A DNA stretch of 64,000 nucleotides from Myxococcales bacterium (GTDB taxonomy: Bacteria > Myxococcota_A > Polyangia > Fen-1088): the NCBI GenBank assembly GCA_003142855.1, contig PLNW01000122.1, positions 6,213 to 70,212 on the forward strand. The letters run 5' to 3'. The first letter of the stretch is position 1. Every line of letters starts with the position of its first letter. The position numbers were made by a program, and so were the translations under genes. The notes below the pieces were generated by a model. That model was given only the letters and a program-made list of their open reading frames with translations. It made no database searches and was not told the DNA's origin. Of the stretch, positions 1-64,000 are shown piece by piece.

Positions 1-663
1 CACCGCGTCGTGGTGGGGGTAGCCAATTTCTTGCCCGCGCTGCTGGCCCTGGTGCTGGCGGTCTTGCTGTCGTCGCTGGTGGGCTGGCTGCTGGGCGCCC
101 TGGTGGGCGTGATCCTGCGCGCGCTTGACTGCGACAAGCGCCTGCAGAAATGGGGCTTCGTGGTTCTGGCCGAATGGTCACCCAAGAACAGCCCCACCCT
201 GCTCTTGCGCAAGACCGTCACCTGGACCGTGGTGGTGTTGGGCTGGTTGGTCGGGCTGACCGCCTTCGGCGCCGGGGTCACGCCACAGTTGATCGTCAAC
301 GTGGTGGAGTCCCTGCCCAACCTGGGCACGGCCATTGTGCTGGTGTTGTTGGGCGTGTTGCTGGCGCGCTTTCTCTCGCGCGCGGTGCTCATCAGCGCGG
401 TCAACATGCAGATTCATTCAGCGCGCCTGCTCAGCCTGGCGGTCAAATGGCTGGTGCTGGTCTTTGCCGCGGCCATGGCACTCGACCATCTGCACGTGGG
501 TGGCGAGATCGTGCGTCTGGGCTTTGCCATTCTCTTCGGCGGAATCGTGCTGGCCGTGGCGCTCGCCATCGGGCTAGGCTCCAAGGAAATCGTCAGTCGA
601 TCCTGGGAGCGGCAAGCCCACGGCAAGGACGAGCCGCCCGAGGATGCATTGAAGCACCTGTGA
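1..663 (+). CDS. Multi-TM membrane protein, small mechanosensitive-channel/CmpX-like TM-helix protein (5' end probably outside window)
   Basis: Frame is open from base 1; repeated 'FLPALLA' and 'LPNLGTAIVL' helices; C-terminal 'ALAIGLGSKE' motif. Confidence 0.6.
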   Translation, partial: HRVVVGVANFLPALLALVLAVLLSSLVGWLLGALVGVILRALDCDKRLQKWGFVVLAEWSPKNSPTLLLRKTVTWTVVVLGWLVGLTAFGAGVTPQLIVNVVESLPNLGTAIVLVLLGVLLARFLSRAVLISAVNMQIHSARLLSLAVKWLVLVFAAAMALDHLHVGGEIVRLGFAILFGGIVLAVALAIGLGSKEIVSRSWERQAHGKDEPPEDALKHL

Positions 664-667
664 GCTG

Positions 668-1939
668 TCACACCGACGCGAACAGCCGCGTCCACGCCGC
701 CTGCAGCTCGGGCGCCACCGCGAACAGGCGGGCCTCAATCCGGTTGGCATCACCTTCGGGCTCGCAGGACGCGACCACGGCCCACACGTCGAGGGTTTGT
801 TTGGGCGTTTCCACGTCGATCCGGATCATGCTGTTTTCGCGAATCTTGATCTTGCCGACAAAAGCAATTCCGTCGCGCGACAGGTAGGTGCCCTGGCAGG
901 GCACGTTGCCACTCGAGCGCAGAAGACCCACCTTCAAGTCCACCGCCTTGTGGGGCGGTGCCAGCGCGCTCGGCGGCCGCGCCACTTGGTTGGGAACCGG
1001 CGTGGCTTCAACTTCGGGGACTGCGGTCGTCTCGTCGATGGCGCTGACCGATGCGGCGACGGTGGACAGAATGGTCACCATGTACTCGGCCTCGTCAATC
1101 CGCAGAGGCGCCGCCTTCATCAGGTCGCTGGTGTTGGGATGGGGCTCCTTCTCCAGGGCTTCCACCAGCTTGTCGGAGGCTGCCACGATGTCCACCATCG
1201 CGCGATAGGCGCCCGCTCGCTGGGGTGCGTGATGGTTGGTGATCACCGACGAGAGCAAGGGCGAGAGGTTCCAGCGCTGAGCAGTGAGGATGCCGAGTTT
1301 GAGGTGCACCTGTTCTGCAGCTTCAGCCCAGGCCGCTTCAGTCAAGACCCGCGTGTCGTGCGTGCGCGCGAGGACGTCTTCAAACCCGCACACGGCCACC
1401 ACCCGTCCAAAGTCGTGCAACAGCCCACACACATAGGCCTCCTCAGCGTCGGTCTGGCGCCAGTAGGCCAGGGCTCGACAGCACAACGCCGACACCAGCG
1501 CCTGGCGCCACACCCGGAAGCGGACCGCGGCCAGCGGCCCATTCTCGACGGCGAAACCGCCCACACTCAGGGCCATGGCAATGCGCGCCACCTCGGTGGC
1601 GCCGATGCGCATGATGGCCGCGCCCAGGGTGGTGGTGGGAGTGACCCGGCGGTAGACCGCGGAATTGGCGTAACGGAGCAGGGTCGCGGCCAAGCTCTGA
1701 TCCTCACCTGCAATCCGCTCCAGCTCACCAATTCCAAACTCGCCCCGGGCAATCACCCGGCGCAGGCGCACCGCAATCGCCGGATAGGGCGGAATGCGCA
1801 GAGCGTTCCGATTCATCAGATCAATGACGCGGGGAATCAGATCAGCAGCGTCGGCCACGGGACGAGAGTTTACCTGCGCTGGGGCCGGTCTCAAAGCAGC
1901 CTGCGCAGACGAAAGGTCGAGCAGCTCGCGGGATGTCAC
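668..1939 (-). CDS. HDOD domain protein with C-terminal PilZ-like domain
   Basis: IPPYP..DQSLAATLLRYANSA..CGLLHDFG..NHH; C-terminal 'YLSRDG' beta-rich region; GTG start overlaps the upstream stop (GTGA). Confidence 0.8.
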   Translation of the reverse strand: MTSRELLDLSSAQAALRPAPAQVNSRPVADAADLIPRVIDLMNRNALRIPPYPAIAVRLRRVIARGEFGIGELERIAGEDQSLAATLLRYANSAVYRRVTPTTTLGAAIMRIGATEVARIAMALSVGGFAVENGPLAAVRFRVWRQALVSALCCRALAYWRQTDAEEAYVCGLLHDFGRVVAVCGFEDVLARTHDTRVLTEAAWAEAAEQVHLKLGILTAQRWNLSPLLSSVITNHHAPQRAGAYRAMVDIVAASDKLVEALEKEPHPNTSDLMKAAPLRIDEAEYMVTILSTVAASVSAIDETTAVPEVEATPVPNQVARPPSALAPPHKAVDLKVGLLRSSGNVPCQGTYLSRDGIAFVGKIKIRENSMIRIDVETPKQTLDVWAVVASCEPEGDANRIEARLFAVAPELQAAWTRLFASV

Positions 1940-2907
1940 CGCATGGACCTCTGGGCTTTGGGGCGACTTTTCGATGCCACCGCCGCCATGACTGCCCCGC
2001 GCTCGAGAGTGGAAAGCAGTTTCCCGGCCTCTTTTCTCAGTTTCTCCATGCGCGCGCTGTCGAACCCCAAGGCGCTGCGGGCATGGGCCAGGGCATTGTC
2101 GCTGGTCACATCGCAGTTGTGGCCGTCGAGCACGATGCCCAACCCCACATCGCGGGTCAGGTCTTCGGCCAGCGCCACCACCGCAGCGAGCGGGTGCACC
2201 AAGCCATCGATCGCCACATCGTGGTGGTGGCCCAGCACAAGCGTCACGTCGGCAGGCAACCTCCACAGACTAGCCACCGTGGCCGATGCCTCCTGGTGGC
2301 ACTGCTGCAAGGCCATCGCGAGCGTGGCGGGATCGAACCCCGCTTCCGTGTGCTTCTGCTCGCCCAGCACGATGAGTGCCGCCGCTATCCCGATGTCGTG
2401 GAGCAGCCCACACAGGAAGGCATACTCCGAGGCCAGGGGCGTGAAACTGGACACCATGCGGGCCAAGTACGCGCAGGCCGTGCTGTGGCGGCGCACCATC
2501 TCCATCGCGTCGCCGTAGGCGCGCGAGCGGAAGACGCGCGTGCCCAGGGAGACCTCCCAGGCGATCTCCGACAGGTTGCGCAGACCCAGACGCACCACTG
2601 CGTCCTGCAGCGAAGTGATGGTCCCCACGGGCGCAAAGGCCGCCGACTGCGCGATCTTGAGCACGCGCCCGGCCAGCATGGGGTCCTTTCGCATCACCTC
2701 GACTACCTTGGTCGCGTCCACGTCCACCTGCTGGGTCAGCCCATGAACTTCCAGGGCCGCGGCCGGCAGCAACGGCGGCGTGTAGCCAGGCGAGCTGAAA
2801 TGCGCGCGCAAGCGCCCCGCGAACTGATCGGCCGTCTCCACCAGGATTCTATCGTTGGCAATCGCGTGTTGGCCTTTGCCGTAGGTGGAATTGTTGGTGT
2901 AGCCCAT
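1936..2907 (-). CDS. HDOD domain protein
   Basis: PPLLP..DPMLAGRVLKIAQSA..SLQDAVVRLG..CGLLHDIG..HHH. Confidence 0.9.
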   Translation of the reverse strand: MGYTNNSTYGKGQHAIANDRILVETADQFAGRLRAHFSSPGYTPPLLPAAALEVHGLTQQVDVDATKVVEVMRKDPMLAGRVLKIAQSAAFAPVGTITSLQDAVVRLGLRNLSEIAWEVSLGTRVFRSRAYGDAMEMVRRHSTACAYLARMVSSFTPLASEYAFLCGLLHDIGIAAALIVLGEQKHTEAGFDPATLAMALQQCHQEASATVASLWRLPADVTLVLGHHHDVAIDGLVHPLAAVVALAEDLTRDVGLGIVLDGHNCDVTSDNALAHARSALGFDSARMEKLRKEAGKLLSTLERGAVMAAVASKSRPKAQRSMR

Positions 2908-2927
2908 GGTCCGTCTGTCCTTCGCCG

Positions 2928-3866
2928 CTAGCGGAAAAGCATGAGGGCCTCATCGCGAAGCGCGGACGCCTCGGAGACTGTGGCCACGATGTCTTTTTCG
3001 CGAATGCCGCCGCGAATCGCGTCCGGGCCGTCGGCCAGGCGTTTGAGGGCGACACCGTCGGTCGGCTTGTCGCTGGAGACCAGCGTGTCGATCACGTCCG
3101 CGATACGCAAGACGGCCACCAGGACCGCCACCGGGCCGCCTTCCTGATAGGCGCGCGCGGGTTGGTGGTGCCAGGCCACGATCTTGGGCACGGGATAGGG
3201 CAGGCCCCATTTGGCCAGAACATGCCCGCCCAGCACCGCGTGATCGTAGCCCAGGAATTCGCGTTCCTGAAGGTGAAGTTCGTCGGGAACACCAACGGCG
3301 GCCGCCACCAACTCCGCATAGCTGTGGTGGCGGGTCTGCATGATGAGCAGCTTGCCGATGTCGTGCAGCAGGCCCACCAAGAAAGCCATCGCAGGAGCGG
3401 CCCCGTCACTCATGCGGTAGGCGAGTGCGCGCACGATGGCGGCCGTGCCCACACAATGCTCGCGCACCGCCTTGCCCGCACCCTTGAGATCGGCGAACGC
3501 CGTCATGGCCGCCATGCCACTGGCCAGGTCGATGACCGTTCGGGCTCCCATTCTGACAATGGCGTCTTGGATCGAAGCGCAGGGCATCCGCGCATGAAAC
3601 GCAGCCGAATTGGCCACGCGAAGGATGCGGGCAGCCAGGGCGGGATCCTCCTCGATGAGATCGCGCACCTGCTCCACCCTGAAGTCAGGGCGCGCGACGC
3701 AAGCGATTACTTTCTGCACCACCACCGGGAAAGGCCTCAATCCCTCAATCTCGGCCAAGTGAGCGGCCAGGCTGTCCGCCGCCTTGCCGTCGGCGACAGC
3801 CGGATCATCCTCACCGAACCACAGTTCCTCCAGCACCGATGTCGACAACTTCACCATGACAGTCAT
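2928..3866 (-). CDS. HDOD domain protein
   Basis: LRPFP..DPALAARILRVANSA..GLLHDIGK..GYDHAVLG..W.LP..WHH. Confidence 0.9.
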   Translation of the reverse strand: MTVMVKLSTSVLEELWFGEDDPAVADGKAADSLAAHLAEIEGLRPFPVVVQKVIACVARPDFRVEQVRDLIEEDPALAARILRVANSAAFHARMPCASIQDAIVRMGARTVIDLASGMAAMTAFADLKGAGKAVREHCVGTAAIVRALAYRMSDGAAPAMAFLVGLLHDIGKLLIMQTRHHSYAELVAAAVGVPDELHLQEREFLGYDHAVLGGHVLAKWGLPYPVPKIVAWHHQPARAYQEGGPVAVLVAVLRIADVIDTLVSSDKPTDGVALKRLADGPDAIRGGIREKDIVATVSEASALRDEALMLFR

Positions 3867-3872
3867 CTATCT

Positions 3873-5648
<1,776 letters not shown>

Positions 5649-5692
5649 GTCCAGTTGCCTGGGACCGCGGATCGGATCTGCCTTCAGCCAAA

Positions 5693-5720
5693 TTGTCGGC
5701 TCACCACCGTCAATTCCTAA
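5693..5720 (-). promoter_or_regulatory. Putative sigma28 (FliA) promoter of the kinase-HDOD operon
   Basis: TTAGG-N15-GCCGACAA on the minus strand. Confidence 0.55.
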
Positions 5721-5772
5721 GTGCAGGCGTCAAGATCCCGACGGCCACAACCAGGGAAGTTTCTGCATCCAC

Positions 5773-5800
5773 GAAAGCTATTGGCCAAACGAACCGATAC
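5773..5800 (+). promoter_or_regulatory. Putative sigma28 promoter of the Ser/Thr kinase-HDOD gene
   Basis: GAAAG-N15-ACCGATAC, 10 nt before ATG 5811. Confidence 0.55.
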
Positions 5801-5810
5801 CTGTAGCACT

Positions 5811-7811
5811 ATGGCCAGCGCCCACCTGACCGTTGACATGTGCAGCGGGACGGACAGCCCCGTCCCGTCCGCAGCAGCAAGGGCAGCCCCGATGGTGGGC
5901 CAGACTCTGGGATCGTTCCGCATCACCGGGCTGCTGGGCGAGGGTGGCATGGGCCGGGTGTACGGGGCCGAGCATGTGTTGATCGGACGCAAGGCCGCCA
6001 TCAAGGTGCTGGCGCCGGAAGTCGCGTCGAACACCGACGTAGTCACGCGCTTCTTCAACGAGGCCCGCGCCGTCAACGACATTCGCCATCCCAACATTGT
6101 CGAGGTGACGGACCTCGGCCATTTCGGCGCCCAGCCCTACATCGTGATGGAGCTGCTGGAAGGCGAGACGCTGGAAGATCGCCTGGCTCGGGTCTCTGTG
6201 CTCGACCCGGTTTCTGCCATCCAGATCCTGACCCAGGTTGCGTCTGCCGTGGGCGCAGCCCACGAGCACAGCATGGTCCACCGCGATCTAAAGCCGGCCA
6301 ATATCTTCTTGTGCCAGCACCCGGACTATCCCGACTTCGTCAAGGTGTTGGATTTTGGCATCGCCAAGCTGACCGCGACCCGCGAGCAAGGGACGGGACA
6401 GCGAACTGCGTGTGGAGCCATCATCGGAACTCCGGCCTACATGTCGCCTGAGCAGTGCTTGGGCGACGCCAACCTGGACCATCGCAGCGACATCTACGCG
6501 TTGGGCGTGGTGACCTATCAGATGATGACCGGCCGGCGTCCTTTCGATGCCGACACGGCGGGACGTCTCATCATACTGCACGTGCAAGCCACGCCGCCTC
6601 CCCCTTGCTCGGTCAATCCCGCGCTGCCACCGGCCATCGGCGCCGTCATTCTTCGCGCGCTCGAAAAGCAACCTGAGCATCGCTTCGCAAGCATGCGTGA
6701 GTTTCGTGACGCTCTCCTGGCGGCGGTGGCAGGCACCGCGCCGCTCTTGCCAGCCAACAGCAACGCCCGCGCGCCGTCGACGATTGTCCCCTTGTCCACA
6801 GCGGATTCGATGGGGGCGACCTTGCTGTGCGACCTGCCCACGGTGATGGGTACGACTCCGCCGCCGCTCACGCGGGCGCCGGCCACAATCCCCACACCGG
6901 TCATGCCGCGGCCCGCGCCGGTCACGCCCACTCCCACCGCCGAGCGGATCAACAAGCAAGCCCTGGCCCTGCGTCTGGTGGAAATCGTGCGCTCGCGCAT
7001 TCACAGCGGCACCCTGCCGCTGCCCCAGCTTTCCCCCCGCATGCTGCGTTGTTTGAACCTGGCCGCGGTACCCGAGTTCTCGTTTGCTGGCATGGCCGCG
7101 GTGCTGACCGAGGAACCACACCTGGCCACACGCGTGGTCCAGGTGGCCAACAGCACCGGCCCCACGCGCTTGCCTGCGCGCAACGCCGAACAAGCCATCG
7201 GCCGATTGGGCGCCACCGGCGTGCGCACCGCCCTGCTGGAAATCGCCGCGCGCCCGGTGCTGGAATCGCGCGAGCCACGCATCGCTGACATTTTCAAGCA
7301 GCCCTGGCAACACGCCCTGGCCGTCGCCCTGCTGACCCAGAGGCTGATGCAGGCGCGTGGCTGCAACGACGCCGTGGCCGCGGAGGCCTTTCTCGCGGGG
7401 CTGCTCCACGACACCGGCAAGCCTGTGGTGGCTGCGCTCTTGCTCGACGTCGAGCGACAGATGGCCAGCACTAAAGGTCGCCGCCTAATATCCGATGATG
7501 TGATGGTCACGTGCATCGAAGTCACCTCGGCGTCGGCTGGCGCGCGGGTGGCGTGTACCTGGCAACTGTCAGACGCTGCGGCGCGAGCCATCGAAGGCGC
7601 CAGCGGCCAAGCCACACCCGGTTGGTCGCTGAGCCACGCCATCAAGTTGGCCGACGCGCTGGCTTCGCTCGACGGGTTTCACCTGCGGCGCGACGACATG
7701 ACCCGGGCGCCCGAGGTGGTGGAGGAGATCCGACGCGCCACCGCCATCGACGAGCCGACCCTCGCGCAAGTGGTCGCGGGTTTGCGCGACTCCGTCCTGC
7801 GACGCTGCTAG
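5811..7811 (+). CDS. Ser/Thr protein kinase fused to a C-terminal HDOD domain
   Basis: GEGGMG, AIK, HRDLKPAN, DFG, GTPAYMSPE; Pro/Thr linker; then LPLPQL..VANS..AGLLHDTGK; no obvious TM segment; start uncertain (5811/5838/5892). Confidence 0.9.
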   Translation: MASAHLTVDMCSGTDSPVPSAAARAAPMVGQTLGSFRITGLLGEGGMGRVYGAEHVLIGRKAAIKVLAPEVASNTDVVTRFFNEARAVNDIRHPNIVEVTDLGHFGAQPYIVMELLEGETLEDRLARVSVLDPVSAIQILTQVASAVGAAHEHSMVHRDLKPANIFLCQHPDYPDFVKVLDFGIAKLTATREQGTGQRTACGAIIGTPAYMSPEQCLGDANLDHRSDIYALGVVTYQMMTGRRPFDADTAGRLIILHVQATPPPPCSVNPALPPAIGAVILRALEKQPEHRFASMREFRDALLAAVAGTAPLLPANSNARAPSTIVPLSTADSMGATLLCDLPTVMGTTPPPLTRAPATIPTPVMPRPAPVTPTPTAERINKQALALRLVEIVRSRIHSGTLPLPQLSPRMLRCLNLAAVPEFSFAGMAAVLTEEPHLATRVVQVANSTGPTRLPARNAEQAIGRLGATGVRTALLEIAARPVLESREPRIADIFKQPWQHALAVALLTQRLMQARGCNDAVAAEAFLAGLLHDTGKPVVAALLLDVERQMASTKGRRLISDDVMVTCIEVTSASAGARVACTWQLSDAAARAIEGASGQATPGWSLSHAIKLADALASLDGFHLRRDDMTRAPEVVEEIRRATAIDEPTLAQVVAGLRDSVLRRC

Positions 7812-7812
7812 T

Positions 7813-7917
7813 CGGCCTCACGGCCGCAACCAAGGGGTGTGAGGGAGTCATCTCGTTCGCTACCTGCCGCCGAGAACACAGTGGGGAGAGGGGAGGCCAC
7901 AGAGCCGGAGAAGATCA
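7813..7917 (-). repeat. Dispersed repeat family A, inverted copy
   Basis: ctcacggccgcaaccaa..tgtgagggagtcatctcg..gagaacacag..ccacagagccggag closely matches 43239-43340 and is inverted relative to 8153-8300. Confidence 0.85.
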
Positions 7918-8045
7918 CGCTCGCTGTACTACCAAACCCAGGGCTCGCCTGAGTTGACGTTGGCATGCTACAGCGCGATCGCAGGCTCTCAATGTACGAG
8001 CGCGGAAAGCCTTGCAACTGAGGCGATCTCTGGGCTTAGCGTCGG

Positions 8046-8347
8046 GTTTCTTCGCGAGCCGCGAAGATGCTTTCGCAACGCTCGAACATCATTCCCGTTT
8101 TCTCCGACTCTGCGAACTCCCCTCTCACCTCTGTACTACCAGGGTGCCGTTGCTTCGCGGGCCGCGAAGATTTTTCGCAACGCCCGAACATCATTCCGGT
8201 TTCTCCGACTCTGTGAACTCCCCTCTCACCTCTGTGTGCTCAGCGGCCGGCGGCTGACAAGACGAATCACCTCACCCGTTTGGTTGCGGCCGCGAGGCCG
8301 CCCTGTGTTCTCAACGGCGGCTGGCTGTCGAGATGAATCACCTCACA
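8046..8347 (+). repeat. Dispersed repeat family A, tandem full and partial copies
   Basis: Copies at ~8046-8134, ~8153-8300 and partial ~8303-8347 share ttcgcaacgc.cgaacatcattcc..tttctccgactctg.gaactcccctctcacctctgt or ..gaatcacctcac. Confidence 0.85.
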
Positions 8348-8385
8348 TGTCTTCTGTGGTGGAGGAGCTGTCGTACAAAGTAAGT

Positions 8386-8435
8386 GTCGGTTTGCCGACA
8401 CCCCCAAGAACCCAAAGCGCCGTCGGAAAACCGAC
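8386..8435. promoter_or_regulatory. Two palindromic GTCGG-N4-CCGAC boxes (candidate enhancer/UAS)
   Basis: GTCGGTTTGCCGAC at 8386-8399 and GTCGGAAAACCGAC at 8422-8435, 36 bp apart. Confidence 0.6.
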
Positions 8436-8476
8436 GCCCGATCGCAGCAAGCGCCCGCGCCGCTTCATTTTCTACT

Positions 8477-8492
8477 TGGATCGGCCGTTGCA
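8477..8492 (+). promoter_or_regulatory. Putative sigma54 promoter of the FHA-activator operon
   Basis: TGGATCGGCCGTTGCA has the correct -24 GG / -12 TTGC spacing. Confidence 0.6.
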
Positions 8493-8528
8493 TTGTCCGC
8501 CCCCGTTCACCTCAAGGCCTAGGACATC

Positions 8529-9085
8529 ATGCCAGCGTATCTAGCGGAATTCGAAGCAGAGTACCGGCGACTGGGTCCCCAGTCGTTCGTGCGCGCGTAT
8601 CACTGGCCGGTTCTCATCGTGTCCGGCGTGGGCGGTGTGCTTGAGGGGAAGTCGAGCCACAGCGGCACGATGATCGCCATGAACAGCGAGTTGCTGCAGG
8701 CCACGGCCCTGGCCGGGCGCGTTTTCCCGGTGATCAAGGGCCGCAACTCGCTGCCCGGCCCGGTGAGCATCGGCCGCACCTCGGACAACGATCTGGCCAT
8801 CCCCGAGTACACCATCTCGACACGACACTGCATCTTGGCGCTGGTCGACGGCGAGTACCGACTGACCGATTTGGGAGCGACCAACGGTACCTTCGTCAAC
8901 AACCTGCCACTCACTCCGCGCAAGCCCTCCCGCCTGCAAGGGGGTGAGACCCTGCGCTTGGGTCGCTTCACTCTGCTTTTTCATCTGCCCCGTGGGTTCG
9001 GCGAGTTCCTGCGACAGCGGACGCAGACCCAGGATCAAGATCAGGATCAAGACGACTTCGGCAACGCCAACAAGAAGGTCATCTG

Positions 9086-9086
<1 letters not shown>
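8529..9086 (+). CDS. Stand-alone FHA domain protein
   Basis: SIGRTSDND..ISTRHC..DLGATNGTFVN FHA motifs; AGGA RBS. Confidence 0.9.
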
Positions 9087-10294
<1,208 letters not shown>

Positions 10295-10380
10295 CCGCAA
10301 TTTTCCTGTCGCGCCAGATCGGTGACAGCGAAGACCGTTGGTTTGGCCAGCGCAGCGTGCGTCGCGCACCGTCGCGTGCT

Positions 10381-10403
10381 GGGCGACCGCAGGTCGCCCC
10401 TAC
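10381..10403 (-). repeat. GTAG-type REP palindrome
   Basis: Reverse complement reads GTAGGGGCGACCTGCGGTCGCCC; its 20-nt core is identical to 28659-28678. Confidence 0.8.
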
Positions 10404-10427
10404 ACAGGACGTTTTTGCCAGTGACTG

Positions 10428-10498
10428 CGGCTCTGTGCCCTCCCCTCTCCCCTCTGTGTTCTCGGCTGTCGGCGCTTGTCCAGATGAAGTCGCTCACA
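10428..10498 (+). repeat. Dispersed repeat family A, partial copy
   Basis: ctctgtgccctcccctctcccctctgtgttctcggc..agatgaagtcgctcaca. Confidence 0.75.
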
Positions 10499-10528
10499 TA
10501 GTTGCCCCCGCCACGCTTCGCTGATCCT

Positions 10529-10544
10529 CGGCACAGAGCCTGCA
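10529..10544 (+). promoter_or_regulatory. Putative sigma54 promoter
   Basis: CGGCACAGAGCCTGCA. Confidence 0.55.
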
Positions 10545-10559
10545 TTGCTTGTCCACGCA

Positions 10560-11927
10560 ATGCTTGTCCCTGTTCTTCTTCTTGTGCTGGCCGCAGAAGT
10601 CAGCGAGACAGCCCCCCGGCTGCCCACAGTGGCAACGGTCGAGCGCATTCCGCTCCAGCGCGCAGCCAAGAGCGTGACCTTGACGGTCTATCCCTTCAAG
10701 AAGCGCATCGAGCTGCGTCCCACCGGCGAGAGCGCAGCTCTGGCCTCCAAGATCGCTTCGGCCGGCTCGCGCCTGTGCCCGCGCTCCCTGGTGGATCACG
10801 GCACGATCATCCTCCAGTGTGCGACCCGCCGTCTTGACGGCGCGTTGATCGACGAGAAGGGCAAGCTCTTCCTGGAAATCTACGAGGTGCGGGGAGTGCC
10901 TTGGCGGGGCGAGGAGAATCGCATCCAGATATTTTACAGTCCCATCGCCTTTCGCTTGGGCGACGGCTGTCCCGGTGACACGCCGGTATCCCGGGGTGAG
11001 TGCGCCTATCAGGCGGGGCAGTACACCGTCGCTGCGGTGGAGTTTCGCCGCGCCCTCAACGGCGATGGCCGTCGCGTGGCAGCCATTCGCTTGGGTGACA
11101 TGGCCCTCACGAACCAAGATCCGAGCGCAGCCGCCGGTTGGTATCAGACCGCCGGCCGCATGGGAGCCTTCGGCCGACTGGCCGTTGTCCGACTGTGCGA
11201 GCTGTCCGGCACCTGCCTGAGCAGACTGCACCAGAACGCATTCGACGCCACTCTTTTGCCCGAGCCCCTGCACACCGAAATGTTTCTGCGTGAGGCGCGC
11301 GTGGCTGCATACATGAGCGATCTCCCGCTGGCCATGCTCGCCCTCCGGCGGGCCATCGAGGCGGGCCATGGTGGGTGCGAGGGCAGCACCCAGCTCTTCT
11401 GCCGGCAATTGCTGCTCAACGTCCTGGAAGAACCGGGGAAAGACGGCGCGCTGGAGGCCCTGGAAACCTACCTGGCCCTGCCCGGCCGTACCGAAGGCCT
11501 GCTGGCCCTCACCTTGATCCGCGCGGCGGCGGAAAAAGCGGCGGCGCTGGGAGCCCCCGTCTTCGCCGGCAACGTGATGGCGTCGAGCGCCCAGGTGGTG
11601 GACACCTCGAACAAGGACCAGCTGGGCGAGTTCTTGCTGCGAACCGTGGAGCTCTATCTGGTGGGCGGCGATCGCACACGCGCACGCGTGGTGACCGAGT
11701 TTGCCGAGACGCGCTTGGGGCGAGCCAAGATGACGGGCGCCCGTTGGAAGGCGGTGCTCAGCGAGTTTCAGGGAAACGACGAGGCTCTGGCCGCCGCCGC
11801 ACAGGCTCAGCAGGTCGATGGCGAGATCACGCGTGACCTGGCCTTGGCCTACACCGCGCTTGCGCGCGCCACGGCTGCTCGCTTATCGGCCGAGGCAGCC
11901 AGCGACGAGTCATCGGGGGCGCCATGA
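10560..11927 (+). CDS. Secreted TPR-like helical protein heading the flagellar cluster
   Basis: Hydrophobic N-terminus; TPR-like 'RGECAYQAGQYTVAAVEFRRAL' and 'RLGDMAL..AAGWY'. Confidence 0.6.
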   Translation: MLVPVLLLVLAAEVSETAPRLPTVATVERIPLQRAAKSVTLTVYPFKKRIELRPTGESAALASKIASAGSRLCPRSLVDHGTIILQCATRRLDGALIDEKGKLFLEIYEVRGVPWRGEENRIQIFYSPIAFRLGDGCPGDTPVSRGECAYQAGQYTVAAVEFRRALNGDGRRVAAIRLGDMALTNQDPSAAAGWYQTAGRMGAFGRLAVVRLCELSGTCLSRLHQNAFDATLLPEPLHTEMFLREARVAAYMSDLPLAMLALRRAIEAGHGGCEGSTQLFCRQLLLNVLEEPGKDGALEALETYLALPGRTEGLLALTLIRAAAEKAAALGAPVFAGNVMASSAQVVDTSNKDQLGEFLLRTVELYLVGGDRTRARVVTEFAETRLGRAKMTGARWKAVLSEFQGNDEALAAAAQAQQVDGEITRDLALAYTALARATAARLSAEAASDESSGAP

Positions 11928-11954
11928 ACGGCCTCGTGCTCGGCAGGACGACTC

Positions 11955-11970
11955 TGGCACGCGACTGGCA
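11955..11970 (+). promoter_or_regulatory. Putative sigma54 promoter of the flgB operon
   Basis: TGGCACGCGACTGGCA followed by a GAGGAGG RBS. Confidence 0.7.
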
Positions 11971-11985
11971 AGAGAGGAGGCTGAC

Positions 11986-12432
11986 GTGAAGATTTTCGAC
12001 GCGACTCTCAACCAGCTGGAACGCAGCCTCGACGTGCGCTTGCTGCGCCACAACCTGCTGGCCGCCAACGTGGCCAATGCGGACACACCGGGCTTCCGTC
12101 CCAAGGACCTCGACTTCACCGCGGCCATGGCCTCGGTGGAAAACCACGCACAAAACAGCACCACGTTGCAGGGCGTGACCACGGCGCCCGGGCACATGGA
12201 CATGGGCGGCGTGCCCATTGGCAGCGCCAGCCCCCAGGATGCCCAGCTTTCGCCCAAGGACCTGCCGGTGGTGGACATCCCGTCGAACAACGCCTCGCTG
12301 GATGGCAACACGGTGGATCTCGACCGGACCATGGTGGCCATGGCCGAGAACGCCTTGCAGTACGGCGCCAGTGCCCGGGCCGCTTCTCGCAAGCTGGCCA
12401 TCCTCAAATACGTGGCCTCCGACGGCAGCTAA
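11986..12432 (+). CDS. flgB: Flagellar basal-body rod protein FlgB
   Basis: AANVANADTPGFRPKDLDF, DGNTVDLD. Confidence 0.95.
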   Translation: MKIFDATLNQLERSLDVRLLRHNLLAANVANADTPGFRPKDLDFTAAMASVENHAQNSTTLQGVTTAPGHMDMGGVPIGSASPQDAQLSPKDLPVVDIPSNNASLDGNTVDLDRTMVAMAENALQYGASARAASRKLAILKYVASDGS

Positions 12433-12444
12433 GAAAGGTGAAGC

Positions 12445-12879
12445 ATGGGAATGGATTTTCTGACAGCCCTACACGTGAGCGGCACGGCGCTTTCGGCCGA
12501 ACGCGTGCGCGTGAACCTGGCCTCGTCGAATCTGGCCAACGCTGAGACCACCCGCGACGCCAACGGCAACATGTACCGCCGGCTCGATCCGGTGTTCGAG
12601 ACCATGCCCCTGGGTGACGCCAGTGAAATCTCGCCCAATGCCACCGGGCCCATGGGTGTGCGCGTGTCGCGCATCGTGGCCGACAGCGGGGAGGGCCGCA
12701 AGGTCTACAGCCCCGGACACCCGGACGCCGATGCCGACGGATTTGTCACTTTCCCCGACGTGAATCCGGTGCACGAAGTGGTCAACCTGCTTTCCGCTTC
12801 GCGCTCCTACGATGCCAACGCCACCGCGCTGGAAACGCTCAAGCAGATGGCCGCTCGTGGCCTCGACATCACCCGATGA
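12445..12879 (+). CDS. flgC: Flagellar basal-body rod protein FlgC
   Basis: SSNLANAETT, PGHPDADADGFV..PDVN..EVVNLLSASRSY. Confidence 0.95.
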   Translation: MGMDFLTALHVSGTALSAERVRVNLASSNLANAETTRDANGNMYRRLDPVFETMPLGDASEISPNATGPMGVRVSRIVADSGEGRKVYSPGHPDADADGFVTFPDVNPVHEVVNLLSASRSYDANATALETLKQMAARGLDITR

Positions 12880-12905
12880 GAAAACCCTGCTGACGGACAA
12901 CAACC

Positions 12906-13214
12906 ATGCGCACTGAAATGGACCTCGCCTTCGCAAAGATAAATGGACTGGATGGGGCCGAGCGCGCCATCGAACAGAGCCCCAAGAACACCAACGCGGC
13001 CGCCTTCGCCGGCGAGCTAGACCGCGCGATTGGCGAGGTGGACAAGCTGCAGGTCGAGGCCGACCAGCAGGCTGCCAAGGTGGCAGCCGGCGGAGGCAAC
13101 CTGCACGAAATGGCGCTGGCGCTGGAGAAGGCCGATGTGGGCATGCGACTGGCGGTGCGGGTGCGCAACAAGGTGGTCGAGACCTACAACGAGATCATGC
13201 GCATGGGCGTGTAA
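12906..13214 (+). CDS. fliE: Flagellar hook-basal body protein FliE
   Basis: LHEMALALEKA..VRNKVVETYNEIMRMGV. Confidence 0.95.
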   Translation: MRTEMDLAFAKINGLDGAERAIEQSPKNTNAAAFAGELDRAIGEVDKLQVEADQQAAKVAAGGGNLHEMALALEKADVGMRLAVRVRNKVVETYNEIMRMGV

Positions 13215-13217
13215 ACC

Positions 13218-14795
13218 ATGGATCCAGTCAGCAAAATGCTTCGCGGATTTTCCCGGCGCTTCGCGGAAATGAGCCCAGGGGCGCGCATGCTGCTGGGCTC
13301 TCTGGTCGGCCTGGCGTTGGTGGCAGGGGTGCTGGTCAGCGTGTTTGGCAGCGGCGCCACCTATCAATATGCGTTCACCAACCTTTCGCCCGAGGACGCC
13401 TCCGAGGCGGCGGCCGCGCTCAAGGCGGCGGGCATGACTTTTCGCAGCGAGGCCAACGGGGCCGCGCTGGCGGTTCCGGCTTCGCAGGTACACGACGCGC
13501 GCTTGCTCTTGGCCGCGCAGGGCCTACCGCGCGGGGGTGGTGTGGGTTTCGAGTTGTTCGATCGCAGCGACTTTGGCGCCTCCGAGTTCACCCAGCGGGT
13601 GAACCTGCGGCGCGCGACCGAGGGCGAGCTGGCCCGCACCATCTCGCGCCTGCAAGCTGTGCGCTCGGCGCGCGTGCACGTGACCATGCCGGAAAAGGGT
13701 CTGTACCGTGACGATGACCGGCACGCAGCCGCGGCGGTGGTTCTCAACCTGCAGCCGGGCCGAACCATGCACGAACGCGAGTTGGCTGGCGTCCGGCATC
13801 TGGTCGCCTCAGCGGTCGCGGGATTGGACGCCGACAGCGTCACTGTGGTGGACCAGCGGGGCACCGTGCTGTCAGGCGATCATTCCCCAACCGGGAAGTT
13901 GATTGCACAAGAGCGAGAGATCGAGAGTGCCCTCGAACAGCGCATCGTCGATGTGCTTGAGCCTGCAGTGGGACGCAGTTCCGTGGTGGCGCGGGTAACG
14001 GCGAATCTCGACACCACCGAGATCGAAACCACCCAGGACAGCTACGACCCCGATACGGCCACCGTGCGCAGCGAGCACAAGACATCGGAAAGCATCAACA
14101 GCGACGGCAGCAGCAACTCCGGCGTGGCCGGCGCCGCCGCCAATCAACCCATGGGTGCCAACGGCGGCGGCAGCGCGGGCGCCAACCGCGCGCAGACCAA
14201 TCGCGAAGATGAAGTGCGTAACTACGAGATCGCCAAGAAAACCACACGCACCGTCGCCCACGGCCCGCGCATCGTGCGCCTGTCGGCCGCCGTCGTGGTG
14301 GACGGCGTGGACGGCAAGCCGCGACCAGCGGAAGAGGTACGCCGTCTCGCCGAGCTGGCCAAGCGGGCCATGGGCTTCGAGACACAGCGGGGTGACACCC
14401 TCGAGATCTCCAGCGCGGCCTTTGCCAAGGTCGAGGAGGCGGACGTCAAGGCGCCCATCTGGGAACGCCCCGAGTACTGGCGCCTGGGCAAACTGGTGGG
14501 CTGGGGCGCTCTGGGCCTCGTCGGTCTGTTGTTTATGGTCCGCCTCTTCCGTCGCACCTCATCGGCCATGGCGCTCTTGCAGCCGGGCACGCGGGTGGGC
14601 GATGTCGACATGGCCATGATGACCGGGTCGGGTGAAAGCTGGAGGATGGTGTCAGGCGACAACAGCGCGGCCCTGCGCGAGCGGGCGCGCGATCTAGGCA
14701 AGACCGATCCTGGCAAGGCAGCCCATCTGCTGAGAGCGTGGGTCAGCTCGGACGCCGAAGCGGGCCGCGAAGCCAAGGAGGGCGCTCATGTCTGA
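13218..14795 (+). CDS. fliF: Flagellar MS-ring protein FliF
   Basis: GVGFELFD..FG.SEF..RATEGELARTI..SARVHV; two TM segments. Confidence 0.95.
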   Translation: MDPVSKMLRGFSRRFAEMSPGARMLLGSLVGLALVAGVLVSVFGSGATYQYAFTNLSPEDASEAAAALKAAGMTFRSEANGAALAVPASQVHDARLLLAAQGLPRGGGVGFELFDRSDFGASEFTQRVNLRRATEGELARTISRLQAVRSARVHVTMPEKGLYRDDDRHAAAAVVLNLQPGRTMHERELAGVRHLVASAVAGLDADSVTVVDQRGTVLSGDHSPTGKLIAQEREIESALEQRIVDVLEPAVGRSSVVARVTANLDTTEIETTQDSYDPDTATVRSEHKTSESINSDGSSNSGVAGAAANQPMGANGGGSAGANRAQTNREDEVRNYEIAKKTTRTVAHGPRIVRLSAAVVVDGVDGKPRPAEEVRRLAELAKRAMGFETQRGDTLEISSAAFAKVEEADVKAPIWERPEYWRLGKLVGWGALGLVGLLFMVRLFRRTSSAMALLQPGTRVGDVDMAMMTGSGESWRMVSGDNSAALRERARDLGKTDPGKAAHLLRAWVSSDAEAGREAKEGAHV

Positions 14796-15816
14796 TGGTT
14801 TCTTGACCAGGCAGATCATCCCGGCTGGGCCAGGCGCCCAGCGGGCAGCGGCGGTGCTGCTCGGGCTGGGGCCCGAGGTGGCGGCCCAGATCTTCAAGTC
14901 TCTCGACGAAAGTACGGTGCGCTCGATCGCGGTGGCCGCACGCAGCCTGCGCAAGGCCCCCGCGGTCATTCCCGCGGCGCTCTCATCCTTCGTGAAGACC
15001 ATGACCGGACTCGACGGCGAGGCTATGGCCGGCGACAGCCTGCTACGCGAGGCCGCGACCAAGGCCCTGGGCCAGGACGTCGCTCGCCGCGTGTTTGAAG
15101 ATATTCCCGCTCCCTCGGTGGCGGCGGAAGAAGGTTTCACCAACATCGCCAATGCCGATCCCGAAGCCCTGGCACTCTTGCTCTCGCGTGAACAGCCGCA
15201 AACCGCGGCCGTGGTGCTGGGTACGGTGAGCCACGCCCACGCCCTGGCCGTGCTCAAGCACATCCCGCAGGCGCAGCGTCCCCAGATCCTACGCCGGCTG
15301 GCCTCGCTCGAGACCGTGGCGCCTGAAGTGTTGCAGGAGGTGGGTCAGGCCCTGTCTCAAGACTTGGGCGCCGCCGTTCCGGCCAATGCGCGCAAGCTCG
15401 ACGGGCGCAACACCGCGGTGGGCCTGCTGCGTTCGGTGCCGGCGGCCGAACAGAGCGAGGTGGTGGGCGAGATCGAGAAGGACGACCCCGAACTGGGAGC
15501 GGCCTTGCGCTCACGCCTCTTCACCTTCGACGACCTCATCCACCTGGCCGATCGGGACATGCAGACTCTCATCCGCGAGATCGACATGACCCAGCTCACG
15601 GTCGCGCTCAAGGGCGCGCCGCCAGCGGTGAAAGAACGCTTCATGAAGAACATGTCGACTCGCGCCGGCCAGATGCTGGAAGACGAGATCAGCGCCATGG
15701 GTCCAGTCAAGCTGGCCGCGGTGGAGGCCGCGCAAGCCGAGCTGGTCAAGATTGCGTTTGGCCTGGCCGAGCAGGGTCGCATCAGCATCGTCAACCCAAC
15801 GGAAAGGATGGTCTGA
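14788..15816 (+). CDS. fliG: Flagellar motor switch protein FliG
   Basis: EQPQTAAVVL, RLFTFDDL, NMSTRAGQMLEDE..GPV. Confidence 0.95.
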   Translation: MSDGFLTRQIIPAGPGAQRAAAVLLGLGPEVAAQIFKSLDESTVRSIAVAARSLRKAPAVIPAALSSFVKTMTGLDGEAMAGDSLLREAATKALGQDVARRVFEDIPAPSVAAEEGFTNIANADPEALALLLSREQPQTAAVVLGTVSHAHALAVLKHIPQAQRPQILRRLASLETVAPEVLQEVGQALSQDLGAAVPANARKLDGRNTAVGLLRSVPAAEQSEVVGEIEKDDPELGAALRSRLFTFDDLIHLADRDMQTLIREIDMTQLTVALKGAPPAVKERFMKNMSTRAGQMLEDEISAMGPVKLAAVEAAQAELVKIAFGLAEQGRISIVNPTERMV

Positions 15817-15820
15817 CCCG

Positions 15821-16438
15821 ATGATCGCGCGCAACGGAGACGCCCCCACCCGCCGCCCCACGTTCATGGGTCGCATCCCCAGCCAGCCGCACGTCGAGCC
15901 GGCCGCCTTCGGGGGTACGCCGCTGCGCCGCTCGTCGCCAGGCCTGGCGGACCACTCCGCGTCTCCCACCGTCATCGACATGCAACAGGTGGCCGAGCAG
16001 GTGAGCGAGCGCATTGGCAGCGCCGCCCAGTTCTTGCGCCAGGCCGCTGAACGGCTGGGGGCCGAGGCTCGCTCCGACGCGCTGGAGGTGGGCTTCATGG
16101 TGGCGCGCCGGATTCTGGAAACCGATCTGACCGCCAATGTGGAACACCTGGTGGGACTGGTGCGCAGTGCGATTCGCCGCTTGGGCGAGTCCCGCCACAT
16201 CAAGCTGCAGCTTTGCCCGGAGGACGCTCGGCTGATCGAGGAGGCGCTGCACAAGGACGGCGCGCAGTCCATCTCCTCGGTGGCGGCTGCCCAGATCGAA
16301 GTCATCGCGGATCCGTCGCTGCAACGGGGCGACTGCTTGGTCGCGGGCGATCTCGGCACAGTGGACGGGCGGATCAACACCCGCCTTGAGGAGCTGCGCC
16401 ACGCCCTGCACACGGGAAATTGGGAGGAGAGTTCGTGA
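15821..16438 (+). CDS. fliH: Flagellar export protein FliH
   Basis: QLCPED..DPSLQRGDCLV..GTVDGRI; lies between fliG and fliI. Confidence 0.85.
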   Translation: MIARNGDAPTRRPTFMGRIPSQPHVEPAAFGGTPLRRSSPGLADHSASPTVIDMQQVAEQVSERIGSAAQFLRQAAERLGAEARSDALEVGFMVARRILETDLTANVEHLVGLVRSAIRRLGESRHIKLQLCPEDARLIEEALHKDGAQSISSVAAAQIEVIADPSLQRGDCLVAGDLGTVDGRINTRLEELRHALHTGNWEESS

Positions 16439-17784
16439 GCTTGCTCAATCTGCAAGCCATCCGCACGCAACTGACTCACGCCGAGCCCTGCGTGCTGGCC
16501 GGCCGGGTGACGCGCGCCTCGGGCATCGTGGTGGAGGCGGCGCTGCCCCAGGTGGCGGTGGGAACTTCGTGCGAGATTCACGCCGCCGGGAACCGCAAGG
16601 TTGCGGCTGAGGTGGTGGGCTTTGCTGGTTCGCAAGCCATCCTGATGCCATTCGGCGACGTGCGCGGCATCGGTGAGGGTTGCCCGGTCATCCCCCGCGC
16701 CAGCGCGGGCGAGATCGTCGTAGGTGAAGCGCTGCTCGGCCGGGTGGTTGACGCCGCCATGCGACCGCTCGACGGCATGCCCGCCCCGATTCTGCATACG
16801 CGCGTGCCTTTGCATGCGCCGCCCCCGCCTGCCATGAGCCGGCGGCGCATCAGCAAGCCTCTGGCGCTGGGCATCCGTTCCATCGACGCCTGCCTGACCT
16901 GCGGCGAGGGCCAGCGACTCGGCATCATGTCGGGCCCGGGCGTGGGCAAGAGCGTGCTTTTGGGCATGCTCGCGCGCAGTGCCGACGCCGACGTCATCGT
17001 GGTGGGGCTGGTGGGCGAACGCGGCCGCGAAGTGCGCGAGTTCGTGGAGCGCGACCTGGGCCAGGGTCTGCAGCGTTCCGTGGTCGTGGTGGCCACCGGC
17101 GACGAGCCACCCTTGGTGCGCGTGCGCGCCGCCATGGCCGCCACCGCGGTGGCCGAGTACTTCCGCAACCACGGCAAGCGCGTGCTCTTGTTGCTCGATT
17201 CGCTCACCCGGGTGGCCATGGCACAAAGGGAAATCGGGCTGGCCGCGGGCGAGCCTCCCACCGCGCGCGGCTATCCGCCGTCGGTGTTCGCCCTGCTGCC
17301 ACGCTTGGTGGAGCGTGCGGGAAACGTCGAGGGCGTGGGCAGCATCACCGCCATGTACACCGCTCTGGCCGAGGGTGACGATCTCACCGACCCGGTGGTC
17401 GATGCCGCGCGCGCGTGCCTGGATGGCCACATCGTACTGGCGCGCAAGCTGGCGCAACGGGGCCACTTCCCGGCCGTCGACCTGCTCGGCAGCGTAAGCC
17501 GGGTCATGAACGATATCGTGTCAGCCGGCCATCGCGATCTGGCGCAGGAAGCGCGCGAGGTTTTGGCCGCATACCGGGAGACAGCGGATCTCATCGAGGT
17601 GGGCGCGTACGTCGCTGGCACCAATGCGCGCGTCGACCGCGCTCTTCGCTGCATCAATGAAGTCAACAGCGTGCTTCGCCAGGGCCCGGAGGAACGTTTC
17701 ACGCTGGAGCAGACCTTGGCCGAGCTTAAGCGCGCGCTGGACGGGCCGCCTGCCGCGGCTCCGGCCAAGCAGGGAGTGCCATGA
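16435..17784 (+). CDS. fliI: Flagellar export ATPase FliI
   Basis: GPGVGKS, VGERGREVREF, DSLTR.AMAQREIGL..GEPP..GYPPS, LDGHIVL. Confidence 0.95.
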   Translation: MSLLNLQAIRTQLTHAEPCVLAGRVTRASGIVVEAALPQVAVGTSCEIHAAGNRKVAAEVVGFAGSQAILMPFGDVRGIGEGCPVIPRASAGEIVVGEALLGRVVDAAMRPLDGMPAPILHTRVPLHAPPPPAMSRRRISKPLALGIRSIDACLTCGEGQRLGIMSGPGVGKSVLLGMLARSADADVIVVGLVGERGREVREFVERDLGQGLQRSVVVVATGDEPPLVRVRAAMAATAVAEYFRNHGKRVLLLLDSLTRVAMAQREIGLAAGEPPTARGYPPSVFALLPRLVERAGNVEGVGSITAMYTALAEGDDLTDPVVDAARACLDGHIVLARKLAQRGHFPAVDLLGSVSRVMNDIVSAGHRDLAQEAREVLAAYRETADLIEVGAYVAGTNARVDRALRCINEVNSVLRQGPEERFTLEQTLAELKRALDGPPAAAPAKQGVP

Positions 17785-18614
17785 CGACAATGCTGTTGCA
17801 TCTATGGTTGCTCGCGGCCAGCGCGGCCGCCGCGCCGGACACCAGCCTCACGCCGCCGCCGCTCACACCTACGGTGGAAGGGCCGGCTGCACCTTCCCCG
17901 GCGCCACCGCCCCTGCCCACACTGCCCGGCCTCCCCGGATCAGCGGCAGGCTCGGGCGCCGGCGCTGCCTCGGGACGAGCGCGCGCGCCGGAAGCAAACC
18001 CGGTTGATGGACAGAAGGCCGCTACGCAGAAGCGTGATGCGAAATCTGACGGCTCCGCTCGACTCGGCGGCGACAAAAGCACGCGCACGCCTAGCAAACG
18101 ACCCGCCAAACCCGTCCTGCCCACGTTGACCCCCACGGCTCTCAAAGGCGAGTTGCACCAGACGCTGGCCAAACCGGGCGAGGCGCCCGTGCCGGTTACC
18201 GATCGGGCGCGTCTCGAGCAGTTGGCATCGGAGATCGCCCATGCGCGTGAGGCGCTCCGGCAGGAGACGGCCCGCCTGGAGGCGCTTGTCAAACAGGTCG
18301 GTCCGTGCGGCGAGGCTCGCAGTTCGTCGAGCGAGATCGACCCTGCTGCGGCTGCAGCAGCAACGGCGGCCAAAGAGGCGGCTCGCGAGCAGCTGGACAG
18401 CGTGTCCAAGGCTTTGAAAGGCATGAAGCCCGAACAAGCAGCGGCGGTGGTGTCGCTGCTGGATCACCGTCTGGCTGGCGAGGTTCTGCGTCGCATGCGG
18501 CCCGCCGACGCCGGGGCTTTGATGGGCTACTTGAAACCGGAGGTGGCCGCCGGGCTGGCCACCGAGATCGCAACCCGCAAGCCGACCCTGGCCAAGAAGG
18601 GAACCGCCCCATGA
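17781..18614 (+). CDS. MotE/FlbB-like flagellar protein (signal peptide, Pro-rich linker, MgtE-N-like C-terminus)
   Basis: C-terminal 'GMKPEQAAAVV..LAGEVLRRMRPADAGALMGYLKPEVAA'. Confidence 0.7.
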   Translation: MTTMLLHLWLLAASAAAAPDTSLTPPPLTPTVEGPAAPSPAPPPLPTLPGLPGSAAGSGAGAASGRARAPEANPVDGQKAATQKRDAKSDGSARLGGDKSTRTPSKRPAKPVLPTLTPTALKGELHQTLAKPGEAPVPVTDRARLEQLASEIAHAREALRQETARLEALVKQVGPCGEARSSSSEIDPAAAAAATAAKEAAREQLDSVSKALKGMKPEQAAAVVSLLDHRLAGEVLRRMRPADAGALMGYLKPEVAAGLATEIATRKPTLAKKGTAP

Positions 18615-20914
18615 AGCTCGTCGCCGCTGCTCTTGCGCAGCCCCAGTCCGAAACGGTTTCCCTTGGTTCTGGCAACGCTTCTGGTCGCGAGCGGGACAGC
18701 AACTTCGCCCAGCTGCTGCGAGGGTCGCTCGGCAAGTTGCAAGGGAACTCTTCGTCGCCAGCGCGGGCGACAACGCAGGAAACGCGGCCGGAGGGGACAG
18801 TGACGGCGGTTCAACTTCGCAGCTCGGGCGCGACTGAGTCCAGGGCGCCGGCCACCCCCTTCGGAGACTTCGGGGCCAACACCCCACCCCGCCTCCCCTC
18901 GCACGCTTCGCGCGCGCCCCTCGCGGCCACGACCACGGCTACGACTACGACTCACCTTTTCGGGGACTATGCCGCCAGCAACGCACGACCCGCACCGATC
19001 CCGCGGACAGCCGCACAGCCGACCGCCGCCGCCATTCCACGTGCGGCTGGCGACTTGGCAGAATTGCGCTCGCTGGAATTGGAAGGCACGGGCACGGGCA
19101 TAGTGATCACGACCTCCGCGACCCTGGGCGGACGCCTCATGGTGGTGGAAAGGGAAGCATCGTCACCTGCGCCAGCCACGATTTCCACAGCGAAGGCCGA
19201 TACCGCGAGCGCGGCCGATAGTCTTGCGCGGGCCGCGCTGGTACCTGCGCCGGCCACGACTGCGGCCTCAGCCACGACCGCGGCCACGGCTAGTGGATCG
19301 AGTGCAGTTCATGCCTTTGCACGGATGGCGCTGGCTCCTGCGCCGGCCACGACTACGGCCACGACAACTCCTGATGACTCGGGTGCGGCTCATCGCTTTG
19401 CACGGATCGCGCCGGCTTCTGCGCCGACCTCCCCCTTCGGGGACTTCGGGTCCGACACCACGCCCTGCCTCCCCGCGCGCGCTTCGCGCGCGCCCCTCGC
19501 CCCCTTCGGAGACTTCGGGTCCGACACCACGCCCTGCCTCCCCGCGCGCGCTTCGCACGCGCCCCTCGCGGCCACGACCACCACCACGGCTAGTGGATCG
19601 AGCTCGGCCCAGAGCTTTTCACAATCCACGGCGGATTCTCTGACGGCCCCCACGACTGGTGGATCGAATGCGGTTCATGCCTTTGCACGGATCGCGCTGG
19701 CTTCCGTGCCGACCACAGCCACGGCCACGACCGCCACCACGGCTAGTGGATCGAGTGCGGCTCAGAGCTCTGCACGAACCGCCGCGCATTCTGCGGCGAC
19801 CACGACCACGACCACGACCACGGCACCGGCACCGGCCACCGCCACGGTCACGGCTCCGGCACCGGCCGCCGCTGCCGATGCCGATGTCGCACCACTCACT
19901 GCTCAGGCTGGGCAACCCGCCGAGCTAGCCCAGGCAACACACGACGATTCCGCCGCATCGAATAGCGCACCGCCGCTGGTAGCTGGTGCGACCTCTCGTC
20001 CTGCCAAGCCCGCATCGGCTGCCCCACAGCCTGCTGCCCCGATGACAATTGTGAACGCCCAACCCGCCGCCGATGCGAAGGCGCCAACCGGGCCGGCCCC
20101 TCAGCCCTGGGCCGAGACGCGCGATCGAATCAGCGCGGCCCACTCGCAAGAACGCCCGCGTGCACAAGACAGCACCGATGATTCCAGCCCGGCGCCGTCC
20201 CCATCGCTGGCCATCTTCGGCGCGGCCGCGAATCCCATCACGCCTGCTGTCCATACCCACAACCTACACGCAAGCGAGAGGACCGCAGTTTCAGAGAATC
20301 CCCACGCGCTGCCGACCAGCGATAGCAAGCAGACCGCGGACCATGCGGCCCCTGCCTTGTCAGTGCCCGCCCAGACAACACACCAACCTGGCCAGAGCGG
20401 TCTTCGGGCTGAGGCGCAGGTGACCACGACTTTGCCGCAGGCCCTGCCGCAGGTCACGCTGCCACTTCCTACCCCGGCGACCAGCGCGGTAGCCGCCGAC
20501 CTTCGCGCCGCCGTTCACCTTCCGGCCCAGGCTGCACCTCTGGCCGCCCAGGCGGCGCGCGACGACGGACTTAGCATGACCGTACTGCCGCATGCCGCGC
20601 ACATGGCCATCGAATCGCCGGACGGGGATCTGGATTTGCACATGCGCGTGCGACAGGGCAGCGCCGAGATCACGGTGGGCGGATCCATGGCGCACCTCTT
20701 CGATACGCGCGCGCCCGAGGCCCGCGCGGCCCTGGCGGGCGAAGGTCTTGCCTTGGGTCGTTTCGATTCTGGCCAACAAGGTGGCGGGCAGCAGAACCAG
20801 CCGACGCCCGAAACCCCAGAAGCGGCAGGCGAATCGCCCACCGCCTACCGGCCCCACCAAACCGCCCCAGTTCCGATCGCGCTAGGCGACGGCCGCATCC
20901 ACGTCACTGCTTGA
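18611..20914 (+). CDS. fliK: Flagellar hook-length control protein FliK, expanded by repeats (767 aa)
   Basis: ATGA overlap with the upstream gene; Ala/Thr/Pro-rich body; C-terminal T3S4-like domain followed by a Q/G-rich tail; directly before flgD. Confidence 0.8.
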   Translation: MKLVAAALAQPQSETVSLGSGNASGRERDSNFAQLLRGSLGKLQGNSSSPARATTQETRPEGTVTAVQLRSSGATESRAPATPFGDFGANTPPRLPSHASRAPLAATTTATTTTHLFGDYAASNARPAPIPRTAAQPTAAAIPRAAGDLAELRSLELEGTGTGIVITTSATLGGRLMVVEREASSPAPATISTAKADTASAADSLARAALVPAPATTAASATTAATASGSSAVHAFARMALAPAPATTTATTTPDDSGAAHRFARIAPASAPTSPFGDFGSDTTPCLPARASRAPLAPFGDFGSDTTPCLPARASHAPLAATTTTTASGSSSAQSFSQSTADSLTAPTTGGSNAVHAFARIALASVPTTATATTATTASGSSAAQSSARTAAHSAATTTTTTTTAPAPATATVTAPAPAAAADADVAPLTAQAGQPAELAQATHDDSAASNSAPPLVAGATSRPAKPASAAPQPAAPMTIVNAQPAADAKAPTGPAPQPWAETRDRISAAHSQERPRAQDSTDDSSPAPSPSLAIFGAAANPITPAVHTHNLHASERTAVSENPHALPTSDSKQTADHAAPALSVPAQTTHQPGQSGLRAEAQVTTTLPQALPQVTLPLPTPATSAVAADLRAAVHLPAQAAPLAAQAARDDGLSMTVLPHAAHMAIESPDGDLDLHMRVRQGSAEITVGGSMAHLFDTRAPEARAALAGEGLALGRFDSGQQGGGQQNQPTPETPEAAGESPTAYRPHQTAPVPIALGDGRIHVTA
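18855..19572 (+). repeat. Three in-frame ~69-bp copies of repeat family B inside fliK
   Basis: Copies at ~18855-18928, 19432-19500 and 19501-19572 encode PFGDFG(S/A)(D/N)T.P.LP..AS.APLA; homologous to the reverse complement of 59797-59861. Confidence 0.9.
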
Positions 20915-20925
20915 AGGAGAGCACC

Positions 20926-21624
20926 ATGTCCATAGATACCTCGACAGTCACCAACGCAACTCAAGCTGTGCAACAGCCGGCTGACGCCACGGGCTCCAAC
21001 GAGCTGGGGAAGGACCAGTTCCTGCAGATCCTGACCGCACAGCTTGCCAATCAGGATCCCACTGCTCCCATGGACAGCAACGCCTTCGTGGCGCAACTAG
21101 CGCAGTTCTCTGCCTTGGAACAAGCGCAGAACACCAATGACACCCTCACGCAGATGCTGGCTTTGCAGCAGACGACTGGCCAGACCGGAAATGTTTCGGT
21201 GGCCGTGGCCGCGGTAGGCAAGCAAGCGTCCTACAACGCCAGTCAGATGACCCTCAGCGCGGGCGGAAGCCTCGGCGTGACCGCCATCCTGGCTTCACCG
21301 GCGACGAACGTTACCCTGGAAGTTGACGATGCCAACGGAAACCAAGTGCGCAGCCAGCAGTTCGGCGCCTTGGCGGCGGGGTCCAACAACCTGACCTGGG
21401 ACGGGTACAACGACGCGGGTGTGGCTCAGGCGCCCGGAAACTACACCCTCACTGTGTCAGCCACCGACATTTCCGGCAATCCCGTGTCGGTGACCCAGCA
21501 GGCCTCTGGCCTGGTCACCGGCGTCACGTTCCAGAATGGAGCCGCCCAACTCATGATCAACAACAATACGCCTGTCTCGCTTAGCGACCTCATTTCAATT
21601 CAGCAAGTCAACAGCACGCAGTAA
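20926..21624 (+). CDS. flgD: Flagellar hook cap protein FlgD
   Basis: LGKDQFLQILTAQLANQDPTAPMD..FVAQLAQFS; TWDG. Confidence 0.95.
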   Translation: MSIDTSTVTNATQAVQQPADATGSNELGKDQFLQILTAQLANQDPTAPMDSNAFVAQLAQFSALEQAQNTNDTLTQMLALQQTTGQTGNVSVAVAAVGKQASYNASQMTLSAGGSLGVTAILASPATNVTLEVDDANGNQVRSQQFGALAAGSNNLTWDGYNDAGVAQAPGNYTLTVSATDISGNPVSVTQQASGLVTGVTFQNGAAQLMINNNTPVSLSDLISIQQVNSTQ

Positions 21625-21644
21625 CAAGCAGAAAGGGAAACACC

Positions 21645-22964
21645 ATGAGTCTTTTGACCGCAATGTATTCCAGCGCCAGTGGCCTTAACGCGACAACCGA
21701 CGAACTGTCGGTGGTTGGGGACAATATCTCCAACAGCCAAACCGTAGGCTTCAAGGCCTCTCGTACCGATTTTGCAGACGCCATGACCCAGGAGATGGTC
21801 GGGGGAGCGGGCGAACAAGGCCTGGGCGTTCGCACGCTCACCGTGCAGAAACTGATGGCTCAGGGTTCGTTTACCACCACCAATCAGGACACCGACGTGG
21901 CCATCGAAGGCAATGGCATGTTCGTGCTCAAGGGGTCCTACGGCGGAAGCACCGGCACCTACTACACGCGCGACGGCCAGTTCACCATCGACAAGAATGG
22001 CTATATGGTCAACGAGGAGGGCCTACGCGTGCAGGGCATGCAGGCTGATACGACCGGCAACGTCTCGTCCGGACTCTTGGGTGACTTGCAGGTTGGCAAC
22101 GCTTCTGCGCCCGCCAAGGCCACCGACGACATCACCGTGCGTGGCAATCTGGATTCCACAGCCACCCCGACCGAGAATCCTGTAGCCGCAACCGGCTACG
22201 CGGGCTGGACCGTGACCGATGCCAAGAACACCTCGAATTTTTCGACCAGCATGGTGGTGTACGACTCGCTCGGCAAGCCGGTGCAGCTCGACGTCTACTT
22301 CTGCATGGATAGTGTAGGCGATTGGCACTATCACGCGGTCACCGACGGCGCCAACCTGACCGCCGGCGTGGCCAATACGCCCACCGAGGTCGCCACCGGT
22401 GAGCTGAAGTTCGACACCGAGGGCAAGCTGGTTTCCAACACCACTACAGCGAATACCTTCAATCCGGTCAATGCCACCAATCCGCAGCCTCTCACTTTCA
22501 ATTTCGGGACTGGCACCGCCACGGGCGGTAGCGGCCTGGACGGAATCACCCAGTACGCCGCGGCTTCGGCCATGAGCTTCGTGACCCAGGCAGGTTTCAC
22601 CTCAGGAAGCCTGAGCAAACTCAGCATCGGCAGCGACGGCACGATCACCGGCGGATTCACCAACGGACAGAGCCGGATATTGGGACAACTGGTTCTGGGA
22701 AACTTCGCGGCTCCGGACCAGCTCGCGCGCACTGGAGGATCCCTCTACCAGGAAACCGTCGCTTCAGGCCCCGGCACCCTGGGAACGCCAGCCACGGCGG
22801 ACCGAGGCAGCATCAGCGCGGGTGCGTTGGAGCAATCCAACGTCGACCTTGCGCAGGAGTTTATCAACATGATCGCGGCACAGCGTAGCTTCGAAGCCGA
22901 TTCCAAGACCCTGACCACCGCTGACCAGCTCCTGTCGGATCTGATGATGATTCACCGTCAGTAG
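21645..22964 (+). CDS. flgE: Flagellar hook protein FlgE
   Basis: SGL..VGDNISNSQTVGFK, YTRDGQF, VYDSLG, LEQSNVDLAQEF. Confidence 0.95.
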   Translation: MSLLTAMYSSASGLNATTDELSVVGDNISNSQTVGFKASRTDFADAMTQEMVGGAGEQGLGVRTLTVQKLMAQGSFTTTNQDTDVAIEGNGMFVLKGSYGGSTGTYYTRDGQFTIDKNGYMVNEEGLRVQGMQADTTGNVSSGLLGDLQVGNASAPAKATDDITVRGNLDSTATPTENPVAATGYAGWTVTDAKNTSNFSTSMVVYDSLGKPVQLDVYFCMDSVGDWHYHAVTDGANLTAGVANTPTEVATGELKFDTEGKLVSNTTTANTFNPVNATNPQPLTFNFGTGTATGGSGLDGITQYAAASAMSFVTQAGFTSGSLSKLSIGSDGTITGGFTNGQSRILGQLVLGNFAAPDQLARTGGSLYQETVASGPGTLGTPATADRGSISAGALEQSNVDLAQEFINMIAAQRSFEADSKTLTTADQLLSDLMMIHRQ

Positions 22965-23065
22965 CCTTGGGCGCCGGGGCTGTGGCGATTGTGCCCAGCC
23001 CGCCGGCTTTCGGCGCCGGCGCGCCACTTCTCCTTCTCGCAAACCTTTTGCACGGACGCCGACCC

Positions 23066-23299
23066 ATGATCTACGTCACCCGGCTCGATCACAACACCAT
23101 GGTAGTGAACGCCGAGCTCATCGCCACGGTCGAAAGTACGCCCGACACCCTCATCACCCTGAACAATGGTCATCAGTTCCTGGTGCGAGATACGGTCGAG
23201 GACGTGGTGGCTCGGGCCATCGAGTATCGGCGCCAGGTCAGCGGCGCTTTGCGCGTGGTTTCAGCGGCGCCCGACCCAGACAAACAAGGAAGCAGCTAG
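23066..23299 (+). CDS. flbD: Flagellar FlbD family protein
   Basis: MIYVTRL..VNAELIATVESTPDTLITLNNG. Confidence 0.9.
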   Translation: MIYVTRLDHNTMVVNAELIATVESTPDTLITLNNGHQFLVRDTVEDVVARAIEYRRQVSGALRVVSAAPDPDKQGSS

Positions 23300-23302
23300 C
23301 CC

Positions 23303-24070
23303 ATGGACCTCACGACAATCGCTGGCGTCGTCGTTGCCATCGGCTTCATTCTCGGCGGGCAACTGCTTGAAGGGGGGCACGTCGGGTCCATTGTTCAGGG
23401 CACGGCCGCGCTTATCGTCTTCGGTGGCACATTCGGTGCAGTGTTGGTCAGCTTTCCTCTGAAGGACGTGAAGCGCGGATTGCAGCTGGCGGCCATGGCC
23501 ATGCGGGAGAAGAAGAGCGACCTGGACCAAATCGTTCAGCAGATCGTGGAATTGGCGGGTGTCGCGCGGCGGGATGGCGTCCTGGCACTGGAACAGCGCC
23601 TGCCAGCCCTGCAAGACGACTTCCTCAGACGCGCAGTGGGCTTCATCGTGGACGGCGTGGACGCCATTGTCACGCGCGACGCACTGGAAACGGAGATCAT
23701 GCACCATTTCGAGGGAGACACGGTGGGGGCCAAGATCTTCGAGTCCGCAGGTGGCTATGCTCCCACCATCGGCATTCTGGGTGCGGTGCTGGGGCTGATT
23801 CACGTCATGGAGAACCTCAACGATCCCTCCAAGCTTGGAGGCGGCATTGCGGTTGCTTTCGTGGCCACTGTGTATGGTGTGGGCAGCGCCAACATCCTGT
23901 TCCTGCCGTTCGCCACTAAGATCAAGCGCAAACTGGGCCTAGAGAAAGAGCGGCGCGTCCTCATTGCCGAGGGCGTGCTCTCCATCCAAGCCGGACTAAA
24001 TCCGCGCGTGCTGGAAGAGAAGATCCGCGCCTACGCCGGCGGCCACGCCCCGGCTGCCAAGAAAGAATAG
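23303..24070 (+). CDS. motA: Flagellar stator protein MotA
   Basis: ARRDGVLALE, GGYAPTIGILGAVLGLI, AFVATVYGV. Confidence 0.95.
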   Translation: MDLTTIAGVVVAIGFILGGQLLEGGHVGSIVQGTAALIVFGGTFGAVLVSFPLKDVKRGLQLAAMAMREKKSDLDQIVQQIVELAGVARRDGVLALEQRLPALQDDFLRRAVGFIVDGVDAIVTRDALETEIMHHFEGDTVGAKIFESAGGYAPTIGILGAVLGLIHVMENLNDPSKLGGGIAVAFVATVYGVGSANILFLPFATKIKRKLGLEKERRVLIAEGVLSIQAGLNPRVLEEKIRAYAGGHAPAAKKE

Positions 24071-24073
24071 CCC

Positions 24074-24850
24074 GTGGCGAAAAAACGGGAACACGCTGAG
24101 GAACACGAGAACCACGAGCGCTGGCTGGTCTCCTATGCCGACTTCATGACCCTGCTCTTCGCTTTCTTCGTGGTCATGTACTCGGTCAGCCGCATCGACC
24201 AGAAGCGCATGGTCGACGTGGTCAAGGCCATCAAGTTCGCCATGCACTACAAGGGCACGGGCGGCTCTGACACGGTTCCCATTTTCGAAGGACCGGTCAC
24301 CGAGGGTGGCTGTGTGACCAACTTGGGGGACAGTGCCCCGAACCACCAGGAGGCTGAGGCCGTCGAGGCGGTGCGCCGCCGCATCGAGAAGAAGCTGAAG
24401 GGAATCCTGCTGGAAAGGCCTGAGAATCCCCCCACCGTGATCATGCACACCGAAGGGCGCAAGCTCATGATCCGCCTGTCAGCGTCGCACTTCTTCGATC
24501 CGGCGCAGGCCGCGATCCGCCCTGAAGTGATCCCTGTGCTGGACGCCATTGCCATCGAGCTGGCGCAGTTCCGCCGGCCCATCCGCATCGAAGGCCACAC
24601 CGACGACCAGACCGGAGGACGCACGCGTTTCCGCGACAACTGGGATCTGTCCGCCTCCCGTGCAGCATCCGTGGCCAGCTACATGCAGGGCGCCCACCAC
24701 ATCGAGGGCAAGATGCTCATCGCCGCCGGTCGCGGATCCACCTGGCCCATTGCCGACAACAGCACGGCCCAGGGCCGCGAAACCAACCGGCGGGTCGAGC
24801 TGGTCATCGAGGTCAAGCCCGAGGACGCCTTCGAATCCATCGCGCGATAG
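24074..24850 (+). CDS. motB: Flagellar stator protein MotB
   Basis: WLVSYADFMTLLFAFFVVMY; OmpA-like IEGHTD..NWDLSASRA..NRRVE. Confidence 0.95.
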   Translation: MAKKREHAEEHENHERWLVSYADFMTLLFAFFVVMYSVSRIDQKRMVDVVKAIKFAMHYKGTGGSDTVPIFEGPVTEGGCVTNLGDSAPNHQEAEAVEAVRRRIEKKLKGILLERPENPPTVIMHTEGRKLMIRLSASHFFDPAQAAIRPEVIPVLDAIAIELAQFRRPIRIEGHTDDQTGGRTRFRDNWDLSASRAASVASYMQGAHHIEGKMLIAAGRGSTWPIADNSTAQGRETNRRVELVIEVKPEDAFESIAR

Positions 24851-26455
<1,605 letters not shown>

Positions 26456-26476
26456 GAAGGAACTCTCCTTAATCGG

Positions 26477-26504
26477 GTATCGACACCTCTAGCGCGGCCC
26501 TTTA
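26477..26504 (-). promoter_or_regulatory. Putative sigma28 promoter of fliD
   Basis: TAAAG-N15-GTCGATAC, followed by an AAGGAG RBS. Confidence 0.65.
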
Positions 26505-26776
26505 GCGAGATGGCGATAGACCTGGGCCCGGCGACTTGATGCAAGGCGATTCATGTCTCCCACCACGCGTTGTCGCAAGCTGGCCTCCGCAGCGAAACAG
26601 CGTTGCAGCAGTTCGCGCGCCTGTGCGACAACCGCCTGGGATGGCTGCGGCGCCGAGAGGGCACACATGGCTTGCAGGCCCGCGAGCGCCTGCGCCGCTT
26701 CCTCGGCCTTGCCGGCCTGCAAGAGGCGAGCCCCTTCCGCAAGCGTGGTCAGCCAGGGATCGCTGGCCGCCGTCAT
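26489..26776 (-). CDS. Small helical protein between fliS and fliD (FliT-like position)
   Basis: ATGA overlap with fliS; 95 aa, helical; assignment from synteny only. Confidence 0.55.
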   Translation of the reverse strand: MTAASDPWLTTLAEGARLLQAGKAEEAAQALAGLQAMCALSAPQPSQAVVAQARELLQRCFAAEASLRQRVVGDMNRLASSRRAQVYRHLAKGPR

Positions 26777-27177
26777 CGGCCCGTGCCCCCGGCCGCCACC
26801 GCAGGCACTGTGGCTTCGCTGGCCACGGCCTGGTCGAATGCCTCGACGATGGGAAGGAACACGCGCTCGGCTTCTTCCATGTACTGGGCCGACATGCCCC
26901 CGATGGCCAGGGTCAGACGCCCCACCACGAAACCGTAGACTGCGTCGAGCTGCTCGCAAAGGCTGGGGGCGAGCTCGTGCTTGAGCGTGGCCTGCAGGCC
27001 CAGCACGATGGAGGCTGCTCGCTCGGCCGCGTCGCCGCCGGTCCGGTAGTCGCCCATCGCGTACGCGGCTTTGCCGGCGCGCATGTGCCGCAGCGCTGTC
27101 TCGAACAGGGTCATCATGATTCGGGGCGCTGATGCCGTGCTGACGTTGGCGTTGGTGTAGACGCGGTAGGCTTTCAT
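26773..27177 (-). CDS. fliS: Flagellin chaperone FliS
   Basis: Y...VSTASAPRIMMTLFETAL..LQATL..LCEQLDAVY.F. Confidence 0.9.
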   Translation of the reverse strand: MKAYRVYTNANVSTASAPRIMMTLFETALRHMRAGKAAYAMGDYRTGGDAAERAASIVLGLQATLKHELAPSLCEQLDAVYGFVVGRLTLAIGGMSAQYMEEAERVFLPIVEAFDQAVASEATVPAVAAGGTGR

Positions 27178-27208
27178 TGCTTTGCTCCGGTTGCCGCCTC
27201 GTTTGAGA

Positions 27209-27236
27209 TCATCGGTGGGTACTAATCGCATCTATA
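27209..27236 (-). promoter_or_regulatory. Putative sigma28 promoter of fliS
   Basis: TATAG-N15-ACCGATGA. Confidence 0.5.
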
Positions 27237-27241
27237 GAGGA

Positions 27242-27279
27242 ACGACCGCCCCGGGCACCCAGCTCCCCAAGGCGGTCGT
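27242..27279 (-). terminator. Possible terminator hairpin after fliC
   Basis: acgaccgcc / ggcggtcgt 9-bp stem; weak U tract. Confidence 0.35.
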
Positions 27280-27320
27280 CCAAAGCTCATGTTGCTGTTA
27301 GCTTTCCGTTTCTAGTCGGG

Positions 27321-28562
27321 TTAGCCAAGCAACTTGAGCGCCAGTTGCTGTACTTGGTTGGCCTGCGCCAACACCGAGACACCGGCCTGCATCAGGATTT
27401 GGTCTTTGGACATGTTCGAGGTCTCGGAGGCCACGTCCACGTCGCGGATCTGGCTGTTGGCTGCCGTCACGTTCTGGGCCGTGGTCGTCAAGCTGGCAGC
27501 CGCATAGCTCAATCGGTTCTGCGCCGCACCGAGCGCCGCGCGCTGGCTGGAGATCCAGGCGTTCGCAGTGTCGATGGCGGTGATAAGGCCAGTCGCGTCG
27601 CCGTCGCTGGGGCCGGCGTTGGTGCCCGCAGCGGTGTTGAACGTGCTGATCGCGGTGTTCAGGGCGATCATTGACGCAGCCGAAGCACCGCTATCCAGCC
27701 TGGTGTCAAGCATGCTCACCGAGGTGGTGTTCCCCTGGCTCGCATCCGCACCAGTCTGGAGTATGGCCGAGTGATCGGCCAGCGCGGTGGTGATTGTCCC
27801 CGCGTTCAAGCCGTTGGCCACCGCGGTGTCCATTGCGACGGCGGCGGCGGTCGAATTAGCCACTGACACCTTGATGCCGAGGCTGTCGAAGTTGAGCGTG
27901 GTTGAGCTGCCTGCTCCCACAGTCTGGCCGGTGAGATTAATACTCTGGGACTTTGAGGTGTTGTGATCGGTCAACGTCAGCACACCGGCGGCGTACCCGA
28001 AAGTGTAGGTGTCGGCGGCATTCGCGCCTGAAACATCCACGTTCGTGACTGCTGTCCCGGTTGCACCTGTAGGCACGAAGCCGGCTTGTACGGTACTAGC
28101 GGCCACGCCACCACCCGCCGTCAGTTGCTGCTGGGTCGTGAGCGATCCGTTGAGCAGGCCCAAGCCGTTGAAGGTGGTCCGGAGCGAAATGTTTTGGATT
28201 TCGTCGTGGAGCTGCTGGATTTCGACGTTGATGTCATCGCGTTCCGTGGGGCCGTTGGTGTCAGAAGCGGCCTGCACAGCCAGGTTGCGCATACGGACCA
28301 TCATGTTCTGAACCTGATCCAACGCACCTTCAGCGGTCTGGATCATGGACGCGCCATCGTTGGCATTGCGCACGGCCTGGTTGAGACCGCCGATTTGCGC
28401 CTGCATCTTCTCGCTGATGGCCAGGCCTGCCGCATCGTCGGCAGCGCGGTTGATGCGGAAGCCTGACGACAGGCGCGCCATCGAGGTTTGCAGACTGTTG
28501 TTGCTTGAGGTGAGGCTGTTCTGGGCGCTCAAGGCTGCGATGTTTGTCTGGATGGAAAGCAT
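27321..28562 (-). CDS. fliC: Flagellin
   Basis: IQTNIAAL..RLSSGFRINRAADDAAGLAISE; RAALGAAQNRL..SQIRDVDVA..LAQANQ. Confidence 0.97.
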   Translation of the reverse strand: MLSIQTNIAALSAQNSLTSSNNSLQTSMARLSSGFRINRAADDAAGLAISEKMQAQIGGLNQAVRNANDGASMIQTAEGALDQVQNMMVRMRNLAVQAASDTNGPTERDDINVEIQQLHDEIQNISLRTTFNGLGLLNGSLTTQQQLTAGGGVAASTVQAGFVPTGATGTAVTNVDVSGANAADTYTFGYAAGVLTLTDHNTSKSQSINLTGQTVGAGSSTTLNFDSLGIKVSVANSTAAAVAMDTAVANGLNAGTITTALADHSAILQTGADASQGNTTSVSMLDTRLDSGASAASMIALNTAISTFNTAAGTNAGPSDGDATGLITAIDTANAWISSQRAALGAAQNRLSYAAASLTTTAQNVTAANSQIRDVDVASETSNMSKDQILMQAGVSVLAQANQVQQLALKLLG

Positions 28563-28616
28563 TTTCTGACTCCTTGTTCGTGTTTGCTGAGGGCACTGTG
28601 CCCGTGTTCGACAAGG

Positions 28617-28644
28617 GGTTCGACACGAATCCCAGAGGCTGATA
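28617..28644 (-). promoter_or_regulatory. Weak sigma28-like promoter of fliC
   Basis: TATCA-N15-GTCGAACC; shares the GTGTCGA core with the fliD and flgM motifs. Confidence 0.4.
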
Positions 28645-28658
28645 AGGGCGACCCTGGT

Positions 28659-28678
28659 GGGGCGACCTGCGGTCGCCC
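28659..28678 (+). repeat. REP palindrome, second copy
   Basis: GGGGCGACCTGCGGTCGCCC is the exact reverse complement of 10381-10400. Confidence 0.8.
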
Positions 28679-28840
28679 GTCGGCACCTGGCCGGCGGGTC
28701 GCGGCTCGCGGCTCGCGTGGGCGTGGGCGAGAGCGTGTTCGTGGGCGTTGCGCGGGAGGCGGAGGGCGTGCCGCGGGCCGCACACCCGGGCCGCTTTCCC
28801 GAGCAACGCTGGCCCGGAAGTCCGCGACGGGCCGCCCCTA

Positions 28841-29725
28841 CTACTTGAGCAGGTCGACCAGCGAGAAATTGAGCGTCTTGGAGGCAGCCGTCAGCGTGGC
28901 ATTGAGGGCGTACTGGGCCAGGCTGAGCTGCGTGGAGGCCTGCATGACATCGGCATCGCCAAGCTGGCTGATGACCTTGGTCTCGTCGGTGTTCTGCTGC
29001 GTGCAGGTGTTGACCGTGGAAGTGAAGAGATTGACCGAGGTTCCCGCTTGCGATTGCGCCGCGGATACCTGAGTGCTTGCCGCCTGCAGGGACGCGATGC
29101 TGGCGCGAATGGCGTCTGAGTCATTCGCGCGAAAGGCGGCCGATAGATTCGTCAGCGTCTGCAGAATGTCGACCCCGCCTCCCACTCCCTTGGCCATGAC
29201 GTCCGCGCGAATCGAAGAGTCCTCGTACACGCCCGGCGCCACCTCGACCTGGCGTACGCCTGTGTCCCCTTGGTAGGTCCCGTCGGCGGCGAAGGGCGGC
29301 GTGTTGTCGACATATCCGCCAAAGATGTAGCGATCGCCGAAACGAGTATTGAGGCTGCCGACCACCTGATTGAAGATACCGTCGACTTCGGTGGCCGCCG
29401 CGGCCCGGTCATCCGCGTTGTAGGTGTCGTTACCCATCTGTGTGGCCAACGCTTGCGCCTGGGCGAGCGCTGTGCTTACGCCGGTGAGCGCGGAATCGGC
29501 GGTGTTCAGCTCGTCGGCTGCGCTCTGGGCGCCGTTCTGGATGGCAGTGACTTGCGCCTGGTTGAACTTATGCCGGACCAGCAGGCCGGCCGCTTGCGGA
29601 TCATCACCAGGCGCCTGCACGCGCAGACCGCTCGACAGCTCGCCCTGGGCTTTGGACACATTCGACAGGGCGAGGTTGGCCCGGTCAATGGTCTGCTGGT
29701 AAATCATGGCTTCGGTGACGCGCAC
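28841..29725 (-). CDS. flgL: Hook-filament junction protein FlgL
   Basis: MRVT..LSSGLRV..PGDDP, N.RFGDRYIFGG, YQGD. Confidence 0.92.
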   Translation of the reverse strand: MRVTEAMIYQQTIDRANLALSNVSKAQGELSSGLRVQAPGDDPQAAGLLVRHKFNQAQVTAIQNGAQSAADELNTADSALTGVSTALAQAQALATQMGNDTYNADDRAAAATEVDGIFNQVVGSLNTRFGDRYIFGGYVDNTPPFAADGTYQGDTGVRQVEVAPGVYEDSSIRADVMAKGVGGGVDILQTLTNLSAAFRANDSDAIRASIASLQAASTQVSAAQSQAGTSVNLFTSTVNTCTQQNTDETKVISQLGDADVMQASTQLSLAQYALNATLTAASKTLNFSLVDLLK

Positions 29726-29734
29726 GAGTTTCTC

Positions 29735-31144
29735 CTATGACTTCAGCTGGATCAGGGTTTCGAGCATGCTTTCGGCGGTGGTGATGACCTTGGCCAGGGC
29801 TTCGTAGGCGTGCTGCGACTGCATGAGGCCGACCATCTCATCGTCGAGGGATACCCCGGAAACCGAGCTGCGCGCGTCCTGCAGATTCTGCAGCATGCTC
29901 GCATCGAAGGTGGCGGCGTTCTGTGAATCAGAGGCGGCCGTGCCGAAATCGGAAACGATCTTGGCCATCCCTTTCTGCACATCCAGCCCGTTCGAAAGGG
30001 GCGCGCTCTGGGTGGCGACCATGGCCGCAAGGTTGGTCGCATCACCCGGACCCGAGGTGGCCGAGCCGGCCGCGGCAAGCAGCGACGGGTTGCTGGCCAA
30101 CGCCGGGTCGATCGTGATGGTCGCGGCAGCGTTGAGCGAAGTGGTGCCGACCGTGAACACGTCGCCTCCCTTGTCGCCGTTGAGATCATAGCCGTCCTGA
30201 TTCTGCCCATTGATAGTCTTGGCAAAACTGAAGGCCAAAGTGTCGAGATCCGTGCTGGCCGTTCCCAGGGCTCCGTCTCGCGCCGCCAGCAGGCCGCCAA
30301 CTTGCCCACCCAGATCGGACTGCTTGAGCACGAACGGGGCCGATCCGTCGGCCGGAGTGAACACCAAATCGACGTGACCTTTGTTGGCGTTGTCGCCTTG
30401 AATGGTCAGGGTCGCCGCCGCCGATGCGCTGACCAAGGTGGTGCCGCCGGGCAGAACCAGGCTGATGTTGCCGTAGGCATCGGGCACCTGCGTGGCCCCG
30501 ATGAGTTGCGCCGCCTGGTCCATGAGGTTGTGTCGCTGGTCCAGCAGGTCGTTGGGCTCGGCGCCAGAAGCTTCAGCCACCGAAATGCGTCGATTGAGAT
30601 CTGCCACTTGCGCCAGGTCGGAGTTCACCTGCTGAACCGTGTCGGTTACGCTGGCATCAATTCCGGTGCGCGCCTGCTCCAGCGACTGCGAGGTGCTGTT
30701 GAATGTGGAGGCCAGCCAGGCCGCGGACTGCACAGCAGACTGCCGCAGGCCGGTGTCGCCCGGGTTCTGCGCCAGCGCGGTCAGGGAAGAGTAGAAGGCG
30801 CCCAGGGCGTCGGTCAGATCGCCGGCAGCACCGTTGTTGAATGCGGACACCGCGGCCAAAGCACCGGACTGGGCCGTGGAGCTGGATGAGTTGGAAAACG
30901 CAGTGGGAAGCTGCGACTCGACGAACTGATCGCGATTCTGCGTGACACTCGCCAGGTAGACCCCGTTACCGATGTAGCCGCGGTTTCCGGCCAAAGGGCT
31001 GCCGGCGGCCTCGGCCAGGTTGGCCTGCTGGCGAGCGTAGCCCGGGGTGTTCGCGTTGGCGATGTTGTTGCTGGTAGTGGACGTCTTGGCCTGGACGGCG
31101 GCAAGGCCGTTGGCTGTGTTGTTGAGAAGGCTGATGAGATCCAT
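29735..31144 (-). CDS. flgK: Hook-filament junction protein FlgK
   Basis: NNIANANTPGYARQ, NDLLDQR, GGQVGGLL, SGVSLDDEM. Confidence 0.95.
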   Translation of the reverse strand: MDLISLLNNTANGLAAVQAKTSTTSNNIANANTPGYARQQANLAEAAGSPLAGNRGYIGNGVYLASVTQNRDQFVESQLPTAFSNSSSSTAQSGALAAVSAFNNGAAGDLTDALGAFYSSLTALAQNPGDTGLRQSAVQSAAWLASTFNSTSQSLEQARTGIDASVTDTVQQVNSDLAQVADLNRRISVAEASGAEPNDLLDQRHNLMDQAAQLIGATQVPDAYGNISLVLPGGTTLVSASAAATLTIQGDNANKGHVDLVFTPADGSAPFVLKQSDLGGQVGGLLAARDGALGTASTDLDTLAFSFAKTINGQNQDGYDLNGDKGGDVFTVGTTSLNAAATITIDPALASNPSLLAAAGSATSGPGDATNLAAMVATQSAPLSNGLDVQKGMAKIVSDFGTAASDSQNAATFDASMLQNLQDARSSVSGVSLDDEMVGLMQSQHAYEALAKVITTAESMLETLIQLKS

Positions 31145-31147
31145 GGG

Positions 31148-31624
31148 TTAAGCCACCCGGCAGGCCGTCGAGATGTCATCCATCGGGCGACACGCGCCTC
31201 GTCGATCGTAGGCCACGGTTTGCGGAGCCAGTGCCGCCAGGTAGCCGCGGACTCGAGAGAGGGCGCGTCCGCCCAATTTCAGGTTGACGGCGTCGATCTC
31301 GCGCAAGGCGCTGGCCAAGACACGCACATCCGCCATGCAAGCATCCAGGCGCTGCGCCGCCTCGGGCGCCGCTTTGCGCAGGTCAACCAACGAGACCGCC
31401 GTGAGACCGAGTGCGTGGCCGGCTGCCTCCATGGTCTCGCTCAGGGCACGCTCAAGTTGCGCCAGTTGCGCGTTGAAAGCGCTGCGCTGGCGGGCGCGTT
31501 CGAATAGCCCCTGGGTGTCGAGCGCGCGGATCAACAGCCGCTGGCCCCGCGCCTGCACCAACTCGGCCTCCAGCATCGCTCGCAGGTGGTCGAGAATCTG
31601 TGCGGCGTGGTCCAGCTCGTTCAT
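31148..31624 (-). CDS. flgN: Flagellar chaperone FlgN
   Basis: Helical protein between flgM and flgK with a C-terminal 'YDRRG' motif. Confidence 0.75.
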   Translation of the reverse strand: MNELDHAAQILDHLRAMLEAELVQARGQRLLIRALDTQGLFERARQRSAFNAQLAQLERALSETMEAAGHALGLTAVSLVDLRKAAPEAAQRLDACMADVRVLASALREIDAVNLKLGGRALSRVRGYLAALAPQTVAYDRRGACRPMDDISTACRVA

Positions 31625-31627
31625 CGT

Positions 31628-31927
31628 CTAGCCTCCCAGCATGGCCTGCAGGCGGGCATCGATCTCGGCCGCAGACACCAGCCGGTCGGCCAGCTCGCTC
31701 GCGCTGGGCGCGTAGCTGCCGGCGCGGATGGCGCCCTCGATCTGGGCCAGGCGCGCGGAATGCGATAGGCCGATGTTGGCCTGCACCGCTCGCGCCAGAG
31801 CGGCCGCCTTTGCGGCATCGGCGGTGCTCACACTGTCGGACTTGAGACGTGGAGCCGCTGCTTCAGTCTGTGGCTTACTCGCTGCGGGTTCAACCCCGCC
31901 TACTGATGTTGTGTTCTTGATCATCAT
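31628..31927 (-). CDS. flgM: Anti-sigma28 factor FlgM
   Basis: DSVS..RLAQIEGAIRAGSY.PSASELADRL. Confidence 0.85.
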   Translation of the reverse strand: MMIKNTTSVGGVEPAASKPQTEAAAPRLKSDSVSTADAAKAAALARAVQANIGLSHSARLAQIEGAIRAGSYAPSASELADRLVSAAEIDARLQAMLGG

Positions 31928-32262
31928 GGCCGATCCCCTTCGCCCATGGGGCTCTTACTGATAGGGGAATCGACACGCTTTTGAGAAGTATTAAGGGCAG
32001 GCTCTGCAGAAAGTTCGCCGTTGGCCTGAGCCAGGTCATCGCTCCCAGCCGGGAGCGAGTTTTCGATGAGACGCGCCAGGCCAATGCCGCCGCCTTTTTC
32101 GACTGCGTCAGCCAGTGCTTCCACGAACATCTGGGAGTGAATCTGACTGCCGGCCGTCCCGGCGGCGCCCTTGAAGACCCCGCTTGCGTCGATGAGCTGG
32201 CGCAGCAGACAGGTTTCAACCGCCTGCGCAGCTTGGGTCGCGTCACGGATAGGGCCCATCAC
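31924..32262 (-). CDS. flgJ: FlgJ rod-binding domain protein (no muramidase domain)
   Basis: AAQAVETCLLRQL..MFVEALAD..GGIGLA. Confidence 0.8.
   Translation of the reverse strand: MMGPIRDATQAAQAVETCLLRQLIDASGVFKGAAGTAGSQIHSQMFVEALADAVEKGGGIGLARLIENSLPAGSDDLAQANGELSAEPALNTSQKRVDSPISKSPMGEGDRP
31967..31994 (-). promoter_or_regulatory. Putative internal sigma28 promoter of flgM
   Basis: TTAAT-N15-GTCGATTC inside the 3' end of flgJ. Confidence 0.5.
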
Positions 32263-33359
32263 ATCACCTCCAGGTCGGCGTCGATGGCGCCGGCTGCTTT
32301 CATAGCTTGCAAGACAGCGACCAGGTCACGTGCCGACACGCCAAGCAGATTGAATGCCTTGACCAGCTCCTCGACCGTGCTAGTGGCTGGCAGGGCCACG
32401 GCTGGATTCGTCGGCTCCTGGGCGTCCAGGGTCGTGACTTTTCCTGACACCGTCTTGCCCTGCTTGGAAAACGGAGCGGGCTGGGAAGCCCAGGGCGTCT
32501 GTCGCACCGATATGGAAAGGCCACCATGGGCCACGGCCACCGGCCGGATGCGCACGCCTTGTCCGGCCACCACGGTGCCGGTCCGCTCGCTGACCACGAT
32601 GCGCGCCCGCTGATCGGGATCGACCTCGATGGCTTCCAGCTGTGACAGCATGGCCACCACGCGACCCTTCCACGACTCCGGAACCTTGATTTGTACCAAC
32701 GCTGGGTCGTTGGCTTTGGCGGCCTCTTCACCGAGGGACTTGTTCACCGCCTCGGCGATGTGCAGGGCTGTGGTGAAGTCAGGTCGGCGCAGCCCGAGCA
32801 CGATGGGCACTTTCTCCAAATCAGGCGAAACCGTGCGTTCCACGGTCGCGCCCCCGGGCACCGTGCCCGAGGTCGGGTGGTTCTTCTGCAGGCGCGAGCC
32901 CGCGGCCATCACGTCGAAGCCTCCTGCCTGCACCGGTCCTTGCGCCACCGCGTACACCATTCCATCCGACCCGGTGAGCGGCGTGATGAGCAGAACGCCG
33001 CCGGACAGAGATCGCGCGTCGCCCATCGAGCTGACCGACACGTCGATTCTGGTACCAGGACGAGAAAACGAAGGCAATTCGGCGGTGACCATGACGGCAC
33101 TCGTGTTGCGCACGCGCACGTCGGTGGGATTCACCCGGATGCCCATGCGTCCCAACATGCCGCTGATAGATTGTGCGGTGAAGGTGACCTGCGTGGTATC
33201 GCCCGTGTTGGCCAGCCCCACCACCAAACCGTACCCAAACAGGGCGTTTTCACGCACCCCCTGCACATCCACCAGATCCTTGATGCGAACCGGGGCGCCA
33301 GCCGCGGACAGCGCCGGCAGCGTGAACAAGAGCGCGAAAAGCAGAGTTCGTGTACGCAT
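32259..33359 (-). CDS. flgI: Flagellar P-ring protein FlgI
   Basis: RIKDL..GVREN.L.GYGLVVGL..TGD; GDARSLSGG.L; ERTGTVV.G. Confidence 0.97.
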   Translation of the reverse strand: MRTRTLLFALLFTLPALSAAGAPVRIKDLVDVQGVRENALFGYGLVVGLANTGDTTQVTFTAQSISGMLGRMGIRVNPTDVRVRNTSAVMVTAELPSFSRPGTRIDVSVSSMGDARSLSGGVLLITPLTGSDGMVYAVAQGPVQAGGFDVMAAGSRLQKNHPTSGTVPGGATVERTVSPDLEKVPIVLGLRRPDFTTALHIAEAVNKSLGEEAAKANDPALVQIKVPESWKGRVVAMLSQLEAIEVDPDQRARIVVSERTGTVVAGQGVRIRPVAVAHGGLSISVRQTPWASQPAPFSKQGKTVSGKVTTLDAQEPTNPAVALPATSTVEELVKAFNLLGVSARDLVAVLQAMKAAGAIDADLEVM

Positions 33360-33361
33360 GT

Positions 33362-34072
33362 TTAGAAGGGCCACATCCAACCAAGGGCGCGCGACAGCCA
33401 GCCCGGCTTCTGGTTGTCGGAAAGCACGCCGCGGCCGACGAATTCGATCTGTGCCTCGGCGACCATGTAGCTTTGCACACTGTTGTCCTGGTCGATGTCG
33501 ATGGGTCGCACCACGCCGGAGATGTAGAAGTGGTGTTCCTCCTCGTTGACCAGAATGACCCGATGGCCCTCGACGAAAAGATTGCCGTTGGAGAAAACCT
33601 TGGTGACCACCGCGGTCACCGTGGCGGTCAGCGATTCGGAGCGCGCGGTATCACCCGAGCTCTGCAAGCTGGACGTCGAACTGCCGCCGATGTTGAGATT
33701 GGGGTCCAGTTTCGGTATGTGTTTGAGCAGGCCCAGGAAGGCATCGATCTTGGCAGCGCTGCTGCTGGTCCGACTGGTGTTGGTGTCGGTGGTGTGCTGG
33801 GCATTGGCTTGTTCGGTAATCTTCACAACCACCAGGTCGTTGACCCGCAAGGCGCGCGCGTCGGTGAAGAGCAGCGAGGCCGACCGGCCTTCGTGCCACA
33901 GGCTGCCGGGAGAGGCCGCGGTTTCGTCGCCCTTGCTTTCCACGGGAAGCTTGTATTCGCGTCGCTTGGGCGTGTACTCGCTGATGTGGGCCTGCGTGCA
34001 AGCCAGCGCCAGAGGCGCAAAAACCAGTGTGCACAGGATCACGCGAGTCGTATGAAGCGAGGCGCTTCTCAT
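33362..34072 (-). CDS. flgH: Flagellar L-ring lipoprotein FlgH
   Basis: LALAC lipobox; GSLW..LFTDARA; NGNLFVEG..SGVVRP.DI. Confidence 0.95.
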   Translation of the reverse strand: MRSASLHTTRVILCTLVFAPLALACTQAHISEYTPKRREYKLPVESKGDETAASPGSLWHEGRSASLLFTDARALRVNDLVVVKITEQANAQHTTDTNTSRTSSSAAKIDAFLGLLKHIPKLDPNLNIGGSSTSSLQSSGDTARSESLTATVTAVVTKVFSNGNLFVEGHRVILVNEEEHHFYISGVVRPIDIDQDNSVQSYMVAEAQIEFVGRGVLSDNQKPGWLSRALGWMWPF

Positions 34073-34704
34073 GGCACATCCACCAGCAGCCGTCCCTCTT
34101 GCAGGTGGCCCTCCACGTGGCGGCCCGAAGGCAGCACGGCGCAAAGTCGGCCCACGCCGCAGGAAATCGCGCGCCCTTGTACCTCGATGGCCAGCGGCCC
34201 GCTCATCACCATGACCTTCACTGATTCCCCAGATGCCAGCGTGGCGCCGGCGACATGCGCTGCCTGCAGCACAGTCCCGCGAGGCAAATCCCGCGCGGCC
34301 AGCGCACCGGGCGGTGGCACGTAGGCAGCGTGGCCGCTTCTGATCTCACGATCCTCGACGGTCAGCGCCGCCTGCAAGGGCTCGCCCGCGCGCACCGGCC
34401 GCGTGGTGAAAGCCGCGGGTGCCCATACCTCGAAGCGTACCCAACCCCAACCCATACACCCTTGCCCGTACAGTTTGACCGGCAGGCGGCCCGATCCGCT
34501 GACCGTGCCGTCCAGCACCGCCTGGCGCAGGACGCAGCCTGCGGGCAGTTGCGGCGCCCAGCCCAGCGGCACGATGCGTGCCCCTGGGACAGCGAGCGCT
34601 CGAGAAAGAACCTCGCTCACCTCGGGGGGGAGGTTGGCGGCGCCGGTCGGATGGGACGCGGCAGCCGTCGCAAGGAGGAGAGCGAGGGGAAAATGGGGGT
34701 TCAT
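34069..34704 (-). CDS. flgA: P-ring formation chaperone FlgA
   Basis: Signal peptide; SAF-like 'RPVRAGEPL..ARDLPRGTVL'; lies between flgG and flgH. Confidence 0.8.
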   Translation of the reverse strand: MNPHFPLALLLATAAASHPTGAANLPPEVSEVLSRALAVPGARIVPLGWAPQLPAGCVLRQAVLDGTVSGSGRLPVKLYGQGCMGWGWVRFEVWAPAAFTTRPVRAGEPLQAALTVEDREIRSGHAAYVPPPGALAARDLPRGTVLQAAHVAGATLASGESVKVMVMSGPLAIEVQGRAISCGVGRLCAVLPSGRHVEGHLQEGRLLVDVP

Positions 34705-34711
34705 GACGTCT

Positions 34712-35497
34712 CTAGCGAAGGGCGGTCAGTTTCTGCAGCATCTCGTCGGCTGACTCGATGATCTTGGAATTCAGCTCGTAGTTGCGCTGGGTGGTGATCA
34801 TGTTGATCATTTCCTCGACCGCGGACACGTTCGAGCCTTCCAGGTTGCCTTGCGAGATACTTCCGGTTCCCTGGTCCCCGGCCTTGACCACGATGGGATC
34901 GCCACTGGAAGGAGTGGCGAGAAGCAAGTTGTTGCCGATGGCTTCCATGCCACCCGGATTGGCGAATGTGGCAATCTGGATGGTGCCGATGTTGGTCATG
35001 TCGGTACGATTGGAAAGTCTGGCCTGCACGATGCCGTCCGAGGTCACGGTGACGTTGGTCGCATCTGTGGGAATGGTGATGCCCGGCTCCAGCACTTCGC
35101 CCAACTGGGTGACAATGCGTCCGGTGGCATCCAGTCGGAAACTGCCATCGCGGGTGAAGGCGATGTCGCCGTTGGCGCGCTGGATGCGGAAGAAGCCACT
35201 GCCCTCGATGGCCAAATCGAGCGGGTTTTTGGTCGCGATCATATCGCCCTGGGCGAAGGAGCGCGATGTGGAGGCCGTGCGCACGCCCAGACCCACCTGC
35301 AGCGCCGTGGGCTGGCTGCCCCCCTGCGCATTGGGCTGCGTGGCTGCGCGAATGGTTTCTGACAAGAGATCCTGAAAATCGGCGCGCGTTTTCTTGAAGC
35401 CGGTGGTGCTCGCGTTGGCCAGGTTGTTGGCGATGACGTCCAACTTGGTCTGCTGGGCATCCATTCCAGTGGCGGCTGTGTAAAGCGATCGCAGCAT
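34712..35497 (-). CDS. flgG: Flagellar distal rod protein FlgG
   Basis: MLRSLYTAATGM.AQQ..IANNLAN.STTGFK; LEGSNV..EEM. Confidence 0.97.
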   Translation of the reverse strand: MLRSLYTAATGMDAQQTKLDVIANNLANASTTGFKKTRADFQDLLSETIRAATQPNAQGGSQPTALQVGLGVRTASTSRSFAQGDMIATKNPLDLAIEGSGFFRIQRANGDIAFTRDGSFRLDATGRIVTQLGEVLEPGITIPTDATNVTVTSDGIVQARLSNRTDMTNIGTIQIATFANPGGMEAIGNNLLLATPSSGDPIVVKAGDQGTGSISQGNLEGSNVSAVEEMINMITTQRNYELNSKIIESADEMLQKLTALR

Positions 35498-35520
35498 GAG
35501 TGCCCCCTAGTGGATCTCCT

Positions 35521-36231
35521 TCATTTGACCAACCCCACTTGGGTGGCGCGGTCGTCCATCTTTCGATAGGTCTGGATGGCCTGCATGGCCATATCGAACT
35601 GGCGTTGCGCATTGATCATCTGAACCGTGGAATCGAGCGCACTCACGTTGCCCATCTCCAGCTCACCCACCCGCACGGTGCTGTCCGCCGTCGGGCTCAT
35701 GCTGGAGCCAGCCGAAGGCTGAAGCAAGGTGGGCGCGATCTTGTCCATGGGCCCCTGGGCCTGGAAAAGCGCCAACGTGTCCACCACCGTGTTGCGGCCC
35801 ACGACCACATTGCCGTTGCTCTCGATGCGTGGGTCAGCGCCCGGAGGCACGGTCACCGGCTCACCTGAAATTCCCAGCACCGGCAAGCCCGAGGCGAGCA
35901 ACTCGCCGTTGGGGCCGCGCTCGAGGTGTCCGTTGCGCGTGTAAGCCATCTGGCCGCTCGACAGCCGCACGCCGAGATAGGCATCGCCCTCGGGCAAAAC
36001 GTCGAGCGGGTTGTCCGTGGTGTTGGTAGGACCTGGTCGCATATCCACGCCGGTGGACACCGCTCCAGCCAGAACCTTGTCGCTAGGTCCGGGCGGCAAG
36101 AAGGCGCGAAAGGCGGGACGCGTGGCCTTGAAGCCCGGCGTCTCGGCATTGGCCAGGTTGTCGGCAATGGAATCGAGCTGGGCAGCGCGCGCCACCGCAG
36201 CAGACATTCCTACATATAGGCCGTCGGACAC
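35521..36231 (-). CDS. flgF: Flagellar rod protein FlgF
   Basis: IADNLANAETPGFK, TDNPLDV, YTRNG, LEMGNV. Confidence 0.92.
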   Translation of the reverse strand: MSDGLYVGMSAAVARAAQLDSIADNLANAETPGFKATRPAFRAFLPPGPSDKVLAGAVSTGVDMRPGPTNTTDNPLDVLPEGDAYLGVRLSSGQMAYTRNGHLERGPNGELLASGLPVLGISGEPVTVPPGADPRIESNGNVVVGRNTVVDTLALFQAQGPMDKIAPTLLQPSAGSSMSPTADSTVRVGELEMGNVSALDSTVQMINAQRQFDMAMQAIQTYRKMDDRATQVGLVK

Positions 36232-36257
36232 TTTGCGTACCTCTTGCCTGGTGACGA

Positions 36258-36273
36258 AGCAAGCGCGATGCCA
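36258..36273 (-). promoter_or_regulatory. Sigma54 promoter of the flgF operon
   Basis: TGGCATCGCGCTTGCT, near consensus. Confidence 0.8.
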
Positions 36274-36314
36274 GGCGCTTTTGTGGCGCGATCCGAATTT
36301 TCCACCGCTCAGGG

Positions 36315-36342
36315 TTCAGTTCTTGCTGGTTCGGTCCGATAG
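36315..36342 (+). promoter_or_regulatory. Putative sigma28-like promoter of fliJ
   Basis: TTCAG-N15-TCCGATAG. Confidence 0.4.
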
Positions 36343-36349
36343 AGGAAAT

Positions 36350-36766
36350 GTGAGTTCCAAAACTGGTCTCGACGCCGCCGTTAGGGTGCGAGAAGTCGCC
36401 GAGGATCGTGCGCGCATGACCCTGGCCGAGGCTCAGCGCTTGGCCCAGCAGACCGCGGATGCGGTACGCGAAGCAGCCCAGCGCGCGCTCACCGACGAGC
36501 GCTGCAGTGGCAGCGCGGCCGACTGGACCATCATCGAATTCGCACACATCCGGGCGCTACAGGAAGCGCGACGCGCGGAAGTCGAAAGGCGTGCTGCCGA
36601 GGAGAAACTGGGGGTTTCGCGCGAGCGTTTCGTGGGCGCGCGCACCCGTGCCGAAGCCCTGCGCCGGGTGCTGGAAGTGCGTCGCAGCGAGATGCGCGTG
36701 GCCGAGAGGCTGACCGAGCACAAGGAGATGGACGAGGTCGCGAGTCTGCTGCGGGTCCGCAGGTAG
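36350..36766 (+). CDS. fliJ: Flagellar export protein FliJ
   Basis: LDAAVRVRE..E, coiled coil, ALRRVLE.RR..EHKEMDE pattern; GTG start after GAGG. Confidence 0.75.
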   Translation: MSSKTGLDAAVRVREVAEDRARMTLAEAQRLAQQTADAVREAAQRALTDERCSGSAADWTIIEFAHIRALQEARRAEVERRAAEEKLGVSRERFVGARTRAEALRRVLEVRRSEMRVAERLTEHKEMDEVASLLRVRR

Positions 36767-36795
36767 CACCGACCATCAGACCTTCGATTCACCGA

Positions 36796-36911
36796 CGGCC
36801 GACGATCCGACCCGCTGACTGTGCCGTCGCTGCGCTCCGGTGCTCACATACGGGTGTATGCTCCGCTCCGGTGCTCGCGCCGACTTCGTCATCGGGCCGG
36901 CTTGTCGGCCG
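36796..36911. repeat. MITE/REP-like palindromic element (family C)
   Basis: 24-bp terminal inverted repeats (20/24 match) around a catac-gggt-gtatg hairpin and a duplicated gctccggtgctc. Confidence 0.65.
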
Positions 36912-37134
36912 ATTCTTGAAGGCAGATTGATGCAGTGGTGTTGGTTGGTCGAGACGCCCGTTTTGTGGCGTCGGTAGCGAACTGGCATTTCGCCCGCGCC
37001 AGAAATCTGGCGCGAAGTTGGTCTGGGCAACCGGCATCTGACACGGCCATCGCCAGGTTGGTGACGTTGGTCCAGTGGCCTTCTGCGGCTTTTTGCGGCC
37101 CAGTGTCCGGTACCACGCTCTATACTGGGCCGCG

Positions 37135-37815
37135 ATGACTCACTTCTTGTGGACAATCGCGGTCGTCGCGTTGATCGTGCCCTTGGCCATGTCCGCCAGC
37201 GCGCAGAATGACAAGTGGGAGCTTGTGGGCAGCAAGGATGACATTGTTAGCTACCGACGCGAAGTCGCGGGCAGCCCGGTCATCGCAATTCGGGGCGAGG
37301 CGGTGGTGGATGCCTCCATCGTGCGCGTGGCCAGCGTTCTCCTGGATACCGCGCTCCTGCCGCAATGGATGGATAGGCTGGCCGAGGCGCGGCGAATTCG
37401 AACCCAAGGTGCGCGCCACTATGTGGAATACGATCGCGCCAACGTTCCCTTCCCCCTGACTGATCGGGATTTCGTGGTGGAGACGTGGGTGGAAACCGAC
37501 GCCGCGAAAAAGCAGGTGCTGCTCAAGGCGCACTCCGTGGTGGATCCGTCCGCCCCGGTGACCAGCTTGGTGCGAGGCGAAGTACTGTCCAGTACCTTCA
37601 TCCTGACGGCTGTCGACCACGGCCAACGTACACGCGTAGTGGCCGAAGTTCACACCGATCCCAAAGGCTCGATCCCCAAGTGGATGGTCAACCTGACCCA
37701 GAAATCCTGGGCGCACACCACCATCATGGGTCTGCGCGCCCAGGTGCGGAAGGCCAGCACTTCGGACGATCCCGAGGTGAAGGCGATGCTGGAAAAGGCC
37801 GGTTTTCTCGATTAG
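37135..37815 (+). CDS. Secreted START/SRPBCC lipid-binding domain protein
   Basis: Signal peptide; PFPLTDRDFV, HTDPKGSIPKWMVN. Confidence 0.85.
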   Translation: MTHFLWTIAVVALIVPLAMSASAQNDKWELVGSKDDIVSYRREVAGSPVIAIRGEAVVDASIVRVASVLLDTALLPQWMDRLAEARRIRTQGARHYVEYDRANVPFPLTDRDFVVETWVETDAAKKQVLLKAHSVVDPSAPVTSLVRGEVLSSTFILTAVDHGQRTRVVAEVHTDPKGSIPKWMVNLTQKSWAHTTIMGLRAQVRKASTSDDPEVKAMLEKAGFLD

Positions 37816-38747
37816 CGATTCCGCAGGCGCTGCAGCTCCGCCTCGAAGGACGGCGGCAACTCGCTGGCAAAATGCAGACGCTCGCCCGTGACCGGGTGAT
37901 CGAATCCCAGCGTGGCGGCATGGAGCAGCAGACGATGGGACGGCAGGAGCGCGCGGCCGGAGCGCGTGTGGTCGCGCAGGTAGACGGTTTCACCCACCAG
38001 GGGATGCCCCTGTTCGGCGAGGTGAATCCGGATCTGGTGCGTGCGCCCGGTCTCAAGACGTACGCGACACACCGTCGCCGCCGGTAGGCTCTCGATGACC
38101 TCGACGTGGGTGACCGCGTGCTGCCCCTGATTTGGTCGCCGCGTGCTTCCGCGCAGCCCGTCGCCACGATCGGCGATCAGGCGCGATTCTATGCGCGCCG
38201 GCCGCACCTGTCCGTGAGCCACCGCGAAGTATTCCCGCTCGGCGAGGTGCTGCTTGAACACGTTGTGAAGCCCGCGTTCCGCCAGTTTGGTCTTGGCAAA
38301 ACACAGCAGCCCCGAGGTGTCCTTGTCTATGCGATGGACTGTGTAGAGCGGCGTCGCCGTGGCACGCTTGCCTTGCTTGCGCCAGGCCTCGCGAATGAGA
38401 TCCAGAGCCGTGCCTCGCTCTTTGCGCTCGTAGGGTACGCTGGACACGCCTTCCGGTTTCTCGATGACGATGAGATGGCCGTCCTCGTACACGATGCTGA
38501 ACTCGGGTCGGCTTGCCGTGCGGCGTGGGTCGGGGGCGGTGAGGCTCCAGGCCACCGTCTCGCCGCCTGCCAATCGTCGTGCTGGGTTCAGCTCGCTCTC
38601 TCCCTTCACACTGATCTTGCCGGACAGGCACAGGCTGCGCAGATCGCTCCAGCTCTGGCCGACCAGATGTGCGCGCAGAGCGGCCGCTACCGTGCAATTT
38701 GCGGGCGCCGTGAACTCACCGCGAGCCGGCAGGGACCGCACACTCAT
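37812..38747 (-). CDS. RluA-family pseudouridine synthase
   Basis: VHRIDKDTSGLL, LETGRTHQIRIH..GHPLVGE, LHAATLGFDHP. Confidence 0.95.
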   Translation of the reverse strand: MSVRSLPARGEFTAPANCTVAAALRAHLVGQSWSDLRSLCLSGKISVKGESELNPARRLAGGETVAWSLTAPDPRRTASRPEFSIVYEDGHLIVIEKPEGVSSVPYERKERGTALDLIREAWRKQGKRATATPLYTVHRIDKDTSGLLCFAKTKLAERGLHNVFKQHLAEREYFAVAHGQVRPARIESRLIADRGDGLRGSTRRPNQGQHAVTHVEVIESLPAATVCRVRLETGRTHQIRIHLAEQGHPLVGETVYLRDHTRSGRALLPSHRLLLHAATLGFDHPVTGERLHFASELPPSFEAELQRLRNR

Positions 38748-38786
38748 TGATTATGTTGCCCGCCACAATGGACTGTAGCCAGTTGT

Positions 38787-40532
38787 CTAGAACTGCCCCT
38801 GTGACACCAGACCCGGGACCAAGGACCAGCGGCCGTCGGTGGTCTGCACCGGCAGGGCGCCGGGCAAGGGCATGCCCCGGGCCGGATGCGTTTGTGCGAG
38901 ATTGTCCTCGTGTTTGTCGTCGTGTTTGTCGTATTTCCAGGTCAGGAACAAGCCGGTCGCCAGGCCGACTGCGCTTCCGGCAAGGGCGTAGCGGGCCATT
39001 TGCGGTCCGATCTCGGCGTTTCCGCACACCCCCTTGTTGCCCTGACCCGAAACGCACATCTGTAGGAGCGCGCCGGTGAAGCCACCCGCCACCGCGGCCA
39101 AATCAATCAGCATGACCCGCTGCCAGCTCGGCCCGTAGGACCGCTGGTCAGGCAAGTAGGCCAGCGCCAACCCGGTCGCCAAGCCTACGTTTATGCCGGC
39201 CAGCATGCCCCAGCCGACGCGGGGTATTCTCGTCGTTTTGGTGTCCGTAGTTGCTGTGCTGGTGGTCGTGACGGATTCCAGAGAGAACCCCATGGCCGGA
39301 ATTGCCAGCACCCCTGCCAGCGCACCCAGGAACGCTCCACTCTGGATCATGGCGACGCGACCGTAGTTGGGCGCGTGGTCGTCCAGCCACCAGCCCGCCA
39401 CCGACCCGGCGCTCAGACCCACCACGCCGCCCAGCCACGCGCCCGAGACGCTCTGGGTGAGCGCCAGCCCCAGCGAAAGCCCTTCCACATCGCCAATCCA
39501 ACCGCTGCCGATGCGAAACAGGGCCAGGTTGTCTTGAATGTAGGCAGGTACCAGAGCTGCCGAGATCACGCCCGCGCCGATGCCACCGGCCAGAGCGCCG
39601 GCAGCTATCAAGGTCAGGTTCCCGGCCTGGCCGGGGCTGAGCCGCGTGGTCACCGCCATGCCTCCACCGATTGCGCCGATGCCGATCCAGAAGCCGATCA
39701 GCTCGGGCCGCCCTGAGCGCTGCAGGTAGGACAGGGGAAAATCCACCTTGAGCTGTTGTCCCGGCGCCAGCGACACCACGTCATGGCGGGCAATGTGGTA
39801 GTTGGCCTCGGCGTAGATTTCGTAGTCCCCTGGGTCCACGAACTGTGCGTAGGGGTTCTGCGTGCGGTTGCCTCGCACATAGAGGGTGGCGTTGCTGGGA
39901 CTGGTGTGGACCTCGAGCCGTGCGGGGATGGGATCCAACTTGAAGAACAGGGGCTTGGTCTCGGCCACGTCGATGGTGATGTCCCGTTCCTGCCTGACGA
40001 AGTTGGGTTTGCTGACCGTCACCCGGTAGCGGCCACGCGGCACGCGAAACTCGTTGGGCGCCTCGCCGGTGAAGACTTGGCCTCCACCTTCGATGCGAAC
40101 CTGTACCTGATCGGGCACGGTGTTGATCGCCAGCACGCCGGGCCGGTGGTTGATGGCCTCGATGCGCAGGCGCGCGATGTCGGCCAGTTCCTCGCTCGTC
40201 GGCTGCGCCAAAAACTCTTGATAGTTTGCGCGCGCCTCTTTGAGCAAGCCCAGGTGGTACTGGCACTGCGCGATCATGAACAGGTTTGCCTTCTTGGGCA
40301 CCAGCTCGTTGGCGAGTTGGAACTCGACCAGGGCCTGTTCTTTGTTGCCAGCCTCGAAAAGACTGACGCCGGCTTGGTAGTGCTGGTGGGCTTGCGCGGC
40401 GGGATCGGCGTCCTGCGCTTGCGCCGACGTGCCCGCGACCAAGAACGCCAGCAGCGGGGCCGCGAACAAGAATGCACGCGACGGTGTGCTTCTCGGACAA
40501 AGGCAACAAAGAGCGGGCACGATCGAGTTCAC
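38787..40532 (-). CDS. TPR + PEGA domain membrane/outer-membrane protein
   Basis: Signal peptide, TPR helices, two PEGA-like repeats, Gly-rich hydrophobic C-terminus; GTGA overlap with the kinase gene. Confidence 0.75.
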   Translation of the reverse strand: MNSIVPALCCLCPRSTPSRAFLFAAPLLAFLVAGTSAQAQDADPAAQAHQHYQAGVSLFEAGNKEQALVEFQLANELVPKKANLFMIAQCQYHLGLLKEARANYQEFLAQPTSEELADIARLRIEAINHRPGVLAINTVPDQVQVRIEGGGQVFTGEAPNEFRVPRGRYRVTVSKPNFVRQERDITIDVAETKPLFFKLDPIPARLEVHTSPSNATLYVRGNRTQNPYAQFVDPGDYEIYAEANYHIARHDVVSLAPGQQLKVDFPLSYLQRSGRPELIGFWIGIGAIGGGMAVTTRLSPGQAGNLTLIAAGALAGGIGAGVISAALVPAYIQDNLALFRIGSGWIGDVEGLSLGLALTQSVSGAWLGGVVGLSAGSVAGWWLDDHAPNYGRVAMIQSGAFLGALAGVLAIPAMGFSLESVTTTSTATTDTKTTRIPRVGWGMLAGINVGLATGLALAYLPDQRSYGPSWQRVMLIDLAAVAGGFTGALLQMCVSGQGNKGVCGNAEIGPQMARYALAGSAVGLATGLFLTWKYDKHDDKHEDNLAQTHPARGMPLPGALPVQTTDGRWSLVPGLVSQGQF

Positions 40533-41884
40533 TCGTCACTTTGGTAGGGCGAAGGCGCGACGGTGTCGTCGGCCTTCGACTTCTTGCCTCGCTCGACAGG
40601 GCCGGATGAGGCTGCAGCAGTGGAGGCGCGAGGGCTATGCGGCTTGGCCACGCGTCGGCCGCGCTCGGATGCCGTGGGCGCTGGCGCGGGAAGGGTGGCC
40701 GGGGCCGGATGAGCCGCAAGCGCAGCCGCGGGCGGCGTCTCCGACGGGGCCGGCTTGGCCGGCGCCGGCGCCACGGGAGCTTCCGCCGGCTGAGGCTCAC
40801 CGCCGCCTGCCAAAGCCACGGCGATCGCCGCGCCCAGCGCCAACACGCCCAGAGCCGCCAACGGCCAGCGCAGGCGATGCCGGGCGGGCGTTGGCGCGGG
40901 CTCGGCTGCGTCCCGCAACGCGACCGTCGAATCCCCGGCCAGCAGTCGTTCCAGATCATGCTCGAATTCGGCCATCTGCTGGTAGCGCTTGTCGCGGTTC
41001 TTCTCAAGCGCGCGCATGACCACGCGGTCAACTGCGGCCGGTATGCCCAACTCGGGCCGAAGCTGCGACGGCGACACGGTTTCCTGCGTGAGCACCTGCG
41101 AGATCACCCCCAGGTAGTTGTTGGCGCGAAAGGGAACTTCTCCCGTCAGGCACTCATACAGCATCAGCCCCGCGCTCCAGATGTCGGCCCGGTGGTCCAC
41201 ATCGTCGCCGCCCCGAGCCTGTTCCGGAGACATGTACAGCGGCGTGCCCAGCACGGTCCCGGTGCGCGTCAGGCGCTGCAAGTCCGCTCCTCCGTCCTCG
41301 CGCGACTGCACGGCCTTGGACACGCCGAAGTCCACCACCTTCACGAAGTCGACGTCGCCCCGTCGCACCAGGTAGATGTTTTCGGGCTTCACGTCGCGGT
41401 GGACGATGCCCTTGGCGTGGGCTGCCGACAGCGCGCTGCAGACCTGCCGGAGGATTCCCAAGCTCCGTTCCACGGGCAGAGGCGCGTCGCGCATCACCAA
41501 CTGGGCCAGGGCCTCGCCGTCGAGAAACTCCATGACCACGAACGCGCGACCATCGCTGGTGGTGCCATAGTCGGTGACGTCCACGATGTTCTCGTGACCG
41601 ATTGAGCTCGCCAGCCGCGCCTCTTGCAGCAGGCGGGCAACCAGTTCTTGGTTCTCAAGGAACTTTTCCAGCAACACCTTGACCGCCACGCGTTTCCCGA
41701 TGATCGCGTGGCGCGCCTCGTACACCGCGCCCATGCCGCCTTCTCCGATTCTGCGCACAATGGCGTAGCGTTCGGCCAAGACGGTCCCCACCAGCGGATC
41801 GAATCGCTCCGCTCCCTCCGCAGACGCGCTCCCGGACGGCGTGTGCGGCGTCGTTTCGGACAGGGAAGGATCGACCTCGGCCAT
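40529..41884 (-). CDS. Membrane-anchored Ser/Thr protein kinase
   Basis: GEGGMG, VAVK, HRDVKPEN, DFG, GTPLYMSPE, TM segment, Pro/Ala tail. Confidence 0.95.
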   Translation of the reverse strand: MAEVDPSLSETTPHTPSGSASAEGAERFDPLVGTVLAERYAIVRRIGEGGMGAVYEARHAIIGKRVAVKVLLEKFLENQELVARLLQEARLASSIGHENIVDVTDYGTTSDGRAFVVMEFLDGEALAQLVMRDAPLPVERSLGILRQVCSALSAAHAKGIVHRDVKPENIYLVRRGDVDFVKVVDFGVSKAVQSREDGGADLQRLTRTGTVLGTPLYMSPEQARGGDDVDHRADIWSAGLMLYECLTGEVPFRANNYLGVISQVLTQETVSPSQLRPELGIPAAVDRVVMRALEKNRDKRYQQMAEFEHDLERLLAGDSTVALRDAAEPAPTPARHRLRWPLAALGVLALGAAIAVALAGGGEPQPAEAPVAPAPAKPAPSETPPAAALAAHPAPATLPAPAPTASERGRRVAKPHSPRASTAAASSGPVERGKKSKADDTVAPSPYQSDE

Positions 41885-41942
41885 GGTCGCACGCATTGTA
41901 GCCCGCTCCGGGCCCAAAAACACGCGCAGGGGGCCAATCCGC

Positions 41943-41971
41943 TTGACGAACCAGGGTGTCGCCCGTAGCTT
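41943..41971 (+). promoter_or_regulatory. Sigma70-type promoter of ahcY (near-leaderless)
   Basis: TTGACG-N17-TAGCTT, 10 nt before ATG, no SD. Confidence 0.6.
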
Positions 41972-41981
41972 TTCCGGCCTC

Positions 41982-43238
41982 ATGTCCAACTGCAAGATTG
42001 CCAATCCCAAGCTGGCCGATGCCGGCCGTCTCCGTATCGAATGGGCCGAGAGCCGCATGCCGGTTCTCCTGCGTCTGCGCGAGGAGGGCCGCAAGACGCA
42101 GCCCCTGCGCGGAATGAAGGTCGCGGGCTGCCTGCACGTCACCAAGGAAACCGCGGTGCTCATCCGCACGATTCTCGCGGCGGGCGCGGAGGTGTCGTGG
42201 TCCGGCTGCAATCCTCTCTCCACTCAGGACGACGTGGCCGCTGCCCTGGCCGCCGAAGGCACATCCATCTATGCCTGGCACGGCCTGACCAAAGACGAGT
42301 TCTACTGGTGTATCGACAAGACCCTGGAGATGAAGCCCACCCTGACTCTCGATGACGGCGCTGACCTCATCTTCAGTGTGCATGACCGCCACCGCGAGCT
42401 GGTCAAGACGGTCATTGGCGGCACCGAAGAAACCACCACGGGCGTGCACCGTCTGCGCTCCATGGCCAAGGCGGGCAAACTGCTCTACCCGGTCATCGCG
42501 GTCAACGACAGCGAGACCAAGTGGGACTTCGACAACGTGTACGGCACCGGTCAGTCGTCGCTGGACGGCATTCTGCGCGCTTCGTCGGTGCTCATCGCGG
42601 GCAAGACCTTCGTGGTCGCCGGCTACGGCCATTGCGGCAAGGGCGTGGCCATGCGCGCGCGCGGCCTGGGCGCCAACGTCATCGTCACCGAGATCAAGCC
42701 GACGGCCGCGCTCAAGGCCATTCTCGACGGGTTCCGGGTCATGCCCATGGACGAGGCCGCCAAACTCGGCGACATCTTCATCACCGCGACCGGCATGAAG
42801 GACGTCATTGTGGGCCGCCACTTCGACGTGATGAAAGAAGGCGCGCTGGTGTGCAACACCGGCCACTACGACTGCGAGATCAACCTGGTCGAGCTGGAGG
42901 CGCGGGCCAAGAGCAAGCGCGAGATCCGCTTCGCCAACGAAGAGTACGTGCTCAAGAACGGTGTCCGCGTCTACATCCTGGCCCAGGGCAGACTGGTCAA
43001 CCTGGCCGCAGCCGAGGGACACCCGTCCGAAGTCATGGATATGTCGTTCGCCAACCAGTACCTGGCCCTGTGCAAGCTGGCCCGCGACGGCAAGAGCATG
43101 AAGCCGGCGGTGTACGAGCTGTCCCCCGAGCAGGATCAGGAACTAGCGTTGATCAAGCTCGGCACCCAGGGCATCCGTATCGACAAGCTCACCCCCGAGC
43201 AGGTCAAGTACCAAGACGATTACTCGTCCGGGACATAG
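41982..43238 (+). CDS. ahcY: Adenosylhomocysteinase
   Basis: GCLHVT, CNPLSTQD, DDGAD, EETTTG, FDNVYGTGQS, GYGHCGKG, GRLVNL..EGHPS.VMDMSF. Confidence 0.98.
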   Translation: MSNCKIANPKLADAGRLRIEWAESRMPVLLRLREEGRKTQPLRGMKVAGCLHVTKETAVLIRTILAAGAEVSWSGCNPLSTQDDVAAALAAEGTSIYAWHGLTKDEFYWCIDKTLEMKPTLTLDDGADLIFSVHDRHRELVKTVIGGTEETTTGVHRLRSMAKAGKLLYPVIAVNDSETKWDFDNVYGTGQSSLDGILRASSVLIAGKTFVVAGYGHCGKGVAMRARGLGANVIVTEIKPTAALKAILDGFRVMPMDEAAKLGDIFITATGMKDVIVGRHFDVMKEGALVCNTGHYDCEINLVELEARAKSKREIRFANEEYVLKNGVRVYILAQGRLVNLAAAEGHPSEVMDMSFANQYLALCKLARDGKSMKPAVYELSPEQDQELALIKLGTQGIRIDKLTPEQVKYQDDYSSGT

Positions 43239-43390
43239 CTCACGGGCGCGACCAAAGGCGTGTGAGGAGATTCATCTCGACAGCTACCCGCCGTCGAGAA
43301 CGCAGAGGTGAGAGGGAAGGCCACAGAGTCGGAGAGAACGCAGCGATGCTCCGGCGTTCTGAAGGAATCTTCGCGGTCTGCGAAGAAACG
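43239..43390 (-). repeat. Dispersed repeat family A, full-length copy
   Basis: Reverse complement aligns with 8046-8134 and 8303-8347; begins immediately after the ahcY stop. Confidence 0.85.
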
Positions 43391-43408
43391 CTCTCTGTGG
43401 TGAAGAAG

Positions 43409-44329
43409 CTAACCAATCCCGACGGTGCTGTCGGGGGCGATGCGAATGCCGTCGTCGCGCACGAACGCATTGGGCAGGACCATGATGTCGCCCCGGCGAA
43501 CTCGGTCCAGGGCTTGGTTCGCGGCTGAGCGATCGCGATCCAGGCGCATAAGCACAAGACGACCCGTGGCGCCGCAAACGAAAAAGCGCAAACGTCCCTT
43601 GTCCTTGAGCGGATCGCTCACGACGCGATAGCGGTTGCGGTCGACTTCCTTGGTGCCGGATTGGCGCAGAATCAGGTAGCTGAAGTCCACCCGCGAGCGG
43701 CCGGCGACCACAACTTCGGCGCTGTCGTGGCACCAATCGCGATCGCGCAGCAGCGCCGGACACGGCGTCTGGCAGAAGCAAGGCGCCGCCACGTGAAGTC
43801 CGGCGGCCAGCAGTCGATCGCGCACGCCCAAGAGCGCCCGCGAGGTGTCGCGCAGTGCCGGCTCGATCACGATGCACGTCCCATCAGGTTCCAACAATTC
43901 GCGGCACCAACCCGCCACCAGTTGCGCCCGTCCGTCGAGGTTCAGACTCCTGCCCAGTTCATTCAGTAGATGCGCGGCCACGATCAGGTCGAAACAACCG
44001 CTCACGCCCGCCGGACGCACACCGCGAAGCACGTCGGCAACGAAGATCCCGGGGCCAGCAACCTTGTCCACTGCTACCAACTCGACAGCGTCGCCGAAGC
44101 AACTTCGAACCACCCGCGCGGTTGCTCCGGTGCCTGCGCCCAGGTCCAGCACGCGGCGAGGCAGGCGCAGCTCAACCTGTCCCAGGATTCGGCGCAGCGC
44201 CGCCTCGGTCCGCGGCGCAATCTCGCTGTCGTATTCCCGGCGCAGATGGGGCTGGGACAGATACCGAGAACCCACCAGCGTGCGGTCGCCCACCAGCCCG
44301 CGGTGAATGCGCGTCTTGCTTGGGCGCAT
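43409..44329 (-). CDS. Rsm22-family SAM-dependent methyltransferase
   Basis: VLDLGAGTG, LLNEL, VIEPA..TSR.L..RD, APC..CP..DWCH, FSYL. Confidence 0.8.
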   Translation of the reverse strand: MRPSKTRIHRGLVGDRTLVGSRYLSQPHLRREYDSEIAPRTEAALRRILGQVELRLPRRVLDLGAGTGATARVVRSCFGDAVELVAVDKVAGPGIFVADVLRGVRPAGVSGCFDLIVAAHLLNELGRSLNLDGRAQLVAGWCRELLEPDGTCIVIEPALRDTSRALLGVRDRLLAAGLHVAAPCFCQTPCPALLRDRDWCHDSAEVVVAGRSRVDFSYLILRQSGTKEVDRNRYRVVSDPLKDKGRLRFFVCGATGRLVLMRLDRDRSAANQALDRVRRGDIMVLPNAFVRDDGIRIAPDSTVGIG

Positions 44330-44344
44330 CGACGAAGTCGGCTA

Positions 44345-45382
44345 CTAGCCGAACAGCTTGAGAACCAGAGGTTTCAGATCACTGAAGGTGACCACGACCA
44401 GAAGGCCCATGAGCAGCATGATGCCGACCATGTGAATCTTGGCCTCGAGGATGGGGTTGACGTCGCGTCTACGGACGGCGCCAACCGCCAAGAAAACCGC
44501 CCGGCCTCCGTCGAGTCCAGGAATGGGCAGCAAATTGAACACGGCCAAGGCCACCGCAATGAGCAAGACGATTTCGAGGAACCTCGACGCGCCCTGCTGG
44601 GCAGCGTTCGCCATCTCGCGCGCGATCCCGACCGGTCCGCTCAGCCCGCCTTTCACCTTGCCGGTTATGAGATCCCACAGATTGGTCAGGATGCCCGTGG
44701 CCACCGCGACCGGCAGCAGCGCTGATTCCTTGAATGCCAGGAGTATCGGCCCGCGCGCACGCACCACGCCGAACTTGACTCCGATCATGTAGACGCTGCT
44801 GGCCGGATCCTTGCGAGGCGCGACCGTTGCCGTCACCGGGCTACCCCCTCGCATCACTTTGACCGTCACAGGCGCGCCGGCGGATCCCCTGACGATCTTG
44901 GTGACCGCTGACGACTCAGCCACAGACTTGCCGTTTATCTCGGCCAAGGCGTCCCCGGCACGAAGCCCAGCTTCTTGAGCCGCGCTGCCCGGCAGCACTT
45001 CATCAATGGTCGTGGTTCCAGTGGGCTGGCCGTATCCGATAATAACGATCAGAGCGATCAGAAAAGCGGTCAGGTAGTTGGCTGCCGGTCCTGCCAGCAA
45101 GACCAGGAACCGCATCCAGCGCGGCCGGTTGGGATAGACGCAAGGATCATCGTGGTCGAATTCCTCGTGGGGGTTCAGCCCGGTGATCTGCACGAAGCCC
45201 CCAAGCGGGACGGGCGCGATCTGGTAGATCGTGTCACCGCGCTTGAAGGAAGCGAGAGGCTTTCCAAAGCCAATCGAGAATCGCTCGACCCGCATGCCGC
45301 AAAGACGCGCGACCGTGAAATGACCCGCCTCGTGCAACACGATGAGCAAGGCGAGCCCTAGAATTGCCAGAAGAATGGACAT
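44345..45382 (-). CDS. rseP: RseP-like M50 intramembrane metalloprotease with PDZ domain
   Basis: HEAGH, FSIGFG, AGPAAN, PDZ, GPVGI, NLLPIPGLDGG. Confidence 0.93.
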   Translation of the reverse strand: MSILLAILGLALLIVLHEAGHFTVARLCGMRVERFSIGFGKPLASFKRGDTIYQIAPVPLGGFVQITGLNPHEEFDHDDPCVYPNRPRWMRFLVLLAGPAANYLTAFLIALIVIIGYGQPTGTTTIDEVLPGSAAQEAGLRAGDALAEINGKSVAESSAVTKIVRGSAGAPVTVKVMRGGSPVTATVAPRKDPASSVYMIGVKFGVVRARGPILLAFKESALLPVAVATGILTNLWDLITGKVKGGLSGPVGIAREMANAAQQGASRFLEIVLLIAVALAVFNLLPIPGLDGGRAVFLAVGAVRRRDVNPILEAKIHMVGIMLLMGLLVVVTFSDLKPLVLKLFG

Positions 45383-45508
45383 GCAGAGACGAACTCTAGC
45401 AGGGTTTGCCCGCCGGTCACACGCCAGGAATGCGCGGCCGTGCCGCATGCCGCTGGCTGGCCGCTCGGGAGAAGCTGGCAGAACCAGCGGGTCTTGCGCC
45501 TGCTGGCT

Positions 45509-46420
45509 CTATTCTTTGGTTCGTTCCGCCAGCGTCCCCGCCAGCTTCTTCGCCGCTTGCAGGACCAGCACCGCGATATCCGAGACTCGCTGTTCAGCGA
45601 AGGTGGCCGCCGAGGCCGACACACCAATGACAGCCGCCAGCACACCGCCGCTGGCCCAGACTGGCGCGGCCAGGGAGCGCATGCCCTCTTCATACTCCTC
45701 ATCGTCCATGGCGTAGCCCTGCTTCACGATCCGGCCACACTCGGTTGCAAGCGCCTCGGCCGTGATCAGGGTCCGCCGGGTTCGCGCCTGCAGGGGCGCG
45801 CTCCCCAGCACCCTCTCCAGACACGCCCGCGGCCCGAAGGCAAGGAACACCTTGCCAAAGGCAGAGCAATGCAAATCCATCGGCGCGCGCATCCCGCTGC
45901 CCGCACACGGGGCATGAGGGCTGTCGCAGGTTTCCATCATTACGACCTTGTCCCCGGCCAGCAGCGCGAGATAGGCAGCTTCTCCTGTGACCTGCGAGAG
46001 CTCCTTCAGCGCAGGCATCGCGGCAGCGCGTACCGCCGTATCTGCCATGGAACGCAGCCCCGTGCGCAGCTCTGGGCTGGCAACAAAATCGAATCCATGG
46101 CGCTGCAGGAGTCTCTCGGCCGCAAGCGTGTGCAGGATTCGCAGCACGGTGGTGCGCGGCATCTTGAGACGGCGTGCGACCGCAGAGGACGACAGATACT
46201 CGTCAGATGCCGCAAACAGGCGCAAGACATGACAGGCCCGAGCCAGGTTGGGAATTCGATATTCCCTAGTCACTACGCCCGGCACAGCTCGCTCGGATGA
46301 GCTCGGGCGGTCGGCGCGCCGCAAGGAGCGACTGGTCGGGCTTGCCAGTGCTGCGACGCTGGGGACTCCTGGGTCCTCCGGTATCATCCATGCCGGAGCT
46401 GCCTTCAGGTTTGTCTCCAT
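45509..46420 (-). CDS. IclR-family transcriptional regulator
   Basis: HTH 'MPRTTVLRILHTL'; HCSAFGKVFLA; GYAMDDEEYEEG.RSLAAPV; GGAGGTG RBS. Confidence 0.92.
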   Translation of the reverse strand: METNLKAAPAWMIPEDPGVPSVAALASPTSRSLRRADRPSSSERAVPGVVTREYRIPNLARACHVLRLFAASDEYLSSSAVARRLKMPRTTVLRILHTLAAERLLQRHGFDFVASPELRTGLRSMADTAVRAAAMPALKELSQVTGEAAYLALLAGDKVVMMETCDSPHAPCAGSGMRAPMDLHCSAFGKVFLAFGPRACLERVLGSAPLQARTRRTLITAEALATECGRIVKQGYAMDDEEYEEGMRSLAAPVWASGGVLAAVIGVSASAATFAEQRVSDIAVLVLQAAKKLAGTLAERTKE

Positions 46421-46634
46421 GTTTCTCACCTCCGCGCCTAGGCGCCGTAGGAAAAGGGGCAGAATTCAGACGAGGCTACGCGACCAAAGCCAGCCCCTGT
46501 TTTCATCTGCCGCGGTTGATTTATCACTTGGCGGGTTAGGGGCTCTCGGCTCAAGAAATCCGTGTACCTATGTGACAGCCACGGCTGCCGACTTGCGCTT
46601 TTTTTGACGCGATTGGCTGTGGCGTTCGGCAGCT

Positions 46635-47726
46635 CTACGCCTTGGCCCGTGCGATCTCCGCGGCCAGCGCTGATGGATTCTCGGGTACGACCAGGGTGAG
46701 GCGCTCGTGGCCGGCCAACTCGGGCAGCCCGCCCAGCGCCGACGCGATCACAGGCAAGCCAGCGGCCAGCGCCTCACGTACCACGACCGGCGCACCCTCG
46801 CTGCGGCCGTTGGACAATGAGCGGCTGGGATGAACGAAGAGGTCAGCGGCGGCCATCCACTCTGCCAGCGTTGCGGCACTGACCAGGCCAGGCCAGCGAA
46901 GGTCTACCGCGCAGGCCGTGGCCAACCGCCGCAGCCTGGGCTCCTCAGGGCCGGTGCCAGCGATCACCAAGGTTGGCCGCTCTCTCGCAGGCAGATGCCC
47001 CATCGCATGCACCAGCACATCGTAGCCCTTGATGGGAACCATCCGTCCCGCTGCGAGCACAGTGAACCCCTGCAGTCCCAGACGACTACGCAGGCTGTGG
47101 CGCTCGGCAACAGGTCGCGGCCGAAACAGCGAGGAATCGTAGGGGGCCGGCTGCACAAAGGTGCGTGCCCCAAGGGACTCTGGCGTGTCGCCGCACAGAC
47201 GTGCGAAGCGGTCGCGCAGGTCCGCACTGGCGAACACCAGCTCAGCCCCGCTGCGACAGAGAAGGCGGGCCAGGCTCGCGCCGCCAGGCACGCGTGCGAG
47301 CAAGAACACGTCGCCACCATGGGCGTGCGCACGATGGCGGAGATGGGGTGCCACCGCGCAGGCCACCAGGGCCGAAGGGACCAGCCAGTGGCTTTCCACC
47401 GCGCTCCACCCGGCTGCGCGTCGTGCGGCCAGCGCCGTCATGCCCGCGCTGAAATGCACAGCTTCCAGCCAGGCGCGCGCGCGCTGTCCAGGGGCGCCAC
47501 TCTCCAGAGCTTCGGGTGCACCGTCGGCGTAGAAGATCTCCGCCGCGCCCGCCGTGGGAACCCGAAACACGCGGACCGTGCCCTGGCTGGTCTCGCTCTC
47601 CGCGCCGGCTGCGATGACCTCCAGCGCCTGTCCCGCGGCCGCGAGCGCACGCACGCGCGTGCGAACAAAAGAGCCCGCATAGTCATCAGGACTGCGGGGG
47701 TAGGAAGTGCAGAGGACGCCAATCAC
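46635..47726 (-). CDS. Family 4 glycosyltransferase
   Basis: TSYPR, HWLVPS, HGGD, AGRMVPIKG, SEGAPVVVREALAAGLPV. Confidence 0.9.
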   Translation of the reverse strand: MIGVLCTSYPRSPDDYAGSFVRTRVRALAAAGQALEVIAAGAESETSQGTVRVFRVPTAGAAEIFYADGAPEALESGAPGQRARAWLEAVHFSAGMTALAARRAAGWSAVESHWLVPSALVACAVAPHLRHRAHAHGGDVFLLARVPGGASLARLLCRSGAELVFASADLRDRFARLCGDTPESLGARTFVQPAPYDSSLFRPRPVAERHSLRSRLGLQGFTVLAAGRMVPIKGYDVLVHAMGHLPARERPTLVIAGTGPEEPRLRRLATACAVDLRWPGLVSAATLAEWMAAADLFVHPSRSLSNGRSEGAPVVVREALAAGLPVIASALGGLPELAGHERLTLVVPENPSALAAEIARAKA

Positions 47727-48493
47727 GTGGGAGGCAGCTCGGCCAAGGTCTGAGACCGCCAAACCCGCCGCGCGAGGCTGCGGCGCAGCCGCGCGCAGAA
47801 GGCACGCATGAGCAGCAGGCCAAGCGGCACCAGCACGCGCGAAATACGGATGCCCGAACGCCAGGCCGGCCCATAGACCGGCCGCACAGGCACGTCGACA
47901 GCGCGGGCACCCGCCGCAGCCAGGCGAACCAGCAGATCGTTGGGATACCCGTAGCGGGGGAACACCGGGCCGGCGGCAATGGCGTCCAGCGCCCGTCGGT
48001 TGGCCGCCGTGTAGCCGCATTGCGAGTCGAAAAGGTGAGTGTAGCCCGAGGCCAGCCGGGTCAGGTGCGAAAGCACGAAGTTGCCCACCAGCCGATGCAG
48101 CGGCATCACCCGGCACACACCCGGCCAAGCAAATCGGTTGCCCTTGGCATAGTCGGCGCGGCCGGAAACCACCGCACCCACCAGCGCGGCCAGGTCCGCA
48201 GGATCCATCTGCGAGTCCCCTGCCATCACCGCCGTGACGTCCGCGCCCAGGGCACGCGCCCGCGCATAGCCCGTGGCAATGGCCGCACCCACGCCGCGAT
48301 TCCGCTGGTGGCTGAGCACTTCCAGGCCGCGTCTCCGGCTGCGCCGGGCGATGCGCGGGGTACCGTCCGTGCTGCTGTCATCGACCACGATCACGTGATC
48401 CACGAACCCCGGAACAGAGCGCACCGTGCGCGTGATCTTCTGTGCCTCGTTGAAGGCGGGCACCACGACGACAATGCGACGGCCGGAAAACAT
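47723..48493 (-). CDS. Family 2 glycosyltransferase
   Basis: VVPAFNE, VVDDSSTD, NRGVG, MAGDSQMDP, DSQCGY. Confidence 0.92.
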   Translation of the reverse strand: MFSGRRIVVVVPAFNEAQKITRTVRSVPGFVDHVIVVDDSSTDGTPRIARRSRRRGLEVLSHQRNRGVGAAIATGYARARALGADVTAVMAGDSQMDPADLAALVGAVVSGRADYAKGNRFAWPGVCRVMPLHRLVGNFVLSHLTRLASGYTHLFDSQCGYTAANRRALDAIAAGPVFPRYGYPNDLLVRLAAAGARAVDVPVRPVYGPAWRSGIRISRVLVPLGLLLMRAFCARLRRSLARRVWRSQTLAELPPT

Positions 48494-48526
48494 GGCAGAG
48501 GAGAGCGCGATCGGGAGTGGAGGGAA

Positions 48527-50236
48527 TCAGAAGGGGTTCTGGGCTCGCCCCAAGTTGCGGCCCATGCGCTGCTTGTCGGATAGGCCGTTTTCCTTGCGGA
48601 TCTTGCGATGACTGGAGCGAACCGGTGAGCCACCCTTGCCTGCCTTGGCAGGGGTGGAAGGAGCGACTTCGGCGACTGGCTGACCGGGGACCGGATCGAG
48701 AACCACCAAACCTGACCAGTCAGGTCGCACTTCGTGGGTCAGCTCGCGATATCCTGGCAAGCGAAACACCAGAAATGTCGACTTGTCCTCGCGATACTCG
48801 AACTTCTTGCGAAACGGTGTCTTGCCAAGGGCTTCATTCTCGCCCGCAACGAAGACCTCGGCCCCCGACGGATTCGACTGAATCGCCAGATCGAGAATCT
48901 CGGGGTTGGGCGCCGCCGGGGTGGCGGTCGAAATGACCGCAGGCGCCGGCGCGGACGGCCGCCACAGCAAGCCACGCGACCCGGCCCAGAACGCTCCCCC
49001 CACCGACAAGGCTACGCCCATCACCGCCCACGTGGTCTTGCGCGCTAGCAGGGGCTTGCGCCGAAGGTCGATGTCGGGAATGGGCGGTGGCACCACCGGC
49101 GTCAAGCCTCCCATGCGAGGCAGCGAGCCAGTCGGAGCCGGTGGCACCGGCGGCACGGTGGCCGAGTTCAAGCGAGCCCGGCTGGAATGCGATCCCGCTG
49201 CACTCAGTCGCATTGCGCTCGTGTTGGGACGCGAGGGACTCACCGAACCGGTGCTGGACTGGCTGCGCTGGCTGCCTGACAAACGCGCCTCCACGCCGGT
49301 GTCTGTGGGAAACAGGCTGCCCATGAGCTGGGCCAATTGCGTAGGCTGGAAACGGGCCGCGTGAACGATGTCGTCAAGGGCGTCGGCCATTTCCGAGGCA
49401 GACTGAAAGCGTTCGAGGGGATTCTTGGCCAGCGCCCGCAGCACGATGTTGTCCATCTCCGGCGGACACAGCGGGTTGTGCAGCGACGGCGGCGGCACGT
49501 CGCACTGGCGAACCTTCTCGATGGTCTGAAGATCGTTCTCGCCCTTGAACAGCCGGCGACCGGTCAGAATCTCGTGCAGCACGATGCCCGTGGCGAAGAT
49601 GTCGATGCGACGATCGATCTCATTGCTCACGGTTTGCTCGGGCGCCATGTAGGCGAACTTGCCCTTGAGGGTCCCGGTCTTGGTGCTTTCGTCCTTGTCC
49701 CCGCCCAGCGCCTTGGCTATGCCGAAGTCCAGGATCTTCACTGCCCCATCGCTCGAGAGCATGACGTTGGAGGGGGAGATATCCCGGTGGATCATTCCCA
49801 ACCGGGTTCCGTCGTCGGCGGTGAAGTCGTGGGCATAGGCCAAGGCCCGACACATCTCACGGCCGATATAGGCCACCAACTCGGGACGCGGCGGACCCAC
49901 GCGCGCCCACAGGGTGCGCATGGTCTCGGCCAGATCGCGGCCACGCACGTACTCCATGGACATGAAGTACTCGTTGTCCACCGACCCCAGTTCGAACACC
50001 TGGACGATGTTGGGGTGATTCAGTCGCGCGGCCAGCTTGGCCTCGTCGATGAACATCTTGGTGAAGACAGGGTCATCCGACAGGTGGGGCAGGATGCGCT
50101 TGACGACAAAGATGCGCTCGAAGCCTGCCGGCCCCTGCACGCGCGCCTTGAACACATCGGCCATACCGCCGCGCCCGATGCGCTCAAACAGCGTGTACTT
50201 GCCGAATGAAATCGGCTGAGGAAGAACTGCCCCCAC
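48527..50236 (-). CDS. Membrane-anchored Ser/Thr protein kinase with PEGA-like extracellular domain
   Basis: GRGGMA, HRDISPSN, DFG, KGKFAYMAPE, TM segment, 'SNPSGAEV..LGKTP'. Confidence 0.95.
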   Translation of the reverse strand: MGAVLPQPISFGKYTLFERIGRGGMADVFKARVQGPAGFERIFVVKRILPHLSDDPVFTKMFIDEAKLAARLNHPNIVQVFELGSVDNEYFMSMEYVRGRDLAETMRTLWARVGPPRPELVAYIGREMCRALAYAHDFTADDGTRLGMIHRDISPSNVMLSSDGAVKILDFGIAKALGGDKDESTKTGTLKGKFAYMAPEQTVSNEIDRRIDIFATGIVLHEILTGRRLFKGENDLQTIEKVRQCDVPPPSLHNPLCPPEMDNIVLRALAKNPLERFQSASEMADALDDIVHAARFQPTQLAQLMGSLFPTDTGVEARLSGSQRSQSSTGSVSPSRPNTSAMRLSAAGSHSSRARLNSATVPPVPPAPTGSLPRMGGLTPVVPPPIPDIDLRRKPLLARKTTWAVMGVALSVGGAFWAGSRGLLWRPSAPAPAVISTATPAAPNPEILDLAIQSNPSGAEVFVAGENEALGKTPFRKKFEYREDKSTFLVFRLPGYRELTHEVRPDWSGLVVLDPVPGQPVAEVAPSTPAKAGKGGSPVRSSHRKIRKENGLSDKQRMGRNLGRAQNPF

Positions 50237-50351
50237 GTTGGTTAATACGATTGTACCCCAGAATGTGTTGCGTCCGCCCTTTTGCCCACTTTAGCGCCCA
50301 GATTCCACCCCCTTTCTAACGTTGGCAGACTAGAAGGGATCTGCCGAAAAA

Positions 50352-51179
50352 ATGCAAGAGCCACTATTTCCCAACCGGGGGGACCACCCCAGCGCAGCCG
50401 AGGATGGGGCTGGGCATTCCGAGCAGCCCTTCGTGGTAGCCGTGGGCGGATTGGACCCAACCGGAGGTGCAGGTCTGGTGCGAGATCTCCTCACAGCCGG
50501 GGCGCTGGGTGCCCGGGCGATGCTCGTCGGTACGGCTTGGACACGGCAGGACGAAAACGGCGTCAAGGAAGTCGAGCCGCGTTCCCCGGACATGGTACGA
50601 GCCAGCCTCGACGAGGCGCTGGTGTCTTGCCCGCTCCGCCGGACCGCGGTGAAAGTCGGCATGGTAGCGGGCGCCAGCATTGCAACCGCCATCGTTGCTG
50701 GACTGGAGGCTTGGCCAGGACCAGTTGTCTTTGACCCCGTCCTGGGCGCCTCGGCCGGTGGCTCTCTTTTCGAGGGTACGCCTGCCGATCTTCTGCCACT
50801 TCTGCGCCGGGCAACTCTCGTGACTCCCAACCTGGCCGAGGCCGCCTGGCTCAGCGGCCTGGCGGTGGAAACTCTTGACCATGCACGCCAAGCCGCACGG
50901 GAGATCTTCGCGCGGGGCTCGCTGGCCGTTCTGGTCAAGGGAGGGCACTTGAGCGGTCCCGCCACCGATGTGCTTCGTTCAGCGGCAGGTGAACGGCTGT
51001 TCCAGGGGACGCGCCTGCCAGGCAGGAGCCCACGCGGGACCGGCTGTGCACTCGCCACAGCCATCGCGGTCGGGCTGGCTCGCGGTCAGCAGCTTGAACA
51101 GGCTGTGGAGGAAGCCAAGGTTTGGCTGGCCGGACGGATTCAGGCCGCGGTGACGATCGGCGGCGCGCGCTACCTGTGA
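50352..51179 (+). CDS. thiD: Hydroxymethylpyrimidine/phosphomethylpyrimidine kinase
   Basis: GLDPTGGAG, VKVGM, DPV, TPNLAE, LVKGGH, RGTGC. Confidence 0.88.
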   Translation: MQEPLFPNRGDHPSAAEDGAGHSEQPFVVAVGGLDPTGGAGLVRDLLTAGALGARAMLVGTAWTRQDENGVKEVEPRSPDMVRASLDEALVSCPLRRTAVKVGMVAGASIATAIVAGLEAWPGPVVFDPVLGASAGGSLFEGTPADLLPLLRRATLVTPNLAEAAWLSGLAVETLDHARQAAREIFARGSLAVLVKGGHLSGPATDVLRSAAGERLFQGTRLPGRSPRGTGCALATAIAVGLARGQQLEQAVEEAKVWLAGRIQAAVTIGGARYL

Positions 51180-51233
51180 AGGATTCGGTGACGGGGGCCG
51201 GGGCGGGGACGGAGACAGAGGCGGGGACTAGCG

Positions 51234-52460
51234 CTAGCGAGCGGAGCTGCGACCCTGCTCGACGATGGCCTTGGTCTTGCGCGCGATCATCAGCTCCTCG
51301 TTGGTGGGAATCACCCACGCGCAGATGCGCGAGCCGTCGCGCGTGATGACCTTCTCCTTGGCGGGCGAGCTGTTGCGTTCCGGATCGATATCGACGCCGA
51401 TGAATTGCAACGGTTTGAGCACACGCGCACGCATAGCAACGTCGTTCTCGCCGATGCCGCCGGTAAACACGATGGCGTCGCAGCCGGCCATGGCCGCCAC
51501 GTACGAGCCGATGTACTTGATCAGGCGGTAGTCGAACATGTCGAGCGCGAGCTGCGCCCGCGCATCGCCCTCCTTGGCTTTGGCGATTAGCTGACGCATG
51601 TCATTGCTGATGCCGGACACGCCCTTGACGCCACTCTTGCTGTTGAGCAGCGTGTTCATTTCCTGCGGAGAGAGCTTGTCCTTGTCCATGATGTAAAGGA
51701 CCACCGCCGGGTCCATGTCGCCGGTGCGCGTGCCCATCAGCAGGCCCTCGAGCGGCGTCAGTCCCATCGACGTGTCGTAGGACTGGCCGTCCTTGACCGC
51801 GGTGATACTGGACCCGTTGCCCAGGTGGCAGGTGATGATTTTGAGTTTGGCGAAGTCCTTCTTCATCAGCTCGGCACAGCGGCGAGCTACGTATTCGTGA
51901 GAGGTGCCGTGGAAGCCGTACTTGCGCACGTGGTTGCGGTCGAGCTGGTCCTTGGGCAGGCCGTAGGTGTACACATGCGGCGGCATGGTCTGGTGAAAGG
52001 CCGTGTCGAAGACAGCGACCTGGGGCAGACCAGGGAAGATCTTCTCGCAGGCCGCGATGCCAGCCAGGTTGGGTGGGTTGTGCAAGGGTGCAATGCCGAT
52101 GCAAGCTTCGATGGCCCCACGCACTTCCGAGGTGACCAGGGCCGAGTTTGAGAACAACTCGCGCCCGTGCACGACCCGGTGGCCGCAAGCGTCCACTTCA
52201 ATCTTGTCCTTGAAAAGACCGTGTTCGGCATCCAGCAGCATGTCTTTCATGGCTGCCACCGCCTGGGTGTGGTCTTTGGCCACCACGTCGCCGACGATCT
52301 TGTCGGGCGAGCGCGTGTCGCGATAACTGAACTTGGATTTTTCGCGCCCGATTTCCTCGACCAGGCCCTCGGCCATCAGCGTGGCGGTATCGTCCGCCGG
52401 AAGATCGTACAGCTTGAACTTCAGCGACGAACTGCCGCAATTGATGACCAGTACCTTCAT
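51234..52460 (-). CDS. ackA: Acetate kinase
   Basis: INCGSSSLK, GHRVVHG, APLHNP, FDTAFHQT, YGFHGTSH, HLGNG, FTGGIGEN, PTNEE. Confidence 0.98.
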   Translation of the reverse strand: MKVLVINCGSSSLKFKLYDLPADDTATLMAEGLVEEIGREKSKFSYRDTRSPDKIVGDVVAKDHTQAVAAMKDMLLDAEHGLFKDKIEVDACGHRVVHGRELFSNSALVTSEVRGAIEACIGIAPLHNPPNLAGIAACEKIFPGLPQVAVFDTAFHQTMPPHVYTYGLPKDQLDRNHVRKYGFHGTSHEYVARRCAELMKKDFAKLKIITCHLGNGSSITAVKDGQSYDTSMGLTPLEGLLMGTRTGDMDPAVVLYIMDKDKLSPQEMNTLLNSKSGVKGVSGISNDMRQLIAKAKEGDARAQLALDMFDYRLIKYIGSYVAAMAGCDAIVFTGGIGENDVAMRARVLKPLQFIGVDIDPERNSSPAKEKVITRDGSRICAWVIPTNEELMIARKTKAIVEQGRSSAR

Positions 52461-52477
52461 GACTTCAACTCCAAGAA

Positions 52478-53488
52478 CTACTGCTTCTGCGCGAATTGCA
52501 CACGCACGACATTGATGGCGATCACGTTGAGCACATCGGCAGCTTTGCAGCCGCGCGAGAGATCGGATGATGGCTTGGCCATGCCCTGCAAGATGGGACC
52601 CACGGCTTCCGCCTTGCCTAAGCGTTCGACCAGCTTGTAGCTGATGTTGCCCGCATCGAGGTCGGGGAAGATGAGCACGTTGGCCTTGCCCGCCACGGGC
52701 GAGGCTTTGGCCTTGCGTTCGCCGATGGCCGGAATGAGCGCGGCGTCGCCCTGCAGTTCACCGTCGACGATCAAGCCAGGCCGCTTCGCTTTCGCGGCGG
52801 CGGTGGCGGCGACTACCTTGTCGATGTCGGCATGCTTGGCGCTGCCTTTGGTCGAGAACGACAGCATGGCGACGCGTGGCGTGTCACCGGTCAGGCTGGC
52901 GTAGCTGTCAGCGGTGGCTATGGCGATGTCGGCCAGTTGGTTCACGTCGGGAGCGGGCACCACCGCGCAGTCGGCGAAGAAGATGATGCCGTCTTTGCCA
53001 AAAGACTTGTCGGGCACCACCATGGCAAAGAAGCTGGACAAGGTCTTGAGGCCCGGCTGCATGCCGATGATCTGGATGCCGGCGCGGCACACGTCGCCGG
53101 TGGTGTAGAGCGCGCCGCCCACGAAGCTGTCCACCAGGCCCTTGCGCACCATCATGGCGCCATACCACAGCGGGTCCTTCATTTGCGCGACGGCTTGATC
53201 TTGGGTGAGCCCCTTGGCCTTGCGCAGCTCGAAGTAGGTGTTGGCGTAGTCGTCGAAATTCGGCGGCTTGGTCATGTCCACGATGTTGATCTTGTCGAGC
53301 GACAGGGACGCCGACGCGGCCGTCGCCCTGATCTTGTCGGGCGCACCCAGCAGGGTGATCTCCGCGATGCCCTGCTTGGTGGCCAGCGCCGCAGCCTCGA
53401 TGATGCGAACGTCTTCGCCCTCTTGCAGAACGACCTTGCGGGGACTGGTCTTGGCCTTGGCGTGAATCTGTTCGATGAAAGTGGGCAT
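52478..53488 (-). CDS. pta: Phosphate acetyltransferase (short type)
   Basis: EGED.R, FADCAV, LSFSTKGS, DGELQ.DAA, FPDLDAGNI.YK, DLSRGC. Confidence 0.97.
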   Translation of the reverse strand: MPTFIEQIHAKAKTSPRKVVLQEGEDVRIIEAAALATKQGIAEITLLGAPDKIRATAASASLSLDKINIVDMTKPPNFDDYANTYFELRKAKGLTQDQAVAQMKDPLWYGAMMVRKGLVDSFVGGALYTTGDVCRAGIQIIGMQPGLKTLSSFFAMVVPDKSFGKDGIIFFADCAVVPAPDVNQLADIAIATADSYASLTGDTPRVAMLSFSTKGSAKHADIDKVVAATAAAKAKRPGLIVDGELQGDAALIPAIGERKAKASPVAGKANVLIFPDLDAGNISYKLVERLGKAEAVGPILQGMAKPSSDLSRGCKAADVLNVIAINVVRVQFAQKQ

Positions 53489-53705
53489 GGTGACAATCTC
53501 CTCAGAAGGCTTCAGCCTGCACAGCTCACGCACCCTGACCTCGCGGGCCGGACAGCGCCGGGATGGGACGCGCGTTGCGGCCGGTTGAATCCGTCCAGAA
53601 ATCGGGTGGCGGGGACGGCCAGCGCCGGCAAGCGATGGGGCGACACAACGCCGGCAGAGTAGACCCGCCCGAGGGCCCGATCAACAGGCTTCGATGGGAT
53701 TCTCG

Positions 53706-54215
53706 CTATCCCGGACGCTGCGCCACCAGCGCCTCTGCGTCCACCAGGTCTTTCTCGCGTTCTGTGGCCCGCTTCGCGGCGATCAGGTCGTTCCGCCCGA
53801 TGATGGGCACGCTGACTTCATCCACCTTGGTCATCGTCCGCCGCAACCATGCGTCGGCGAAATTGAGGCCGCGCATCCCCTTGACGAGATCAATGCGGTC
53901 GGGGGGAACGCCGATCCACACCACCTCGAGTGGGGACGCCGCGCTCAGATGTTCGACCGCCAGGGCGGGCGCACCGAAACTGGCCAGCGCCCGGTAGACG
54001 CATTCCAGGTTGTCGGGCCCGTCGTCAAACCAGATGTCCATGTGGCGGGTGGTGCGTGCTTGGCCGTAGAAATCCACAGCGTGGGCTCCCACGAGTAGAT
54101 AACGCGCGTCAACATCGGCGAGCGCTCGCAGGAGCCTGACGAAGTCTTTGTTGAGTTCCAACTTGGCCTCCTCTGTTGTAGGGATGGCATAGGATCGCAC
54201 GAAAAGCGCCATCAT
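53706..54215 (-). CDS. Minimal nucleotidyltransferase-fold protein
   Basis: LLVGAHAV..YGQARTT..MDIW, RIDL, DLIAAKRA..REKDLVD; start uncertain. Confidence 0.7.
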   Translation of the reverse strand: MMALFVRSYAIPTTEEAKLELNKDFVRLLRALADVDARYLLVGAHAVDFYGQARTTRHMDIWFDDGPDNLECVYRALASFGAPALAVEHLSAASPLEVVWIGVPPDRIDLVKGMRGLNFADAWLRRTMTKVDEVSVPIIGRNDLIAAKRATEREKDLVDAEALVAQRPG

Positions 54216-54308
54216 AGCAGAGGGAGTGTGCGGTTTGGTGGTGCGAGCACGGGTGAGCGCCTGTCGCGAAAGCGTGACGCCAGCTGGGAATGCGTCTGGG
54301 GGCGGTGG

Positions 54309-55229
54309 CTAGTTCGCGCTCTCAAGCGCGCGGCGGACGGCGTGGGCCAGCTCTTCGGGCGTGAAGGGTTCGTGCAAGAGACGGGCCCCGCTCTCAAAAA
54401 CCCGACGCTCAGCCAGCGATCCGTAGCCCTGACACGAAATGAAGAGCGATTTCAATCCGGGCCGGATGGTCTGCATCGAGCGCACAAACTCGCGTCCGCG
54501 CACGCGCGGCGTGGCCAGGTCGGCGACCAGCAAGTGGATGGTGCCCTTGTGAACGCGAGCGAACCCTTCCGCATCGGCTGGACTCATGGCCTCGAGCACA
54601 GCGTAGCCCAGCTGGCGCATGACCTTGCACGCCAGTCTGCTCACGTCACGATCGTCAAGCGCCACCAACACGGTTTCGTCGCGCGCGCCTGCTCGCTCGA
54701 TCAGTTCGGGGCTCGGGATGTCATCGGACGAATTACCCTCGGCGTGGCTCTCTTGATCGGCGCTCTCGCCGAGGGGACCGCCCAGCTGCATGGCCGGCCG
54801 CTCGGCCGTCTGACTCAGCCGAGTCCCGCTCATGTCGTAGGCTTCCACAACCACCAGGGGCTGGTGGTTTGACCCTGACACAACTCGGGCCACCGCCTCG
54901 AAACTTCGCCAGCCGCCATCGGCTCGACGCAATCGCAGGTGGACTTGCGCGGGTTCTTCCGCCATTTCTGTCACGGCGCCGAGTAGGGACTGGACGGCTG
55001 CCGCGTCATCCGGGTGAAGCATCTCCCAGAAACTGGTCGCCAGGAGTTGACCGCGTCGATGGGCCAGCAGGTGCGTGACCGATGGACTGATCTCGCGGAT
55101 GCTGCCAGCGCCATCCAGCACCACCAGCAAGTCGGTCGAGCCATCATCCACGCTCTCGTGCACAGACGAGGATTCGGGTCGGGGCGGTTTTGTTTCTCGT
55201 ACCATCGGTTCCTTGCTTCTCGCGATCAT
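54309..55229 (-). CDS. PAS domain + degenerate receiver domain protein
   Basis: PAS 'SPSV..LHPDD..RRADGGW'; C-terminal hybrid-kinase-type receiver 'LGYAVLEA..IHLLVAD..EPFTPEEL'; no kinase core. Confidence 0.75.
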   Translation of the reverse strand: MIARSKEPMVRETKPPRPESSSVHESVDDGSTDLLVVLDGAGSIREISPSVTHLLAHRRGQLLATSFWEMLHPDDAAAVQSLLGAVTEMAEEPAQVHLRLRRADGGWRSFEAVARVVSGSNHQPLVVVEAYDMSGTRLSQTAERPAMQLGGPLGESADQESHAEGNSSDDIPSPELIERAGARDETVLVALDDRDVSRLACKVMRQLGYAVLEAMSPADAEGFARVHKGTIHLLVADLATPRVRGREFVRSMQTIRPGLKSLFISCQGYGSLAERRVFESGARLLHEPFTPEELAHAVRRALESAN

Positions 55230-55240
55230 CGTCGGCCCAC

Positions 55241-55639
55241 CTACGTCATCGCGCTGACCCCGAGGGCAGACTTTACAGCACGCCCCAGGTCTTGGACCAG
55301 CGCACTCTTGGTCACGAAATCAATTGCCCCTGCCCGCCGTGCCAGCGTTGCGTAGGGGGAATCGGGCAGCGAACTCACGATGATGACCGGAAGAAGAGGC
55401 TTGACAGCCCGCAGTTCCTTGAGGATCTCGATGCCGCTTCGACCCGGCAGCCGCAGGTCAAGTAGCACCAAGTCGAACGACTGGGTCCACGCCAAGCTCA
55501 GGCCTTCTTCGCCGGACACCGCCGAAACCATCTCCGCTCCGGGCACCGCACCGGCCAGGAGCTCGCCGATGCGCTGGCTGACGGCAGGGTGATCGTCCAC
55601 CAGGAGGATTCGTGTGGGCCGTCCGGGGCTGACTACCAT
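55241..55639 (-). CDS. Single-domain response regulator (NarL-type receiver)
   Basis: LLVDDHP, LLDLRLPG.SG, GA.DFVTK. Confidence 0.85.
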   Translation of the reverse strand: MVVSPGRPTRILLVDDHPAVSQRIGELLAGAVPGAEMVSAVSGEEGLSLAWTQSFDLVLLDLRLPGRSGIEILKELRAVKPLLPVIIVSSLPDSPYATLARRAGAIDFVTKSALVQDLGRAVKSALGVSAMT

Positions 55640-55743
55640 GCCTCCAGTGTCTCATGGCAGCCGCGTCGCCACTGCCAGGGGATGTCCGATTCGTCTGTCG
55701 GCCAATGTCCTACAAGCGCGCCACGAAAAACCGACGCACGTGT

Positions 55744-56376
55744 CTAGTCGACCAAACCTTCGTGCAGAGCGTACTGAATCAGCTCGGCGTTGGAATGCAT
55801 CTGCATCTTCCCCAGCAGACGCGTGCGATAGGTGCTGATGGTCTTCTCACTCAGCGCCAGCCCTGCGCTGATTTCTTTCACCGTCTTGCCTGTTGCGATG
55901 CCGCGCATGACTTCAAGCTCACGATCCGAAAGCCGCTCATGGGCGGGCCGTGACGAGCCATGGCTCAGGCTCTTGGCCAACGCTTCGGCCAGCCGCGCGC
56001 TGACGTGAGTGCCGCCCATCAGCACCTTGCGTACCGCCCCTGCCAGTTCCTCGGCCGCGCCCTCCTTGTTCACGTACCCGGCCGCCCCCGCGCGCAGCGC
56101 GCGCAAAGCATAGTGCTCCTCGGGGTGCATGCTCAGCACCAAGACCGGCACCGTGGGACGGAGACGTTTCATGTCTCGGAGTGCGTCGACGCCTCCACGC
56201 CCAGGCAGAGAAATGTCGAGCACCACCACGTCCCAGGCTTCCTTCTGCAGCTTCTCCAGGGCTTCGCTGGGCTTACACGCCTCGCCGAACTCCACCTTTC
56301 CCAGCGCCTCGGTAAGAATATCCCGCACGCCTCGCCGAACTACCGCATGGTCATCCACCAACAGTACCCTTGTCAT
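55744..56376 (-). CDS. NarL/LuxR-family response regulator
   Basis: VDDHAVVR, LDISLPG, LSDRE..KEI..L.LSEKTISTYR. Confidence 0.95.
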   Translation of the reverse strand: MTRVLLVDDHAVVRRGVRDILTEALGKVEFGEACKPSEALEKLQKEAWDVVVLDISLPGRGGVDALRDMKRLRPTVPVLVLSMHPEEHYALRALRAGAAGYVNKEGAAEELAGAVRKVLMGGTHVSARLAEALAKSLSHGSSRPAHERLSDRELEVMRGIATGKTVKEISAGLALSEKTISTYRTRLLGKMQMHSNAELIQYALHEGLVD

Positions 56377-56593
56377 CGCTCATATCCTCGACAGCCAGGA
56401 CCGAAATCTGAAGGCACGACGTCCCCTCGCGGCATACGCCGCAACCATCCACCGAAGCCGGTCAGGCGTGACGCCTCGTTCTTCTGCCTATCCCCCGCCA
56501 CGCCTTCTATTATGCGTAAACCACGCTGGTTTCAAGTCAGAAACCGCGGCCAGGGCCTTCGGCCCTGGCCAGCGCAATGGTACCAGTGATCCG

Positions 56594-59401
56594 TTAGATG
56601 ATGATGACCGGAACCTTGCAGTCCAAGGTGCATTTCATGTGCCCCCCACCCTTGTCAGTCTGGACGGCGGATGGGTTCCCGTTGGCGTCATAGTAGACGC
56701 CGTTAACGTCGCCACCAAGATCGCATTGCTCGCCTCGATCGCTGTCGATGATCTTGTCGCCGCAGTAGTGTGGGTTCTTGCATCCGAACGTGCATCCTCC
56801 CGCCCCTGTAACCGAGCCATTCTTGCTGCCTTGGTCGCAGTTCTCTGGACCGTCCGGTGGGCCTTGCGTGACGTTGTCCCCGCAGAAGGGTCCCCACTTG
56901 CAGCTCGTCGTGCAACCGCCGTACAGGGTGTCGTTGTTCTTCGCCGGGCAGCCCGTTGGGAGTGCCACGCTTGGATCGTTGGGATCGCCGCAGTCACATT
57001 CCTCGCCGCCTGTCACCATCCCGTCGCCGCAGTGAGGAATGCAGTCCGACGTCTTGGTGTTGAAGCCATTGAGCGTGAGCTGGAAGTTCGACTCGGGCGG
57101 GTGCCGGTCGCAGCCGAAGATCGCAATCTCGTAGACCTTCCCATCCTCGAGGTTAAGGTTGACATTTCGGGTGCGGTAGTCATCCGGTGAAATGGGAGCT
57201 GGCGCCCCGGCGGGTGAGCATCCCGCTGCTACGTACCCGAGCTGGGTTGTCGTGATGTTTCCAGTTGCGTCAAGACAGCCACCTTCTGAAATCGTCGCCT
57301 GCGTTGCACCTGGGGCACCCGTGACAGAGACCTTGCCTGGCAACTGCTGGTGAACACCGCCCAGATCGAGAACCAGGATGCCGTTGATGTAGACGAAGAG
57401 ATCGTCGTCGCCGAAGAACTGCAAGGAGATGCCAGTCGTCTGGCTGTACACGAAGAAGTAGCGCGTCTCATCACAGAAGTAGCTGTCATGCTTGACGCCG
57501 GGAGTATTTGAAACCCAGCACCCAGCGCTCAGCGGATTCTGGTTTGGGCAATCCGCCTGGACGATGCGGGGTGGGAAGAAATACTGGTCGCCTTGGCAGG
57601 TGGCCCAGATGGGAGTTCCATTGCCATGGTTCCAGTAGGGCCATAGGTCACACAGCGTGACCATGGTGGGATTCAGCGTGTCCAGGGGATAGAAGCCGTT
57701 GTCCGCGCCCGCGAGGTGCGTCTTGCTGGCGTACTGGTAGATGTTCGTCCCGATGGATTTCATCTCGAGAACCGAGGGGAACGTCTTGTTCACGGTGGCG
57801 TCGTCGGTGAACCACTGCTTGAAGCTGGCCGCGTTCTTCACGATCGGCACCACGCCGTTGAAAATGGGGCCACCGGGGGTGCTCGCTGTGTATCCCTTCA
57901 ATATGCCGGTGACTTGGCCTGATGGGTTGGTGAAGCTGATGGCTGTGCCGGCAGTGCCGCCACGGTAGCCAGCAGCCCCGTCGGAAAGTGGACTGTCGTT
58001 GCCAGCCTGGGTGTAGGTGCTGGGAATGTGTGCGCCCGAATTGCCGATGTTCCAATCGCTGAACTGGCAGGCACACTGGTTGTTGGCGCGACTCGAATTG
58101 TATTGAGGTTTGCCGTACGACAGCTTCGCGGAGGCAATGTCCCAGCAACGCGCAGTCGAATCGTTGCCCTTGGCCGGCCCGCCTGAGTTGGGGACACAGA
58201 TGGTCGTGGGCGCGGTGGAGCCAGCCGCCTTTGTGCCCAGGAAGAAGAAGTCGGGGTGGCCACCACTGGCGACGTTCTCGGGCTGGAAATCGCGGTAGAT
58301 GACGGGGAGTTCAAGGCACTGGCTGGTCTGATCGGTTGAACAAGGAGAGGAATCGACGTGCGTGGTGGGGGTACACACGAAACCAGTCTCTGTCGTGCAT
58401 TTGCTCGAGCAGCCATCACCGTCCAACTGATTGCCATCATCGCAGGCTTCGTTTGGATCGATATTCCCGTCTCCGCATGCGGTCGCGCACGCCTGGGTGT
58501 TGCCCGAGCTGTCAAGACAACTCGGTTCCTTGGTGCATGTCTTCGAGCAGCCCGGATTGTTGGGATCTCCATAGAACAGGCCGTTCTGGCCCCGACAGCC
58601 GGTTGGCAGCTTGGTCGGATCGTTGCCACAGTCGCACTGCTCGCCCGTCTCTTTGATTCCGTTTCCACATTGCGCCACTTTGCAAGGCTGGCCGGGGGTG
58701 GGGCAGTCGGCGCCGGGCTCTCTCTGGCAAGTGGTCGAGCAGCCGTCATTGCTAGCGGTATTTCCGTCATCGCAGTTCTCGCCGCCTTCCAGCTTGCCAT
58801 CACCGCAAATCGGGGTGCACGGCTTGCCTGGCACGCGACACTGCCACCCGGGATCGATGGTGTGGCAGTCTGCCGAGCAGCCGTCGACAGTGCCATCGGG
58901 TGAGCCAAGGGTATTGCCGTCGTCACAAGTCTCGTCGGAAGTCAGCACGCCGTTGCCACACTTCCTTTGATCGACGCAAGGCTGATTGGGCTCCGGACAA
59001 ATGAAGTTGGCTTCGACCAAGCATTGGGCATTGCATCCGGTATCAATGGGATGGTTGGGATCGAGTTTCGCGGCAGGAAGGACGCCGTCGTCGCAGTCCT
59101 CGCCCTCGTCCAATTTACCGTCGCCGCAGGTCTTGGACGGGGTGAAGGTGCTCTGAGTCGCTCCACCGCCGCCGGTACTGCCACCGGTGGGAGTACAAAC
59201 AATGCAGGCCGCACTGCCGGCGTTGGGACCACCCCCACCACCGTTGCCTCCGTTGCCTTGCCCGCCATTATTCTGGCCGGACACCGTGGCGCTGGTACAG
59301 CTCGCTCCCGCGAGCAGAACAACCGCGCCCGCCAAGACTAGGGCGCTATGGCTCTTGAGAACGCAGGTACCGATACGGGCGAAAATCGTACTTGTTGACA
59401 T
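56594..59401 (-). CDS. Lipoprotein with myxobacterial cysteine-rich repeats and a fibro-slime (PA14-like) domain
   Basis: AGASC lipobox; many CGDG..E.CDDGN..DGCS..C repeats; YRDF..HPDF, F.QWF, FFGDDDLFVYING..DLGGVH. Confidence 0.9.
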   Translation of the reverse strand: MSTSTIFARIGTCVLKSHSALVLAGAVVLLAGASCTSATVSGQNNGGQGNGGNGGGGGPNAGSAACIVCTPTGGSTGGGGATQSTFTPSKTCGDGKLDEGEDCDDGVLPAAKLDPNHPIDTGCNAQCLVEANFICPEPNQPCVDQRKCGNGVLTSDETCDDGNTLGSPDGTVDGCSADCHTIDPGWQCRVPGKPCTPICGDGKLEGGENCDDGNTASNDGCSTTCQREPGADCPTPGQPCKVAQCGNGIKETGEQCDCGNDPTKLPTGCRGQNGLFYGDPNNPGCSKTCTKEPSCLDSSGNTQACATACGDGNIDPNEACDDGNQLDGDGCSSKCTTETGFVCTPTTHVDSSPCSTDQTSQCLELPVIYRDFQPENVASGGHPDFFFLGTKAAGSTAPTTICVPNSGGPAKGNDSTARCWDIASAKLSYGKPQYNSSRANNQCACQFSDWNIGNSGAHIPSTYTQAGNDSPLSDGAAGYRGGTAGTAISFTNPSGQVTGILKGYTASTPGGPIFNGVVPIVKNAASFKQWFTDDATVNKTFPSVLEMKSIGTNIYQYASKTHLAGADNGFYPLDTLNPTMVTLCDLWPYWNHGNGTPIWATCQGDQYFFPPRIVQADCPNQNPLSAGCWVSNTPGVKHDSYFCDETRYFFVYSQTTGISLQFFGDDDLFVYINGILVLDLGGVHQQLPGKVSVTGAPGATQATISEGGCLDATGNITTTQLGYVAAGCSPAGAPAPISPDDYRTRNVNLNLEDGKVYEIAIFGCDRHPPESNFQLTLNGFNTKTSDCIPHCGDGMVTGGEECDCGDPNDPSVALPTGCPAKNNDTLYGGCTTSCKWGPFCGDNVTQGPPDGPENCDQGSKNGSVTGAGGCTFGCKNPHYCGDKIIDSDRGEQCDLGGDVNGVYYDANGNPSAVQTDKGGGHMKCTLDCKVPVIII

Positions 59402-59704
59402 TGGACGCGCCTCATCTGGGGGTGGGTGCAAAAACTCGATGAGCCTACCAACCCATGACCAATATAACAACTGCACCACCTGACCTGAGAAACGAAAATT
59501 CCCTGCTGGTGCCGTCGGTTGCGAACCCTGGCGGTGTCGTTGCATGTCGTCCTTGCGCCTACCTGTATGACAGGTCGTCCTGCGCAAGACTACAAACGTC
59601 CTCACCACGGTGCGCAAGTGTGCCGCTGACACTCCAAATCGCAGCCTTGCGACCGCAGGTTGCGGGTGGAGAAACGTCGCACGGCTGATATGGGAACCCT
59701 GGAA

Positions 59705-59861
59705 GGGTTCGCTCCGCCCTTCGGCCCCCCACCCGCAACCTCCGCCCCGCTCGCTTTGCTCGGCCTCGCCATCCCTCCCGCGATGGGGCGCCGCCGGCGA
59801 GGGCGCGCGCGAAGCGCGCGGGGCGGGCAGGGTGGGCTGTCGTCCCGAAGTCCCTCAGGGG
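59705..59861. repeat. Extragenic palindromic element of family B
   Basis: GC hairpins; reverse complement of 59797-59861 shares gggacttcggg and cgcgcgcttcgcgcgcgccc with the fliK repeats; left boundary approximate. Confidence 0.75.
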
Positions 59862-59999
59862 CAAAGCCGGTCGGCTCCCCACGCGGCCCAGGCCGCGTTT
59901 TGACAGGGAAATATGATATGAATGCGCTCCGGTTGGCCCGGCGGTCCTCAGGCTTCCTGCGGCATCGCGCCCCGCCTCACCCCTGACTGGATGGATGAC

Positions 60000-61391
60000 A
60001 TGCAAAATGTGAAGATCCTTCTCGACGAAAGCGAGATCCCGCGGCAGTGGTACAACCTGGCCGCCGACCTTCCTACGCCGATGCTCCCGCCGCTCGGCCC
60101 GGACGGAAAACCTGTCAGCCCGGACATGCTGGCGCCGGTCTTCCCCATGAACCTCATCGAGCAGGAGGTCAGTACCAAGCGGTGGATCGACATTCCCTCA
60201 GAGATTCTCGACATCCTCTACCGCTGGCGACCGGCGCCGCTTCGACGCGCAGTGTACCTTGAGAAGTACCTGAAGACGCCGGCGCGTATCTATTACAAGG
60301 ACGAGAGCGTCAGCCCGGCAGGAAGCCACAAGCCCAACACGGCGGTGCCCCAGGCTTGGTACAATAAGCAATTCGGAATCAAGCGGCTGACCACCGAGAC
60401 TGGCGCCGGGCAGTGGGGCAGCGCACTTGCCTTTGCGTGCAGCCTCATTGGCTTGGAGTGCAAGGTCTTCATGGTGCGCATCAGCTTCGAGCAGAAGCCA
60501 TTCCGCAAGCTGATGATGCAGGTATGGGGCGCAAACTGCATTGCCAGCCCCAGCAATCTCACCAACGCCGGTCGGACCATCCTGGCCAGCATGCCTGACA
60601 CGCCCGGCAGCCTGGGGATCGCCATCAGCGAGGCCATCGAGGCTGCGGTGACCGACAGCACGGGCGAGACCCGCTACTCGCTCGGCAGCGTGCTCAACCA
60701 CGTGCTTCTACACCAAACCATTATCGGTCTGGAGGCCAAGGCCCAGCTCAAGAAGGCGGGGGAGAAGTTGCCCGACATCATCATCGGCTGCGCAGGCGGC
60801 GGCAGCAATTTCGCCGGCCTGGCCTTCCCCTTCGCGCAAGACATGATCAACGGCGCGCAGATGACCATCATCCCGGTCGAGCCTACGGCCTGCCCCAAGA
60901 TGACCAGGGGCCAGTTCGTGTACGACCACGGCGACGTGGCGTGCATGACGCCGCTTCTGCCCATGCACTCGCTCGGGCACACGTTCATTCCCAAGCCCAT
61001 CCATGCGGGCGGGCTGCGCTATCACGGCATGGCGCCTCTCGTGTGCCAGGGCATTGTGGAAGGTCTGTTCAAGCCCCGCGCCGTCGCCCAGCTCAAGTGC
61101 TACGAGTCAGCAATGATCTGGGCCAAGACCGAGGGCACCATCTGCGCGCCCGAGACCAGCCACGCCATTGCCGCCGTGATCGACGAAGCCAACAAGTGCC
61201 GCGAGAGCGGTGAGCAAAAAGTCATCCTCTTCAACTACAGCGGCCACGGACTGATGGATCTGGCTGGCTACGACGCGTACTTGTCAGGCAAACTCACCGA
61301 CTACGTGCTGCCCGACGACGAAGTCCAGAAGAATCTGCAGGCTTTGAAGGGCATGCCAAAAGCCGAGGCACGCAAGTCGGGCCGCTGGTAG
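60000..61391 (+). CDS. trpB2: TrpB2-type (TrpB-like) PLP enzyme
   Basis: [54 protein letters not shown]; no adjacent trpA. Confidence 0.95.
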
Positions 61392-61507
61392 ATTTCCTTT
61401 CAGGGCGGCGAGCTGCCTGAGCCGAAAACCCGCCGACGTGCAACTGCTACAATAGAAGTTTGCCCATCTCACGTGGGCTGTCCGCCGCCGAACAAGGAGA
61501 TCGATAG

Positions 61508-62956
61508 ATGCACCACCGAAGCTCGCGTATATGCCTGTGGAAGACGTTGCTTTGTCTGGCCGCCGCGGGATGTGCGCCTTCCAAGAGTGGTGGCGAATTA
61601 ACAGGCGGCAATCCCGCTGCCGGCACAACCGCTGTGGCAGGAAACACGAGTGGCGGCGGTTCACAGGGAATCGCTGGCGCATCCGGCGGCGAAAGCGCTC
61701 AGAGCAGCAGCGTGGGTGGATCCACACAGCCACCCAGCACCGGTGGATCCACGCAACCACCCAGCACCGGTGGATCGACAAGCCCAAACACCACCGCATC
61801 TAACGGAGGCGGTGGCGCCACAAGCTCATCCACGACCAGCCCCGTCGCAGGATCGCGCGACGCGGGCGTGGCGGGCAGCGGTGGCTCCGCTTTGGGCGGC
61901 TCGAGTGGCAATCGCGACGCCGGGCCGGTAGGGGGCACGGCAGCGGGAGGAAGTGGCGGCAAGGCGTCCAGCGGGAGTGCAAACGGCGGCAGTGCGACCG
62001 GCGGAAAGTCGACCGGCGGAAGCTCGACCGGTGGGAGCGCGACCGGCGGAAGCACCGGCACGCCACCCGCGGGCAAGGTCTTCAGCCAGTGCCGATTCCA
62101 CTTCGGCACGATCGATTCGATGGCGAAGAGCAACACTTCCATGATTTCTCAGTTGGACTTCTTCACACCCGGATGGATGATGGGCACCTTCAACCAGGGC
62201 TATGTGTGCACCGAATCGGCTCCTGGCGGCGCCCTTGCGGGTCTGGTTCCAGTGGATGTCACCTACATTGCTGCCAACTATGTGAAGAATCAGAACAAGC
62301 TGTGCGACTGCAATGTGAGCAACAGCACCTGCAGTGGCAATCTGTGCAACTACGGCGCGCAGTACATCACACAGGACTGGGCAACGATCCTTTCCCAGTA
62401 CACGAGCAACTCAACGGGTTTCGCGGCCTGTTTGGGCGGACGCCCCATCGTCTTCGAGATGGAGCCGGATTGGTACCAGTACTACGCCGGTGGTCAGACC
62501 CAGGCTTGGACTCCCAAGCAGGCGGGAGACAACATGTCGGCGCTAGTCGCCGCACTGAAGAGCTCGTTGCCAAACGCGGTCTTCTCCATGGATATTTCAC
62601 CGTGGATTCCCAACAACGGCTCGGCCTGGTACACCAATTTCAACATGAGCCTGTTCACCTTCATCAACACCTCGGGTGGGGGCACTGCTGCCGACAACAC
62701 GAAGATCCGGTCCAGCAACGCCATGACCTGGGCCGGTGTGCACGGGGTGGCCGGCAAGCCGATCCTGGCCGATACGGGCTACGGAGCGAACGGGGGCTCA
62801 GCGGGACCTGACGCCGCCTGGGATGTCCCGGCGAACATCAACGCCCGTATCGCGGATGGGGTTGTGTCGATCTCACAGTACAACCCCAGTAGCAGTTGGG
62901 GATCGACGATCTCGAGCATTCGGAGTCAACTGAGCACGCCGTCCGTTTGTCCGTAA
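61508..62956 (+). CDS. Lipoprotein with Gly/Ser/Thr linker and a putative glycoside-hydrolase-like C-terminal domain
   Basis: LAAAGC lipobox; low-complexity linker; aromatic-rich domain with FEMEPDWYQY and ADTGYG. Confidence 0.65.
   Translation: MHHRSSRICLWKTLLCLAAAGCAPSKSGGELTGGNPAAGTTAVAGNTSGGGSQGIAGASGGESAQSSSVGGSTQPPSTGGSTQPPSTGGSTSPNTTASNGGGGATSSSTTSPVAGSRDAGVAGSGGSALGGSSGNRDAGPVGGTAAGGSGGKASSGSANGGSATGGKSTGGSSTGGSATGGSTGTPPAGKVFSQCRFHFGTIDSMAKSNTSMISQLDFFTPGWMMGTFNQGYVCTESAPGGALAGLVPVDVTYIAANYVKNQNKLCDCNVSNSTCSGNLCNYGAQYITQDWATILSQYTSNSTGFAACLGGRPIVFEMEPDWYQYYAGGQTQAWTPKQAGDNMSALVAALKSSLPNAVFSMDISPWIPNNGSAWYTNFNMSLFTFINTSGGGTAADNTKIRSSNAMTWAGVHGVAGKPILADTGYGANGGSAGPDAAWDVPANINARIADGVVSISQYNPSSSWGSTISSIRSQLSTPSVCP
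61715..61785 (+). repeat. 27-bp coding tandem repeat (GGSTQPPST x2.5)
   Basis: ggtggatccac.ca.ccacccagcacc repeated. Confidence 0.85.
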
Positions 62957-63009
62957 ACCTCGGCTGGCTTGACGGCCAGTCCCGCTCTCCTCAATCAGCA
63001 ACCTGTCGG

Positions 63010-63037
63010 TTGTCCTCCCGCGAATTCCGTCTATAAC
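63010..63037 (+). promoter_or_regulatory. Sigma70-type promoter (near-leaderless)
   Basis: TTGTCC-N16-TATAAC, 8 nt before ATG 63046. Confidence 0.6.
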
Positions 63038-63045
63038 CACGGGCC

Positions 63046-64000
63046 ATGGAGACGCCCGCGCAACTTGGTTTTGCCATGCCCGCCGAATGGGAGCCCCACG
63101 AGGCCACCTGGCTGGGCTGGCCGCACTGTCGCAGCGACTGGCCTGGCAAGCTTGGCACCATCGAGTGGGTCTATGGCGAGATCGTGCGCAAGATCGCGGA
63201 AGCCGAGAGAGTGCTCATCATCATCCGCGGGCCGCAAGCCAGGGCACGCCAGGTCCTGGCCCGCGCCCATGCCAACTTGGCCAATGTGGAATTCTTTCGC
63301 GCCCCGTCGGATCGCGGCTGGGCACGCGACTTTGGGCCCATCTGCGTGCGCAAGCCAGGACCCAAACCCGAGGTCGCCATCGCCAAGTTCAAGTTCACCG
63401 CCTGGGCGAAGTATCGCAACTGGCACAAGGACAACCTCATCGCAGAGCGAATCGCCCAGCAGCGCAAGATGCGGCTCTTTCCGGTCACGCACAAGGGTCA
63501 GCCCGTCGTGCTGGAAGGTGGCGGCATCGACGTGAACGGCTGCGGAACTTTGCTGACCACGGAGGAGTGCTTCCTCGACCAGAAAACCCAGTGCCGCAAC
63601 CCCGGCATGAGCCGCGAGGAATACGACCGCGTCTTTGCCGACACCCTGGGCACGCCCAACGTCATCTGGCTGGGCCACGGGATCGCCGGCGACGACACCC
63701 ACGGCCATGTCGACGATCTGTGCCGCTTCGTGAACCCAACCACGATGGTCGTGATCCAGGAGAAGAACGAGCACGACGTGAATTTCAAGCCCCTGCGCGA
63801 GAACTGGGAACGGTTGCAGGACGCGCGCTTACAAGACGGGGCGCGTCCCGAGATGATTGCTCTGCCCATGCCCGCGCCGCTCTTTCATGGCGACTGGCGC
63901 CTGCCGGCCAGCTACGCGAATTTCTACATCGCCAATGCCGCGGTCATCGTGCCCACCTTCAACGATCCCGCGGATCGCATCGCCTTAGGAATTTTGGGCG
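63046..64000 (+). CDS. Agmatine deiminase / peptidyl-arginine deiminase family protein (3' truncated; absent from the ORF track)
   Basis: Hand translation: METPAQLGFAMPAEWEPHEATWLGWPH..WARDFGP..LEGGGID..CRNP..DDTHGHVD..LPASYANFY. Confidence 0.95.
   Translation, partial: METPAQLGFAMPAEWEPHEATWLGWPHCRSDWPGKLGTIEWVYGEIVRKIAEAERVLIIIRGPQARARQVLARAHANLANVEFFRAPSDRGWARDFGPICVRKPGPKPEVAIAKFKFTAWAKYRNWHKDNLIAERIAQQRKMRLFPVTHKGQPVVLEGGGIDVNGCGTLLTTEECFLDQKTQCRNPGMSREEYDRVFADTLGTPNVIWLGHGIAGDDTHGHVDDLCRFVNPTTMVVIQEKNEHDVNFKPLRENWERLQDARLQDGARPEMIALPMPAPLFHGDWRLPASYANFYIANAAVIVPTFNDPADRIALGILG

Follow-up and report, generated by a model that had tools for sequence, protein, structure and literature searches.

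An open reading frame of 767 residues that resembles fliK occupies positions 18611–20914 on the forward strand of the window (the whole 64,000-nt stretch of DNA that was analysed), with its ATG at 18611; the assignment was made from the ORF list, the gene order and an alignment of orthologs. It is preceded on the same strand by a gene for a 277-residue protein (17781–18614) whose C-terminus weakly resembles MgtE_N and FliG_M, and its stop codon is overlapped by the hook-cap gene flgD (20911–21624, forward strand; Pfam FlgD, 2e-21, and FlgD_ig, 1.8e-19). The cluster begins with a sigma-54 activator, a rod protein, fliE, fliF, fliG, fliH, fliI and the MgtE_N-like gene, and continues with the fliK-like ORF, flgD, flgE, flbD, motA and motB, while fliD, fliS and the flagellin genes lie on the opposite strand. 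The fliK-like ORF is therefore placed between the export-ATPase genes and flgD-flgE, in a gene order that is presumably that of the Bacillus fla/che operon.

The Pfam family Flg_hook (PF02120) matches weakly, in the part of the protein where it would be expected, with an E-value of 0.012 and a score of 15.8 bits, below the cut-off of 29.8. A search of PDB sequences with a profile built from seven orthologs returned no FliK chain and only rows at chance level. In the AlphaFold model, which was calculated with seven orthologs, residues 1–656 are predicted to be disordered, with pLDDT below 50 nearly throughout, and the exception is residues 662–717, arranged as strand-strand-strand-helix-helix-strand. 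On the basis of this predicted fold, a putative C-terminal domain similar to the T3S4 switch domain was assigned to residues 657–721 (20579–20773, forward strand). A search of representative structures with these residues placed the substrate-switch domain of PscP (5cuk_A) at the top, with a Z-score of 5.7 and an RMSD of 2.6 for 64 aligned residues at 20% identity; the second row had a Z-score of 3.9, and the C-terminal domain of Salmonella FliK (2rrl) ranked 16th with 3.1. The T3S4-like fold is taken as moderate evidence, because the pLDDT of the model is only 59–70 in this region. The first ~50 and the last ~250 of the 767 residues are conserved in the ortholog alignment, and the repeat-rich middle is variable. 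Taken together, the gene order, the predicted disorder and the PscP-like C-terminal fold make it credible that the ORF encodes FliK, as an earlier note on this DNA had supposed, and it is referred to as fliK below.

A 69-bp unit is found three times within fliK, all on the forward strand, exactly where the earlier note had placed it. The core of unit 1 lies at 18855–18923, and units 2 and 3 form a tandem at 19432–19500 and 19501–19569, respectively. Units 2 and 3 are 97.1% identical, with two differences in 69 nt, and unit 1 shares 88.4% identity with units 2 and 3. The 18-mer at the 5′ end of the unit has five matches in the window when up to three mismatches are allowed, compared with 0.10 expected, a number reached in none of 100 shuffles, and the 26-mer at the 3′ end has three matches compared with 0.00 expected. 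In the reading frame that opens with the ATG at 18611, they are translated as PFGDFGANTPPRLPSHASRAPLA, PFGDFGSDTTPCLPARASRAPLA and PFGDFGSDTTPCLPARASHAPLA; each corresponds to 23 codons (in unit 2 the frame starts from 19433) with the pattern PFGDFG..TP.LP..AS.APLA. Since units 2 and 3 differ at only two nucleotides, a recent duplication or gene conversion is suggested. A decayed trace of the unit had also been claimed near 18955; no match at three or fewer mismatches of 18 was seen there, and the stretch is conserved FliK sequence that is present even in a unit-free ortholog. A truncated copy of the unit is nevertheless possible at this place, given that the closest relative is nearer to the 5′ end of the unit there.

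Unit 1 is bordered by CCGGCCACCC on its left and by the tail TCGCGGCCACGACCACGGCTACGAC, translated as AATTTATT, on its right. Together with these flanks, which are common to intergenic copies, it extends over 18845–18947 (forward strand) in an alignment with an intergenic copy on contig C134, and ~100 nt comprising the unit and both flanks are shared with an intergenic copy located between gap and a membrane-protein gene. A second kind of repeat, 81–93 nt long and consisting of a Thr/Ala run plus SGSSAVHAFARIALAPAP, was found by repeat search in five copies at 19164–19821 (forward strand), and its BLAST matches in the genome are confined to fliK.

The reverse complement of an intergenic stretch at 59797–59861 had been noted to resemble the units, and the likeness stands: the mean column identity is 85% over the four sequences, an exact 20-nt block and GGACTTCGGG are shared, and GCGCGC-TTC-GCGCGC is present in the intergenic stretch. 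This copy, with its core at 59800–59861, is embedded in an intergenic mosaic composite of ~203 nt at 59687–59889 (reverse strand), in which a hairpin module of 10 bp is combined with a CCCTTCGG..GCTCGGCCTCGCC module and with an outer palindrome around the core. Each module of the composite recurs 17–57 times in the genome. At the orthologous site the composite is precisely absent, with contiguous coordinates, in the congener G007, and it is absent in G009 and G001 as well. The ends of the composite are palindromic modules; apart from a few bases that are ambiguous, comparison with the empty site gave no clear sign of a target-site duplication.

The genome is a metagenome bin of 166 contigs and 6.0 Mb, with 64% GC and an estimated contamination of 8.2%. 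An iterated nhmmer search, seeded with four copies (the three fliK units and the intergenic copy of the window), converged on 54 copies in the 6.0-Mb draft genome with a core of 60–63 nt and the consensus CCTTCGGGGACTTCGGGACGGACAGCCCACCCTGCCCGCCCCGCGCGCTTCGCGCGCGCCCT. By gene calls from a crude codon-usage caller, which covered 88% of the 30 relevant contigs and miscalled the low-complexity middle of fliK, ~43 of the 54 copies are intergenic, five are in credible ORFs (three in fliK, one in an ORF of 1292 residues and one in folP) and six are ambiguous, being in weak ORFs or having small overlaps with gene ends. The family is therefore mostly intergenic, and its intergenic copies face either way, whatever the arrangement of the neighbouring genes. 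The flanks divide the family into subfamilies, of which the one including the fliK units has a 63-nt core, the same left flank as unit 1 and a right tail, TCGCGGCCACG(A/G)CCACGG.TACGAC, that reads as Thr/Ala runs; this tail was located by BLAST at ~7 sites outside fliK (contigs C138, C134, C19, C99, C124, C72 and C70). In each of the six frames, 46 to 54 of the 54 cores are free of stops.

The element had been described as an extragenic palindrome. This description suits the outer modules, which are true palindromes with folds far superior to those of shuffles (z −3.8; 0 of 200 shuffles), but the core of 62 bp is a palindrome only in part, with two short hairpins. The GCGCGC-TTC-GCGCGC stem at the 3′ side of the core is at least 6 bp long in 30 of the 54 copies, and the stem at the 5′ side is at least 5 bp long in 35. 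When folded as single strands, the 69-nt unit and the composite do only modestly better than shuffles (z −0.5 to −2.2), and given so small a gain no claim of RNA structure is made for the core. For the core, a clear target-site duplication was not found, nor were terminal inverted repeats. Rfam gave no match across the whole window at gathering scores, and none on 59600–59950 at E-values up to 1. A RAYT gene with flanking repeats was not found in the genome, where the sole match to PF01797 (Y1_Tnp), at C78:22801–23031 with 24.4 bits, has no family module within 15 kb on its contig. With at most 29 candidates scored in each genome, the family is present in all ten congeneric genomes, whereas other genera of the same taxonomic family have 2–3 weak matches in two of eight genomes, and other families of the class 1–5 weak matches in six of twelve. 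Judged from these sequence matches, the repeat family appears to be specific to the genus, and rare or unfound in other genera.

The same distribution bears on the direction of transfer. It could be supposed that the 23-residue motif originated in FliK, or in linker segments of exported proteins, and that the intergenic copies were made from it later; the small size of the FliK-type subfamily with its Thr/Ala-coding tail would agree with this, as would the reading frame common to FliK and the 1292-residue protein, and one other subfamily has GCTCGCTACGCTCGC in place of the GC hairpin, with changes that are not compensatory for the stem. However, the intergenic position of most copies, in either orientation and next to genes of any arrangement, speaks against a coding origin, the subfamilies of most copies would read another frame in their 3′ half, and the family is genus-wide, yet FliKs without units exist. 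Moreover, a word-limited search of 5.8 billion protein clusters with the unit pair in the FliK frame yielded just two proteins at E-values up to 0.001, one of which aligns over its full length with this FliK. We regard an origin within coding sequence as very unlikely, and propose that the transfer would have been from the dispersed element to fliK.

Two other genes of this genome carry the repeat in frame. The gene folP, located between ftsH and glmM (Pterin_bind, 1.5e-74), contains an in-frame insert of 195 nt after GVSRKRFIADLL. The site is empty in six congeners, where FIGDLTGKPAxERVFG is uninterrupted. In G008 the outer palindromic modules are present alone; the present genome (G000) has the outer modules and a further module, with the core in the loop of the outer palindrome; and G007 has yet another module, so that the alleles form a graded series of nested states. 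In the model of the folP product, the insert (residues 222–284) is the sole stretch with pLDDT below 50 in an otherwise confident barrel. The 1292-residue protein has a signal-like segment at its N-terminus and one unit, in the same frame as in FliK. This unit is present in four of eight readable species and truncated in a fifth; two other species have the Thr/Ala run alone, and in the last both the unit and the run are absent. Insertion into hairpin loops was considered as a general rule, and it holds for folP, where the core lies within the outer palindrome. The empty target between genes, however, has a stem of only 4 bp, no better than shuffles (z +0.67), and the rule was dropped.

Among fliK orthologs, the presence and the number of units vary from 0 to 5, at sites that are partly different. 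In this comparison L001–L005 are duplicates of L014, L015, L019, L017 and L018, respectively, and each pair was counted once. Besides the FliK of this genome, with 767 residues and three units, L001 has a FliK of 730 residues with five units, one of them across a run of N, and L002 has one of 693 residues with one clear unit (nhmmer E 2.8e-10), to which three weaker matches (E 0.0025–0.44) and two degenerate copies in the translation can be added. The partial gene of L019 contains four units (E up to 3e-6) and one weak match, one unit being itself interrupted by another insert; the partial gene of L017 has one unit, at the contig end, and that of L018 has two weak matches. No unit was detected in the complete FliK of L016 (629 residues) or in the near-complete FliK of L020 and L056 (estimated at ~1,090 residues), in both cases with nhmmer at E-values up to 10, nor in the partial FliK of L021. 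Thr/Ala runs of at least six residues number six in this genome, five in L001 and two in L002, and the two unit-free genes have none. The units in FliK of other species read GTDSPP, as does the intergenic consensus, and those of this genome read GSDTTP.

Comparison with the closest relative by DNA alignment shows that the relative has one extra unit (81 nt) at position 19732 of this genome, that the first unit site holds one unit here versus two in the relative, and that this genome has ~170 nt of additional 81–93-nt repeats. The orthologous units of the two genomes differ at 5–7 of 69 nt; read by codon, the changes in unit 2 are mostly amino-acid changing, and the divergence is about that of the flanking sequence. 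A near-identical allele of 726 residues (P0001) retains the three units and is without one 31-residue repeat and some Thr codons, so the difference in length between the 767- and 726-residue alleles is due to the 93-nt repeat and the Thr/Ala runs and not to the units. A contig of 685 nt from an RNA library (X15), ~93–95% alike, skips exactly 69 nt, from 19441 to 19511, and also 93 nt, from 19234 to 19328, which points to an allele that lacks one unit and one long repeat; as an RNA library can hold DNA, no claim on expression is made from it. A joint of 18874 to 19541 in another run (X8) was not used, since one side is only 26 nt long and may belong to another organism or to a repeat.

Could the copies have been put into fliK by chimeras of binning or assembly? 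The fragmented state and estimated contamination of the bin would allow for this, a unit in the fliK of one relative is crossed by a run of N, and Logan contigs end within the tandem pair, whose count of two therefore rests on the assemblies of the bins. However, in-frame fliK units are present in several separately assembled genomes, a contig of 2,257 nt from a DNA run of another study (X6) is identical over 18650–19471, a stretch that takes in all of unit 1 and the first part of unit 2, and the independent protein record P0001 contains all three units. An artefact is thus exceedingly improbable.

We consider it probable that copies of the genus repeat entered the FliK ruler, were duplicated in tandem and have been tolerated there, thereby varying the length of FliK. 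The fliK units are in frame and belong to one subfamily of an interspersed repeat family specific to the genus, whose GC-rich core of ~62–63 bp with two small hairpins is usually nested in larger palindromic mosaics. These copies may have entered the disordered ruler either by insertion or by recombination between (GCCACG)n tracts, and entry would have been followed by tandem duplication and homogenisation of the units. Recombination or slippage is as plausible as transposition for the entry, because the fliK sites are (GCCACG)n tracts and not hairpins. Tolerance of the units can be understood from a core that is open in nearly all six frames, from an insert length that is a multiple of three bases, and from a ruler region that needs length rather than fold. 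The outcome is heritable variation of FliK length among congeners, and would be variation of hook length too if the Salmonella slope holds. All of the genomes are metagenome bins, a circumstance that counts against the insertion account, as do the negative results for a transposase link (one Y1_Tnp match, with no family modules near it) and for a clear target-site duplication.

The earlier note had gone further and proposed domestication of the repeat as ruler length; on this reading, selection would tune hook length through gain, loss and duplication of units that are kept for their length. It is consistent with this proposal that units are in frame in the FliK of at least five congeners, that all FliK units keep the 23-codon period, and that ruler length in Salmonella sets hook length linearly and motility is affected by hook length (PMC6126814). 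On the other hand, the unit sequences drift freely between close relatives, two congeners have a FliK with no unit at all, other repeats, private to fliK, account for most of the length by which the closest alleles differ, and keeping of the frame would be needed by any surviving insertion and is no sign of benefit. Domestication is for these reasons judged unlikely, and none of the observations calls for it; the length variation of FliK is seen here as something that selfish or neutral repeat dynamics bring about incidentally, rather than as an established adaptation.

The architecture of the family calls to mind the REP/BIME elements of enterobacteria and the REPINs of Pseudomonas, which are GC-rich imperfect palindromes, mostly extragenic, present in tens of copies and arranged in mosaics; in-frame genic copies are atypical of REPs. 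The present family is likewise mostly extragenic, with many copies and mosaics, and its core is palindromic only in part. It is unlike REP/BIME in that the core itself is not a palindrome and no RAYT-type gene with flanking repeats was found in the genome. REP/BIME mosaics seem to be the closest analogue in architecture, by which membership of the known families is not implied.

In behaviour, the closest analogues appear to be the Rickettsia palindromic elements (RPEs) and other intragenic MITE-like repeats, the likeness being one of behaviour only. The analogy with RPEs drawn in the earlier note fits, as folP and an exported protein also contain family copies in frame, and empty sites are seen in congeners. 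According to the review PMC10969869, which summarises Ogata et al. (2000 and 2002), RPEs too are short interspersed repeats that occur in intergenic regions and in frame in unrelated genes, housekeeping enzymes included, and code for a peptide insert where the fold tolerates it, as does the folP insert with its disordered excursion. The hosts differ, in that the RPEs described there belong to a reduced, AT-rich endosymbiont and the present family to a free-living peatland bacterium with 64% GC and a 6-Mb genome. The core here is 62–69 bp, partly palindromic and nested in mosaics, in contrast with ~150 bp for RPEs, and ~5 of 54 copies lie in ORFs, compared with nearly half for some RPE families (PMC10969869). 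Events of this kind are known; the family, the lineage in which it occurs and the protein that carries it are new.

For the ruler itself, the nearest comparison is with engineered proteins. Salmonella FliK variants of 363–785 residues gave hooks of 42–135 nm, that is, 0.2 nm per inserted residue, and in engineered FliK and YscP, as in the natural case described here, extra residues are placed in the ruler between the N-terminus and the T3S4 domain (PMC6126814). Those inserts were made in the laboratory and are helical, whereas the ones reported here are natural, proline-rich, predicted to be disordered and derived from a repeat. If the Salmonella value of 0.2 nm per residue were applied, one 23-residue unit would lengthen the hook by ~4.6 nm, a figure that is an extrapolation to a proline-rich and probably non-helical insert.

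Since the output of FliK is a length, the effect of an insertion of selfish DNA could be read directly by electron microscopy. A selfish repeat family is in this way a natural source of variation in ruler length. A literature search, judged from its listings, gave no earlier account that links FliK with miniature inverted-repeat or repetitive extragenic palindromic elements. In-frame capture of repeats is well documented mainly in Rickettsia, and the present case provides a second, unrelated setting, namely an uncultured lineage of free-living soil bacteria with high GC, for which clean empty sites and, in an essential enzyme, a graded series of nested states are available. As a tentative and rather doubtful extension, the family with its Thr/Ala-coding tail might act as a standing generator of disordered linkers for exported proteins, by which the hook length set by FliK would be evolvable, encoded by repeat number and under selection in peat populations. 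If this were true, selfish DNA would be driving, in nature, a parallel to the engineered series of rulers.

The repeat family has entered an essential enzyme gene. In folP of the genome holding the window (contig C23, locus L006, 1648-2652), a 195-nt mosaic insert of the family lies in frame within the coding sequence, and it is predicted to form a disordered excursion of the protein. Across the congeners, all intermediate states of this gene are found, namely the empty site, the outer palindrome only, the palindrome with the core, and these together with one further module.

A single unit, in the same frame as those of FliK, is located directly behind the signal-like N-terminus of a 1292-aa protein encoded on contig C99 (L007, 1352-5230, minus strand), for which no Pfam family was found. 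Its orthologs differ from one another, carrying the unit, a truncated unit, a Thr/Ala run alone or neither.

The intergenic copy in the window is contained in a mosaic of ~203 nt (59687-59889), which is precisely missing from the orthologous site in the closest congener, indicating either a recent gain in the window's genome or a clean loss in the congener. No clear target duplication was seen at this mosaic. Several copies in both orientations are clustered at C72:123258-123700, C157:58000-59000 and C132:78400-80000 of the same genome, where they lie within a few hundred bases, intermixed with other repeat modules. A Y1-transposase-like gene of 331 aa is present on contig C78 (L045, 913-1908, minus strand), with DNA-similar stretches (~72-76%) on contigs C23, C97 and C138; neither the gene nor any of these stretches was seen adjoining the repeat family.

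The full flagellar gene cluster occupies 9134-29725 of the window, in a lineage whose relatives' records carry the label Myxococcales, whose members are usually described as gliding bacteria without flagella. Searches with this FliK as the query gave no match in the 97%-complete congener G009 or in G002.

Most of the length difference between the near-identical 767-aa and 726-aa FliK alleles comes from a repeat of 81-93 nt private to fliK, present in five copies (window 19164-19821). In the partial fliK of a congener (L019, 1501-3258, minus strand), one unit is broken in two by an additional in-frame insert of ~60 aa, reading ..GVKRGLTEKSVTPSPRSAGEKVGMRG.., which looks like a different GC-rich repeat and would thus represent a nested insertion within the ruler.
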